Shown here piece by piece: positions 1 through 64,000 of a stretch of 64,000 bases of DNA; the first letter of the stretch is position 1; the number at the start of each line of letters is the position of its first letter. The DNA is from Paramecium tetraurelia. Lineage: Eukaryota. The stretch is from NCBI GenBank assembly GCA_000165425.1, contig CT868219.1, forward strand, positions 438,728-502,727. Reading direction: 5' to 3'. The translations under genes were made by a program, and so were the position numbers. The notes under the pieces are model-generated. The model saw only the letters and a list, made by a program, of their open reading frames with translations. It made no database searches and had not been told where the DNA came from.

Positions 1-118
1 TTGGATAGTTCAAGGGATTCTAAGATTGCTGTTGGATTGGTTGTGCTGTCAAGATATTGTTGTTGCTCTAATATTAACTACGACTCTGAGGTTAGGTTAT
101 GATTTAATGACCAGACAT
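1..118 (-). CDS. 5' end of a hypothetical gene running off the window edge
   Basis: ATG at 118 after an AT-rich leader. Open in table 6 to the edge: MSGHQIITQPQSRSQYQSNNNILTAQPIQQQSQNPLNYP. Confidence 0.45.
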
Positions 119-310
119 TTGTATGTTAGGTTTTAATTTCTATATTTTAATTACGTTTTATTTATTTCAATCGTATAATTATTACATTTGAGATATATTA
201 TTATTATAATAATGTTATCCCTATGCAAAATGGAAGATGTTTAGACATAGAATTTTAACTCAATGAAAAGTTGAATTATGATATCATCGTACAATATGAA
301 TTTAGAACAA

Positions 311-1150
311 TCAATTTGCTGGTTCTTTTGGTTCTGATGAAGCACTAGTAGTTGTAGTTTCTACATTGCCTTCTGACACATAAGAAAAGAACACCAATTT
401 ATAAAATAAATACAGAGACAATTGCATTGTAACTACTATGGCTATTATGATATACTTTTTTTGAATCTATAATTTATCTAGTTCTCTAATATTATAATAT
501 TAAATGATACTCTTTTAAATTGAAAATTAAGAATAATATTGAATTTCCAACTCCATATGTTATAATTAGCCATAAAAACAATTCATTCTAAAAGTAACAT
601 AGAATTGTGATGGGTAACAGTGTTGACATGGAATAACCATATAAGCAGATGGTTTGGAAGAAACTTAAGTCCACTCCTAAGACCTTCATAACAACAGCTA
701 AAATCGCAGGAGTTCCGAATGCAATTATGTATAACAAGGCCGTTGCTTAAGGAACATAACCGACGTCAAAGGATTGGTTCTCTTTCTCTGAGTCTACTTA
801 TCTCAAATTAGCGATAGCCGTAATCATAAAAATCAAAGTAGCATTGATCCATATTGGTCCCCATCTACCAAATATATAGAGCATATATACAAATCTGGGT
901 TATCTTTGGTAATGTTCAGAAAATCTGGACGAAATGGAAGAAATGTGGCTTTGACTCTTTGTATAACATCATTTTCCGTGACATTGAAATATGGAGTGTA
1001 ATATCTATTATAGAATTGTAGTAATTACTCAACTGTCAGAAATCCACAATATCCTGTTTGCCTTTTATCACCACTATCATTCAGTTTGTTGAATTATCCT
1101 TTTTAGACTTGCTTTTCCTCATCTGTTTATTTTTGTACTCCGATTTCCAT
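311..1150 (-). CDS. Yip1-domain Golgi/ER membrane protein (YIPF1/2-like)
   Basis: Spliced translation has FLTVEYYTPYFNVTENDVIQRVKATFLP..NPDL..GPIWINATLIFMITAIANL and several hydrophobic helices. Short GT..AG introns; ends EPKEPAN-TGA. Confidence 0.85.
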
Positions 1151-1361
1151 TCTATTCTGATATTTTTATTTTAAATAATATTAAAATTCTTATTCATCTC
1201 CCCATTAAATCAGTTAAAATGCTTACAATTATGAATCATTTTATAAGCAATAGATCTTGCAATTTTCATATTTTAGAGTTTCTGTTTTTATAATAATATT
1301 AAATTTATACATGTAAGACGATTTTGTTTATCATCCTGAGATCATGAAATCATAACTAAGT

Positions 1362-2169
1362 ATGCTGCCTCCTATTGAATAACTCACTTTGTAATAGTTA
1401 GCTAATAAACGAAAAATAAATTTCAACATGATGCTCTCATTGCCGGTTTATTATTAAATTTCTAATTGCAGTTTCTACTGAAAGACAAAGCTTTAGAAGA
1501 TAGGAAAGATACTATTGCCATCTATAGAAAACATAAATTTGAGCCATTGAAGCCTTAAAAACACAAAGTGACTTTGATAAACAGTGGTCGCATTCACTGT
1601 CCTGAGTTCTGGTCAGATAAATATCAGAGCACTGCCTTACGTGGTTCTCATATAGATAGAAATCTAGACAAGTACAGACAGATCATTAAAAATAACATCT
1701 AAGATTATTTGGTTAAATTTGAGATGCAAGCTAAAGAATAATTGGAAGAATCAAAAAAGTATTAATTAAATAGATTCAAGAATTAAATATTAAGAAATCT
1801 TTAAAAAGCAATGTTCCATCTCTGATGAAGAATGTGCCCCATCAAATAATGAGTTAAATCTTAGTCAATGCACCCAAGATGAAATTATTAACTACTATAG
1901 AGATGTTAAAAGGCAAGATTCTGCCAAAAAGACAAGCTTGAGAAATCTTGATAAGATTACTTGCAGTAGTGTTAAATAGAGTTTTATTGAAAAGTTCGAC
2001 AAAGTCATTACTACTTGCGATCGCAATTCTATTCCATCCAATAGAAATTCCTTGGATAGCATAAAGTAACAATAAAATCTATTAGATTAGCACTTGCGGA
2101 TATAGGAATATTAAATAAAGAAATAGACATGTTGTTGGCAGCAAGACATGCAGAAGTCATTATAATTGA
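1362..2169 (+). CDS. hypothetical protein
   Basis: ATG at 1362. A 26-nt intron (gtttatt...ttgcag) restores a long table-6 frame. The 3' end is approximate. Confidence 0.6.
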
Positions 2170-2208
2170 TACTAATTAATATATATATTTATGATCAAAC
2201 AAATTTCA

Positions 2209-3103
2209 TCACATTATTGTTTTTACTCTTTATGAAGAAGAGGTGAAACTAGATTTTTTTAGATTAACTTTCTTTTGATTTGCGAAGTAAGGTTATAATC
2301 TATGTTAAAATAGGGGAGCTGTCTAAGGAGCAGTATGAATTCGAGTTTCCTTTGTTTCTGATAGAAATTTTATTATGGAATCTCTTTTAATTTATTCATA
2401 AGGTTTATGTTTGTATTTATTTAATTAAAGCAAAACATACTTTTTTTACTTAGGTACAAAAACTATATTCTTTCTTGTTTGTTGTAACTAAATACTAGGC
2501 TCACTAGGGGAATCTGATATCAAATCAGAACATTTTTTTTCCAATGGTCGTTAATAGTAAGTGCGATCCTTGGTAAAAGTCCTTAGAACCTTGATATCCT
2601 ACATGCTGGCAAAATGAGAATCCCTATTAGAGTTAAGTTGATTTGATGGGTTAAATTGGCTTATATTTTATGTATCTATCTTCTTAAACGATTTCTGAAA
2701 TTTTGTTTTCATTCTTCCCTGTATTGCTCTTCTTCTAAGATCTTTGACTCTATCTAGAAATTAATGTTATTATATAATAGTTCTAGGGTATTTAAGGTCT
2801 ATATTCAACTTTACAATAAACTAAATCACTTACTATTTTTTATGAATTCATGCCTTCATTGAAGCTCTTCCTTCTTTGTCTTGGGAAATCATCTGAAATC
2901 TTGATTAGTTAGTAGCTGTGAATCGCATTATTGGTTTTATGTAAGCTCTTCAAGACTACACTAGGTTTGACTTACTTATGCAATTTATTGTAAAATTCAA
3001 TTTTTTGGAACTTGACTTGTTGGTTTTCTGAACTGTCTTTAGCAATTAATCTTGGATATTATTTACAATTCTTATCCTGGTCATTGGTGATTAAAATCCT
3101 CAT
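2209..3103 (-). CDS. hypothetical Ser/Lys/Gln-rich protein
   Basis: MRILITNDQDKNCKQYPRLIAKDSSENQQVKFQK.. is open in table 6. No family recognised; 3' end approximate. Confidence 0.55.
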
Positions 3104-3185
3104 TAAATTAATTAAATGCAAACATCAATAAAAGGCAATAATGAATATACAATAATTAATAATTTCAAATTTTAATTTACTATTA

Positions 3186-4615
3186 ATGAATTAACAGCGT
3201 CGACTTTCTCCAGCTCCTTAAAGTCCTATCCAACGCAATACCATAATCTCATGTATGATTCATTCTTAAATTAGAACATTCTAATCGATTTCAATTCCTC
3301 TAAGTGACTCCATCCACTCATCCTGTGTAATATGTCCAATTGTAGAATTGTAAGAATCCTGCATTTAACAATTAGACAATGAACCAAGATAAATCTCTAG
3401 AGAAAGAGAGAACAATCAAATTCCCTACCAATAAGTTTGTCCAAAGGGATTTTAGAGTCTGAGATTATTGAGTCAGCCTGATGGTAATTCGAGTAAGTCA
3501 CCAGTTGCTCCAGTTATGTAATCCTAACCAAATATCAGACCGAATTAAAACTCTAATTCTCTACAATAATACATAGATAATGCTCTCAGAACCTAAAGAG
3601 AGGAAATGCTAAAATTATTAGAATAACAAAATAAATAGATCGATTATATGCATTAATAATAGCAACTTATCATCTAATAATAATAGTCGCAACAAGAAAA
3701 AAAGAAGGAGCCTGTTAATATTGAGTCGTAACTCAATTAAGTGAAAGAACAACTCAATTTTTAGATTACTTAAACTTGCCAGGGATATGATCCATAAAAT
3801 ACAGAAACAGGAACAAACAGACTTCAAGGCTTTGCAAGTGCAAATAGAGAAGTTGAAATCTCAACTCTATCAAATTAACCTATCAACGAGCAAATAGTCT
3901 GATAGATTGTAATAATCATATAGAGGCAAAGAGAATGAAGTAGAAGAATATTAATATAAAAAACATATGCCTTAACGAAATTCCTTAGATAACTATGATT
4001 AATATATCAAGAAATACGAGTAGTTCAATAAATAGGTTAATGATTATTTGATTAATCGAAAAATACCTGACCATTTGAGTTCAATACTTAATTCCAGTAA
4101 GGATTCGAATAGTGAGATTCATGAAATCGAATACATCTCATCAGATCATCCTCTTACTGATATCACAAACACCCATAATATCAAATAAAATAAATCATAT
4201 TAATCCCAACCCTTGTAACAAATTGCTTAACCATCCCTCACTTAATAATTTATGACTCAAAAAACCACTACTTAATCCCATAACTTACCTAATGAAGATT
4301 CCCCTATAAAAGCATTGAATGAACAAATGATGATTGATAGTTTGGATAACATCAATGTGCATGATCCAAATAATTTATAAATTACCAAAGAAGAATTCGA
4401 TCAACTAAAATGTAAACCTTAAACTTAATTTATTAGCTTAAAGAATGTCAACCATACATGAAAACGATGATGAAGATGAGGAATTAATGTATTAAGTTGA
4501 TGAAAACGGATTCATTTTGAGTCAGGATGGCCATCCTTTGATTGATGATACAGGAAAACGAATACAACTAACAAAATAAGAGCTTCAATTCTATAAAAAC
4601 AAAATTAATAGTTGA
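3186..4615 (+). CDS. hypothetical low-complexity/coiled-coil protein
   Basis: MNQQRRLSPAPQSPIQR.. with tiny introns. C-terminus is EELMYQVDENGFILSQDGHPLIDDTGKRIQLTKQELQFYKNKINS-TGA. Confidence 0.7.
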
Positions 4616-4636
4616 TATAATATATATATAAGGCAC

Positions 4637-4954
4637 TCATTTTTATTTATAATAATTGGATAAACACCCCTATCTCTTCAAAAAACATTCCATATGATTC
4701 TCCTTATTCTATTATCCAACTTTCCTCTATGTAGTTATTGGAGATTTGACTCTCTGATCCAAAATAACTCTATTGATCCTGTCCATCATATTTGAGATAG
4801 GGATTACTTTCTATTTGTTTCCTGATTCTTAATTACTATTTTAGGTTTTTATCCTAATAGGAGATACAAATGATTTTTCTTTTGGACTTTCCAGCTTTTC
4901 TTTATGAGGTTTTAAGTAGAAATCTACGTTTTAACGAAATTTTTAATAATTCAT
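4637..4954 (-). CDS. small basic hypothetical protein (~105 aa)
   Basis: Intronless table-6 ORF MNYQKFRQNVDFYLKPHKEKLESPKEKSFVSPIRIK..YYKQK-TGA. An upstream ATG at 4992 would need a 35-nt intron. Confidence 0.5.
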
Positions 4955-5096
4955 AAACTTTTAAATTAGTTTTCACTTTTACAACTACCCATTTATAAAC
5001 AATTATACAATTTGTTAAAAACAGCACTCATATCAAAACAACAATGTATATACGATAATTAGCTACATTACTCTTAATAAACAAAATTAAAACAAA

Positions 5097-5790
5097 TCAT
5101 TTTTATTCATCTAAGTGATTATTCGCAATATGATTGCCATTACCATTGCCATTTGCATTAGATTTGATAAATAAAATTTTCTTTAGTTTCTTTTCTATTT
5201 CTACTTCCAGGTTTACAAAATGTTATAATTTTTCAATAGTTGTGAATTAATCATTTTCAATTTCTTATATTGTGAAATATTTAGCAACACAATCATTCTT
5301 GAAGCGAGGCAACTTGATTTTATTAATCTCAAATAATACTTGGATAATCTTACTTCCTCTTAAGATATGGAGTACTTCTATCTATTTTCTTCTATTCTTT
5401 GTTTCCTCTCTTCTTTATTAGGATTATCACCTGTATTAATAACACATCCATTTTTTCTCATTACTCCCTTTTTTTGATTGTTGTCTATCCAAACCTTTTC
5501 TAAATCAATCTACAATCCTATTTTATTGTTATAAATAAATCCATACCCATAAAATCTCCTAATGATTATTATCCAAGCATTCTCTATGTTTAAATGTATA
5601 TTTATCCAATAGATTTATCTGGCAAACATTCTGATTAAATGATGCTTCTCCATTTGCCAATTCCGAATTTCTGTAATGCAAGCTTGAGTATCTTGACTTC
5701 TTCTTAGGACCAACCTGGAGATAGGGTGTAATTCCACAGACTCTTGGATTCATTGTGTGCTCCATGCTTCTTCCTTTTTTATTTCTCCAT
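5097..5790 (-). CDS. AMTP1: p1 (AMTP1) homeobox/Myb-like subunit of the MTA1c N6-adenine DNA methyltransferase complex
   Basis: Translation HNESKSLWNYTLSPGWSQEEVKILKLALQKFGIGKWRSIIQSECLPDKSIGQIYIQTQRMLGQQSLGDFMGLQIDLEKV..CVINTGDNPNKEERKQRIEENR closely matches my recollection of Tetrahymena p1. Two short introns. Confidence 0.85.
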
Positions 5791-5864
5791 TATTGGCGCT
5801 TTAATTAATTAAATACAAATATATTGAGGAGTGGTTTTATATTAATTTTTATTATATAAATATT
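5791..5864. promoter_or_regulatory. putative bidirectional promoter region (74 bp)
   Basis: Lies between divergent ATGs at 5790 (-) and 5865 (+). Inferred from geometry only. Confidence 0.45.
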
Positions 5865-7521
5865 ATGAGTACTGTGACAAATGAGTCAAAGAAGAAGGAA
5901 AGCATAGACAAAGCTCTTCTTTAACAATAGAGAGAACAACTCAAATAAACTGTTTTGGAAAGATTTATCAAGGATTTTGGGAAGAATAACAAAAATAAAA
6001 TATAAGTAACTTACAATCTAGAGATTAGATAATCACCAATATTGTGAATGAATATTTCTCAAAAACTAGAGTTACCGATGTTACTTTGAAAAATTTAAAA
6101 CAACAAGTTTAATAAGCAATTCAAAATGCAGGATCCACAACCCAATCTCAAGCAGAATAATCAATCAAGGAATCCTAAGGTATAGCAATGTTGTATTTGG
6201 TAGTCACACAATAACAATAGTTGTAATAGATACCATAATAGAAACCTCCAAGTAGTCAATCAAGGAAATCAAATTAATAAATGTAAACAGCAGCATAATA
6301 ACATCATGATGTCTATTCTGAAACATCTTCAAAGGTATCAAGAATTCATTAACAAGGCACCCAAATCAGTGTACATGATGGAGGGAGATGAGGATGATGA
6401 ATGGGCGACTTTAGTTAAATTTGATACTGAATTGTATAAAAAAGAAAAAGAACTTGAGCTTATAAGAAAGTAGGAGTTTAAGAAGAAGATCAAATCGGAG
6501 TTGGATAGATAAATAAATGAGAAATAAGGGAAGAAACACGAAGAGGTTCAAGATGAAGATGCTTATGTGAAGTTGCATCATTATCAATTGAATGTATATG
6601 ATTAGAGAGAGAAGGACAAGCAAGATAATTTGAAGAATAAAATATATAATGAAAAGTTATAAAGAGACAAATAAGTAAGAGATGAATAGCAAAGAAAGTA
6701 ATATAATATTCATTTTATTAATAGAAAGGTTGAATAAAAAAGAGAGAAAGAACTGGACAGTTTGTTGGTGAAGAAAATTAGAGAAGAATTAGAATTAGAA
6801 TAAAGAGAGTAATTAAACAGAAGAAACAAAGAAAGAGAGCGTTTTCTAAGAATGATGAAAGAAAATGAAGAGTATAGAAAGAAAGCCTTAGAGGATGCTA
6901 AGTTGGAGAAGGAAGCAGAAACTTAAATGCAACAATAATACATCAGTTTATAGAATCAATTAGAGGAATAAAGAGAATTAGAGAGGAAATAGAGAGAGGA
7001 TAAGATGAAAAAGGTTATGGGAATGTTTGCTGAAGGAGTTGTTCGAGATCAAAAAGAATTGATTAAATAGGAGGATGATAAAATGCTTAGGAACATTATT
7101 TAATAGAATGACAGAGAAAAGATTGAAGAAGAGAAGAAAAAGTTAAAATAATTAGATTAAAGATAACAATTAAGATCCTTTTTGAATTCATAAATTGAAG
7201 AAAAAAAGAGAAGACAAGAAGAAGAGGAGGAACTCAATAAAAGACAAGCAGAAATTTGGAAATAAGATTTAGACAATTATAATGATCACGAAAGAAAGAA
7301 ATTTGATGTATTCAAATCTCATTTTACATTAGTACATTAAAGAAGTAAATTTAAGACATGCGGATATATTAAAAAGTTAAATCTAAGAAAAACAAGGCAA
7401 AATCAAGTAAAAGTCTACTAAAATGAACACAGCTGAGTTATTATAAAATAAGGATAAACTAAAAGTTATTGCATAAGAAGTACCTGATCTAGGAGATAAA
7501 GTAAAAAAAATAGAGATTTGA
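5865..7521 (+). CDS. long E/K/R/Q coiled-coil protein (trichohyalin-plectin-homology-like, possibly axonemal)
   Basis: MSTVTNESKKKES.. DDEWATLVKFDTELYKKEKELE..KSELDRQINEK.. followed by a charged coiled coil. Several ~22-26 nt introns; TGA at 7519-7521. Confidence 0.7.
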
Positions 7522-7574
7522 TGAATAAAAATCAGCATAGAATATTATATATATAAATATTATTGTAAAATTTT

Positions 7575-8237
7575 ATGATACCTAATCGTGAATAGTAACT
7601 AAATTAAAAAGAGTTAGAAGCTCTAAATCAAAAGAATAAAATAGCATCAACTTTAATTGAAGATGCCTCATTTAATACTATGATCAATAAAAAAAGAGCA
7701 GAACTAAGTGATAAAGAATTTCTTAAATGGCTCGATTAAATAAAAAAGTCAGATCAGCAAAAATTGATTTCCATCAAAGTAGCTGGATAGGATACGGATA
7801 AACTTTTAGTTAACAAACCTAAATAAGGAAATATGAAATAAACTTAAAAACAAGAATAACTAAAATCTTTTGGTCAATTGAAATAACAATTAGAATTAGA
7901 AAATATATAGGCCCAAATTAAAAAAAATGCTTAAAAGGCATAAAACCAAATAGATAGATAAAGATTAGGTGAATTTGCAACCAAAGATAATAGTAATAAA
8001 AAAAGAGTTGAGGATAACCAAAAAATCCTAGAAGAGATGTTAAAGGAAAAATAAAAAGAATAGGAAAGACAGGATTACTTTATTAATGAAGAAAAATATA
8101 AGAATTCTAAATTCCATAGCCATGATTAAGCAAAATTTGAGAGCAATCCTGATAAGTTAAAGTATCAATCTAAAAATGAAAGCAAAGCCAAATTATTAAC
8201 AAAACCTTTTATCCCATCTTATAAAAAAGAACTATGA
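7575..8237 (+). CDS. hypothetical coiled-coil protein (220 aa)
   Basis: MIPNREQQLNQKELE..TKPFIPSYKKEL-TGA. The 663-nt length is divisible by 3. Confidence 0.65.
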
Positions 8238-8816
8238 TCAATACTTAATTTATAAAAATAGAATTATTATATTAATGTTTTAGTATTAAGGGATTTATGA
8301 AATATAAATTATCAAAACTACTTAGAAAGAGTTAAATGGGAAATTTCTCTAATAATAATTTTCAATCTCATAAATAAAATGATGGGCATTTTGTCTTTTA
8401 TATTTCTTTCTTCAATTCAAATTTGAAATGGCTGAAATACAAAGTTAAAATTGTTAAACCTCATAACATGACATACTTCAATTATATTTTAAGTAGAAAT
8501 AATATAGAAGTTGAAATGTTAAATCCTTAATCATGTATACTTATATTATAAATTTCTATCATGTAGGTTGAATTCAGGCCTATTTTAAGAATTTTATTTA
8601 TATTGAACTCTTAATAATTTTAAAGAATAGTGATTTTTTTAATTATTTTAAAATTTCTAGATGTCTATATTTGATCATTATAGGAGAAAGGAGGCAAAAC
8701 AAAGAGGTTTTGTTGCAATTTTGTTCAAGTGATTAAAAATTTGTATATATTTAATGATCAGTATTTATTCATAAAATATAAAAATTTTTGCTTTAGATTT
8801 TAAAAAATCTTTAAAA

Positions 8817-11800
8817 ATGTAATAAGAAGCAGATTATGTAAATATTCATTTATATTTATTTAGAATTAAGATGAAAAATAAGTATACTAACTGAGGTAGT
8901 AAATTATTTGTTACAAGCAAGTTTAAAGGTAAGATTGAAAGTAACCATATAGAAATCACCACATAGAAAATGAAAAATTAATGTTTCCATACAGCAAAGA
9001 CTAGTGGGAGGCAGAAAGGGAAAAGATATTCCAGAATTCGATTCAATATTTTCATGACAAAATCGATAAAAATGAGGAACTAAAATCCATTTTTAGAGAC
9101 CGATACCCAAAGCTTAAATTGGATCAGACTTGTGATGTATAGTCTTTGATATGATATCCTTAGGATATGTCTTTATTTAGTGAACGAATGCAAGGGTATC
9201 TAGAAAAGAGGAGATCGGATATAGAATAGGAGCTAAAGAAAACCCACCAAAATGATCCAAAATATGTGAGTTTGAAAATTGAATTACTGTTTATAAATTC
9301 AAAGGAATTTTATTTGAAAGTTAAAGAGTCTATCTTGAATCCATTATTGTAGGAAGAAAATTAGGCAGTATTGTAATCAAGGATGCTGGAAAGATTATTA
9401 TTAGATAGAAATTATTTTAAAAGAGACAAGCCTTAGAGAAGGGCAGAGAGCAAGTTGTCAGACAAATTTGAATTAAGTATGATACGACACGAATAGGCAA
9501 GAAGGAAGAAGATAAAATAAAAAGAGTTCATGTCAGCAATATTTGCACATCAGATTGAGTTTATGGAATTTCATAGAAAGAAATACAAACATGCTAGAAA
9601 ACGAAGTGTTTAGTTTAAGGTTGTATTGGAATAAAGAGAATAATAAAGAGATAAACAGATGAGAATGGAGCACATCCGAAGAGGAAATCTAGAAACTTAT
9701 ATTTAAGTTTTGGAGAAGTTGGATGAGGCTAAAAAAGAGAGAGTAGTTTCCATTTTGAGATAAACAGATCAATTTTTAAAAGATATAGGGGCGAGAGTGA
9801 AGATTTAAAAGGGTGAAGAAATTATGGAGGAAGATGAAGTCATTGAAAATATGAATTCGAGCAATGGTTTGGGGTATGAATTAAGTTAAGCTAATAAAGT
9901 ATATTATAATATAACTCATAAAATAAAAGAAGTAATAACACAATAGCCAACATTATTGGAAGGAGGATAATTGAAATAATATTAATTATAAGGATTAGAT
10001 TGGTTAGTAAGTTTGTATAATAACAATTTGAATGGTATTTTGGCTGATGAAATGGGTTTGGGTAAGACAATCCAAACAATCTCTCTCTTATGTTATTTGA
10101 TAGAAATAAAAAAGAATTTTGGACCATATTTCATTATTGTACCTTTATCAACTTTGAGTAATTGGTCCAATGAATTTGAGAAATGGGCTCCCTCAATTAA
10201 AAAAATTACTTATAAGGGTTCTCCTTAAATAAGAAAGGAAATATCAAAATAAATGAGAACAACTAAATGGAACATATGTCTAACTACTTATGAATACGTA
10301 TTAAAGGACAAGTTAACTTTATCAAAATATGAATGGAAATACATAATAGTTGATGAAGGACATAGGATGAAAAATTCAAGAAGCAAATTCGCAATGATCT
10401 TAGGATAGTAATATCAAAGTGAAAGAAGATTATTACTTACAGGAACACCATTACAAAATAATATTGCCGAATTGTGGGCTTTATTGAATTTCTTGTTACC
10501 AAAAGTGTTTTCATCTTGTGAAGACTTTGAAAAATGGTTCTAAACTCCATTAAACATAATGGGAGCAAGCGAGAAGGATATTTAATTAGATGAAGAAGAA
10601 TAATTACTTATTATTAATAGATTGCATTAAGTGCTTAGACCATTCTTATTAAGAAGAGTTAAAAAGGACGTAGAGAAAGAATTGCCTAGAAAAACAGAAT
10701 ATGTTATTAAGATAAAGTTATCAGCTTGGCAAAAGAAAATATATGACTAAATTAATTAAAGAGGAGTTATGACCTTTGATTAATAATCAGGGAAGAGTGG
10801 ATCTTAAGCATTATAGAACTTGATGATGTAATTAAGAAAGATTTGTAATCATCCCTATCTATTTATGTTGAATTTGGATATGAATAGAGTCACAGATGAA
10901 ATTTGGAGATCCAGTGGAAAATTTGAGTTATTGGATAGAATTATACCTAAATTGTTATACTTTAAACATAGATTACTAATATTTAGTTAAATGACATAAT
11001 TAATGGATATAATGGAAGCATTTTTTGAGTATAGAGGATGGAGATATTTGAGATTGGATGGATCAACTAAATCAGAAGATAGAGAATCTAGAATTCAATT
11101 GTTTAATTAAGAAAATTCAATCTATAATATCTTCTTATTAAGTACAAGAGCTGGTGGATTGGGATTGAATCTATAATCTGCAGATACCGTTGTATTATTT
11201 GATAGTGATTGGAATCCAATGATGGATTTATAAGCATAAGACAGAGCGTATAGAATTGGATAAAAAAATGAGGTTAGAGTACTCAGATTGATTACAGCTA
11301 CATAAATTGAAGGGAATATTCTCAGTAAGGCTGAACACAAAATGGGGTTGGATGCGGTTATCATTTAAGCAGGATTGTATAATTAAAGATCAACTGATCA
11401 AGAAAGAAGGGAACGCTTACAAGATTTCTTTAGACAAAAGAATAAAGTGGACTTGTTTGAAGCAGAAGAGATTCCTGATGATACTTAAATTAATGAATGG
11501 ATAGCAAGAAGTGAAGAAGAATTTGAGATGTTTAATGAATTGGATAGATAGAGGTATGAACAAGAAAAATTGATTTATAAAAACTTTAATGAGAACAAGG
11601 ATGATCAATATTATAATTATAGATTAATTTAAGATGATGAAGTTCCAGAATGGATTACATCTAAATAAAATGAAGTTCAGGAGGTTAAAGAGTATGGCAG
11701 AGGTTAAAGAGAAAGGAAATAAGTTGTTTATTACCTTCCTGAAGCCTCTCCAATCCTGGAAGAATAATAAGATGATATGAATGAATTAGATTTTAAAATG

Positions 11801-11968
11801 GATGATTAAATAGATATTGAATAAAACCAAGTGTTTTAAGATGATCTTGATTTACCAAAAATCTAGAGAAAAACAAAAAAATTAAGATAAGTAGATAACG
11901 ATGAAGGCAACAGTAATAATTTTGATGAAAATGAACCAAAACTAAAAAGTAAACGTAAACTTAATTGA
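8817..11968 (+). CDS. BRG1: SWI/SNF chromatin-remodelling ATPase (BRG1/Snf2 ortholog): QLQ, HSA, SNF2 helicase, SnAC, no bromodomain
   Basis: QLRQQIICYKQVQRN (QLQ), HSA/post-HSA helix, [62 protein letters not shown], and RLIQDDEVPEW..EYGRGQRERK (SnAC). Confidence 0.92.
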
Positions 11969-12357
11969 TAATTACAATTTATTCAATTTATTCCAAACAA
12001 AATATATAAAAATAAATTTATAAATTCATTATTATTTAGATTTTAAAAGAATATCAATTCATAAATAGGTCTATTCAATTATGGTTATAAGAACCGATTA
12101 CCGGCAATGCTACATATCAAAGAGGGTTAACATTCTCATTTATAAAAATTGAATATCTTGAGGAATCTAAATTGTTTCTTAAAATTTTCATCAAAGAAAA
12201 ATCAAAAAAATTTAATGTCTATTGAAATCTACTTCCTTAAGCCAAATATTTTAACTTTAGTTTATCCTTTTAAAATTTTTATACCTGAATTTTTTTACAA
12301 ATAACTTATTTATATTGTCAGAAGAAGATGAAAATGTTTTATAAACTGCAACTTTAA

Positions 12358-12597
12358 TCATGGCATCAGAATTTTAATGCTCGAATTCATACTGTTCAGT
12401 ATTCTAATGTTTTTAGGAGAGGGAGAGGCATCTAACCAGCACCTTTTGGAATATTGAAGTTTTAGATTGATTTTAATTTAAGTTTCCCAAATCTGTCGCT
12501 ATTTATTTTGATTGGGTCGAAACTTGTCATACTCTCCCCGAAATGTGCAAGATTTATAGAGGTTAAGGTTGAATAAAAGTGAGTTTTATGAAAGCAT
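12358..12597 (-). CDS. candidate small ORF (79 aa), unknown function
   Basis: ATG..TGA in table 6 (MLSQNSLLFNLNLYKSCTFRGEYDKFRP..), in a patch less AT-rich than the flanks, head-to-head with RPS10. Confidence 0.3.
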
Positions 12598-12656
12598 TAT
12601 TGAGTATTTGGTTATTTTATTTTAAAATTTAAAATAAATCAAATCCATTATTTTGC

Positions 12657-13117
12657 ATGGTTCAAGTAAAGAGATAAGATAGAAGAAAAGTCTATGAATA
12701 TTTGTTATTGGAAGGTGTTATTGTTATCAAGAAGGTATATTTTCATAACAATTCAAGGACATGGCACTTCCACTCCATGCTGAAACAGGTGTAAAGAACT
12801 TGGAAGTTTGGATGCTTTTGAGAAGCTTGAGAGACAAAAAGCTTGTGGATTTGGTATTCTCATGGCAATACTACTATTATTACCTTAAGGCTGAAGGTGT
12901 TAAATATGTCAGAGATAAATTGGGTATATGAAAATCATCTATGGTAAAAGGCATTGTCGAGGATGTTATCCCAGCCACTTTCAAGAAAGCAGATAAAAAG
13001 TTTGATGAAGATGTTCCTGAATAAAGAAGAGGCCCAAGAGGAAATAGGCCCTTTGGAAGAGGTGGTAATAGAGGACCAAGAAGAGCAGAAGAAGGAACCG
13101 AAACAGCATAACAATGA
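12657..13117 (+). CDS. RPS10: 40S ribosomal protein S10 (eS10)
   Basis: RRKVYEYLLLEGVIVIKKD..VKNLEVWMLLRSLR..FSWQYYYYYLKAEGVKYVRDKL..VIPATFK, an RG-rich tail, and two introns. Confidence 0.95.
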
Positions 13118-13166
13118 GATTGATATATAAAAATGGTACATTATATATGTCTATCTATGCTTTAAT

Positions 13167-14727
13167 TCAATCCCTTTTACTCTTTGTGTTTTTATTAGCT
13201 TTTTAAGGGTTGTCAGAAGGCATTCCTTTAAACATATTTTATATTTTCTTGTCCATTTCTGAGTAAATTTTTCTCATTGCCACCATAAATAATATGAAAA
13301 CACCTCCCATAATTGTTATTGTTAAAATCAGATTTTAATAATATCTAGCTCTTCTCTCAAACATCAGATCTATTGAATTGACAGAACTTGACACTTTTCC
13401 AAATGTATTTATTAAAGCAACCAATTCATTTCTTTTCAACTTTCCTGAAAATTCACTTGGAGATTCAGAAAATAGAATTTTTAATGCTGTTCCTAATCCA
13501 TAAGTCTACATCTTTCCAAATACTCTACATTTTTGACATTCCACACAATCCATGATTTTACTTATGTTGTGAATATATCTTTGATAATCTTTCTTTTAAT
13601 CCTAACAATAATAATGTTTAATAAATTACGAATGTTATTTAATTGAAGAATTATTATTCATCAAAAGGTTTAGAACATTAACTATTACCTAGAGATAAGA
13701 TGGTGTTCAATAAATATTTGGATCTAGTATCTTCTTCAAAAGACATTGAATTTATATCATGTTTTTGAATTCCTGGAGATGCTAATATGACTGCCCTTAA
13801 AAGAACAGAATATATAAAGAACAAGTTTCGAATTCTTTCAGGATGATTACCTACTCTTTCGAAATATAATGAATAATTTGGGTAGGTTCTATTTGTTGAT
13901 AAATCAACATAAAACTCACTCAACTAAGTCGAAATCGAAGTATGCAATCCCTACACTAATTTATTCAATGCTCGCTTCTCCCTACACATTTCATTTAATG
14001 AACCTTAGTAACAGTTTTCTTTATATATAACATCCCAAATGTGTTGTCCTTAGTATCCTGTATAGGCTTCAGGATTTAATTTCAAATCAACATAGACACC
14101 CTTGTCATTTTCGATATCTTCAACATGCCATATCCATTCAGATGGAGCTACAACTCATGAATGAAATTACATAGATATCTTTCTGAATCCCAGAATGCAA
14201 AATCATCTTTTGGCTAACTTATTGGAGAGGATACTGGGGCCAACCAATTGGATGGAATCTTGAATATATTAACCTTATTACTTCTGAGGTGTTACAAGTG
14301 CAAATTACACATTTTCTACTTGTGCAAATGTATTCCCCAATAGAGAATGGACAATCATTTTCTAAATTGACTCTGAAGATCTTAAAATATTTTTTGTACT
14401 ATAAATTCGATCCTTATTTTTACAGTCAATTCATCCAATAGAGGGAATATTTGATCATTCACTGATTTGAGAGTTTGAAAGTCTTAACAGCTATCCTCAA
14501 CAATTCCTTCATATTTAAAGCCTTTTTCCAACTAATTGTTTGATAGCTTTAATTACTAATATGTAGTTCAATCCTGTTATAATTATTCCTGCTACGTATG
14601 CATAAATCAACCAAGAGATGCATTTCCCCATCATCTTTAATTCCCATTCTTTTCTTTGTCTTCTTTTAGCTCTCTCTATTTTCAATTAAGTGAGTTCGTC
14701 TACAATCTCATCTTACCCTCTTTACAT
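13167..14727 (-). CDS. ERO1: ER oxidoreductin 1 with predicted N- and C-terminal transmembrane anchors
   Basis: Shuttle [42 protein letters not shown], and active-site [29 protein letters not shown]. Confidence 0.93.
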
Positions 14728-15075
14728 TATAAAGTAATTATAATTTATATTTAATTAATTTTAGTTTCAATCTAAATCTAAATCTATATACACGTATGAT
14801 AAATAAGGAATCTCAAATAATTCTAAATGAAATATTTAAGATTCCTTATGCTGTTAAATTTTGATAATATCAATTTGCATTACTATTAATAATTTAGGTA
14901 TTTGTTGTATTAGAAAAGAGAGGAAAACTACAAAGAAATTCAATATTATGGTAATCAATTTGAAGGGTTTTAAAGTTTCAGTTACATTAGATTTAATCTG
15001 TTGATTACAAAAGACTACTCATAATAATAATTGATACTTTTGATTGTGATTACTTATAAATAATTACAATTTAAT

Positions 15076-17042
15076 ATGTTGGCTTCAAGATCTGATTCTC
15101 AATTAAGAAGTCTTGAAAATCCAGATAAATAAACGATGAGAGGAGAATCTTCCAAAAGAAGTGATAAATTGCTTGAAATTCCAAGAAAAAAGCTCAATAT
15201 GAGGTTATTGTTTTTATTACAGTTAGGCTGTATACTGAGCAGGAACAAAAGATTTAGAATTTAATTAATTCTAAAACAGTTACAATTAGTATTATTGCAT
15301 TGGTCGGAATATATGCAATTTTAATTTTTGTTATTGTAGCTTTAGAGGAATTGATGGATGAGACATAATTCAACAATGTGTCTGTAATACTGAGTTGGAT
15401 AGAATTAGGAATCCTAATTGTTTTCATTTTAGAAATAGCAGTTGGTTTATATGCATGGGGTGTGATGGTAAGTATTAAAAAATAAATTAGAAATATTACA
15501 AAGATAAATGGTTGATTTTGGATACTCTCATTATATTATTGTCTCTCTTTTTTGTGATCTTTGAATTGGCAGATTAGAAAACATCAAATGTAGTCAAAGT
15601 AATCTAGGCTGTATTTCGATTTTTACGAATATTTCTACTTATAAGAAAGGCTTAAACTTTCAGAAGACTCTCAACAATGTCTACTATCTCTACACCAGCT
15701 GAAAAGATTGTCCGATTCTTATCAGAATTGAAAGAAGTGATCGAACTTGAAAGTATGAAATTAGATATCGATTATTGCATTGATAAAATAGGTAACAACT
15801 AATTGTATTAAATGGGAAAGTTGGATGATGATAATGCTGAAGTAAATGCTGAATATAATATAGGCTATGGGTTGGTTGAATCAAAGTCAATAGGGTAAAA
15901 GTAGTGTGAGGAAAATTGTCACAGTTGAATAACAATAGTAACAGAAAAAAGTACTAGCCAACTTTTAAAGATTGAACATTCCCAAAAGAGTAATCATTTG
16001 CAATATGTTATTAGGTGCTAGAACTGTTAGACAAATAACATGATGATTTATATATTGATCCATTTGAGTGTGACAAATTAAGTGGAGGGGAAGGTTTGGT
16101 GTATTTAATGTTGTTTCTCTTTGAAAATTACAATCTCTATGATGTGTTCTTGATTAAACCCAAAGTTGTCAGAAGTTATTTCGAGGAAGTAATGAGGGGA
16201 TATCAAGACAACCCATATCATAATAGAGTGCATGCATAAGATGTGGCATAAACATGCAATTTTTTGTTGAATAGATGCAAATTTATTGAGATTGGCTAAT
16301 TAGATGAATAAGATATAGCTTGTGTTCTAATTGCAGGTGCCATTCATGACTATGGACATCCTGGTCTAACGAATGCCTTTCTTATTAATAGTAAAAATGA
16401 GTTAGCATTAACTTACAACGATTAAAGCGTTTTGGAAATGTTTCATCCATCCTAATGCTTCAAAATCGCTTGGACAAACCAGAAAGCAAATATCTTTGAA
16501 AGTCTGACATTTCAAAAATACAGAAGGATTAGAGAATCTATTATCTCGATGGTTTTATCCACTGACATGGCTCATCATGCTTCTGAATTAGCCATAACCA
16601 ATAGTAGAGTGGCAGCACGTAAGTTATGTTGTGAATTTAGCCGACTTTGAACCATACGGGAAGGATAAACAAAGATTAATGGATTTGGTTGTTCATTCTT
16701 CAGATGTATCAAATCCAACTAAAAGCTTTGAAATCTACAAGTAGTGGACAGAGAGAGTTCTGACAGAGTTTTGGTTACAGGGAGATAAAGAACGAGAACT
16801 CGGCTTGCCTATCTCCTATCTTTGCAATAGATATACAACCAACATGGCAGAGGCCTAACTGGGGTATTTAAACTAATCATATTAGCTTTATTGATTATGT
16901 GGTCAAACCAACATTTTCTTGTGTTCAGGGTTTTCTTCCAGCTTTTGAGCCTTATCTCGAAAATCTAGATAAGAATAAGGCTAAATGGCAAGAACTTGTT
17001 GGGTACTACAAACAATAATTGGCCTCCATTTAAACTTAATGA
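15076..17042 (+). CDS. voltage-sensor-domain (S1-S4)-fused class I 3',5'-cyclic nucleotide phosphodiesterase
   Basis: Six tiny introns keep one frame. Four TM helices end in S4 AVFRFLRIFLLIRK. PDE motifs: YQDNPYHNRVHAQDV, AIHDYGHPGLTNAFL, LSTDMAHH, HSSDVSNPTK, EFWLQGDKERELGL, AQLGFIDYVVKP. Confidence 0.9.
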
Positions 17043-17378
17043 TTAATAGATAAATATTTAATAATTTTATAATCTATATAAATTAACTTCCCTTTAATTA
17101 AAATGAATAATTTGGAAATTAAATGTTATCTTATGAAATGTTAATTTGGGAATATATGCTTAAATAATCACATGTACTCTTGTATATATCAATTTTGTTA
17201 TGATCAACAAATAGATTAGTAGATACCTATAGTTAATTGATATACTGTTGTAAAAATATTTGAATGTGAGTTAAGTTTAATCTTTTGGAATAAAATGCCA
17301 ATGTTCTACTAATTATATCAATCATCTAAAGAATAAAGATATTAACTATATGGTATTAATTAATTTATCTAATAATTA

Positions 17379-19214
17379 ATGAATTTTGAAGATAAATAAA
17401 ATGACAGGCTATACAAAAATAGATTCTATATAAAGCATAAGATCAGTGCAGGTACTTTTTGAAACTGGTTTAACTTTTGTAAGGTTCATTTGGGGTTGTA
17501 TTCTTATGTTAAGATCTGCAGACCAAAGAATATGTGGCAATGAAAGTGGAGAAGGAAGACACCAATTCAATGAGTTTGGAAAGGGAAATCTAAATGTTAG
17601 ATGAATTAAAAAAGCTTCCAGGTTAGAAATTTGCTAAAATAGGGATTCCAAAAATAATATGGGCAGGAAATGAGCATAATCATAATTGTTTGGTGATGCA
17701 ATTGCTAGGCAGAGATTTATCCTACCATTTAAAGGCTTTAAAAAGGTTTTCATTGAAATGCGTTGTCAATATATCACTGCAAATAATATAAATAATTGAA
17801 GGTGTGCATAAGAAGTACTTATAAATTCATATAATTTGACAGAGGAATAATTCATAGAGACATGAAGCCAGAAAATGTAATGACTGGAAAAGATCAAGAA
17901 TCAAACTAAATCTTTTTAGCTGATTTTGGAATTGCCAAATTTTACAGAGAACCAGATGGAACCCATGTGTACATTATCTCCCATAATAGAAATAAATATC
18001 AGACCCTTCAAAGACAATAAATCCTTTGTTGGCACAACCAGATATGCAAGCATTGGAGCACACAGAGGATTTGAATTGAGTAGAAAAGATGATCTAGAAT
18101 CAATTGGATATATGATTGTCTACATGTACAAAGGAACCCTGCCTTGGTAAACCTATCATAACGTCGCAGAGAAGGAAAAGACTAAAATGGTTGGTTAGAT
18201 CAAATAATAAACATCATTAGAAGAATTGTGTAAGGATTGTCCTTAAGAATTTTATTAGTAACTCTCATTCATATTCATATGTAGATATTTTCATTATGTA
18301 AAACAATTGTAATACAAATCTACTCCTGATTATAGATATTTACATTCCTTATTTGAGTAAATATCTATAAACAATGGATTTAAACATGATAAAAGGCTTG
18401 ACTGGACTGAATTCTCTCAAGGAACCACTAAAATCTCAGGAGAATAGACCCAACAAGAAACAAAACAACCAGTTAGGTCTTCTAGATAAGATGATAAATT
18501 TAAAAATGTTGACTACATTCCATCGAAAAGGTACATATTTTATTTAATTATCAGATCCGATATTAATAATTTACAAAAAGCAATTAATAGTAATAGGAAT
18601 AGAAGTAGACATCAATCAGAATAATGTGTCAATAAAAGTAATAACAGTGGAAATAGTTTCTCATCTTCATATATCAATAGTTAGCAATCTTCAATTCTTT
18701 TAAACTATTAAAACTCATAATTTTCTCAAAATAATATTAGAATAGGATCCTCAAAACTACTTAGCAAATTATAAGAAAGGGGAATCATCAGTTTACATCA
18801 GGATTCTAAAGGATCTCTAATTTAATAGCAATCTTCTAAATCATTTCATGAAAGACACATGTCCTCTCACTTATAATAGTAATTAATTCCTCAATAGCAG
18901 CAGTCATTTCATAACAATAGTTAGATCATGCAACTCTAATAAGAAGACTTTTAAGATCTGGAGGAACTTGAAGAAAGATTAAAAAATGATAAAAAGTCTA
19001 AGTAAAATATACATTAATCAAGAGTTAACGAAATTAGGCTCATAAAAGCAACAAACCATTAAAAGTCAAAGAAATTCAAAATCATTTTAAGCAACCTGAT
19101 AACTAAACTGATTTGTAAGGAATGACATAATTAGAAGAAGCAAGCATCGAAAACAAGCTATAAAACTACACTTCTTATGCTCCAAAATTAAAACAAAACT
19201 TAGCTAAATATTGA
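17379..19214 (+). CDS. CK1: casein kinase 1 family Ser/Thr kinase with Q/S/N-rich tail
   Basis: ISAGSFGVV, VAMKVE, LVMQLLG, IHRDMKPEN, ADFGIAK, FVGTTRYASIGAHRGFELSRKDDLES, GTLPWQ. Confidence 0.92.
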
Positions 19215-19781
19215 CTCAAACTCGATTTTTTATTCTTTATTTTAAGTAGAAATAATCTAATTTTGATTGCTAGGTTTTATTACAATTCTATACACTTAAT
19301 TAAGTGCATAATAATATGTTTTCATTTATTAAACAATTTTGTATTATAATACTATGTTATTTCATTGATTTTTATTACTTAAAGACAGTTTTAATGATTA
19401 TTGTTTCATTTCAAAATAGTTAATATGTAAATATTTTTTTTAATTAGAGATTTGGCATATTAATGAAAAGGGTAGATTTTTATGAGTTTGATAAGTAATT
19501 TCAAAATATTAATTATTAATTATTATAATTTATTACTATCTAATTAATTTTAGTATATATTCAAATAATTTGCATTGTAATTGAGAGACTTTTATAAAAT
19601 AAATCATATATTCAAATATGAATTAAATAGAAAATTAACTATTTTATTATTAAAATTTAATTAGTGAAATTTATTTTATATTCATTTAATTACAGTATTA
19701 ATGAATTTATTCGAGACTTTTTTTCTAATTATATTTTGAAAATTAAATTAAATGAAATACAAACAATTAAAATTAATAAAA

Positions 19782-21035
19782 TCATTAAAATTGCTAATCA
19801 TTATTATTATGATTTAGATTTTGATTTTGATTGTTACGAGGATTGCATTCGTATTACTCGATTATGGTATGCAAAAGTTAAACTATTTCATTTTGAGTTG
19901 GTTATTGATAATTTGTTAATTATATCAATTTTTACCATAACGAAGATCTGTCTGAGTATTCTCTTCGTTCTTCTATTTCTTTTAATTATAAGAAATGCTA
20001 TTACTATTACATCAAGCTTTGATAAAACTATAGATCTAATTATGAATTTTAATTAAAATATTGCATCTCTAGAAATATATGATTAATAAATACAGTCTCT
20101 AAAATACTATTGTTGAGGCTATGGATAGCATAAATATTGTTATTATTGATTTTACATTTATTACTACGCTTACAAATATTGTTATTGTAAATAATAAAAG
20201 TCCAAATATGTATTTGGTTAAAAATGTGGGATAATGGGAATGTCTTCTTAAACTTTTGCTTTCTTGATAGTTTCCTTCTTCTATTTGGTTTTTGGAGGTC
20301 TGCCTCTCTTCGAACTTGGAATTTTATATTCAAGCATAGGAATGTCTTTAATCTATTATTTTTGAAATCGAACTCCAATTCTTTCTTGGTCAAAGTAAGC
20401 CACAAAATTTTCTTTATTCATAGGAATTTTGGTATTTGAATCGCAAAACAAGATGCTAGATTATTTTTAATCTGAGAATTCGTGATTAATCACATTTTAA
20501 AATCCTTGAATTAAAGTTCTAATCAGATTTACACTTCTATAGGTATTAAAAGTATTTATATGCTCCTAAGATTGGATATGCTAAACTAAGATAAAAAGTC
20601 AACATACATCTAAATATTCTTCATAATTTTTTTTGCAGACTCCACAATATCTATGTTTTTTGCCAGGCTTTGGAACTAACTTAAATATAATACAATAATT
20701 AAATACCATTTTGGTCTTCTTGATTCTCTATTCTTCAATTTTCAATTGATGTTCTTATTAATATCTCTCTAGATTGAATTAATATTAAGTTCTATCATAT
20801 TCTAGGATGAATGTAGGGAGTCCGGGCTATCTATCGCAATTCAGAACAGGAACTATGTTTTCAAACTATCCAGTGAATCTTTTGTAATGTAATACATTTA
20901 CTCATTATAAACAGGACAATAATCGAGAGTGATTTATGACTTAATCCAACATTCACTATATTTTGGAATCAAAATGAATTGATGTTCATAACAAATCTAC
21001 TAGCATCTCTTCTTTGGTTTTAGGGAATGAATCAT
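19782..21035 (-). CDS. Dbf4-like protein: motif M-like, DBF4-type zinc finger, AT-hook, Q-rich tail
   Basis: Spliced frame gives LDYCPVYNEF..IVPVLN, KHRYCGVCKKNYEEYLDHIQSQEH (CxxC-x9-H-x5-H) and KRGRPPK. Four short introns. Confidence 0.72.
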
Positions 21036-21067
21036 TTAATTTTCAATAAATTAATATATAAATATTC

Positions 21068-21641
21068 TCAACTCTCTGCTAGTAATTTCAATTACCTCAA
21101 TTTTTTTAAATCTCCGTAAAAATTAGAGTAAATTTTATTTCTTTCATGTTGATTTAAGTTATTTATTTTTATAGCATCTGATCCTCTTGTAATAAATTCC
21201 TCTACTTTCTTCTAAATTTTGCTTTCTCTTCTTGTCTTGATGTCCTCCAACAATAACTTGATTCTATCATCATCTTTGATATCATCTCTGCAATAAGAGA
21301 ACAAAATTGAAGAAATTTCAAAATAATATTGCTCCATCCTTGCCAATTCTAACTCATTTATGGTTTCTTCATCAAGTTTTAATTGCAACCTCTCAATAGT
21401 TAACCATTCGGGAGGAATGACTCTGCATTTATTCTTTTTCTTCAATTCAATTGCTACCCATAATGGAACTTCTACAATTTAATTAATTTTAAATGGTCCA
21501 AAATATCCCTTAATTAATCATTTTCGATATTACAGAAATGAATTGTAGCTTATCCAAATCAAAATTCGGTTAAATATTAATGAAGGTTGAATGTTAAATA
21601 ATGAAATCACTCATTTCTGCATTAATATATCCTTATTACAT
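21068..21641 (-). CDS. PSF2: GINS complex subunit Psf2
   Basis: INIQPNFDLDKLQFISGYFGPFKINQIVEVPLWVAIELKKKNKCRVIPPEWL..LLEDIKTRRESKI. Confidence 0.93.
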
Positions 21642-21687
21642 TATTAAATTAATTTTATAAAAACATTAATTATTACAACCAATATAT

Positions 21688-22999
21688 TCAATCCCCTTTT
21701 GGTAAATCAGTGCCTTCTTCTTGAGATTATTTTTAGAATGACACTTAAGAATCTTGTTATTGTTATTGCTATTATTATTTCTTCTTAGCTAATTTTGATT
21801 GCATATTCGAATTTTATAGTATCATTTTTAATTCTTCAAAATCTTCATCGTCACCATCACTATCCCCTTGTCTTCCAGCTCTATGAGTTTTCATGGCCCC
21901 GCCTTTCCTCGGCACTTTACTTAAATCAATCCTGGTATCAAGAGCAATTTATGACTTAGAGCCTCTACTTGACATCTGTGGTTTTTAGAAAGCTCTGTCG
22001 GTGTGATTGCCCATATTTAACTTTTATTTCAGCATAAACTCTTCTATTTACTTATGTACAGGCTTATTCACATCAAACCACTTAGGTTATTTAATAACAT
22101 TATCTCGATCAAAGTGTTTCCTATATTTATATAAATCTGATATAGAATTTCTTATTTGGAATAATTGTAAATATAATTCGTAGAACTATAAGCAAATATT
22201 TGTGGCTAAATGTCTATAATAGTCTAATAATTGCAAAATCTAAAATCCTTTATAGTAATACCTCTTTGCTTAAAAAATTGTAAAATACAATTATGTCAGA
22301 CCAGTACACCAACACTATCTCTTTTAGCAGCATGTCTTCTGGCACCATCAATAATGCTTCTTTCAATGTATCCATCTATCCCAACCCACTGTTTACCTGA
22401 CTCTTTAAATCAATTATATACCAAATTGCTTATCTTAAACAACCACAATAGCTTTGTTTATATATCAATAAACTTTTATCCTTCCTAGAACAATGGGTAT
22501 TGCTACACTTTACAAGCATGAAACACCTAAATGTTAACAGCAAGTTTTTGTAAATATTAAAAATAGCTTAGCTAAATATTTGCAGATAGCCATTCCTCTT
22601 TTTATTGATTTGTTTTAACAACACTTGGTGATTTTCGATTCATAAGAATTGCAAACTTCTAATTCAGAAAGTGGTCTGCAAAATCAATACCTAATTAAAA
22701 TTCGTGCAGCATTAAATGACATGTCAAAAGCACTTTATTCCTTATTATATAAGAGTTTGCAAATTCCCTAAGAATATGGTATATATTTCTTACTGCTCAC
22801 AAGTCAATTGGAAATATTGATCTATATAATAAGATGGTGCTTTTGTTATAAATTCTGAATGATTATTCTCGAAGCAAGAAATTAAGAACAAGAGATCATC
22901 CAATAAAATTTCATCGGATTAACTTAACAGAGATGAGTTTGCTATTCTCTTTTAGAATGGTGGCCTATTTTTGAAATACCCCATAAATTTATTGATCAT
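21688..22999 (-). CDS. helical protein, possibly ANTH/ENTH-like N-terminus with a disordered tail
   Basis: MINKFMGYFKNRPPFQKRIANS..IIRNKVLLTCHLMLHE..SYFQYLQKLA resembles ANTH helices. The acidic/Q tail ends LPKGD-TGA. Confidence 0.55.
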
Positions 23000-23920
23000 A
23001 ATATTGTATTTATAATTCTAATTAATGTTTGATTACAATATTATCATTCTCACAACATGCTAACGTCATTTTATATCATCTTATTCAAAACAAAGACATT
23101 TAAATATATTTATATTTCAATAACGATTCATTTATTTTCAATTAATTTAAGTTCAACTCAATATTTCAAATATAACTTATTTCTGTTTATAGTACTTATT
23201 GCTTTTCAACTAATATGAAATAAGATTTTATAATTAATGAGATAATTTCTATCATTAAAAATTTATATACTTATACAATTGAATGATAACTATGAATAGG
23301 CGTTAATGTAATAGTGATTGGACTAAAATGAACATTAATTCATTAAGTTAAATCTTTTTGTTTTAATAATTATAATCTTGTAATTATTAATTAAATTCAA
23401 TTAATCCAATTTGTTTTATAAATTATGAAATTCTAAGTTGTTGATACTTTTAAATTAGAATTACTTAAATTTAATTTTATTAATTAAACAATCACTAAAT
23501 ATATATAAAATTGTAACATAAATATCTTGTTCACATATTTATAATTAGTATATGGAACTTTTGTTATTATTCTTAATAATTATTTATCCTAAATTGAGAT
23601 TTTTTAATTATCTCTTAGATTTGAAGATTTTCTTTTCTAATTAAATTAAAATGTTTTAAAAGGTATTTCATTTAGTTCAACTTCACAGTCATCCTCTACA
23701 AAACATCTATTTTAAACCAATCTATATTTCTCTTCGTATATTATATAATTTTTTTCTATTATCATCAGGTAATAAGAATACATTATCTAAATAATAAATA
23801 GCAAGTAAGCAAAGGAAATTCTTCTTATTATTTATCTATGTTTCTGATCTCCTGTTTGGAGATTTGTAATAATTTTACAATTTTATATATTTTTGATTAA
23901 TATATTTATTTAATATATAA

Positions 23921-25888
23921 ATGAAGACAATTTCTTTGGACCAGAGTTAAACAAAAATAAAAATTTTATAGCAAGTCATTACTATTCCTGATGTCCCTTG
24001 CTAAAGACATGCTAAGGAATAGTTGGTGTCAGTGTGTACTTAAGGGTAATGTAGAGAAAAAGGTGCAATATGCCCATTATGTTAAGTGAATTATCATCAT
24101 ATGCATTTGGAGGATACTTGGAATCTGAATTATTTTGTATAATAAATTCATAAATAAATTGAAAGTCTATAGCCAGATTATAAAGCCATTAATGAATTAC
24201 TTATCAGCTTTAAGTTAAAAATAAGTGAAGTAAACTTTGTATTAAGAATTAGTCCATTAAATCCTTAATTTTGTAATTGGAAATTATTGATAAGCAAGTG
24301 AATATGATTTTACAAAAGTCTAAGCAAAAAATTGACTTTGACATAGATGAAATAAAAACTACTTTGAAAAATTTAGGAAAAACTAGTTAAATTGATAATT
24401 TTGGAAAAAAAAGTAAATTATCCTTCGCATTTTAGTTGTTAAATTAACCTAATACTTTGGCATAGATCCTAAAACTCATGAAGTTTATAGAACAAAGGAT
24501 TATGAGGATTTATAGATTTAGAAAATGACAGACTTAATCGAAGAAAACTAATAATACTTTGAAAAGGTGAAGGAAAGAATAACGAGATTATTGACAAAGA
24601 CTTTAGATAAATTTTGTAATTTTGAAATACCATAAATGGAAATGGTTGTTTCAAAGTAATTTGAACCCAAACAATTGAGATGTTAACAGGTTATACATAG
24701 AGCACATTAGAATTGGATTAGAAGTGTTTCTATGTTTAAATTAAGTGAAAGAGAAATTTAGAAAGTAAAAGAAACAGCATAAGGACAATTGTCAGAATTT
24801 GATTAATCGTTACGATATGGTTAAATGGCTATAGTTACCACTAGTGATGATATGGACATAAAGGTTTGGTTAGATTCACCTGATGACCATAAATTTCATT
24901 TGTTATCGACTATAACTGGAGCACATTAAAGGGAATTCTTTGGACTTAGAATTCATTATTGTGATATTAATTTAATTACTAGATTGAGCAATGATATATC
25001 ATGCAATAATTTGATTTTCAGTGCACAACATGGTTTAATCAAAGTTTGGGATTGGATTAGCAAAAAATGTGTTAATGAAATTAAGACTCAATCATTTTTT
25101 ACTTATGATTTTGAAATAGTTAAAATGAAAGATCTTGGAATTTGTTTTGCTCATGGATCTAAAAATTCCATTTAAATTGTTGATTTCACTAGTCCATTTG
25201 GAATGCTTATGATATAAGAAATTAATCCAGATGAATAAAACAAAGACATAAGTACTTTCAGGAAGATATCACAAGTAAAAGAAAAATTTGATTATCTGGC
25301 AGTTGGCTTTATCAATGGGGTTATTAAAGTTTTTAAAAATGATGGCAAATTACTCTATAAAATATAGAGATAAGATACCGAATTAGCTTTTTGTGTGGAG
25401 TTTTTTAAGGATTGTGTAAAAGAAAACCCTAAAATACTTAAAGGTTCTATCTGGAGCTTTTTAGTTATTGGGTCTGATTCTGGGATAAAAGTACGCTTCA
25501 AATATTATAAAAAGTTAGTGCTTATGACATATAAACAGGAAAATCTGTTTGGGTTAACAGAAATTCCCATACTAGTTTTGTAAGAGGGTTGACTTCTATT
25601 ATAGTTAAAGATAGTTCTTCTACTAAAACTATTTTGTTAAGTTAATCAGAGAAAGAAGGAAGCATCAACATATTAGATGGGTAATCTTAAAATTAAACAT
25701 AAATTAGAGCTAATGGATAGTTATTACATTCGATGCAGGATGCTCTTGATTCAGGCCTCAGATTTAGAGGCTTAAGCTCCTATTAAGGAGTGTTAGATCC
25801 TATTACTCCTGATTCTTCAATTATTGTTGCAGGAACATGTAAAGGAACACTTCATATTTTCACTTTTTAAGAATAAAAATAAACTTGA
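23921..25888 (+). CDS. B-box-like Zn finger + coiled coil + WD40-repeat protein
   Basis: CQRH..SVCTQGQC..AICPLCQVNYHHMH, then a coiled coil, then WD-like repeats (TTSDDMDIKVWLD, SAQHGLIKVWDW, VAGTCKGTLHIF). Confidence 0.7.
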
Positions 25889-26147
25889 TTAATGTATTCA
25901 TATTAAGTTTAAGTTCCTAAAATTATTTATTTATCTTATGATTGTTATCAAAACAATTTTAATCTATTTTTACTGAAATTAGCCTCAATTCCCATTTAGA
26001 ACTATATCCAAGATCCTGATATAAATTAATGAAACAAAAATAATCTAAAATCTAAGGTTGAAAGAATTGATAGATGAAGTTAAAATTACAATCAAATATA
26101 TATTAGTTTGAATAACACAATTAATCTTTAATTATTTATAACAAATA

Positions 26148-28723
26148 TCAATTTTTTAATATTTCGAATGGATTTTAAGATTTGATTTATTACTTTTTAG
26201 ATTCCTTCTTTTGTTTATTATGGTGATGAGCTATTGCAAAATCTTAAAGTTCATTCTATAATATGTATAAGTATTTACATGAGGTTTTCTGTCTCTGTTG
26301 ATTACTCTCTTTTGATCTTCTTAATCGTTATTCTATCCATCTTTCTATTCTCTATCATTATCTCTTTGAGGCTAATTATCTCTATAACCTTTATTATCTC
26401 GTACATTGTCTCTATTTCCTCTGTTGTCTTAATAATCCTTATTATCTTTATTTTCCCATTTTTCTCGTTTTTCTCTATAATTATTATCTCTTCGCTCCCT
26501 GTTATCGTTATTATCTTATTAATCTCTCTTATCCCATTTATTTCTATTATCCCTATTATCTCTATTATCCCTATTGTCTCTATTATCCCTATTGTCTCGA
26601 TTATCTCGATTATCTCTATTATCTCTATTATCCCTATTATCTCTATTATCCCTATTATCTCTATTATCTTTATTGTCTCTATTATCCCTATTGTCTCTAT
26701 TATCCCTATTGTCTCTATTATCTCTATTGTCCCTATTATCTCTATTATCTCTATGGTCTCGATTATCCCTATTATCTCTATGGTCTCTATTATCCCTATT
26801 ATCTCTATTGTCTCTATTATCCCTATTGTCTCTATTATCTCTATTATCCCTATTGTCTCTATTATCCCTATTGTCTCTATTATCTCTATTATCCCTATTA
26901 TCTCTATTATCCCTATTGTCTCTATTATCTCTATTATCCCTATTATCTCTATTATCTCTATTATCTCTATTATCTCTATTATCTCTATTTTCTCTATTAT
27001 CCCTATTATCTCTATTATCCCTATTATCTCTATTATCTCTTTAATATCGTTGGTCTCTGTTATCTCCATAATCCCTATTATCTCTTTAATATCGTTAATC
27101 TTTATTTTCCCATTTATTTCTATAATCTCTATTGTCTCTTTAATCTCTATTTTCTCTTTAGTCTTTATTATCTCCCTAATCTCTATTATCTTTCTATTCT
27201 TTATTTTCTCCCTATTCTCTATTCTCAATCAATTCTTTAGTTTCTCTTTTATCAGGGTTTTCTCTTTAATCTCTTTTATCCTTATCATAATCTCTATTAT
27301 CTCTTTTATAGTCTCTATTATCTCTATTGTAATTGTCTTTTCTATTTTCATAGTGTTTGTATCCGCCTCTTGGTTATGCTCTATTATTTTCATCATTTTA
27401 GTCTCCACCTTAAACATTATCATTTTAAAAATTTTTTTAATCTCTATTTTAATATTTATTTCCTCTATATTATTTATTATTTCTGAATTGATTATCGGGA
27501 TAATTATCTTTTTATTACTCTGCATTATCGTCTTGATTATTTTGATCTCTATTTCTATAATTATTTTTATAGTTATTATGATAATTATTATTATGATAAT
27601 TTTTATTTTGGTAGTCATTTCCTCTATAATTATTATACCTTTTTTAATTAGATTCTTGATATTATGATTACGATTATTGTTATTGTTATTGCTATTATTA
27701 TTATTATTGCATTTATTGTAATTATTCATCAGTTGGAATTTGAGATTCTTATTATTTCTATACCTTTTCCACTTATTCAACCTTCTTTTCCCCATCATCT
27801 GTAGGTGTTTATTCAATATTTTATGCAACTTAAGATTATTATGCCTTATGATTACTATGCAAAAATTACATTATTTTCTTCTGCTCTTGATGAAGTGTTT
27901 CTGAGTATCTTTGGGGGCTCTTAAACTTTTTAATGTTATTATTGATAATCATTGCCTCTTCTATTTTGATAGTCTCCTCCTCTATACTATTGATCTCTTC
28001 TTTTGTGCATAAAATCATTTTAGTTTTCTTCATTAAACTATCTTGGTTGCTTATGGTATTACTTTCCTTTATTTCCATAATTTCTGTCCCTATCAAAATC
28101 TATTTTCATAAAAATTCTTTCAGTCTTTCCATCAACTTCCTAAATAAAATTATATGTTATCTAATTACAATTTATAATTTATGGACATCAAGTAACTTTT
28201 GGGCATTATCCTTATCTACATCAAATCTAGCTTGATCCTCATGGATTGAGAAATTGTTCATTACAATGTCTTTTAAGACTTCCTTAATTTAATCCTCATT
28301 CAATTTCAGATTTTAGAGATGAATGAGAATGTTGACATTATCCCCATTAAAGTTAGCGAGTTACTCTTTCTTTTATTCAATAAAGCCTAATAATAGACTA
28401 AAACAATTACGATTGTTATCTTTATAATTTCTTCTTTGATTGTTGTCATTCCTATCTCCTCTCTCATTTCTATCACCTCTATAGTTATCTCTATTTTTAT
28501 AATTCCTTTAATTGTCTTTATTGTCTCTTTGATCATTTTCTTATCTAGGATAATCTTTGTTATCCCTGTATCCTCTTTTATTGTTGTTTCTTTAATTATT
28601 ATTGCCTTTATAATTTGATCTTTTTTTGTTTCGGTTATCCTCTTCATCAGAAGCATTTTTTGGTTTATCGTTGTCTTCATCTGATGTCATGTCACCCCAA
28701 TTTTACATTTAATTTTCAGCCAT
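26148..28723 (-). CDS. eIF4B-like RNA-binding protein with degenerate RRM, N/Q/Y-rich region and long RDN repeat
   Basis: MAENQMQNWGDMTSDED.., RRM-like NILIHLQNLKLNEDQIKEVL..ARFDV..IFMKIDFDRDR, an R-D-N repeat tract, and C-terminal NPFEILKN-TGA. Confidence 0.6.
26546..27040 (-). repeat. coding 9-bp tandem repeat, about 55 units, encoding (Arg-Asp-Asn)n
   Basis: Plus-strand units attatctct / attatccct / attgtctct correspond to AGA/AGG GAT/GAC AAT on the minus strand. Variation is mostly synonymous. Confidence 0.95.
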
Positions 28724-28912
28724 TTGCGATTTAAATAATTATTTAATATTAAAGAATCTAATGACTTTTGGATATTTAAATCATATCCATTTCTTATTAT
28801 CATTTATTCATTAATTATTTATCTGAAAGTGCGCAATAAAAATGATTCAATTAAATTATTCTAATATTTACTTAATCACAAATTCTCTCTTGAATATAAA
28901 GAAGATTAATTA

Positions 28913-29890
28913 ATGTTTTATATATTATTACTTATTTCTTATGTGTATTCCTAGGATGAATACTTGTGCGGAAAAGGAGAAAGATAATCACCCATCAGTA
29001 TAACAGACACATTTGTAAATTATTAATAATATATTTGTCATCAATCAGGATGCTAAATACTATAAACTTGAATTAAGGTTTAAAGAAGATGTTCTAGTAG
29101 GACTGAAAGAGGAAAACACCGAATCGAAGAGATATATATTTACAGATGATCCCAGTAGACAAATACCAGAATTTAGAATGTTAGGACATGATCCTCATGG
29201 ATTAATGGTCGGTTATAGACCAACAGAATTTCAATTGATTGCTCCAGCCGAACATTAGATTTTTGAATAATCCTTTGATCTAGAACTTGTTATATGGGGA
29301 GATTTGCTTAATATTTACAAAAATCCAAATGTTAAAGGAGGACTCTCCTTTTTTTTCAAAGTTACCAATTAAGATGAATCGAACATTGTAAATGAAACAT
29401 CAACCACCTTTCCTCAAATTTTTAATGTAATTTAAAATACTATTTCAAGTTAACAGAAGATGGTGATTAATTATCAATCAATATGATCAATTTAGCTGCA
29501 CATTTAAAATTGTATGACAAATATATCACTTACAGAGGCAGTTTGACTTGGGGGGATTGTGATGAAATTGTAGATAGATTTTTAATACCTTAAGTGTTTC
29601 CAATTACTTAAGATCAAGTATAAAATTTTAATTATTTTCAGTATGATTAAATAGTTTCTAAGAAATAAATAAGCAATCCAAATCCTTTACAAGAAATAAG
29701 AAAACGAAGAATTGTGAGGGGTAGTTTAATAATAGAAGATGAAACATCAGCAAATTATAATCCAATCTATAGATTTTTGTCCTTAACTTTTATTGCATTT
29801 TTATTTTTTTTAATTTTTGCCCTGTTTATAAAAGAATAAAGAGAAAAGAGAAGAATGGATCAAGCTAAAAAGTTCAAAAGTGGAAATTGA
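28913..29890 (+). CDS. alpha-carbonic anhydrase-related single-pass membrane protein lacking the Zn ligands
   Basis: Signal peptide, CGKGERQSPISI, EFQLIAPAEH..DLELVIW, YITYRGSLTWGDCDE, NPNPLQEIRKRRI, then TM FLSLTFIAFLFFLIFALF and a basic tail. Confidence 0.8.
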
Positions 29891-30574
29891 CATTATTTAT
29901 TTTAATACATAGTAAAATATTAGAAATCTATTATAATATCAAATAGATTCTTAAACTGAGTTCTTTGTATTTTATAATGAATCCCCTTTTAAATTTAACT
30001 AATCAATGGAGGATATTTTGAATCGGATATATCGGATAATTCATTACAATATTAATAACAATGAACACAATAATAGTAACCGAACAAATTGCTAAATAAC
30101 CTAAATATATTTTGATATCAAACAATGAACATTTTTGATATAATTTTATCCCATTCCAAATCAATTTAAAAGTGAATAATTTTCCAATATCCAATTAGAT
30201 TAGGGAAACAATTAAATGAATATTAAAGGATGGATATCTATATAAATATATTCGATTGAAATATTCACAACTAGGCTTGAAAAAAATACAATAGTAAAAT
30301 TATTAATTAGAACAAAATTGCTCAATATATACTATCAAGTATTTAGTAAAATTATTATTATTTTGGATGATAAGTTTAAAAGTTTGTAGATTAAATATCT
30401 AAGCATTCAAAAAATAAATCTGTGAAGATGAATTTAGTTCAATTTTCAACTTTTTGGATATTGTTCAGAGCAAAGATTAGATGATAATTAATAATAAGAA
30501 TAGTGATATTATTTTTATTGATTAAGATTACTTTTAAATAAATATCATTGAATTCTATTGATTTAAAATAGTTT

Positions 30575-31102
30575 TCATAAGGATTATTCTTACTCAATCA
30601 GATTGGATGATTAACTTTATTATTATTGATTCTCTTGAGATTAGTAGTTTGTCAGATTCAAATTTAATAAGGTATCTGAATAGTCTTATTTTATTATATT
30701 TTCAATAACAGGATTTTTCAATGCTTGAAATAATACAGATTTTAATTTAGAATTTGAAAATTCCAAATTTGACACCTAATTTAAGATTTTATCATACTTT
30801 CTTCTCAATCTTCTCATATTCCTTTTATAAGGGACCTATTTTCTCTAAGGCCTCTCTTTTTCTCTTTTGTGCTTCTCTTGCACTATCTCTATTTCTCTTA
30901 ACACATTGGCATCTTTTACAATTGCAAAATTCATCCTCCTTACTCTTACATTTGTTTTTAATCTTTTCTATTAACTTAGCATAATATTCCAAGGGATTTC
31001 TTTGTGGTTCTTCAGAACTAAAATAAAAAGACAATATTACATTTTATTTTCTATTACAATTTAAATGATTTAATTCTCAATTCTCACTAATTCAACAAAC
31101 AT
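30575..31102 (-). CDS. bZIP-like transcription factor with adjacent Cys cluster (5' end uncertain)
   Basis: FCNCKRCQCVKRNRDSAREAQKRKREALEKIGPLQKEYEKIEKKVSNLEFSNSKL shows a basic region plus L/I heptads. Two introns. Confidence 0.72.
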
Positions 31103-32143
31103 AAATAAAAAGGATTTTAATTTATCATCCAATCTAGTTGAATTAAAGTTGAATTCTTTGCAATCAATTTATGTCAATTCGCCAAACAATCCTTTAATTA
31201 ACTATTCACTTATTTATTTCTAATCATTATTTTAATAGATCCGAATAATTTTTAAATACTTTAATATATATAATTAATAATACTTTTTCTGCATGACATT
31301 CAAAATTACCGTTCGTATTAAATTACTTTTAATTCTCAATTATTTATTCTATTAGATTAGATTGATGAAAATATTGACCCATTTTATAAAACATCTTTGA
31401 AAATGATTATTAGCACTACTCTAATGTCAGTATTGATTATTCCGGTTAACAAAGAAATTAATATAGAAATTCAGCAGACCTATTATCATCTGACAATAAA
31501 TCATTCAGAGTTTTTAAGACTATCTGTTGAGTACTATCTTAGGTTATATGTAATTTTTTAAATATGACTTCACTGATGATGTTGCTAAATAGAAGTGATT
31601 AACTAATTATTGCAATCTAGGAATCTATACTTGTTTAAATAATTACCATTTGTACATTAATTATCTTTAGTCCCCAAGTAAACTAGTTTCTTACTGACAA
31701 TATCACAAATCAGTGTCCATTGTTACTTATCGATTACTATGGAAGTGGGATCTCTTATATAATTCAGTATTAGTTCATCAGAATCAGAAACACTTTATTT
31801 CATTAAATAGATCATTAGATTAGCAATGTATTTGACTAAAATGGGCATTTTCATCTATTAAAGAGAGTCTTTGATTGATATCTGAGAACCTTTCTGTTAA
31901 ATTTACTCTAATAACTTTAATATTTTTTATTGAATAGTACTAATTCTAGTTCAAACTCACAGTCTATTAATTTTAATAATTAAGCTTGCATAATCTAATG
32001 GGGAGGCCTGAATCAACATATATTATTAAACATTTACATTTGGGACTAAATAATCAGGCTGTCAATACCATATATGAGATATAGGAATCAATTTTATCTG
32101 TTGGAATATTCTGGGTTCCAATTGAAGGTATAAGTGGTTTCAT
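31103..32143 (-). CDS. hypothetical helical protein; may continue in frame into the bZIP gene
   Basis: MKPLIPSIGTQNIPTDKIDSYISYM.. stays open with several 22-30 nt introns. No clear stop was found before 31102. Confidence 0.45.
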
Positions 32144-32359
32144 ATGATCTTTATATTAATCGCAAAAATTTTAAAAATATTACACAACATATTAATTTGT
32201 TAATGTATATTAATTGGGAATCTATAAACGAACTTTTGTGAATTTTAAACATGCCAATTCAGTTAGAGAAATGATTTATTTATAATTATTACCCATCAGA
32301 TACTCAACCTAAATATTGAAACATTTACAATATTAAAATATAATAATATATATTTCCGT

Positions 32360-32654
32360 ATGATTAATAATGAAAAGACTGAAATCAAAATAGAGAGAAG
32401 GTACCTGATCATATCAATAAAGTTAAATACCATCTGCTTAACCAAAGAAAGTGTTGGTGAAGAAACCATCTACTAATACTGATAAATAAGAAAAAACTTC
32501 AGAAGAATTAGCTAAGCATTAAGAAATGTTAGATGATCGTCTTAAACAAAAACAATAATAATATGAAGAAGCAAAAGCCAAGATACTCTAAAACTAAAAA
32601 ATTATAAGAAACTAGCAAAAATACAATCTAGAATTCCCGGAATTGCCAAAATGA
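32360..32654 (+). CDS. small SUZ-domain-like protein (~90 aa)
   Basis: KVLVKKPS..LDDRLKQKQQQYEEAKAKIL resembles the SUZ consensus (ILKRP..EEREAEYxxARxRI). One 22-nt intron. Confidence 0.55.
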
Positions 32655-32747
32655 AGCAATACAATATAAACACACATACATCGATATAAAAGTTCTCAAA
32701 ATAACATCACAATTTCTTTATAAAACTATTATCATATTTAATTAATA

Positions 32748-35667
32748 ATGTCTAATGATGATAATTTTCTGATCGAAAGTGATGATGAACACGAAGCTGA
32801 TGATAATGATCTCACTTAATAATAATCTCCTTTAGTCAGAACATCTTTTACAAACCCATTACAATTTAAAATTAATTAGCATTTCAAGGGTGAAATAAAT
32901 GATGATGATGAACAATAAGTTATTTTGACAAGATCATAAAACTATTGTGGAGATGCTAGTGCGCATAGTTAAAACAGCGAAGACCTCAAAGGAATTACTC
33001 ATACAAATAATTCATCTGATGATGAATAAGAACCCACCAGAATCACATAAACCTTCAATAACCCCTTACACAAAATCAAAGAAGAAGTTGACGAGAGCTA
33101 TGAAATTAATATAAATAACTCCGATGAAGAAATCATAGTCAATGAGTTTGCCAAAGCCCATGATTTAGTCATTAAAAATTGCTCCATCAAAATGGTATCC
33201 AAATATTATTTCATTACTAGATATACATCTTTATAAATATATAATTCATTCACTCCAAGAGGCTAGCCTTCCAAATACTCTAAACCAAATTAATTTCAGA
33301 AAAATAACACTAAATCTAACAAAAAAAGTAATTGGCCTCTCATTTAACCAAATGGATATTCAATCATCGAGAAAAAAAAATCAAAGCAACATATTTGAAA
33401 AAATGGAAATTGCAAAATGCTAAAAAGAAGCTTTATGATGAAGCTAAAAAGAGAAATATTGATAAGGCTAAAGATCTAAGACAAGCATAAGGAAGTGCAA
33501 GTACCTCTAATGATACAACTCTTTAAAATAAATCTTAAACTTAGGCTGGAGCCATTAATAGCACTAAATTAGCTACATCAACTTAACCAACTTCATTAAA
33601 TTAATAATCATCGACTTTACCATAATAATAATCGCCACCTCCACCACCACCACCTCCTCCTCCACCATTGCCTAATAGTACTTCAAATGTTACAGCACCA
33701 CCTCCACCTCCACCTCCTCCACCGCCTCCATTACCAAATTCATAAGCTCCACCACCGCCTCCTCCTCCTCCTCCTCCACCACCAATACCAGGTTAATAGA
33801 ATCCTCCTCCTCCTCCTCCTCCTCCATTACCAGGATAATAAGCTCCCCCACCTCCTCCTCCATTACCAGGAGGTGCCAGACCACCTCCACCACCACCTCC
33901 TCCTTTTGGAAATGCTCCTCCTCCTCCACCTCCTCCTCCAGGTTCTAAAATACCAGGTCCACCACCTCCTCCAGGAGGACCTAGACCACCTGGACCACCT
34001 CCTCCTCCTGGATAAGCTGGTGGATGACAAGTAAACACTTTATAATATAAGGGGACCTGGAATTGTAGCCAGAACACCAAAAAAGGATATGGCTCCAAAA
34101 AGAGTTCATGTGAATGTGTTGTCTAAATTCAAACTGAAAACAACATTTTGGTCATAGTAAGTAGAGCCCCAAGGAATAAAAGTAAAATACCATTATTATG
34201 ACTTAGATTCCATTATTGGATTTTGATCTTTTGGAATCGAAGTTTTGCGAGAAAATAGATCCAAATGCTAATAAGAAAGAAACAAAAGCTTTGCCAAAAC
34301 CAACATTGATTTATATAGAAGAATAAAAAAAAGTAAACAACACAGCAATAGTAATGATGAAATTTCCTGTAAAACCAAATTTAATAATCGAATGGCTGAA
34401 CGTGCTTTCAGAGAAATTAGATATTGAACTGATTGAAAAGTTGATTTCAATAGCACCTCTAGATGAAGATGCAAAGTTGTTAAGAGAATTTGAAGGAGAT
34501 TGGACAAAAGTGAATGATGCTGAAAAGTTCTTAGCAGAATTCATAAAGATTTATCGATATCGATAGAGATTAGATAGTTTATTATTTAAAAGAACATTTG
34601 ATTCAGAATTTAATGATACATTTAAAAAGATAGGTTATTTATAAGAACCAATTCTTCTAGTGAAAACAGATCCCCGTTTGAAAATCTTTTTACAATTAAC
34701 ACTTAATATAGCTAATTTTTTAAATCATGGAACTCCAAAAGCAAATGCTGGTGGAATTGGATTAGATAGTTTGAATGTAGTCGATTCAATAAAGGCAATA
34801 GATAAGAAAACAAACCTGTTGTTATATTTAACTAAGATAGTGAAATAATAAGAAATAAAACTCAAAGTCTTTTTTGATGATGTGCTTCTATTGGAGGATG
34901 CTTAAAAGGTAGAATTGGCTGATATTGAAAATAAAATGAATGAATATAATAAAGGGTACTAATATAAATAATATTAAGATTAAAGAAGATTAATGATGAA
35001 ATAGCAGCGCTACAAAAAGCAATAGATAATAGTCTATTGACAGAGGAATAGAATGTTGCATCATTAAAATTCATTGAATTATTTCAAGAATTTTTAAAGG
35101 AAGGAGATTGGAAAATGTAAGCCTATTAAAAGAAGTTCGAGTAGATAAAGTTAGACATAAAGCAAGTGGGCTAAATGTATGGAGAGAATGATAATTACAG
35201 TATCAAAGATTTCTTAGGATAACTATTTACATTTGCAAATAAATTCAGAGCTGCTTACATGTATTATTATTTTACTATTTTAAAGTAAAATGGAAGTAGA
35301 TGAGGCATTAGAAAATAAGCCAAAACCTTAATAACAAGATACAAAAGGCAGATCTAAGACTTTAGTATAATCTACTCCTGAAACCTAAGGGAATAAAAAC
35401 TAATTAGATCCTAAATCTAACTTTTATAAAGCAACGACTCCTAGTAGTGGAATGAGGATGAGTACATCTGCAAAAATGAATGCAAAGAATGGTATCAATT
35501 ATTAATATATAACAAAAGTAATGAGTGCTGTGGCTAAGTAAAGGGAAAGTAAAATGCATGAGAACATTTCAATAGTCTAAAAATAACAATAATAATAAAT
35601 TATACCATAAGCTCCAACAAATGTAATTTAAAATGCTAGAACTGGTGTTATTTCTTTTAAGTAATGA
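32748..35667 (+). CDS. formin (FH1 + FH2), with a frame disruption at the FH1/FH2 junction
   Basis: Acidic N-terminus and polyproline FH1. FH2 has [22 protein letters not shown] and [31 protein letters not shown]. In-frame TGA at 34025-34027. Confidence 0.85.
33635..34009 (+). repeat. CCW-rich polyproline tracts (formin FH1)
   Basis: Runs of CCT/CCA codons interrupted by LPG/Q spacers. Confidence 0.9.
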
Positions 35668-35706
35668 TAAATATATATTTTTAACGATTATAATTTTTAA
35701 TATTAC

Positions 35707-36893
35707 ATGGAAAATTAACAAAGCCAATAAGCATTTTTATAGAGTGTTTCCCTTCTTTTCAGTAAATATATGTCTTAGAACATTTAGAAATTATCAAATT
35801 TCCATTCATTTGTTAAAATTGTGGAAATATTGAAGTTATGAGATAACTTTAAAAAATATTTAATGAAATTGATGAAATTGATATTGATGAATTATCAAGT
35901 AGGATAGTTTTAGTTTCAAAATAGATTCAGAAAAAGAAGGAGGAAACTTTTGTTTCTATTTAATAATAAATCTAGAAATCTTTGAATTATCTATAACCAT
36001 TAAAGACAGACGATCAACAATTATTTAATTTTGAAAATCATGAATAATGTTTACAAAGAGTTTGTGATGTATGCATATTTTCTTTATTTGAGGATATTTT
36101 TGTCAATATCTAGGAACAATTAGAAATTTAGAACTCGTTAAATGAATTGATTGCCATAATGCAGGAACAACAATTATAAATTAATTAATTTCCTCAATCT
36201 AAGAACTTACAGTTAATATCTGAATACAACAACAACAAGATAATAAAAGAAAGATTGGAAGGAGCATTAAAAATTAATTAGAGTCATAAGGAAATCCTGA
36301 AAGAAATTCTTATTAAAATAGGATAAGACAATTCCAATCAGAAGATCAACTATCAAATTTCAATCAAGCAATCTCAACTAGATCTTATATATCTTATTCA
36401 ATAAAATTCAGTATTAAATGAAAAAATAATTGAATTAGAAAGTTAATTAAAGGAAAAGAACAGTTAACTTCTAAAATTTAGTTATTATATTTAACAGATT
36501 GAAAATAGTTAATAAAATTAGAACATCCAGTATGTTGTATCTCAAAAGATCTCATAATAGGATTAGAATACTTAATCATAACAAGACCATAATAATGCTT
36601 AAGATTGTTAGGTTAATTAATCATAATCGGATGAATTCTATTCCATTATTGATTAGAGTCTGAATAACTTTTATGAAAATCAATGCAGATAAAGTTAGGC
36701 AAAACCTTAACAATCAATGACAGTCCTCAAACCCATAAATCAAAATATTATAGTTTAATAAAGTTTTCAAAAATAGAAAGCAACTTTAAATTCTGAAAGG
36801 AAGGTTAATTTTAGTTTTGATTATGGAAACCCTCTGGAAACAAACAATAGTTTTACGTAATAAGAAGATGAGAATTACTAATTTAATTTTTGA
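35707..36893 (+). CDS. hypothetical coiled-coil protein
   Basis: MENQQSQQAFLQSVSLLF.. is kept open by short introns. Q/E/L-rich; TGA at 36891-36893. Confidence 0.55.
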
Positions 36894-36978
36894 ATAGATA
36901 AATTATTTTCGATTACTTATTTATATCTCAGAAATAATAAAATATAATTTATTATTCTTAATCAAAATTGAATTTACT

Positions 36979-37425
36979 TCATTTATGATGACTTTAAATT
37001 TCAAATTAATTATTAAATGGTTATTTAAATGGACTTTATTCTAAGAATTAGACGTTTGATTTGTTAATTTCAGTATATCTACTAAAAGCTAAGGTTGAAG
37101 CACTAAATTTTTATTCAGATTAATGAAAAGGTTTAGGATTAGCATTATGTATATTTGGTGAATGACTATTTTCTAAATTATTTATTTAAGATATTCTTGA
37201 TTATTAGATAGAGCCTTGATGTAAGTTGAATTAATTATGTCCTTTTACATAATCTGGATTCTTTTTGCCAAAATTTAACTAATTAATAGAATTAGATCCA
37301 TCATTTTCATCTGGTTTCCAATTGGCCAATACAACATACTGCATAAAATCCGTTTCAATGTATTCTTCATCAGAATCTTGTTTACTTTCATTTGGATTGT
37401 AAATATCTGATTCACAAGTACCCAT
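36979..37425 (-). CDS. hypothetical 148-aa protein with MGxCxS N-terminus
   Basis: Intronless ORF MGTCESDIYNPNESKQDSDEEY..QSHHK-TGA, 447 nt. Confidence 0.65.
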
Positions 37426-37482
37426 AATAGAGAGTATATAGAAATTATATTAAATATAATAATATATTAATTTAGTAATATA

Positions 37483-39427
37483 TCATAATAGAGCTTTTAA
37501 TTTAGTTATCGTGTGATTAAACCATGGGATTTCTTTTAAAATGACAGGAGTTAGAGCTGTTCTAAATGTGTTATCCATAATATTTTGATAGACAATGACT
37601 TCACAAGAGTCATCTGTTTTCTTTTTCAAAATTATCAAACTCATCTTCTACCCTAGATATCAAAGTTGCTAATACCTTTTTAATCACATTTGATTTTGTA
37701 GTGATTTGGTAATGCTTTTGAGCTTGGAACAATAGTAATTTAATAAAGTAAGTCATCTATTTTACTAATTTCCTATTCACTGATGAATGCCATTTTCTTG
37801 AAAGTTGATTTATCTTCCCAGACATAATATTCAACAATTAGACTTCTAAATTCATCATACTTTTCTAAGACATCCTTCTATGTCATTCCATGAAACCATT
37901 GGATTTTGAGATCTGTAAAGATAACGATAGCTTTTTCGAGGGAACAATTAAGAGGATGAATTGTTTTTACAAATTAACCAGATAGATGATACATCAAATG
38001 AGTTTCAAATTCTATGGATAATCCAAATTATTAATACCTTAGACAAACTTCCAATTTAAATTCATTTAACTGATTTCATATAACTATTCAATTGAGGCTT
38101 CTTATTCTAGGATGGCATGTTCAGTAGAATTAGATTTTGTAGGCAAAAATTCTTAGAGATTTTCATTGCTATCTTTATTTACTTTGATTTCATCTATCAT
38201 TTTATTTATATGAGTCTGAACAAAATACTCATACTCCTATAAACATTCTTCATCATCAATCAAGTATTTGATCATTTAATCCTTTAATTGATTCTGATTA
38301 ATATATTTATGCAAAAGTATAAGAGCATCTTGTTTACAGTGTTTTTATTGTCCACATACATGAGACTAGATCTTTACCTTTTTAAATTGCTTAATGGATA
38401 TTTCTCCAAACTACTTTAGTGCTTATTCGGCATCTACTTAAGTATGTTGATATACTTGGATTATAATCATATTCTAGGATTTTTCGAAAAAACTAAAACC
38501 CATTGATGCAACTAATATGACTCTAAATATCATTGTTTTGGATGGATAATTGCTACATGATTCCTTCGAGTTCTCTTTCCTCATCTCCTATGAACAACAC
38601 CTTTAACATGGTTGGAGACACTTATTGAATTTTGCCAAAGCAATATTTTTCCATTTTTCTATACTTTTAATTTATGAATATACTAAAAGAGTTTGCCTCT
38701 CTCGTCTATCTTCTCATTCAACTTTTTTAAATAATGGATTATCATTTATTCTGGCTCATTCTTTGGCTGTATTTTCTTAGGACTGGCATCCAAAAGATCC
38801 TTTAATGCTGTTTCATCTCTACTGGGTTGATGTAGTTTAACATTTTAATCGAAACCGCCTTTTTAAAATTATTCTTTATATTTATTAATTCAATTACTAC
38901 CTTTAATATTTAGGAATTCTAAAAAGATATACAAAGAATGATCTAAATGTTTTAAAAGGTGTTACAAAAACTCTTAGAATATTTATATTCTTTACATTAA
39001 AGCATGTCCTATCTTTAAGCAATAATTTTCCTTGAATTTGTTTGAATTAAAGTTTTCTAAGGGAACTTCGGCATAGATTTTAAGTAGGAGTGAAGCTAAC
39101 ATTAATTTAATGAATTACTTATTCATGCAATTTCTCAAACTCCGAATATCTTTTAGGAATGGTGTAATCAAAATAATCAGTTTTTATTTAAATAACATAA
39201 TTTACTATATGTTTTTTATATATCGATTCATGGTCTTCATCCTTAAATATTTCTATTATTTCTATCTATTTAATCATTTGTTAATCGACAATCAAAGCAT
39301 ACAGATCTTTTCCTTACTTTTCCTTCTAGACTTATTGCTTTTGCCCAAGATTTGGACGTTCCGATTACTCTCTAAATAAAGTAGGAATGACTTCTTGCGT
39401 AAAGCTTTATGAAAGTATCTATTTCAT
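37483..39427 (-). CDS. PX-domain protein with helical middle and possible START/helix-grip C-terminal domain
   Basis: VNYVIQIKTDYFDYTIPKRYSEFEKLHEQL..MPKFPQKTL..IIAQRQDMLQ (PX). C-terminal VKTIHPLNCSLEKAIVIFTD..QWFHGM..DVLEKYDE. Confidence 0.72.
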
Positions 39428-39958
39428 AATAATAAATAAATATTAATATATTTTACAATTTTTGTTATTCACAACTTTTATTATAAATGCTTTAATAATT
39501 GTTAATTCTTGACAGAAAACCTGTTTTTTCATAAAGCAATTAAGCTACTAAAATTATCTAAACTATTAATGAGTAAATACACTTGTTCTTATTCTCATTT
39601 TCTGATAATCACATTCAGCTATTTCTCATACCAATTTTTAATTTACTGTTATAATAAATTCTTATATTTATGATATTAATCGATAACATCAACTTGGAAT
39701 ATTTTGAGAATCAATATTATTTGATGAAAAAATTCATAGCCTAATTAAGTTATTGATATTATTTCTAAAAATAAAATAGCATTTAAATTATTTTATTTAA
39801 TATCTATATAAATTACAATATCAATTCTCAATTGTTCTTTTTATTATATAAATAATGTAACTTGTAGATTTTAAACTAAAATATCTCTATTTGTATTCTA
39901 AAAATAAACATTCTAAAACTATATTCGTTAATTATTAATATTTATTAAATTTTCAAAT

Positions 39959-41633
39959 ATGTCACATAATGCTATATTGAAATGGGTGGGGTATTTGGTG
40001 AATGTGCCTGAAGGTACTACTTTAAAAGATTTAAGTGATGGTAGAATTTTAACTAATTTACTGAATAAATTGAATCCTGAGGCTTATCCTCAAAAAGTTT
40101 AATCTTCTCCTTAAAAAAATTTCTAAATGGATATGTTATGTGTAACTAACTTAGTTTAAAATTTGAAATAATCAATTCCCAATTTACCTGAAATAAATAG
40201 TTTATTAATTGCAAAGCATTAAGATACTACCGAAATCATTAAATTGATTTCAATCATAATAAAAGTACTTATGTTTACTATTGATAGATTATGATCGAAT
40301 CTCAATTAGCTTAAGAGGCAATACTTAAATTAAATGAAGAATAAGTGCAAAATATTTTATAATTTATCAATTAATATTAGGAGGAAGAGATTGGACATCA
40401 GCAATAGTCTGATAGAAAATTACTTGATAAAATAGATGAATTAGAAGATGAAAATTAGCAATTGAAGTAATTGATAGAACAATAGGATAAGCATTAAACA
40501 TAACACTTTGATAAAATTAAATAATAAGAGCAATTATTAGTCTAAAAAGAGAATGAAATTAGTGAGATCAAAATATGTATGATATTCAATTCTTATAATA
40601 CTTAGAACTTCAAAAAAATATTCATATAGAGGAGAATATATCAGGAACTCTAATAGAAAAATTAAAAATGTAATTGACAGCAATCAATAAAGATAAAAAA
40701 GAATTATCTGAATAAAATGAAATGTAATTATATATATGTTATTGATTTAGGTTATAACATAAGTTGTAAAATTATTCGAATTTAGAAAATATCAATTTAC
40801 AATTATAACAAGAATTAGCATAAAGATGCAAATAAGACAAAGTTGTAGAGGAATTAAAAACAAATATTGAGATTCTAAAATAGCAAATGGATTTAAAAGA
40901 TTAGAAGATCAGTAAATTGTAAGATTAAATAAAACAGACATCATAAAATTAATAAAAAGAATGTAGTAAAGTTGTAGAGTTGGAAATGCAGAATGAATAA
41001 TTGAAATAAGAAATAGAAGATATTTAGAGAGGTAAAAATAAGGAAATTCATTAATTGCATCAAAAAATAAATGAACTAAAAATACAAGTAGACACAATGC
41101 AAATGGAGAAATAGGAAACATAAAGATCATCAGTTCATTATCAATAGAGTCCAAGATGTTTGGATTCTGAATTTAAGTCATTATTGAATGATAACATTGG
41201 TGGTTATTATTCAGAATAAACAATTTAAGAGTTTTAATAATAACTATAACAAAAAGAGTAATAGTTACAATAAAAGGAAATCCTGTTTGATCAAAAAATC
41301 AAGACTCTGGAGGCAAAGATAAACAAAGAAAAAGATACAAACATTTAACATATACAAATAGTAAGTATATTATATAATTAGACATCTTCATTGCAAGAGG
41401 AAAATAAGAAATTAAAATTGGAACTAGAGAAATTAATTGATACTAATTATTAAGTGAGTAGAATACACGCAGAAAAACAATAAAATATGCTCCTTATTTC
41501 AGTTATTGAATGTTTGAATGAAAAGGTTAATTAGTTACATTCCTAATCGAAGGAGCATCTTAAGAGTGATAAGAAAACACAGCCTTAAATTTTATCTAGA
41601 AATTCAATATCTTTATGGAGTGCTAAATAATGA
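39959..41633 (+). CDS. Hook-family-like protein (N-terminal CH/Hook domain + coiled coil)
   Basis: AILKWV..TLKDLSDGRILTNLLNKLNP..EINSLLIAKHQDTTEIIKLI, then a long coiled coil with SLQSLL and NMLLISVIECL. Confidence 0.7.
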
Positions 41634-41670
41634 TTATTAGATGATATATTTAATATTATTTTACTGATTA

Positions 41671-42285
41671 TCACTTTTTCTTTCCTTTCTTGCCACCTGC
41701 TGCTCCTCCAGCTGCTGCTCCTCCTGCTGGAGCTGCTGCTGCTGCCGCTGCTGCTTTGGCTGCTTATTATTTTTTGATTGCTTCTAAATTTGCTTTAATC
41801 TATTTTATAACATACACATCTTACTGTAGCTTCATCCATTCTGAAAGTTTGATGGCATGTTCCACAATAGTGTCTATCAAAATGCTTGGCCATATATACT
41901 CCTTGAGGACATTATGGACATTATTTATGTGATCTCTACACTGAGCCTTTATTATCTACAGTATAGAGTTTGAGTGTTGCCAATTTAACCTTTCGGTGTC
42001 TATGCTTCTTCTTCTTGGGCTTAGCAAAATTCTTCTTCTTCTTCTTCTTCTTTTTACCTCCTTCTGCATCTACATTTACATAGTATATGCTTTCACTGCC
42101 TATAGAGAATATATGATATTCTTACCCAATAAAGCAGATGCTGCAATAGCCTCACCATTACTCACGAGAGAGACTTCACATTACATTTCAGATTGAATCA
42201 TCATCATCAACTCATTAGCTGTACAGACATCAGCTAAATCATATAGTCTTACCTCACCATTGAGGTGACCAACTTTAATTATCAT
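41671..42285 (-). CDS. RPS27A: divergent ubiquitin-like domain fused to ribosomal protein eS31/S27a
   Basis: ..[57 protein letters not shown], plus an Ala/Gly/Lys C-terminal extension. Two introns. Confidence 0.92.
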
Positions 42286-42337
42286 TTTAAATAATAAAGA
42301 TTTTAATTTAAAATAAATTACTCAAACGCAATACCAA

Positions 42338-44740
42338 TCAATTTAATCTCAATCTACGATTTCCGAGCAAAGGTCTCAATTCACTAATTATGTAATGTTT
42401 ATTAGATTCCAAATGCTTTGCTGATTATTCCTCTAAAATTTATTAGCAATGCTATGTAAAGTGAGAATTGGATCTTTACAATAAGACATGAAAATTTTGG
42501 AAATATACCAATTGAAATTCTTTCTATAGAAGATGAGCTTATAATATTTAGGAATTAATTTGATCTTCCAACACTATATCATTAATCAAAGACACAAAAT
42601 TGCCTAATTTGATCAATAAGATTGCACTTAAAGACTGACTCATCATATAATTCAGGATCATCAATCCAAATTCTTTATGAGATTTCTGATTTACTTGAAT
42701 GTAGATATTTAATGGAATGAATATGTGTTCATAAGGTTCATCCTTGATTTCAGAATATTATTGAACTTGCATAAGTAATGTTTCACCCATTAATTAATCA
42801 TCATAAGTCTTCAGATATAATAGGAATGTTTGAATAAGAACACCCTAAATCCAAAATTCACTTTATGAAATCAATTAAGATTTCAATATATTTTAGACCA
42901 AAATGGCAAACTCATTTGAAATCTGGATTTTCTATACCTAACATTAACTTAAGAACATTAGTAATAATTCTGTTCCCATCTCAATTAAAATTTATTATTT
43001 TGAACTGAATATTTGTTAGATTATAAATATACATACCTCAATATGTTATGCCAATTAATCACTTCTAAAGATTATCTCAATCAAAGTTTCAATAATTTTC
43101 TCTTGAATATTCAAATTATTCCCTTGCCACTCCTAATAAAATTACTTTATGATCCAAGAGTGATCTGAAAATTAATCCTTCTTTGTTAGTTACGAATAGA
43201 AATTGAATATACATATTTTACTCTCTTGATTTTAAAAGTTGCTGTATAATTATTGTATGTTAGGCCAAAACTTGCTAGGCTAATCTATTATTTCTATAAG
43301 TTGATTTAAACACTCAATCTGCAACAGAATTATGCATTTATTTGTAGTTTGTAATGTCAATACTAAGTTTATAATAATTTATGAAATGTCTTCTGGGATT
43401 TACTCATTATATTTTAAATACTTTATGAATATTTATAAAATCTAGATCTTTAAAGGATCGAACAGAGCATCACTTGATTATAATTCCTATTAAAATTGGA
43501 CTATATATTAATCCATATCAAATTGCATATCAAGCATCACATTTCTAATTAAATAATATATGGCTTCCTTCTATATCACATTTTAAAAGGTCTTGAGTTC
43601 TGGGGTTTATTGAAATTGATCATTCATTATTTAGATCACATCATCAGCCTTATGACTTTGAAGAGAGGCTATCAAAAAATCAATGGCCGTATCTCTGATT
43701 TCATATGACGAATTATTATTTTCAGCATAGGCCTCTTCTTAATCAAAATAGATGTCGTATACTTAGGCCGGACTTAAAATCAAAGCATACTGAATCAAGA
43801 ACTTGAGAATATTGCTAAAATATCCTTCAAATAAAACTAATTCAAATTCTAATCCATTTTAATTTATCTACTCCAAGGCCAACAGAGGATCATAAGTATG
43901 ATTCTATAGTAACAACTTTAGAATCTTTAAAACTTGTAATACTAATTTATTTTGTTAATTAGGAAGATCTTTCAAATTTTAAATATCATTTTTGAATTAC
44001 TATTCTGAAACAAACTCTAATTATATTTGCTTTAAATGTTAATTAGTAAAATATATTTTATTTAATACAAATAACAATTAGCTTAAAGATTCTAATGAAA
44101 AATCTTTGTTATAAGTTAATTTGCTTAATATTATTTTTTATATTAAATACACAACTCTGAAATTGTTATTATAGATTTATTTCTCCAATTCCCCTAAATA
44201 CTTTTCAAATTCTAGAATTGCTGGATTTTTAATTATTTTTTATGCTAAAACTACCAATTTTAATGAGATTTCTAAGGCATTATCACTAATCATAGTTTAG
44301 CTTTGTTGACACAAATATTGCACTCTTTGAGAGTCTCCCTCTTCTTTAAATAACTCTTTAAGTAAGTAATATAATAATTCAATATCCTTTTGGTTTATAA
44401 TCCATTAAATCAATTCGAGATCTTATTGTTATTTTAGCAATATAAAACGTAATGCTTTTCTAATTTAAATACCTTTATTATTTTTATCGCTATAAATTTA
44501 AGTGATGATGGCTCTTAAGTATGAATATTAATTTAAGTCTAAGGAGTCCTTATGTTGTATTAACCAATAATTGAAATAAATTTCTGCCAGTTGATTCTTT
44601 TCAATAATTAAATTAAACAATGGATTCATGTCATCTAAATTCCTAAAGGTTTAATCCAACAGTTAGAGTGATTCATTACGAACACAATCTAATTAATCGA
44701 TCGATCCCTATAACAATTTCAATAATTAAAATTAATCCAT
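42338..44740 (-). CDS. importin-beta family HEAT-repeat protein (IPO7/9/11-like, divergent)
   Basis: N-terminal LLQGSIDQLDCVRNESLQLLDQ. Central LILSPAQVYDIYFDQEEAYAE..YEIRDTAIDFL..IQKEAIYYLI resembles the karyopherin acidic loop and following helices. Confidence 0.55.
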
Positions 44741-45596
44741 AATTATATTAATTAATTGAAAATAATTAATTATGCAATATAATCATAAAATTTATTTATA
44801 TATCTTAATTACTCTCACACTCCTAATTTTTATTCATAAATCTAAAGAGTATTTGCCCAAAATAATTAAAAATCAATCATTTTATTAGATTTTATGAAAC
44901 TCAACAGATTCATTAAAAGTTCTAAAATATTCATTCCTTGGATTTGCTAAGACTGTTTAATTAATTAGAAAAAATATTCGTTAATTTAAGAATTTAGAGT
45001 TTATTAAATGTGATTTAATTAATCTTCTGAAATATATAAGAAGATTTATTAAAAATAACGATAGTCAATATGACTGACTTTACATTATGAATAAGTCGTA
45101 TGATGATGTAAGAATGTGAAAATGAGTGTAAAATTATTGGGATTTTGAGGAAAAGAAGATTTGAATAAATTATATTTTATGGAATTTATAATCAATAAGA
45201 AATTTCATTAATAACGAAATATATGGACAGAGATTAATTTGTCTATTTTACATAGTTATGATAGATTAAATAACAATCAGGAATAAGAAAAAATAAAGGA
45301 AAGTGCTAATTATCGGAAGTACGTAAATAAAATTGGAAAAATTATAAAATAAATTATTCGTGGATAAAAACAGTTGTTAAATATTGATTAGTTCTTAGAT
45401 AAGCAGATTAGTTATTTTGATAAAATATTGTGGATAGGAAGTAACTTCTAAAGTTATATTCTTTGAAAGGAATTCAGAAAAGTTGAATGAGAAGTTCCAA
45501 AGTATCTAAAAACACAATTAGCAATACTATAAACGTAAGATAGAAGAGATTCGATTAATGAGTTATGAAATATTAATATTGAAATAATATCTATTA

Positions 45597-46103
45597 ATGC
45601 AACGACACAATTAGTTACTTACTACGATAGCCAACATATTGGATGAAATAATTAAAGAGACTGATGCTTTAGAAATAGAGTAAGATTCAATATCTTGCTT
45701 CCATGCAACTAAAGCACCATCAATAACCTTATTTAATTACTTATAAAGAATAGCAAAATACACACATTGTAGTGAAGAATGCTTTGTTATTGCCTTAATT
45801 TACTTGGATAAATTGCAAGAAAAGCATCCCTATCTAGTGTTGAATTCGAAATGTATTCATAGGTATCCAATTTATTTAATCAGATTTCTATTGACTTCTT
45901 TGGTGATTGCCATTAAAGTTTAAGATGACGATTATTATAAAAATGAATATTATGCAAAAGTAGGAGGTGTAAGCGTAAAAGAGATTTTTGTTCTTGAATA
46001 GGCCTTTTTAGAATTAATGGATTATGAATTGTTTATACCGGAACAACACTATTTTATGTACGAAAAGAAATTACTAGAGTATACAGAAATTGAAATGCCC
46101 TGA
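45597..46103 (+). CDS. Pho80/cyclin-P(U)-type cyclin
   Basis: FHATKAPSITLFNYLQRIAKYTHCSEECFVIALIYLDK..IHRFLLTSLVIAIKVQDDDYYKNEYYAKVGGVS. Alternative in-frame ATG at 45558. Confidence 0.92.
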
Positions 46104-46464
46104 TAAACCTTTGATTATCGTTAATTTTTGATTTAGTTTAATTATTTTAAACATGTCTCAATATATATATCTAATCAACAACTTTTAAAATAATAAAAAA
46201 TAAAAGTATTTTATTATAGAATTTTTTCAGCGTAAATTCTACATTTACATAATTATAAATAAATATTAAACCTTTAAGAAATAGTATAAAATAATCAAGC
46301 TCTCATTATTTTCATTAATCAATTGAGTTAAATATTCAGTGTAATCTCTCCAAAGAATTTATTCTGCATTATAAATCATAATCACCAATTATTTTAATGA
46401 GATGAGAATAAGTTTAGAATTATTTATTATTCATGATTTGAATACTAAATATAAATAAATAAAA

Positions 46465-48105
46465 TCATAATAGTAATGTATTTCTTGATTCTTACCACTT
46501 CATCTCTCTATCACGATGTCTTGTTAAAAGTAGTACGAGATGAATCTAAGGCATATATATAAGATTTACCTTTCTTGACACTTTTATGAGGTGCATTATA
46601 TCTGGATTTGTACTTTTATGCTAGCAATTCTTAATAGACCATGGATTGGCCTTATAATATAACAATTGATAAACTATATGCTTTTACTCTGACTGAATAG
46701 CATAATACAAGGGGGTTTTGCCATCTTAATCTATAGAATCAACATAGGCCCCATAATGAAGCAATCTCTCAGTAATTGATTAATAGCCCTTTTTAGAACT
46801 CAAATGTAAAGGTGTCTATCCTTCTTCATTTATATCAAATGCATAATATCTACATTTTAGGAGCATAAAGTTGATAAGTTATAAATTATTATCTTCTACA
46901 CCCTCAAAAAATTAGAATGATCCTTCCCTTTCATAAGCTTTTTTTTAAATGACTCCATTCTAGAAGATTTCTTTTATAGTTAATTTCATTAATTTCATTT
47001 TTCTAACGCAGTTAACTATTTAATTAAACAACTTTTTAAATATTGATCTGACTTAAATGCTGAAAATAGTGTTTTATTTTTTTTTGAATCTATCCTTAAT
47101 TTAAGATGATTTAATTGATTATTACATGAAATTTTAAGATTTTGATTATTTTTATTTTTATTCTTCTTCTACTTAAAATGTAAATTACTTTAAAAATGTT
47201 GTGGATATTCTCATTCTTTTGTTATTATTACATGATTTAGTCTATTCTGAAAGCTGTGTTAAAGTGATTTCTTATTATTTGCTTTATTCTTCTTAGTATG
47301 CTTTTTTTTTATCATAGTAAATTTGGATAACTGATTTTAATTTTTTATCTGGAGAAGTTGATTCTTAGAATGATTGATCTAAAAATTTTAGGTTTCTCGT
47401 AAACGCCTCTCTAACCTTACTTTATTTTCTAACCGAAGGATTTCTTTAATTAATAGCAAGCATTTATCCTATCTTTTCTATCATATCTTTTGGGTGTTAA
47501 TTCTCTAATTGTTCAAACTGAGTTATTTCATTTTCTTATGTAGAAACAGTTTTTGAGTTTTAAACTGATTTTTTTTTCTTTCTCATTAACAAGTTATCTT
47601 TATTTATTAATTTTAGAGCCTTAGAAACTGAATCACTCCCTTCTCCATTCATTACAGAAATCTATTTCCCTATTGTTTTATAATATTTGTACATTAAAGT
47701 CAATATAACTTAATTTAGGTACTTTGAGATTTCTTTTTTCAGAATTATTTCTACTATTTTAGATAAGTATTTCATCTTCCATTCTGCTTTCTATTTTTCT
47801 AATACCAATATTTTGAGGAGTGTTGGGATTTATTGTAGAATTTTTTACGAATGAGGATTACCTTAGCCATCTACTAGTTTGAGCTCGGTTGTTACTTTAT
47901 TTGATTGAATCACACTTTATTATTTATTCAAAGATATAAATACTTTAAATTAGGCAAGCGGTTCACTTTATTGCATCATTCCTTTTCCGCTTTTGGCTTC
48001 TAGTTTTTTTTTAATCGTAAATGACTTTTCTGTTTTACCGTCCATATAATTATACTCAAATGTTTCAATGTATAACGGCTTGATAGCATATTTAAACTTG
48101 CTCAT
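46465..48105 (-). CDS. ankyrin-repeat protein, paralog A
   Basis: C-terminal CRYYAFDINEEGQTPLHLSSKKGY..LLHYGAYVDSIDQDGKTPLYYA..KANPW, preceded by a basic low-complexity region. Confidence 0.8.
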
Positions 48106-48142
48106 CCAAATAGATTGTTATTATAATATTTAATTATTAAAA

Positions 48143-49553
48143 TCACAAATCCTAAATGACTCTACCACAATTTCTCCAGGTTTGTTATCTTTTCTTGTAT
48201 GGAATCATCATCAGCAATAGGTCAATCTAATTACTCATTAAACTAATACTCTTCTTGCAATTTTGAGCATCTTCATTAAACTAGGATCAGTAGTTTCATA
48301 AATGCAACCTTTAGACGACCATGGATTACATTGTTGAGATAGCAAAAGTTTAACTATATCCCTTTATTTATTAACTAAAGCATAATATAGTGGTGTTTTA
48401 TAATTTACATCTTTTGCATCAGGATACGTCCCATAAGATAATAAAATTTCTGCTATAGCCATATATCCCTTTCTTGAGCAAATATGGAGAGCAGTTTAGA
48501 AGTACTCGTTTACATCAAACGCATAGAATCTACATTTTTCTAACATTAATTTAACTAAATCTAAATCGTTTTTCCCTATTGCTTTGAAGAATACGTATGA
48601 TCCTTCTCTTTGATATGGTTTCAATTTGATAATCTCATTGTTTTTTAATATTATCTCTGGGTGCAATTTCATAAATTTCAGTTTTCTTATACAATACAAT
48701 AATAGGCTCTTCATTTTTTCTAAGTTTGTCTAAGTTGAAATGCTGATATTGCACTCAGTTTTTCTCACTTTTGTGGGATCTTTTTTTGTTTTTATTGCGA
48801 AATCCCAATATTTATAAGATTGTTTTTGTAATTCGGAATAATCATCTTTTTCCTGATTCTTGAAGGATAAATCAGAATCGGCAAAGTCTTCAAAAAAATT
48901 TGTTTGAGTTTTTATCTATCTCTCTATTGAGTCCGATTATTTAGTTAATTTTCGTTAAAGATTAAAGTCATCCATTTTTTATGATAATCTTTACAGGTTA
49001 ACACTTTTTCTGGATAAATAATTTTAAATTTTATCCTATAACTATTAATCCTTATTGATATTCTATGATTTTTTATTCTTTTATTGAATGTGATTTTATT
49101 AGGAATTTTTCATTTGATTATTATTAGTGCTAGAACCCTTAAAATAAAGAGGCTCTTACTCTAATTTTTCTAATACTTGTTTTTTCATCTATCTCTAGCG
49201 AAACGATTTCTAATATTACAGTAGCAAATCTTCAAAGTTAGTAACTTTTATTTATTTTCTCATCAGCTTTTTGTCCTGTATAATAAATTACTTAACCTTT
49301 TCATTTAATTCATTACCTGAATTCTTTTCTTTGATCTATTTTCTTCATATAATTACATTAAAATCAATATATTTTTACACATCTTCATTGGAACATTCCT
49401 AGCATCTATCCAACGTCATTCTTCTTTATTTTTGTTTCTTCTCCTAACAATTGTTTGTTTCGTGAAATGAGTTGCTTACGGTTTTAAATCTTTAATATTA
49501 AAAAAATTCAGCTTTCTTTTTAATTTAGAATGACTTTTCTTGATTTCCAACAT
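48143..49553 (-). CDS. ankyrin-repeat protein, paralog B (5' structure uncertain)
   Basis: CRFYAFDVNEYFQTALHICSRKGY..LLSYGTYPDAKDVNYKTPLYYA..QCNPW. The first-exon frame could not be resolved by hand. Confidence 0.75.
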
Positions 49554-50328
49554 AATATTTATATTGTTGAGTTTCTATTTATATTGGTTAATAATTCATA
49601 ATAATAATTTATACAAAATATTTATTAATATTTAATTTATCTTAAACCTAAGACAATTATAAACAATTCAAACACCAAGCATTTAATTAATTAGTTAAAT
49701 CTATACTATATTATATAAATAAAGAAATTGATATGCTCTCCTAATATATTATTTCAATCCCAGTCTTACAGTTACATTTTATCTATTTAAACTTAAAAAG
49801 TCAAAATTATTTTGTTATAAACAGAAATATAAATTTAAATAAAATTGGAAATCCGTTTTCAACTTCATCAACTTTATACTATCAACATTTTGGAATCACA
49901 AGAGAATCTCAAAGTGTATTAGTCATGATGTAGTTGTTAAATTTATACTATTTACGGCTTATTTTCAAGGTTAATTTAAACTTAGCTCTCAAAACTTAAT
50001 AAAGCGAGCTTAATATTTAAGTTTTGAAGCAATTATAATTTAAGATCAAGTTAGATTAGTCTATATGCAAATGCATTCTTCAAATCCTGTTACTTTAGAA
50101 GAAAGGTATTAATGTTATTTTTTAATGTTCTGTAATAAAAGGAATATGAGTATCAACTTATAGATAAAGATTTAATATTCTAAACGATTATAAGGAATAC
50201 AATCAAGAAAGATTAGAATATTCATTTAATATAACAAGTACAAATTTATAAATTAATTACACTACCATTATATTTCTGTTTAAAATATGAATATATATAT
50301 AATATATATAATAAATTTCAAATATTTC

Positions 50329-53300
50329 TCAATCATCACTCATCAGTAGACAAGTACCACTGAGAATCCATTTGGAGGGGTCTGAATCCTCATTTTCCAT
50401 ATTAAGATTTGCTGTAAATACAAATGTAGGTCCTCTCATTGATGTTACGTAAACTGGACATTAATATTATCCAATCTTCTTCTTTTTCTCGGCAGTCACA
50501 GCAATCACATTAACAACTGGTAATTTTGGATGTAATTCCTTCTATTTCTATTCGATCAAGTATCCTTCTTATCCTTAACCACCCAATTCCCATGCAGCTC
50601 CTTCCAAATACAAACCATGAATATAAGCACCAGTCTCAGCCGAAACAGTAACTTCTTCATGTCCTTTGATTGCTGTCACATTTGTTTACAAGACCATCTA
50701 AATAATATAAATAATAATATCTTACATCATCTAAAGGTAATCCTTGTTCTCTAGCAGTCTTCTACATAATGGCAGTCAAAAATGACATGGGATTAAACAA
50801 ATAACTAATACACAATGAAATTGGGGTGACCATCTCTTGTGTCCATACTGCTAATTAGTTTGTTCTTTCAATTAAATCATTGAACCAGGCAGCCAAACCC
50901 TTTCTTGAGAAATAAGCAAACTTCTCCCAACTGGCAGGGACTTTATTGAATTGTAATGATAGAGATAAGGCTTCCATTTAATCTGTGATATTCAAAGCAC
51001 CTGTCATACCAAGTCTAAGATCCTCAAGTGATCTTCTGATTTCACCTAATAAGATGTTCATTCTTTCACATTCTTATAAACAGACAATTTGATCTGGTGT
51101 CTTTTCTGATGCCTTAGCTGTGACATCCATTAAATTAGTATCAGCAGGAGTTGTAGATTTTAATAATGTCAATTAAGTCATGACTCCATCATCTTTTTTA
51201 CCTCCACCACCACTGCTAGATCCTCCTTGAACATCCAAAATGGTACTGAATAAGGTTTCACATTATTATGTCAAGTAACCAATTTCGGCATTTGGATGCA
51301 TACCAAACATTTATGGAGATTCAATTGGTAATTTCTTCTCAATGTATTCCTTATATTATTCATATTCGAATCTTGAAGGATCTGGTGATTTAAATCCTGG
51401 ACCCAAACTGAAATTTGGTTGTAATAATTCTGGTTTAATTAAGACTTTCAAATATGTGGCATTAGTTCTTCTATCCCAATCGTCTGTAATGTGTCCACCA
51501 TACATAATTTCACCAAAAATATATTTCAAATCATCCCAAGGGACAACATCATATTTGGACAAATAATTATACAAGACATTAGCACATATGGTTAGATCAC
51601 CATCATTGAAGTTGTAAATTCTAGACCATCCCTAAGCACCAAACTTCTTTTCTACCCAAGACTAAGGAATGGAAATGGCATAAAGCAAATAAGCATGCCT
51701 TGAATTCTTATGGTTTCTTTTAACATTTATTTAAGAATTCTTAATCAAAGTGAGCATAGGCTCTTCTGAGATTAGCCTTTAAATCTTAAGGTGCTTCATT
51801 AGCGACCTTAACAGATGCTTATAGAATAGATTCTGGAATAATCTTCATTTCAGGCAGAGGAGGAGGTTCTGATGAAATGAACACTCTAAAGTTTGGATGA
51901 TGTTTAGCATAAACTGTTTCAAGATATCCTTCCAAACCATTAAGACCTGTCAACCAATTTTACATTAAATGTACATTTTGTAACATAATCCAATGTCCTT
52001 AAACAGCACAATCCAATAATGCTTTTCTAGCAATTTCTTCTTGACCTTGACCCATAGAGATGTTGATGAATTTGCCATTAAATGATGTGATATCATATTA
52101 GGCAGCCACTCTTTCCACTTCAGGAGTAGGATCAACTCCTGGGAATAAGACGAAGAAAATAGGTGTGGTTGGAGCCATCTCACTAAAGGTTTCAAAGATA
52201 GAGAATGGAGGTTATTCAACATACTTATCTCCCATTTCTTCAGCAACATAATTAGCCATAGCTGATGTCAATCTATCAGGTCTCATTGTTCTTAGTAATA
52301 GTAATCTATGGAATTTCTTAAGATGACTGAAAGCCTTTGGTAGATCACTGATTTCAGCCTTTTCTTCATTATACCATTTCTTCCATTGGAGATTGTCAAC
52401 TTCTAAACTTTATCCAAGACCATTAAATTCAGGGATTGATTCCAAAGCTTTGCAACATGCCCAAATAGTATCATTCAAGAATGATTTCAATGATTCAGGC
52501 ATAGGAGGAGGATTTAATTCAATTTTACCAATAATCAAATGGTCAACTTATTCTTTTGGTAATTTTCCTGCTTTCAAATTGATTCTCAAAGTAAGCATAG
52601 TTGATACAATCAACTTATGTCTTTCGAACAATCCTCTTCTGGCATATTGGAAAGATGTATAAGTAATACTTTCAATCAATTAATTAACTCTCTTTCTCAA
52701 TGATTATGGAGTAAGTTGATCGTCATCAGCAGCTCTCTTCTATTCTTCAGCTTATTCTTCTTTCTTTTGTTCTCCTTCTTCACCTTCCTTAGCTTCTCCT
52801 CCTTCTTCTCCTTCTCCTTATTAACCTTCTCCTTATTCTCCTTCTTATTATTCCCCTTATTATTATTCTTCTTATTGTTATTCTTATTATTATTCCTCTT
52901 GTTATTCTTCTTATTATTCTCCTTCTTCTCCTTCAGCTGCTTCTTCATCTTCTCCTTCCTTCTTCTTTCCAAGATCAATCTAAGCTGCTGCTTTCTCATC
53001 CAACATGACACCTGTTTGTACATGCTTATGTTCAGAAATTAAATCAATAGCTCTATGAACTACAACCAAATAAGATTCTAAAGAATATTTATAGAAAGAG
53101 TGGATCTTAGATAGATCTGTCAATAAGAAATAAATTAAGGCGCCCCTTGCAGCTGCATTTCTGTATTATTCTGATGTTTCATTGATTTTAGCTTCAGTGG
53201 CCTTAGCAATTTCTACTTTTTCAGCAATTTCTGTAGAGATCTTCTTAGAGTATTCTAAATTTTCAATCAAAGCAATATCTTCTAAAATATCACCTTCAGC

Positions 53301-56300
53301 ATTTGCTAATTTATATAATAATTCATCTTCCAATTCTTTTAATTTAATTTTGAATGAATTTTATTGTTAAATCAATTCTACCTTCTTCTAAGCCAAATCT
53401 GGTCTTTCTCTACCAACAACCAAGGCTAATAATTAATCACTTAAACCATCTTCAGTGACAGTGAAATTGATAAGAGTAGCTTCTGCTTAGATTTCAGGAG
53501 GATAATGTGGATTACTTAATTATGTGTGTAAGAACAATTAGAATTTAGGATGAACATCCAATTCTTAACCAGCGAATTTAATCTTCTTTTATCCTGAACT
53601 TTTGATGATAAATTGTCTTGCAATAACAGGCATTAAAACTGCATCTATTCTTTCATCCATATTTTCAATTAAACATGGATTACCAGCTTAGATAGAGAAT
53701 TCAATTTATCTATTTGTATTTTTTTATCCAATACGTAAGATCTTCATATTGTTTGAAGATTCCTTTTCTTTAATCCATTTGATTCCTTATAATTAAGGAT
53801 CTATGATCAATGGATATCTTTTCAGAGTTAGTTAAAATGGTACCATTTTCAGTACTGACAGCATCACTTGGCAATAATTATTGATTCCATTTTGCAATAG
53901 TACTTTCATCTGTCAATAATTTCACTGGATCAGCATTATTACTAAGTGGAACTTTGTTATCAATGATGAATTTCAGGAAGTAGTCCTTAATCATAACATC
54001 TCTGAATCTCTTGTTGAATGGACCAGCATATGAGACAAAGGCAGCTGAAACTAAAACATCTCCACTTAATAATTAAATTTAGCCTTCTAACATTTTAATT
54101 GCTTAATCCCAACGTTCATTTTCACTTCCTAAGGCTTTAACTAAACGATTGGCAGAATTAAGTCTCTTTTCACATTTGGCAGCTTAATCTAAGGCAGCTT
54201 ATAATTGTGCCATAGCTTTATTATAATCAGCAGTCAAAACAGCTAATCTATCATTTAATTCCTTCACTTGTTCTTAGACTTTAGCCAATTTTGCATTAGC
54301 ATCATCCAATTATTGAATAGCTTCTTTAAGTGCTTATCTCTTAGGTTCTACAATTTGGATGACATCATAATATTTGACAATGTTGATAACCCAATCGCAT
54401 AGACCTCTAGCAGCTGATGATTTATTAGCCATAGTTTATGCATTGAAATGTTCTAAATTCAAATAGTTTTTCTTAACAAAATCTACATTTGTTGTGGGTA
54501 CTTGATTTGCATCTACAATATCTTTGAAACCCATGAGTTTATTCAACAATTCTTTTGGCTTTTGCATCATCTTTTATGCACTCTTCCAATCATAAGCTTT
54601 AGGTTTCTTTGATTTTGGATCAACTTCGATTTGTTCATTATAGAATCCAGCCAATAAGAAAATGGTAGCTGAGAAGACATCTGGTACACCAGAAGGTGGA
54701 GTAGCAAAGTTCTTAGCAACTTAGAAATCTTTTTCACTCAACCCATTCAAGGCAGCCTTGGCTTATTCAACAAGTGGGATAGCAGCATCTAAATCTGCTT
54801 GGGTGGATGTCTTTTTCTATTCAACATCTTATTTGATGGTTGAACATTTAGCTTCTTCATCTGCTGCCTTTGCATTTTCAACTTCAGCCTTTGCTTTTTC
54901 TTTACCAACAACTTCAGCTACTTGATTAGCTTCATTCTTAATTTATTCAGCTTCTTATTGTTTTTCCTTGACTTGAATTTCAATTTCAGCCACTAAAGCT
55001 TAGGTAGATCTCAATTTGATAAGACCATTTTCATATCTTTCCTTATTCTTTTCAAGCATTCCCTTCTTAGTCTTCAACATGAAAATATATAATTTGATCA
55101 ATTCTAAGAATGATTTAGGTGTAGTATAGACATATCTTCTTTCTTATTCTAACAATTTGACTGATAAATCATTAACTAATTTGAATGAGAATGGCATGAA
55201 TTTAACAATAGCCTCTCTAACTTAATCTGTGGGTACATCAATATCTTTTAAGAATTGTTAAGCAACATTATAGAGAGCATCTTAAGGCCAAGGTTGGAAC
55301 CAATCAATGACAGTAGAGTTGACAAGAGCAGGGAATTGACGAGCTCTTTTACGGAGTGATTCACCTACTGGTGAGAAACACAAGGTCATATGTAAATTCT
55401 ATCTAACTTTATCAATAAACCATCCCCAACATGAATCTCTTGTATCTGGTCTACCATCAGCCTTTACTTTAGGTCTAATTTGATTTATCAACACTTCCTT
55501 TTCATCTGAGTTATAGAGTTCTGCCACTTCTCCTGAAGATAGTAGATCATTGATGTATGTTAAGAATCTCTCGTTTGTAATTTGACCTTCATTGAATAAG
55601 AACATAATAGGTTCATCTTTGACACCTGATTTCTAGTAAAGTAATTACAAGTCAGTTCTTAGATCATTCATACCATAATTGCTTGAGATAGTAATCATGA
55701 AGAGTGTGTATGTCATAATGAATGCAGCCAATTTAGTTAACGATTATTTACCACTACCTCCTACTCCTACTAATAATGAATGTCCTCCTGGTGGTAACAC
55801 AATTCTAGTGATTCTACATACATGTTTAAGAGCATCTTCGAATAATACTAATCCCATATAAGCAAAGTTATCATTATATTCTTTTAATGCTTCAGTGATT
55901 ACTGGTTCCAATTTATCATTTGGCATCTGATCATAAAATCTATCACCACCAATACCAGCTAAGAAGTTACAGAAGATCAGATTTTCAGGATTATCTTTTG
56001 CAAAGAATCTACTGAAATTGAATTTGGTGAATTATTTCTTTAACAAATCGAACATCAATGCCTTATAGGTATTAAGATTATCCATTGAGACTAATCTATC
56101 ACCATATGTTCTTTCAGATTCATGAACCCATAATCTTATTAATTTATCTGAATCAATAAATTTAGCAGGATCGGCTAATAACAATCCTTATATAACATTG
56201 GAAATATGTCTAAGATTGAATTCATAATGGAAATTTATGGCTGTCTTTCTGAAATTCTATATGACACTTGTATGTAATTATAAAGCAGCTTTGATAATTG

Positions 56301-59300
56301 CAGGTCCATTTTCAGTGACAGCTGGTTTGAATCTCTTAAGATGTCCTGATAGGAATGTGTTGTAGATTAAGAACAAACTTTCATTGTCAGGAATAGGAAT
56401 GGAAACAGTCCAAAAGTGTCTTTGATATCTTGGATTAACAAAGAATGAACCAGCTGATGGATTCATAGCAGCAATTGTTTGAGTGTTGATGATATCCTTC
56501 AAACTCAATTTACTTAAATCATACCAATGACCATAATCTGCATGTTATCTTAACAATGCAATAGCTGTCTAAGTATCATATGGATCTAATTAAGGCATGT
56601 TCAAATCATCAATGAAATATATTAATTTTCCTTTTCCTTAAGGTCCAAATTGTCTACCTGCCTTCTTTTCCAATTATTGTTCCAATTGTGCCTATAAATA
56701 AGTTGAATCAGTATAATAATTGAAATTGATTAATTGATAAGTAAAATTATCTGGTTGAGCTTTCACGATATCTCTCAAAATACCCTTGGCCAATTAAGTT
56801 TTACCACAACCGGATTAACCAATCATCAAAACTGGTTGTTAAACATAAATAAATTATTTAACTAATTCACTTGTAGCCAAAGTTTCTTTAGTTGGCACTG
56901 TAATATTACCCATAACCATTGATTAAGGATCAAAATCTATATTAGATAATCTTTTAGCCCATTCATCGAATTTAACATTCTCTGAATTTTATTCAACAAA
57001 GTAATCAAATACTGTACCCTTACTTGGGAATTTTACTGAAGTCTTCCATTCACCTTTCCACCAATTAGAGAAATCCTTACGATAATCAATGGAGTCTTTT
57101 TCAGATAAAACACCTCCAATAGCCCAAACACAGCAATACACGAAATGATATTCCATATTCTTCACTTCTCCTTATAATAATGGCAATAAGGCTTTGCATA
57201 ATGAGATAATCATAGAAATTGGATTGACTGGAATCAAAGTCTTACAATGTTTCTTTAAGAATAGTAAAGTACCTTCAATATATCTATCAAATAGTTTTTG
57301 TAAATCTTATTTAAATTTATCATCATTAAAGTTATTCTTAACCCATGATTTCACGTAGGCTCTCCATTAATACCCCTTGTCATCTGAAATATATAAGATA
57401 CCAGCTCTAGACACTGTGGCAGGAGTAGCAAAACGAAGATCTCTGATTTCAAAAAGCATTCTCATGTGTGGTTTCAATGGAATTCTTTCATTATTTGCCA
57501 ACGTCAATATCTTATTGTCATCCATCACTGAATTCATAGACTCAATCCAATTAGCATCTAAATCTCCATCAAGTAATATCCATTTAGGATTAACATCTTG
57601 AATTTCACTTAGAGATCTCAAAACCTTTGAAACTAAACCATCTTTCCATTCCTTTGTTGGTAAATTGTAACCATACAAATCTCTAGTACTAACGACCTTT
57701 GGATCTAAATCAACCACTGTTGTCTTCTTACCAGCCTTATCTTAAGCTTTAGCCAACATTTTCCATGTGGTTGATTTACCAGCTCCTGGTGGACCCATTA
57801 CGAAAATACAATGTCTAATTTCTAATAATTCTGATGCTTGAACAATCTTCAAAATATAATCGGGGTCTGGATCCAATCTATTTTCAGCAGTAACTTATTC
57901 AATGATTCCTTCAAATGCCATATCTCTCTTTCTTGGAATATTGATATTTGGGAATAGATCTGATAATAATCCTGAGAAAACATCCAAATCTTAAAATGCG
58001 ATCTTTGGAATATTGAAATCTCTCAATGCTCTCATCAAAAGTGCCTATTCTGCAATATTTGCTTCTGCTCTCTTAAACCACCAGCAACGACTAAGACTGA
58101 TTTAATAGCTCTAAGTCCCCAATCATAATGCAATTATTTTGATAATAAATCTCTGCATAACATATATAAAGTAACGAATTTATGTGCTAATGTCTTTGCC
58201 TCTTCAAATCCTTCAGCCATCAACATGTTTTCACAAATCAATTCTAAATCTGGAACAACCACTGTAATTGGTCTAAACAATGCTTTCAATCCTTCTGGTA
58301 ATTCTGCTCTTCCCAAATAACCTGGATTCATTGTGATAAACACACCACAAGTTGGATCTAAAGAAATCTCACCTCCTCCTGGAAATAAAAATGTCTTTTT
58401 CTATTGTTTAATAGCATCAGTGACTGCCTTGAATTAGACTGAACAGACTGACAAGACTTCTGGTAATAAACGATTAAATTCATCAAAACAACCCCAACAT
58501 CCAGAACTAGCAAGTCCCTTATAGATATTACCCATAGATTCATAATTCATTTCTGAACTGCAATTGAATACGTAGCATGCTTTAGCTAAAGCATTAGCCA
58601 AATCTTTAGTGGTTTCTGTTTTACCAGTTCCAGCAGGACCAGCAGGTGCACAACCCATCTTTAAATGCAATGCTTAAGTGGCTGTGACGTAGATACGATC
58701 TGTCAATGGCGTAATAACCAATCTTGGACCATTACCCAAATATTCATATGAATAATTGAAAGATGCATCAGCAATTCTAATAAGAGCATCATTATTGACC
58801 CAATAGAATTTCAATTAAGATTGCCATTAAAATTCATCTGGTTTACGAACATGTTCATCAATCAATTTACCAATAGTATCTCTTGAGTGAGCATCCATAG
58901 TAATCAAACACATCAACTTTTATCTTAATGATTTAGTTAAATCTCCTCTAACAAATCTAATTAATTCAGTAAGAGCTTCAACACTTCTCTTATAATAATC
59001 TTTGAGGGCATTCATATCTCCATTAGCTATTTTTCCAAATGCTTCTTCTACTTAAACTGACCACATAATATTATTGACTAATAAAGCAATTTAAGCTGGA
59101 TCTTAATCAATCCAAGTTTTTCTATCCATTTGTAATTGGCATGTCTTAGAATCATAACATCCAAATGATTTCTTGGCTAATTCTCTTAGAGTATCAATCA
59201 TAGAATCAATCATGGCTTATAAATAGGTTTCAACTTTATTTAACAATTACAATGGTTTAACTAAAGATACTTCTTCTTGACCAACGCATGTAATCATCTT

Positions 59301-62300
59301 TTTGGCAAATGGTCTTTCATTATCATTTTCTTATAATTCTAATTTATCAATAGCTTAGAAGATCTTCGACATATGTCTGTTAATTTTTGCAGGTGAATTA
59401 CCATTTGAAAGAATATCCAATAGATCATTGACACTAACGAAATAGAATCTTGGGAATGCTCTTCTTTTAGAATCCAAAAATTCGTTCAATGCTTTTTCAC
59501 AGACCTTCAAATCAGCTTATATTTTTTCTAATGATTTCAACATATTTGGTTATGTACAGAACTTCAAGATAATCTTAATTTAGCAACCAGATTCCATAAT
59601 TTCTTTCATATTCTTATCAATTCCAACAAATTATTCTGATTCCTTGGGTAATTCCTTCTTGACTTCTTCTGATTGAATAAATAAGTTTTCCAAGAAGGAC
59701 CATGTTTTCTGTACTTCTGATAATAATTAAATAACATCATAAATTGCTCCTAAATCCTATTTCCATTTTTCAACATCTTTCTCAAAGAATTTCACATATT
59801 TACTCAATAACATATTGTTGACCTATAATTAATGTTCTTCCAAGGTTTCAAAATGTTCATCCAACATTTTCAAAGTTCTGATATCAGTATCCTTATGTTT
59901 CAACAATTCAAATTGAACATCCTTCCAGAATGTATCTACCTTGATAATTCCCTTTTCCATTTTTAATTCTTATTTTGCTTATTCAGAGATATCTTCAATT
60001 TTTTCTCTAAAGTCGAAAAGTTTAAGATTCCAAATAACATCTAATTCCATATCATCTCCAATTGCAAAGTCTTGATTTACAACAACCTTGACTTCTTTCC
60101 AATGTCTACTATCAGTTGTATTCATAGCTGGATCTTTTAATTCAGTTAATAAAGGAATGAAAGTACCCCATTTACGTAAATCTTCATTAATACCAGTGAA
60201 TACATTTGATCTTTTATCAATACCCTTCATATCAATTAAGAATTTACGAAGCTTTTTCACTTCATCTTCCATATCATTTGGATCTATAGTTGCCCATTTA
60301 TATCTCTTGTAATCTGAGAATTTTTATTCACATTTCTTGATGTGTTCCCATAATAATTATACAGCAGCTACTTCTTATTTGATAGCATCTAAATTTTTTT
60401 AGCAACCAACAACCTCATCTGGGAAGTTGAACATTTTTGAATAATATTCATAATTTTAAAGTGTTTTTGTGAATTTATCTATTTAAGCTTAGACTTCAGT
60501 AAATCTTTCTTATGAATCTTTAATACCAGTTTTATATTAATAAAATGTTTCTTTTTTAAGACCTTGTAAATATTCTTTTAATTATTCTTCGAATTTCTTA
60601 ATCTTTTCTTTGGTCTTATCAGCTTCTTATTTGACTGGACCACTTATGTCTTTTTCAACTGTTTATGAAATCTTTAATAAATTTTTCCATTCTTCTTGCA
60701 TCTTGTTCACTTTTTTGATTTCTGTTTCTTTTTTCATATCATGTTTTTCTAGTGTTCTTAATATTTATTCATTTTCATCTAATAACAAAAGAATGTTTTC
60801 TTTTTCATCTGAAATCTTTTTAAGATTCTCCATAACCTCTAATAAACTATTGACATCTTCTTAGATATTCTTATCTTTGATATTAATATTATCTCTGGAT
60901 GTGTCAATAAGTTTATTAATTTCTTCATTCTTATTAGTAACATAATTAACTAATTATTAGCCTGTATATTGGTTATTTTTAATTCCAACACCATCTAAAA
61001 ATTATGCTTTCTTAGGAGCACCTCTAATTTCATTAAATTCACCTCTTTCATTTTTTAATTTAACATTAACAATAACTTCACATGGTTCTTCAATTTAATA
61101 TTTAACAATATAAGATCCATCATCATTATCATGAATAGAGTATTTGATGTTAGCTTTTTCTTCTAATAATTACAATCTAGATTTTTCCTATGGTACCTCT
61201 TCTTCAACTTCTTCATATTCAGATTCTTAATTTTCACCTTCTTCTCCTTCTTATTATTATTTAACCTTCTTTCTCTTAACAGTTCTCTTCTTATGAGATT
61301 CTTATTCAATTCTTTCTCTCTCTTCAGGATCCATCTACTCTAATTACTATAATCTAATGGCTTCTCTTTATCTTTCTTCTTCCAATTCTGATAAAACATC
61401 AGGTCTAGTAATTTCAATTTAAAATTCATCAGCACCACTTTCTCTATTTTAATTATTCAAATTTCTAGTTTGAATATAGAACATAGTATCTGTTTTTATT
61501 GCATTTTCTCTCAACACTCCTGGTCCAAACATTAATGACTTTTCAGCCTTTGAGTTTAAGAAATAGGAATAGAATTGACTCATAATAGTGAAATCTAATC
61601 TATCAATACTGACTTTGACTTCAGATTTTCTAGCTCCATGTTTTTCATATGAAGGTGTTTCACAAGTTAATTCAGTTGGACTTACATATACTGCTTGAAC
61701 ATCCTCTGAAGCTTTTCCTGAAAAGAATCTGACAATAATATTTTAGGAATCCTTGAATCCATCTCCCGTAATAGAGACTTTGGTTTTTCCTGTTAATGGA
61801 CCTAAACATGGTTTAATTGAATAGATAGCATATGGAGGTCCAACAATTGATGAGACATTCAATGCATATATATCATTCATCCAAGCATTTGACCATCCAC
61901 CAAACATCATAATTCTAGAATCTGAAGGATCATAAATTAAAGTAGTTGATTCTCTAGTTTTAGGTTTGACTGGTTTTTCTTCTTCTAATTACACAGGTGA
62001 CCATTTCTTAGCATCTACATCCAATACAAAAGTATCATCAACTAATCTACTTGCTGTTCTGTTACCACCTTCTTTCGAAGTTACCAACTTGTCCACCAAA
62101 AATGAAATATTTCCATGATGGAATAGATGGCACCATAATACCTGCCATATTCCACTTAGGTATTTCATGTGATATTTCTGGATCTACCCAACTATTATTA
62201 TTAATATCATATATGATGACATTTTAAAATTGCGAAATTTGATTCCATCCGCCAAAAATCATGAGTAAATCATTCTATCCCATAATTTAAGAATTGTGTC

Positions 62301-62963
62301 CTCCTCTAGGGTCAGGTGGTGTTCCACTAGGTTCTAATTGTGACCATTCAAAACTTTCACAATCTAAAACATATAAATCATTGAATGATTTAGTTGCATA
62401 TCCAACTCCTCCATGTCCTCCGAAAACATACACTTTGTTCTTATGAAATGTTGCTGAATGATTTCCTCTTGGTTCTGGTGCACCAATCTTAGATTCAGCA
62501 TTTTTAGGTTCCCCAGTTACTTTTTAATTGGGTGGTTAAGACCATTAGAAATTAGTAGTTCTTAAGATGAATGTGTCATTAAAACGGAGATTTGATGTAT
62601 AGAACCCACCAAAAATAAGCATTTTCTCAGGAGTAATGGCGCATGCTGCATGATTTGTTCTTGGCAGTGGTGGATCACCAGAACATTATACTAACTTCCA
62701 TTCACAAACATTTGGTGCTACTCTCAACGAATATACTTATATGTTAATTACAATATCTACCTTAATTATTTGGTGCTATCTTTGTATTTTTCTTTTCTGC
62801 ATCTGGTTTCTTCTCGCTGTCTAATCCTCCAAAAAGAATGTGAGTTTTTCCAACAGTTACAAAAGTATGACCTGATCTAGGTGCTGGAATTTGTCCAGAT
62901 TGCTTCACTTATACCCAAACTAATGGTTGTGGCTGTAAAAAGATATGAACATATATATACCAT
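50329..62963 (-). CDS. DYH5: axonemal outer-arm dynein heavy chain with N-terminal Kelch propeller and IPT/Ig domain (Tetrahymena DYH5 / Chlamydomonas alpha-HC type); four 1-nt frameshifts in this sequence
   Basis: Kelch repeats ([36 protein letters not shown]) and IPT ([22 protein letters not shown]). P-loops [47 protein letters not shown], and C-terminal [21 protein letters not shown]. Confidence 0.93.
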
Positions 62964-63063
62964 CTGTAATTTAAAAAAAAAAATTAATAATATCATACCA
63001 TTCCTATTCATATCACTTAAATAACTATTATATAGTAAATAAATATCATATATCTTTAAAAAT

Positions 63064-63556
63064 TCAAATTCTTTTTTGTACCTTGCCTTTCTTTTCATTG
63101 TATTCATCACTAGAAGTCATTGGAGAATGATACCCTCCTTCGCTAAACTATGTTAAATATTATTTACCCTTTTTGAAATCTCACATATTTACTATTTTTC
63201 TTTGTTCTTCTAAAATGATATTCTTTTTTTTCTTCTCCGCCTCCTTCATTCAAAACTGATTTTTAAGTTCCTGTTGTCTAAATTGGTTGTGAAATTTCTT
63301 AAACAAATGGCGATGTCTTGCTACTCTATGAAAATATTCTGTCATTCGGATTTATCTTGCCTTTCTTTTACAAATTTCCACCCAATTTAGAATTCTTCAT
63401 ACTCAAAAATCCTTCCCATCCTTTTATCACATTACCAATATGACCTGTTTCTTCCAAATATCTTGTTTCCTCGTCAAATATACTCTTCTCCAAATTTTTG
63501 AGTTCATTCTCTAAAATAAACTTCTTTTCAACAAGGTCTTAGTATCTCTTATCCAT
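63064..63556 (-). CDS. EAF6: NuA4/NuA3 histone acetyltransferase subunit Eaf6
   Basis: LENELKNLEKSIFDEETRYLEETGHIGNVIKGWEGFL..NDRIFSQSSKTSP. Confidence 0.9.
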
Positions 63557-63588
63557 TAATATATATATATATTTATATAAATTATATA

Positions 63589-64000
63589 TCATTATTTTCT
63601 TAGATATTATTCTAAATAGTATTATAGAGGACAGTTCTTTAATTCAAGAATCTACTCTATAGTAAAGAATTCAAATCTAATATCTAATTTTATAATTATC
63701 TTCGATCATCAATTTATGAATATTCTCATTAAATCAAATGCTGTTAACTTTCTTTGAGTGCTTAATCTGTGAGATAATTATGATTCTAGATGTCAAAAGT
63801 TTCCAGGCTTCAAATAAATCCTTATTTAATACCTAAACTAAATATGCTTATTTATAGATATTTTTCTAATATTAAAATTAATAAAGTACTTTCTTATTTT
63901 CTTCTAGTAGTCTAATTTTTTTTCTTAATTACTCCTCCAACATATTTAAGTTTTATCTTGATTTTTATTATCTAATGTTATTAATTTCTCATTCAATGCA
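63589..64000 (-). CDS. probable 3' end of a coiled-coil gene entering from beyond the window
   Basis: Q/K/E-rich minus-strand frame with an intron-like gtactttattaattttaatattag. Stop position tentative. Confidence 0.35.

Follow-up and report, generated by a model that had tools for sequence, protein, structure and literature searches.

Direct control of an enzyme by an S4-type sensor is, to our knowledge, established for one family only, the voltage-sensing phosphatases. In Ci-VSP and the TPTE family, a pore-less S1-S4 domain and a basic stretch past S4 precede a cytosolic enzyme, a PTEN-like phosphatase with a C2 domain whose substrate is a membrane lipid. Membrane modules are also found fused to enzymes of cyclic nucleotide metabolism. 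In choanoflagellate Rh-PDE the sensor is a light-driven rhodopsin, which a helical linker connects with a class I phosphodiesterase (PDE) dimer, and the ion-channel-like adenylyl cyclases of ciliates and apicomplexans (Paramecium AC, Plasmodium AC-alpha), tied to hyperpolarisation-evoked cAMP, combine a channel-like module described with six transmembrane (TM) helices and a class III cyclase domain. In passages of one voltage-sensor review, Hv1, TMEM266, SLC9C1 and the voltage-sensing phosphatases are taken as pore-less sensor proteins; the words phosphodiesterase and cyclase are absent from the searched passages of two recent reviews on the subject.

The Pfam pair formed by a partial PF00520 and a C-terminal PF00233 has been reported in Toxoplasma gondii, for TgPDE4 and TgPDE16 by Moss et al. 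2022 (PMC8809380) and, as Ion_trans plus PDE, for TgPDE4 by Vo et al. 2020 (PMC7720076). Both papers connect the Ion_trans domain with 'ion transport' or 'cation channels'; 'voltage' as a word is found 0 times in their main texts, and the passages on these two proteins report no voltage experiment. In those passages the precedent is thus known as a domain pair and read as ion transport, not as a voltage sensor.

We examined a locus on the plus strand at 15076..17042 of the window, a 64,000-nucleotide stretch of Paramecium tetraurelia contig CT868219.1, which encodes a pore-less S1-S4 sensor domain fused to a class I PDE. The original prediction, made from the letters of the sequence, had joined both domains in one ORF after removal of six tiny introns, and this holds. 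The coding region consists of 7 exons and 6 introns (609 codons plus TGA in the ciliate code) and corresponds to GSPATT00011621001 / XP_001443417.1 / A0CZ03. Splicing leaves a 1830-nt ORF (table 6) with 25 TAA/TAG Gln codons and one TGA, at its end, whose 609-aa product matches the annotated protein (database protein P0001) over its 609 C-terminal residues with zero mismatches. All six introns are 22-25 nt long and run GT..AG. Once intron 1 (15204..15226, 23 nt, GTT..TAG) is excised, the frame is open again and the translation agrees with the database protein; intron 2 (15468..15490, 23 nt) lies in the S2-S3 loop, introns 3 (15842..15863, 22 nt) and 4 (15990..16014, 25 nt) follow, intron 5 (16619..16640, 22 nt) falls within the PDE domain and intron 6 (16864..16885, 22 nt) directly after its invariant Gln, all on the plus strand. 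In the P. bursaria model P0003, intron 2 is apparently retained in frame. A P. octaurelia protein, also of 609 aa, is 98.5% identical to the spliced product.

Transcription of the locus was seen in two oligo-dT RNA-seq runs with 25 and 29 reads, the first mate being on the minus strand in all of them. Within 14787-17300 the reads were confined to bins 15048-17048 and covered both domains. A check of the spliced mRNA had been proposed, and its outcome was divided: same-orientation reads span both domains, and the listed splice joints number 0, these reads being too few. Two contig sets of unspecified kind (X3, X7) each place 2 records on the locus, with no joint listed.

Public annotation calls A0CZ03 'Phosphodiesterase' and nothing more, and both Pfam domains already stand on its database record. 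The claim that no enzyme of this architecture had been characterised hence survives in one respect and not in another. A literature search, with subscription-only papers and supplementary tables (e.g. ciliary membrane proteomes) outside it, found no characterised voltage-regulated PDE and no paper naming the gene identifiers of this protein; the domain pair itself was already in databases and reported for TgPDE4/TgPDE16.

We then considered the membrane part. In the profile check suggested with the original prediction, Pfam matched Ion_trans (PF00520) with E 4.7e-12 and 46.1 bits (cut-off 25), over profile positions 10-122 of 241, and PDEase_I (PF00233) with E 2.8e-78 and 263.3 bits over the full profile (1-238 of 238); apart from a weak sub-threshold FKS1_dom2 match, no other family was hit. 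The S3-S4 exon by itself scored 28.2 bits to Ion_trans, and human TPTE2 was among its weak sequence matches (E 0.38). A hydropathy scan gave four TM segments in total and none after S4. A six-TM voltage-gated cation channel was thus rejected, S5-pore-S6 being absent and the Ion_trans match stopping at 122/241. The even number of TM segments would place the PDE in the cytosol.

The four helices, all read on the plus strand, carry voltage-sensor residues, whose conservation we followed in 41 relatives mostly 26-39% identical to the query (mean column identity 18%). S1 (15285..15344, residues 63-82) has Tyr72, a Tyr in 31/41 members, at the position of the Hv1 selectivity Asp. In S2 (15384..15458, residues 96-120) we found the outer acidic E102 (acidic in 38/41), F109 (Phe in 35/41) and E112 (Glu/Asp in 37/41), and in S3 (15506..15568, residues 129-149) W130 and the countercharge D134 (Asp/Glu in 40/41); F109, E112 and D134 make a complete charge-transfer centre. 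S4 with its cytosolic basic extension (15590..15670, residues 157-183) bears R166, R169, R175 and K176 in register, with Leu at 172, then R181 and R182. In a sequence comparison of the S3-S4 exon, the S4 charges align in register with those of Cav3 domain II S4. R169 is present in all 41 aligned members, the R166 position is R/K in 37/41, and the third S4 position is hydrophobic in 40/41. Buried charges conserved this strictly would be unexpected for a mere anchor. With just three Arg and one Lys and a hydrophobic third position, the charge movement of this S4 may be small.

Structural comparison used orthologue models (87% and about 50% identity to the window's protein) and pointed in the same direction. 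The full-length orthologue model has a pLDDT of 84 overall, 85-93 in the sensor and >94 in the PDE. In the proposed fold check, the best match of the sensor part was the Ci-VSP sensor (Z 13.2, rmsd 3.2 A, 131/136 residues, 18% identity; orthologue model), followed by Cav, Nav, CatSper and TPC sensors, and at least 15 of the top 20 structural rows were, by title, channel or VSP sensors. Foldseek likewise ranked Ci-VSP 1, with a best E of 0.17 and zero matches at E <= 0.001. Against this sensor model, designed four-helix bundles score as high as Z 11.5, so the fold score alone is weak evidence. A search of the ESM Atlas with residues 45-232 gave a best score of 0.79, under the meaningful level. 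Together with the Ion_trans match, the four TM segments and the residue conservation, these results support the predicted pore-less module as a true voltage-sensor-type domain, in which charges may move with membrane potential.

Hv1 and TMEM266 are pore-less S1-S4 proteins as well, and the best PDB sequence match of the P. bursaria orthologue's N-terminal part is the mouse Hv1 chimera 3wkv (HMMER, E 0.0032). In this alignment the orthologue has Tyr at the S1 Asp position, where 38/41 members have Tyr, Phe or Trp. The Hv1 motif RxWRxxR was sought in S4 and is absent; S4 reads FRFLRIFLLIRK. What comes after S4 is, in addition, a PDE and not a coiled coil. Both arguments that the original prediction had raised against a proton channel, the Tyr and the missing motif, were thus borne out, and an Hv1 identity was rejected on them.

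The protein is not an isolated case. Of the 100 best 50%-identity representatives that we tested, 33 have both Pfam domains, among them proteins of the ciliates Tetrahymena, Ichthyophthirius and Protocruzia and of the dinoflagellate Oxyrrhis, which answers the proposed survey of ciliates and alveolates in the affirmative. In the MMETSP transcriptomes, Protocruzia and Oxyrrhis ORFs carry both domains on whole transcripts, and full-length single ORFs are found in six Paramecium species. Ion_trans scores above the gathering threshold in 32 of these 33 members, and all 33 matches end at profile positions 104-125, a common pore-less truncation. The family was collected by exhaustive protein search; a word-indexed search of the sensor part reached Paramecium only, and a profile search was dominated by PDE4/PDE1. 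Its size, counted in clusters at 50% identity, is at least 50 among the 149 best relatives.

We placed 156 catalytic domains on a quick FastTree, which raised a single long-branch warning (P0008 with P0038) and whose outgroup does not form one side of a branch. For the 96 rows whose state could be defined, presence of the sensor requires at least 7 changes on this tree; the sensor thus appears as a swappable module. Bacterial and archaeal genomes contain 22 loci encoding relatives of the PDE domain, all aligned only from residue 292 on, and tblastn with 11 family N-terminal parts (codes 11 and 6, E <= 0.01) detected the sensor at 0/22 of them.

The catalytic core (Pfam span 16216..16967, plus strand, residues 350-585, introns 5 and 6 inside, the end extrapolated from residue 581 at 16955) contains every metal ligand and the invariant Gln that the original prediction had named. 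H351 and H355 stand in HNRVH (16219..16233), H393, D394 and H397 in HDYGH (16345..16359), and the metal-binding D505 in SSDVSN (16697..16714), these three plus-strand motifs being invariant in 41/41. The substrate-binding Gln556 (16856..16858, plus strand), Gln in at least 90% of the family, is encoded by TAA, which reads as Gln solely in the ciliate code. Compared with PDE4B/4D and PDE1B, the catalytic model gave a target-normalised TM of about 0.9 at 33-36% identity, and the family profile matched PDE4D at E 1.1e-125, PDE4B at about 1e-125 and PDE1B at about 1e-119. The nearest ranking (PDE4, PDE1, PDE8, PDE7) leans weakly to cAMP as the substrate, a sequence-based indication.

A homodimer model scored 0.80, the best control 0.00. 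The mark for this score was reached by 21/30 solved homodimers and 0/23 solved single chains (17/29 and 0/30 for eukaryotes). Dimer runs share at least 38% of contacts, partner pLDDT is >=82, and the interface (residues 412-466) lies in the catalytic domain only, being silent on a linker acting in trans. Solved PDE dimers exist, so this pass may reflect memory. The PDE domain (about 270-606) probably dimerises. This predicted catalytic dimer fits long-form PDE4 and PDE1, whose catalytic domains are the closest.

Between S4 and the enzyme lies a conserved two-helix linker module (15692..15808, plus strand, residues 191-229), reading TPAEKIVRFL... and ...LDIDYCIDKIGNNQLY. The family linker HMM matched 72/149 representatives, 24 of which lack the sensor domain, and some of the sensor-less proteins carry DEP, EF-hand or P-type ATPase parts; the module is therefore not a sensor-specific transducer. 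It is followed by a Gln-rich spacer of low confidence (15882..15950, plus strand; orthologue pLDDT < 50 at the matching residues 230-235 and 240-268). These ~40 low-confidence residues ahead of the catalytic domain argue against rigid mechanical coupling.

The linker had originally been likened to PDE8/PDE4-UCR2 regulatory helices, and for PDE4 this gained a faint signal from profile comparison and none from Pfam. Against the PDE4 upstream region, hhalign gave P 0.0033 and a probability of 9.8% over 39 columns, around DIDYCIDKI versus ELDWCLDQLE, where helix 2 of the linker weakly resembles the start of UCR2. The linker HMM reached the same UCR2 site in 8/10 PDE4 long forms, a ninth more weakly (E 0.1 to 3.3), and touched 2/10 PDE1 proteins (E 1.7-2.3). 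Pfam found no PDE4_UCR (PF18100) match in the protein at E <= 0.01 and no PDEase_I_N match. UCR2 homology may thus be regarded as a weak, sequence-level lead. Unlike long-form PDE4, the Paramecium protein is embedded in the membrane by its voltage-sensor domain.

The layout runs from a cytosolic N-terminus (1-62) through the S1-S4 sensor (63-183), the two-helix module (191-229) and the flexible Gln-rich spacer to the PDE (about 270-606). It shares with Ci-VSP the pore-less S1-S4, the basic stretch past S4 and the cytosolic enzyme, and its S4 pattern is R-x-x-R-x-x-hydrophobic-x-x-R-K. In contrast to Ci-VSP, the enzyme is a class I cNMP PDE with a predicted soluble substrate, and a two-helix module and flexible spacer intervene between S4 and catalysis. 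Identity as a voltage-sensing phosphatase was rejected, Pfam showing no PTEN-like phosphatase or C2; the protein may still work like one. With the channel-like cyclases it has in common the fusion of a channel-type membrane module to a cyclic-nucleotide enzyme, but it would hydrolyse rather than synthesise and has four TM helices without a pore. With Rh-PDE it shares the logic of a membrane sensor joined to a PDE, the sensor being S1-S4 instead of rhodopsin.

A simple model of this protein would involve S4 as the moving part. On a change of membrane potential, R166 and R169 would swap partners E112 and D134 across the hydrophobic plug F109; S4, which extends into the cytosol as a basic helix, would shift or rotate and move the two-helix module, and the latter would tune the accessibility or arrangement of the catalytic dimer. 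Breakdown of cAMP or cGMP near the membrane would then track membrane potential. Such coupling would be analogous to that of Ci-VSP and to the control of PDE4 by its upstream helices. As to polarity, one can only guess at greater activity at rest or on depolarisation. Ciliary cAMP of Paramecium rises on hyperpolarisation, as described in PMC10587447, and the enzyme might act as the degrading counterpart to this hyperpolarisation-driven rise, which speeds ciliary beating. We slightly favour the view that the sensor works as a real voltage sensor whose S4 extension sets PDE activity via the two-helix module, the gating being inferred from anatomy and conservation.

This preference was weighed against other readings of the same protein. 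S1-S4 could be a relic of a channel sensor that only tethers the PDE to the membrane of cilium, cortex or alveolar sacs, activity being set by phosphorylation, Ca2+/calmodulin or dimer state. Such an anchor would agree with a sensor that can be swapped between close PDE-domain relatives, the tree requiring at least 7 changes, with the same linker and PDE behind other N-termini, with the long flexible spacer ahead of the catalytic domain and with the reduced S4 charge count. In addition, 18/18 Toxoplasma PDEs are predicted to be membrane-associated in the relevant passage of PMC7720076, which would make anchoring a general alveolate theme. An anchor, however, needs no buried charges, yet R169, D134, E112 and F109 are kept in 41, 40, 37 and 35 of the 41 relatives, and Ion_trans stays above its gathering score in all but one of the 33 members; we regard mere tethering as unlikely. 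The sensor might also move with voltage while the fused enzyme is not its main output, the protein acting as an auxiliary subunit beside channels, by reverse coupling (cNMP-bound PDE shifting the sensor) or in response to lipid or pH. Further pore-less sensors exist, among them TMEM266, of unknown function, and SLC9C1, with two-way cAMP/voltage coupling (in a passage of PMC13095418), and the basic stretch past S4 could bind acidic lipids. Conservation of the PDE fusion across ciliates and a dinoflagellate, as well as of the S4-proximal linker, fits the enzyme as output instead, making this second reading rather improbable.

That the sensor itself conducts ions, by an Hv1-like proton path or an omega-type leak, and that the protein is hence a channel with an attached PDE, draws on the 3wkv match. 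The aromatic residue replacing the S1 Asp, the S4 without RxWRxxR and the conserved F109 plug speak against it, and we give conduction very little credence. An annotation artefact, namely two neighbouring genes or a pseudogene falsely joined through tiny introns, might be suspected from the absence of a listed splice joint at such low read numbers, from a P. bursaria gene model that ends after the linker and from a P. tetraurelia paralogue, drawn from protein clusters, whose annotation consists of a pair of neighbouring models, GSPATT00009583001 (303 aa) and GSPATT00009582001 (268 aa). This split, however, falls inside the PDE domain (residues 303-342 absent) and not between the domains. Moreover, the reading frame stays open between S1 and the end of the PDE across six canonical tiny introns, a single exon holds S3, S4 and linker, full-length single ORFs recur in the six Paramecium species and in the Protocruzia and Oxyrrhis transcriptomes, and one-orientation RNA reads cover S3 to the catalytic core in consecutive bins. 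An artefact is scarcely credible on these data, which confirm the fusion of sensor and class I PDE in one polypeptide.

Gating by the sensor would have wider consequences. The protein would be the first example of a second class of voltage-sensing enzymes beside the voltage-sensing phosphatases, an old family, widespread in alveolates, of PDEs whose cAMP/cGMP hydrolysis is set directly by an S4-type sensor. Paired with the channel-like adenylyl cyclase, it would let membrane potential govern the cyclic-nucleotide level of the cilium from two sides, synthesis and breakdown, as a push-pull circuit without Ca2+ or a G protein as intermediary; we put this broader proposal at slightly short of even chances. 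If true, electrical signalling would reach cyclic nucleotides by a route independent of Ca2+, and the enzyme would account in part for the shaping of the fast cAMP/cGMP transients governing ciliary beat in ciliates and offer a compact module, possibly a tool, for electrical control of cellular cAMP/cGMP.

The 'ion transport domain' of apicomplexan parasite PDEs would then also receive a new interpretation. TgPDE4 and TgPDE16, alveolate proteins like ours, were likened to the Paramecium protein by their reported domains, a partial PF00520 followed by a C-terminal PF00233, and not by their sequences. According to the passage on TgPDE4 in Vo et al. (PMC7720076), this protein bears many catalytic substitutions, and some proteins of the sensor-PDE architecture may accordingly be inactive.

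Reading positions 15076–17042 of the forward strand in the ciliate code and removing six introns of 23, 23, 22, 25, 22 and 22 nt (all GT..AG on the same strand, picked from a listing of candidate tiny introns) gave a 1830-nt frame of 609 residues, with 25 in-frame TAA/TAG codons and a single terminal TGA. The spliced protein was identical, letter for letter, to the last 609 residues of GSPATT00011621001 (XP_001443417.1, UniProt A0CZ03), named just 'Phosphodiesterase' in the database, and all motifs quoted in the original prediction were found in their places. The proposed combination of an S1–S4 domain and a PDE in one pore-less ORF was confirmed by Pfam and hydropathy. The whole protein matched Ion_trans at 46.1 bits (E 4.7e-12) over profile positions 10–122 of 241 only, that is S1–S4, and PDEase_I at 263 bits across the full profile. 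As single exons, the S3–S4 exon alone reached 28.2 bits for Ion_trans (cut-off 25) and exons 5–7 matched PDEase_I. A hydropathy scan gave four membrane segments, the last of them S4, S5-pore-S6 being absent; the even helix count places the enzyme in the cytosol, on the same side as the N-terminus. TAA (16856–16858) encodes the invariant Gln with which the PDE binds its substrate, so that a standard-code annotation would truncate the enzyme inside its active site.

The database model has 692 residues, with 83 extra upstream codons from an ATG at 14827 (14827–15075), a stretch that is AT-rich and open only through TAA/TAG read as Gln. This extension is probably spurious, because the orthologues of 609–612 residues begin with the residue that corresponds to the ATG at 15076 and because depth was absent at 14787–15047 in the RNA-seq runs X21 and X22. 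These two oligo-dT runs yielded 25 and 29 reads here, each 58 nt long, and the first mate lay on the minus strand in all reads of both, which fits a + strand mRNA under usual stranded protocols. Within 14787–17300 the reads were confined to bins 15048–17048. The expected spliced mRNA joining both domains was supported in part: one-orientation reads covered both domains, and in X22 there was depth in every bin between S3 (15483) and the catalytic core (16352), but no splice joint reached the listing threshold in either run.

We then compared the sensor with solved structures. The S3–S4 exon matched T-type calcium-channel sensors best (E 0.00069), followed by a Nav1.7 sensor chimera, with human TPTE2 a weak match. 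In the channel alignments R166, R169 and R175 fell on gating charges and L172 on a channel Lys. With the P. bursaria orthologue, the N-terminal part had its best solved match in the mouse Hv1 chimera 3wkv (E 0.0032). Across an alignment of 41 sequences with a mean column identity of 18%, the outer acidic position of S2 was D/E in 38, F109 was Phe in 35, E112 was E/D in 37 and D134 of S3 was D/E in 40. In S4, R/K occupied position 166 in 37 sequences and position 169 in all 41, position 172 was hydrophobic in 40, R175 was Arg in 30 and K176 was K/R in 33. The catalytic His and Asp were invariant in this alignment and the substrate Gln was present in at least 90%.

Structure models were built on orthologues rather than on the window's own protein. 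The full-length P. sonneborni model (87% identical, from a 41-sequence alignment) had a mean pLDDT of 84.2, with 85–93 in the sensor and above 94 in the catalytic domain; Foldseek returned the catalytic domains of PDE4B/4D and PDE1B (target TM about 0.9, 33–36% identity). A model of the 263-residue P. bursaria orthologue, which covers sensor and linker only (pLDDT 78), had no Foldseek match at E ≤ 0.001. The Ci-VSP sensor ranked first (E 0.17, target TM 0.66), and, judging by their titles, nearly all of the other matches listed were channels or transporters that carry a voltage sensor. An independent search of 48,161 chains also placed Ci-VSP first (Z 13.2, rmsd 3.2 Å over 131/136 residues, 18% identity), followed by the Cav1.2, Cav1.1, Nav1.5, CatSper, Nav1.7 and TPC sensors. 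This fold score is supportive, not decisive, because designed four-helix bundles reached Z 11.5 at 3–7% identity against the same model.

A homodimer model of residues 186–612 scored 0.80 versus 0.00 for the best control, its runs sharing at least 38% of contacts with a partner pLDDT of at least 82. In benchmarking, 21 of 30 solved homodimers reached this mark and none of 23 solved single chains did (17/29 and 0/30 for eukaryotes). Since PDE dimers are already solved, this pass may reflect memory. The predicted interface is formed by catalytic-domain residues 412–466; the model indicates likeness to dimeric PDEs and is uninformative on the linker.

In the P. sonneborni model the linker helices were found at 192–206 and 210–224, and 230–268 was largely of low confidence. 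The S4 helix runs on to about residue 185 and, after a short break, gives way to these two helices, which are conserved and follow the consensus PxExVxxxLxxL ... WxIxxIxSxxLY in the family. The same linker precedes related sensor-less PDEs, in DEP-PDE, EF-hand-PDE and P-type-ATPase-PDE proteins. This distribution suggests a regulatory element belonging to this PDE clade, into which different sensor modules plug. Examples carried the linker and a related PDE behind a P-type cation ATPase (1513 aa), two DEP domains or an EF-hand, the first recalling the P4-ATPase-guanylate cyclase fusions of alveolates. Likeness of the linker to PDE4 UCR2 appears weak: hhalign gave P 0.0033 and a probability of 9.8% over 39 columns, and Pfam found no PDE4_UCR in the protein. 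A linker HMM gave sub-significant matches in 9/10 PDE4 long forms, eight of them at one UCR2 site, and matched 2/10 PDE1 sequences. When the family profile was matched by HMMER to long-form PDE4B (4wzi, profile 157–598), the alignment did reach that enzyme's upstream region.

The sensor-PDE architecture is genuine and conserved, and it extends further than the original prediction could have known. When 1.84 billion representatives were searched exhaustively by HMMER with the P. sonneborni query, 14,576 matched at E ≤ 0.001, and many of the best 150 aligned in one stretch from residue about 30–70 to about 600. Among the first 100 of these, 33 carried both Ion_trans and PDEase_I by Pfam (32 over the gathering score), every Ion_trans match ending at profile position 104–125. 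With HMMs from our own alignment, 149 representatives gave the sensor in 50 (37 of them training sequences) and the linker in 72; 48 had both and 24 had only the linker. Named members come from Tetrahymena thermophila, Ichthyophthirius multifiliis, several Paramecium species, Protocruzia adherens and the dinoflagellate Oxyrrhis marina; many others are environmental sequences. A second copy in P. tetraurelia, GSPATT00006250001 (86% identical), is also intact, and a further Paramecium paralogue type is 35% identical. A third P. tetraurelia copy consists of the adjacent models GSPATT00009583001 (303 aa, 'Ion transport domain') and GSPATT00009582001 (268 aa, 'PDEase domain'). These span residues 1–302 and 343–610 of the intact copy, so that the split falls inside the PDE domain; on this sequence evidence we read the pair as a mis-split model or pseudogene. 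The P. bursaria model has 12 additional S2–S3 loop residues exactly at the position of intron 2, which looks like an intron retained in frame; ending ahead of the PDE domain, the model is probably incomplete.

We lean, slightly beyond an even chance, towards a voltage-regulated PDE, in which S4 movement would act via the linker on the dimeric catalytic domain. S4 would move across the F109 plug and displace its own cytosolic extension as well as the two-helix module, which would set access to, or geometry of, the dimeric catalytic domain. This reading of sequences and models is favoured because the buried charges are strictly conserved, the sensor fold and register are standard, and both fusion and linker are conserved. 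Counted against it are the few S4 charges, the flexible spacer, the sharing of the linker with sensor-less PDEs and the swappable nature of the sensor. A role of S1–S4 as an anchor only is unlikely, and a sensor with another output, or with reverse coupling, is more doubtful still. That the sensor itself conducts is very improbable: the Tyr held to argue against a proton channel was indeed seen at the Hv1 S1 Asp position in the alignment with 3wkv, and S1 Tyr72 was Tyr in 31/41 sequences. We give hardly any credence to an annotation artefact as the source of the fusion; the Protocruzia adherens and Oxyrrhis marina sequences come from transcriptomes, so in these species one mRNA carries both domains.

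The claimed novelty of the architecture appears to hold for its interpretation: no paper on a voltage-sensing, voltage-gated or voltage-dependent phosphodiesterase was found in the literature searched. The architecture itself is already on record, both domains being given in database entries and their combination having been noted in two papers on Toxoplasma. Moss et al. 2022 report a partial PF00520 together with PF00233 in Toxoplasma PDEs. Vo et al. 2020 (PMC7720076) call the cation-channel-like domain of TgPDE4 'an apparently exclusive feature', and 'voltage' is absent from the main texts of that paper and of Moss et al. 2022 (PMC8809380). The available part of a 2024 voltage-sensor review covers Hv1, TMEM266, SLC9C1 and VSPs with 0 occurrences of 'pde' or 'cyclase' (PMC13095418), and a 2025 review has 0 of 'phosphodiesterase', 'cyclase' or 'enzyme' (PMC13661669). 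A Paramecium review points out that P. tetraurelia has at least 40 PF00233 entries, without molecular characterisation (PMC9608856). Within the literature searched, neither the idea that a voltage sensor drives a PDE in these proteins nor the existence of a large alveolate family that keeps the sensor hallmarks appears to have been published. Sensor-PDE proteins would belong among sensor-coupled enzymes.

A FastTree of 156 catalytic domains, including four PDE4 and four PDE1 sequences, comprised 52 with the sensor, 44 that lack it although 250 or more residues lie upstream, and 60 whose N-termini are too short to judge. Sensor presence was clustered (18 changes versus a shuffled mean of 43.6) and did not form one clade, with at least 7 changes among the 96 judgeable sequences. 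We give this result little weight on sensor gain and loss because the tree was built quickly and carried a long-branch warning. In bacterial and archaeal genomes, 22 loci had PDE-domain relatives, a sensor being detectable in 0/22. The best matches in the prokaryote collection (35–36% identical to the query) lay on 'uncultured Clostridia' and 'Prevotellaceae' MAG contigs of 30–35% G+C, which may be eukaryotic (e.g. ciliate) DNA mis-binned into bacterial MAGs. On a Chlamydiales MAG contig, another class I PDE domain is encoded that shares 35% identity with the query, with no sensor detected upstream. In the window, three neighbouring genes look unrelated when their ORF translations are judged by eye: 9155–11968 (+) is SNF2-type ATPase-like, 13167–14154 (−) resembles an ERO1-like thiol oxidase and 17405–19125 (+) a casein-kinase-1-like kinase.
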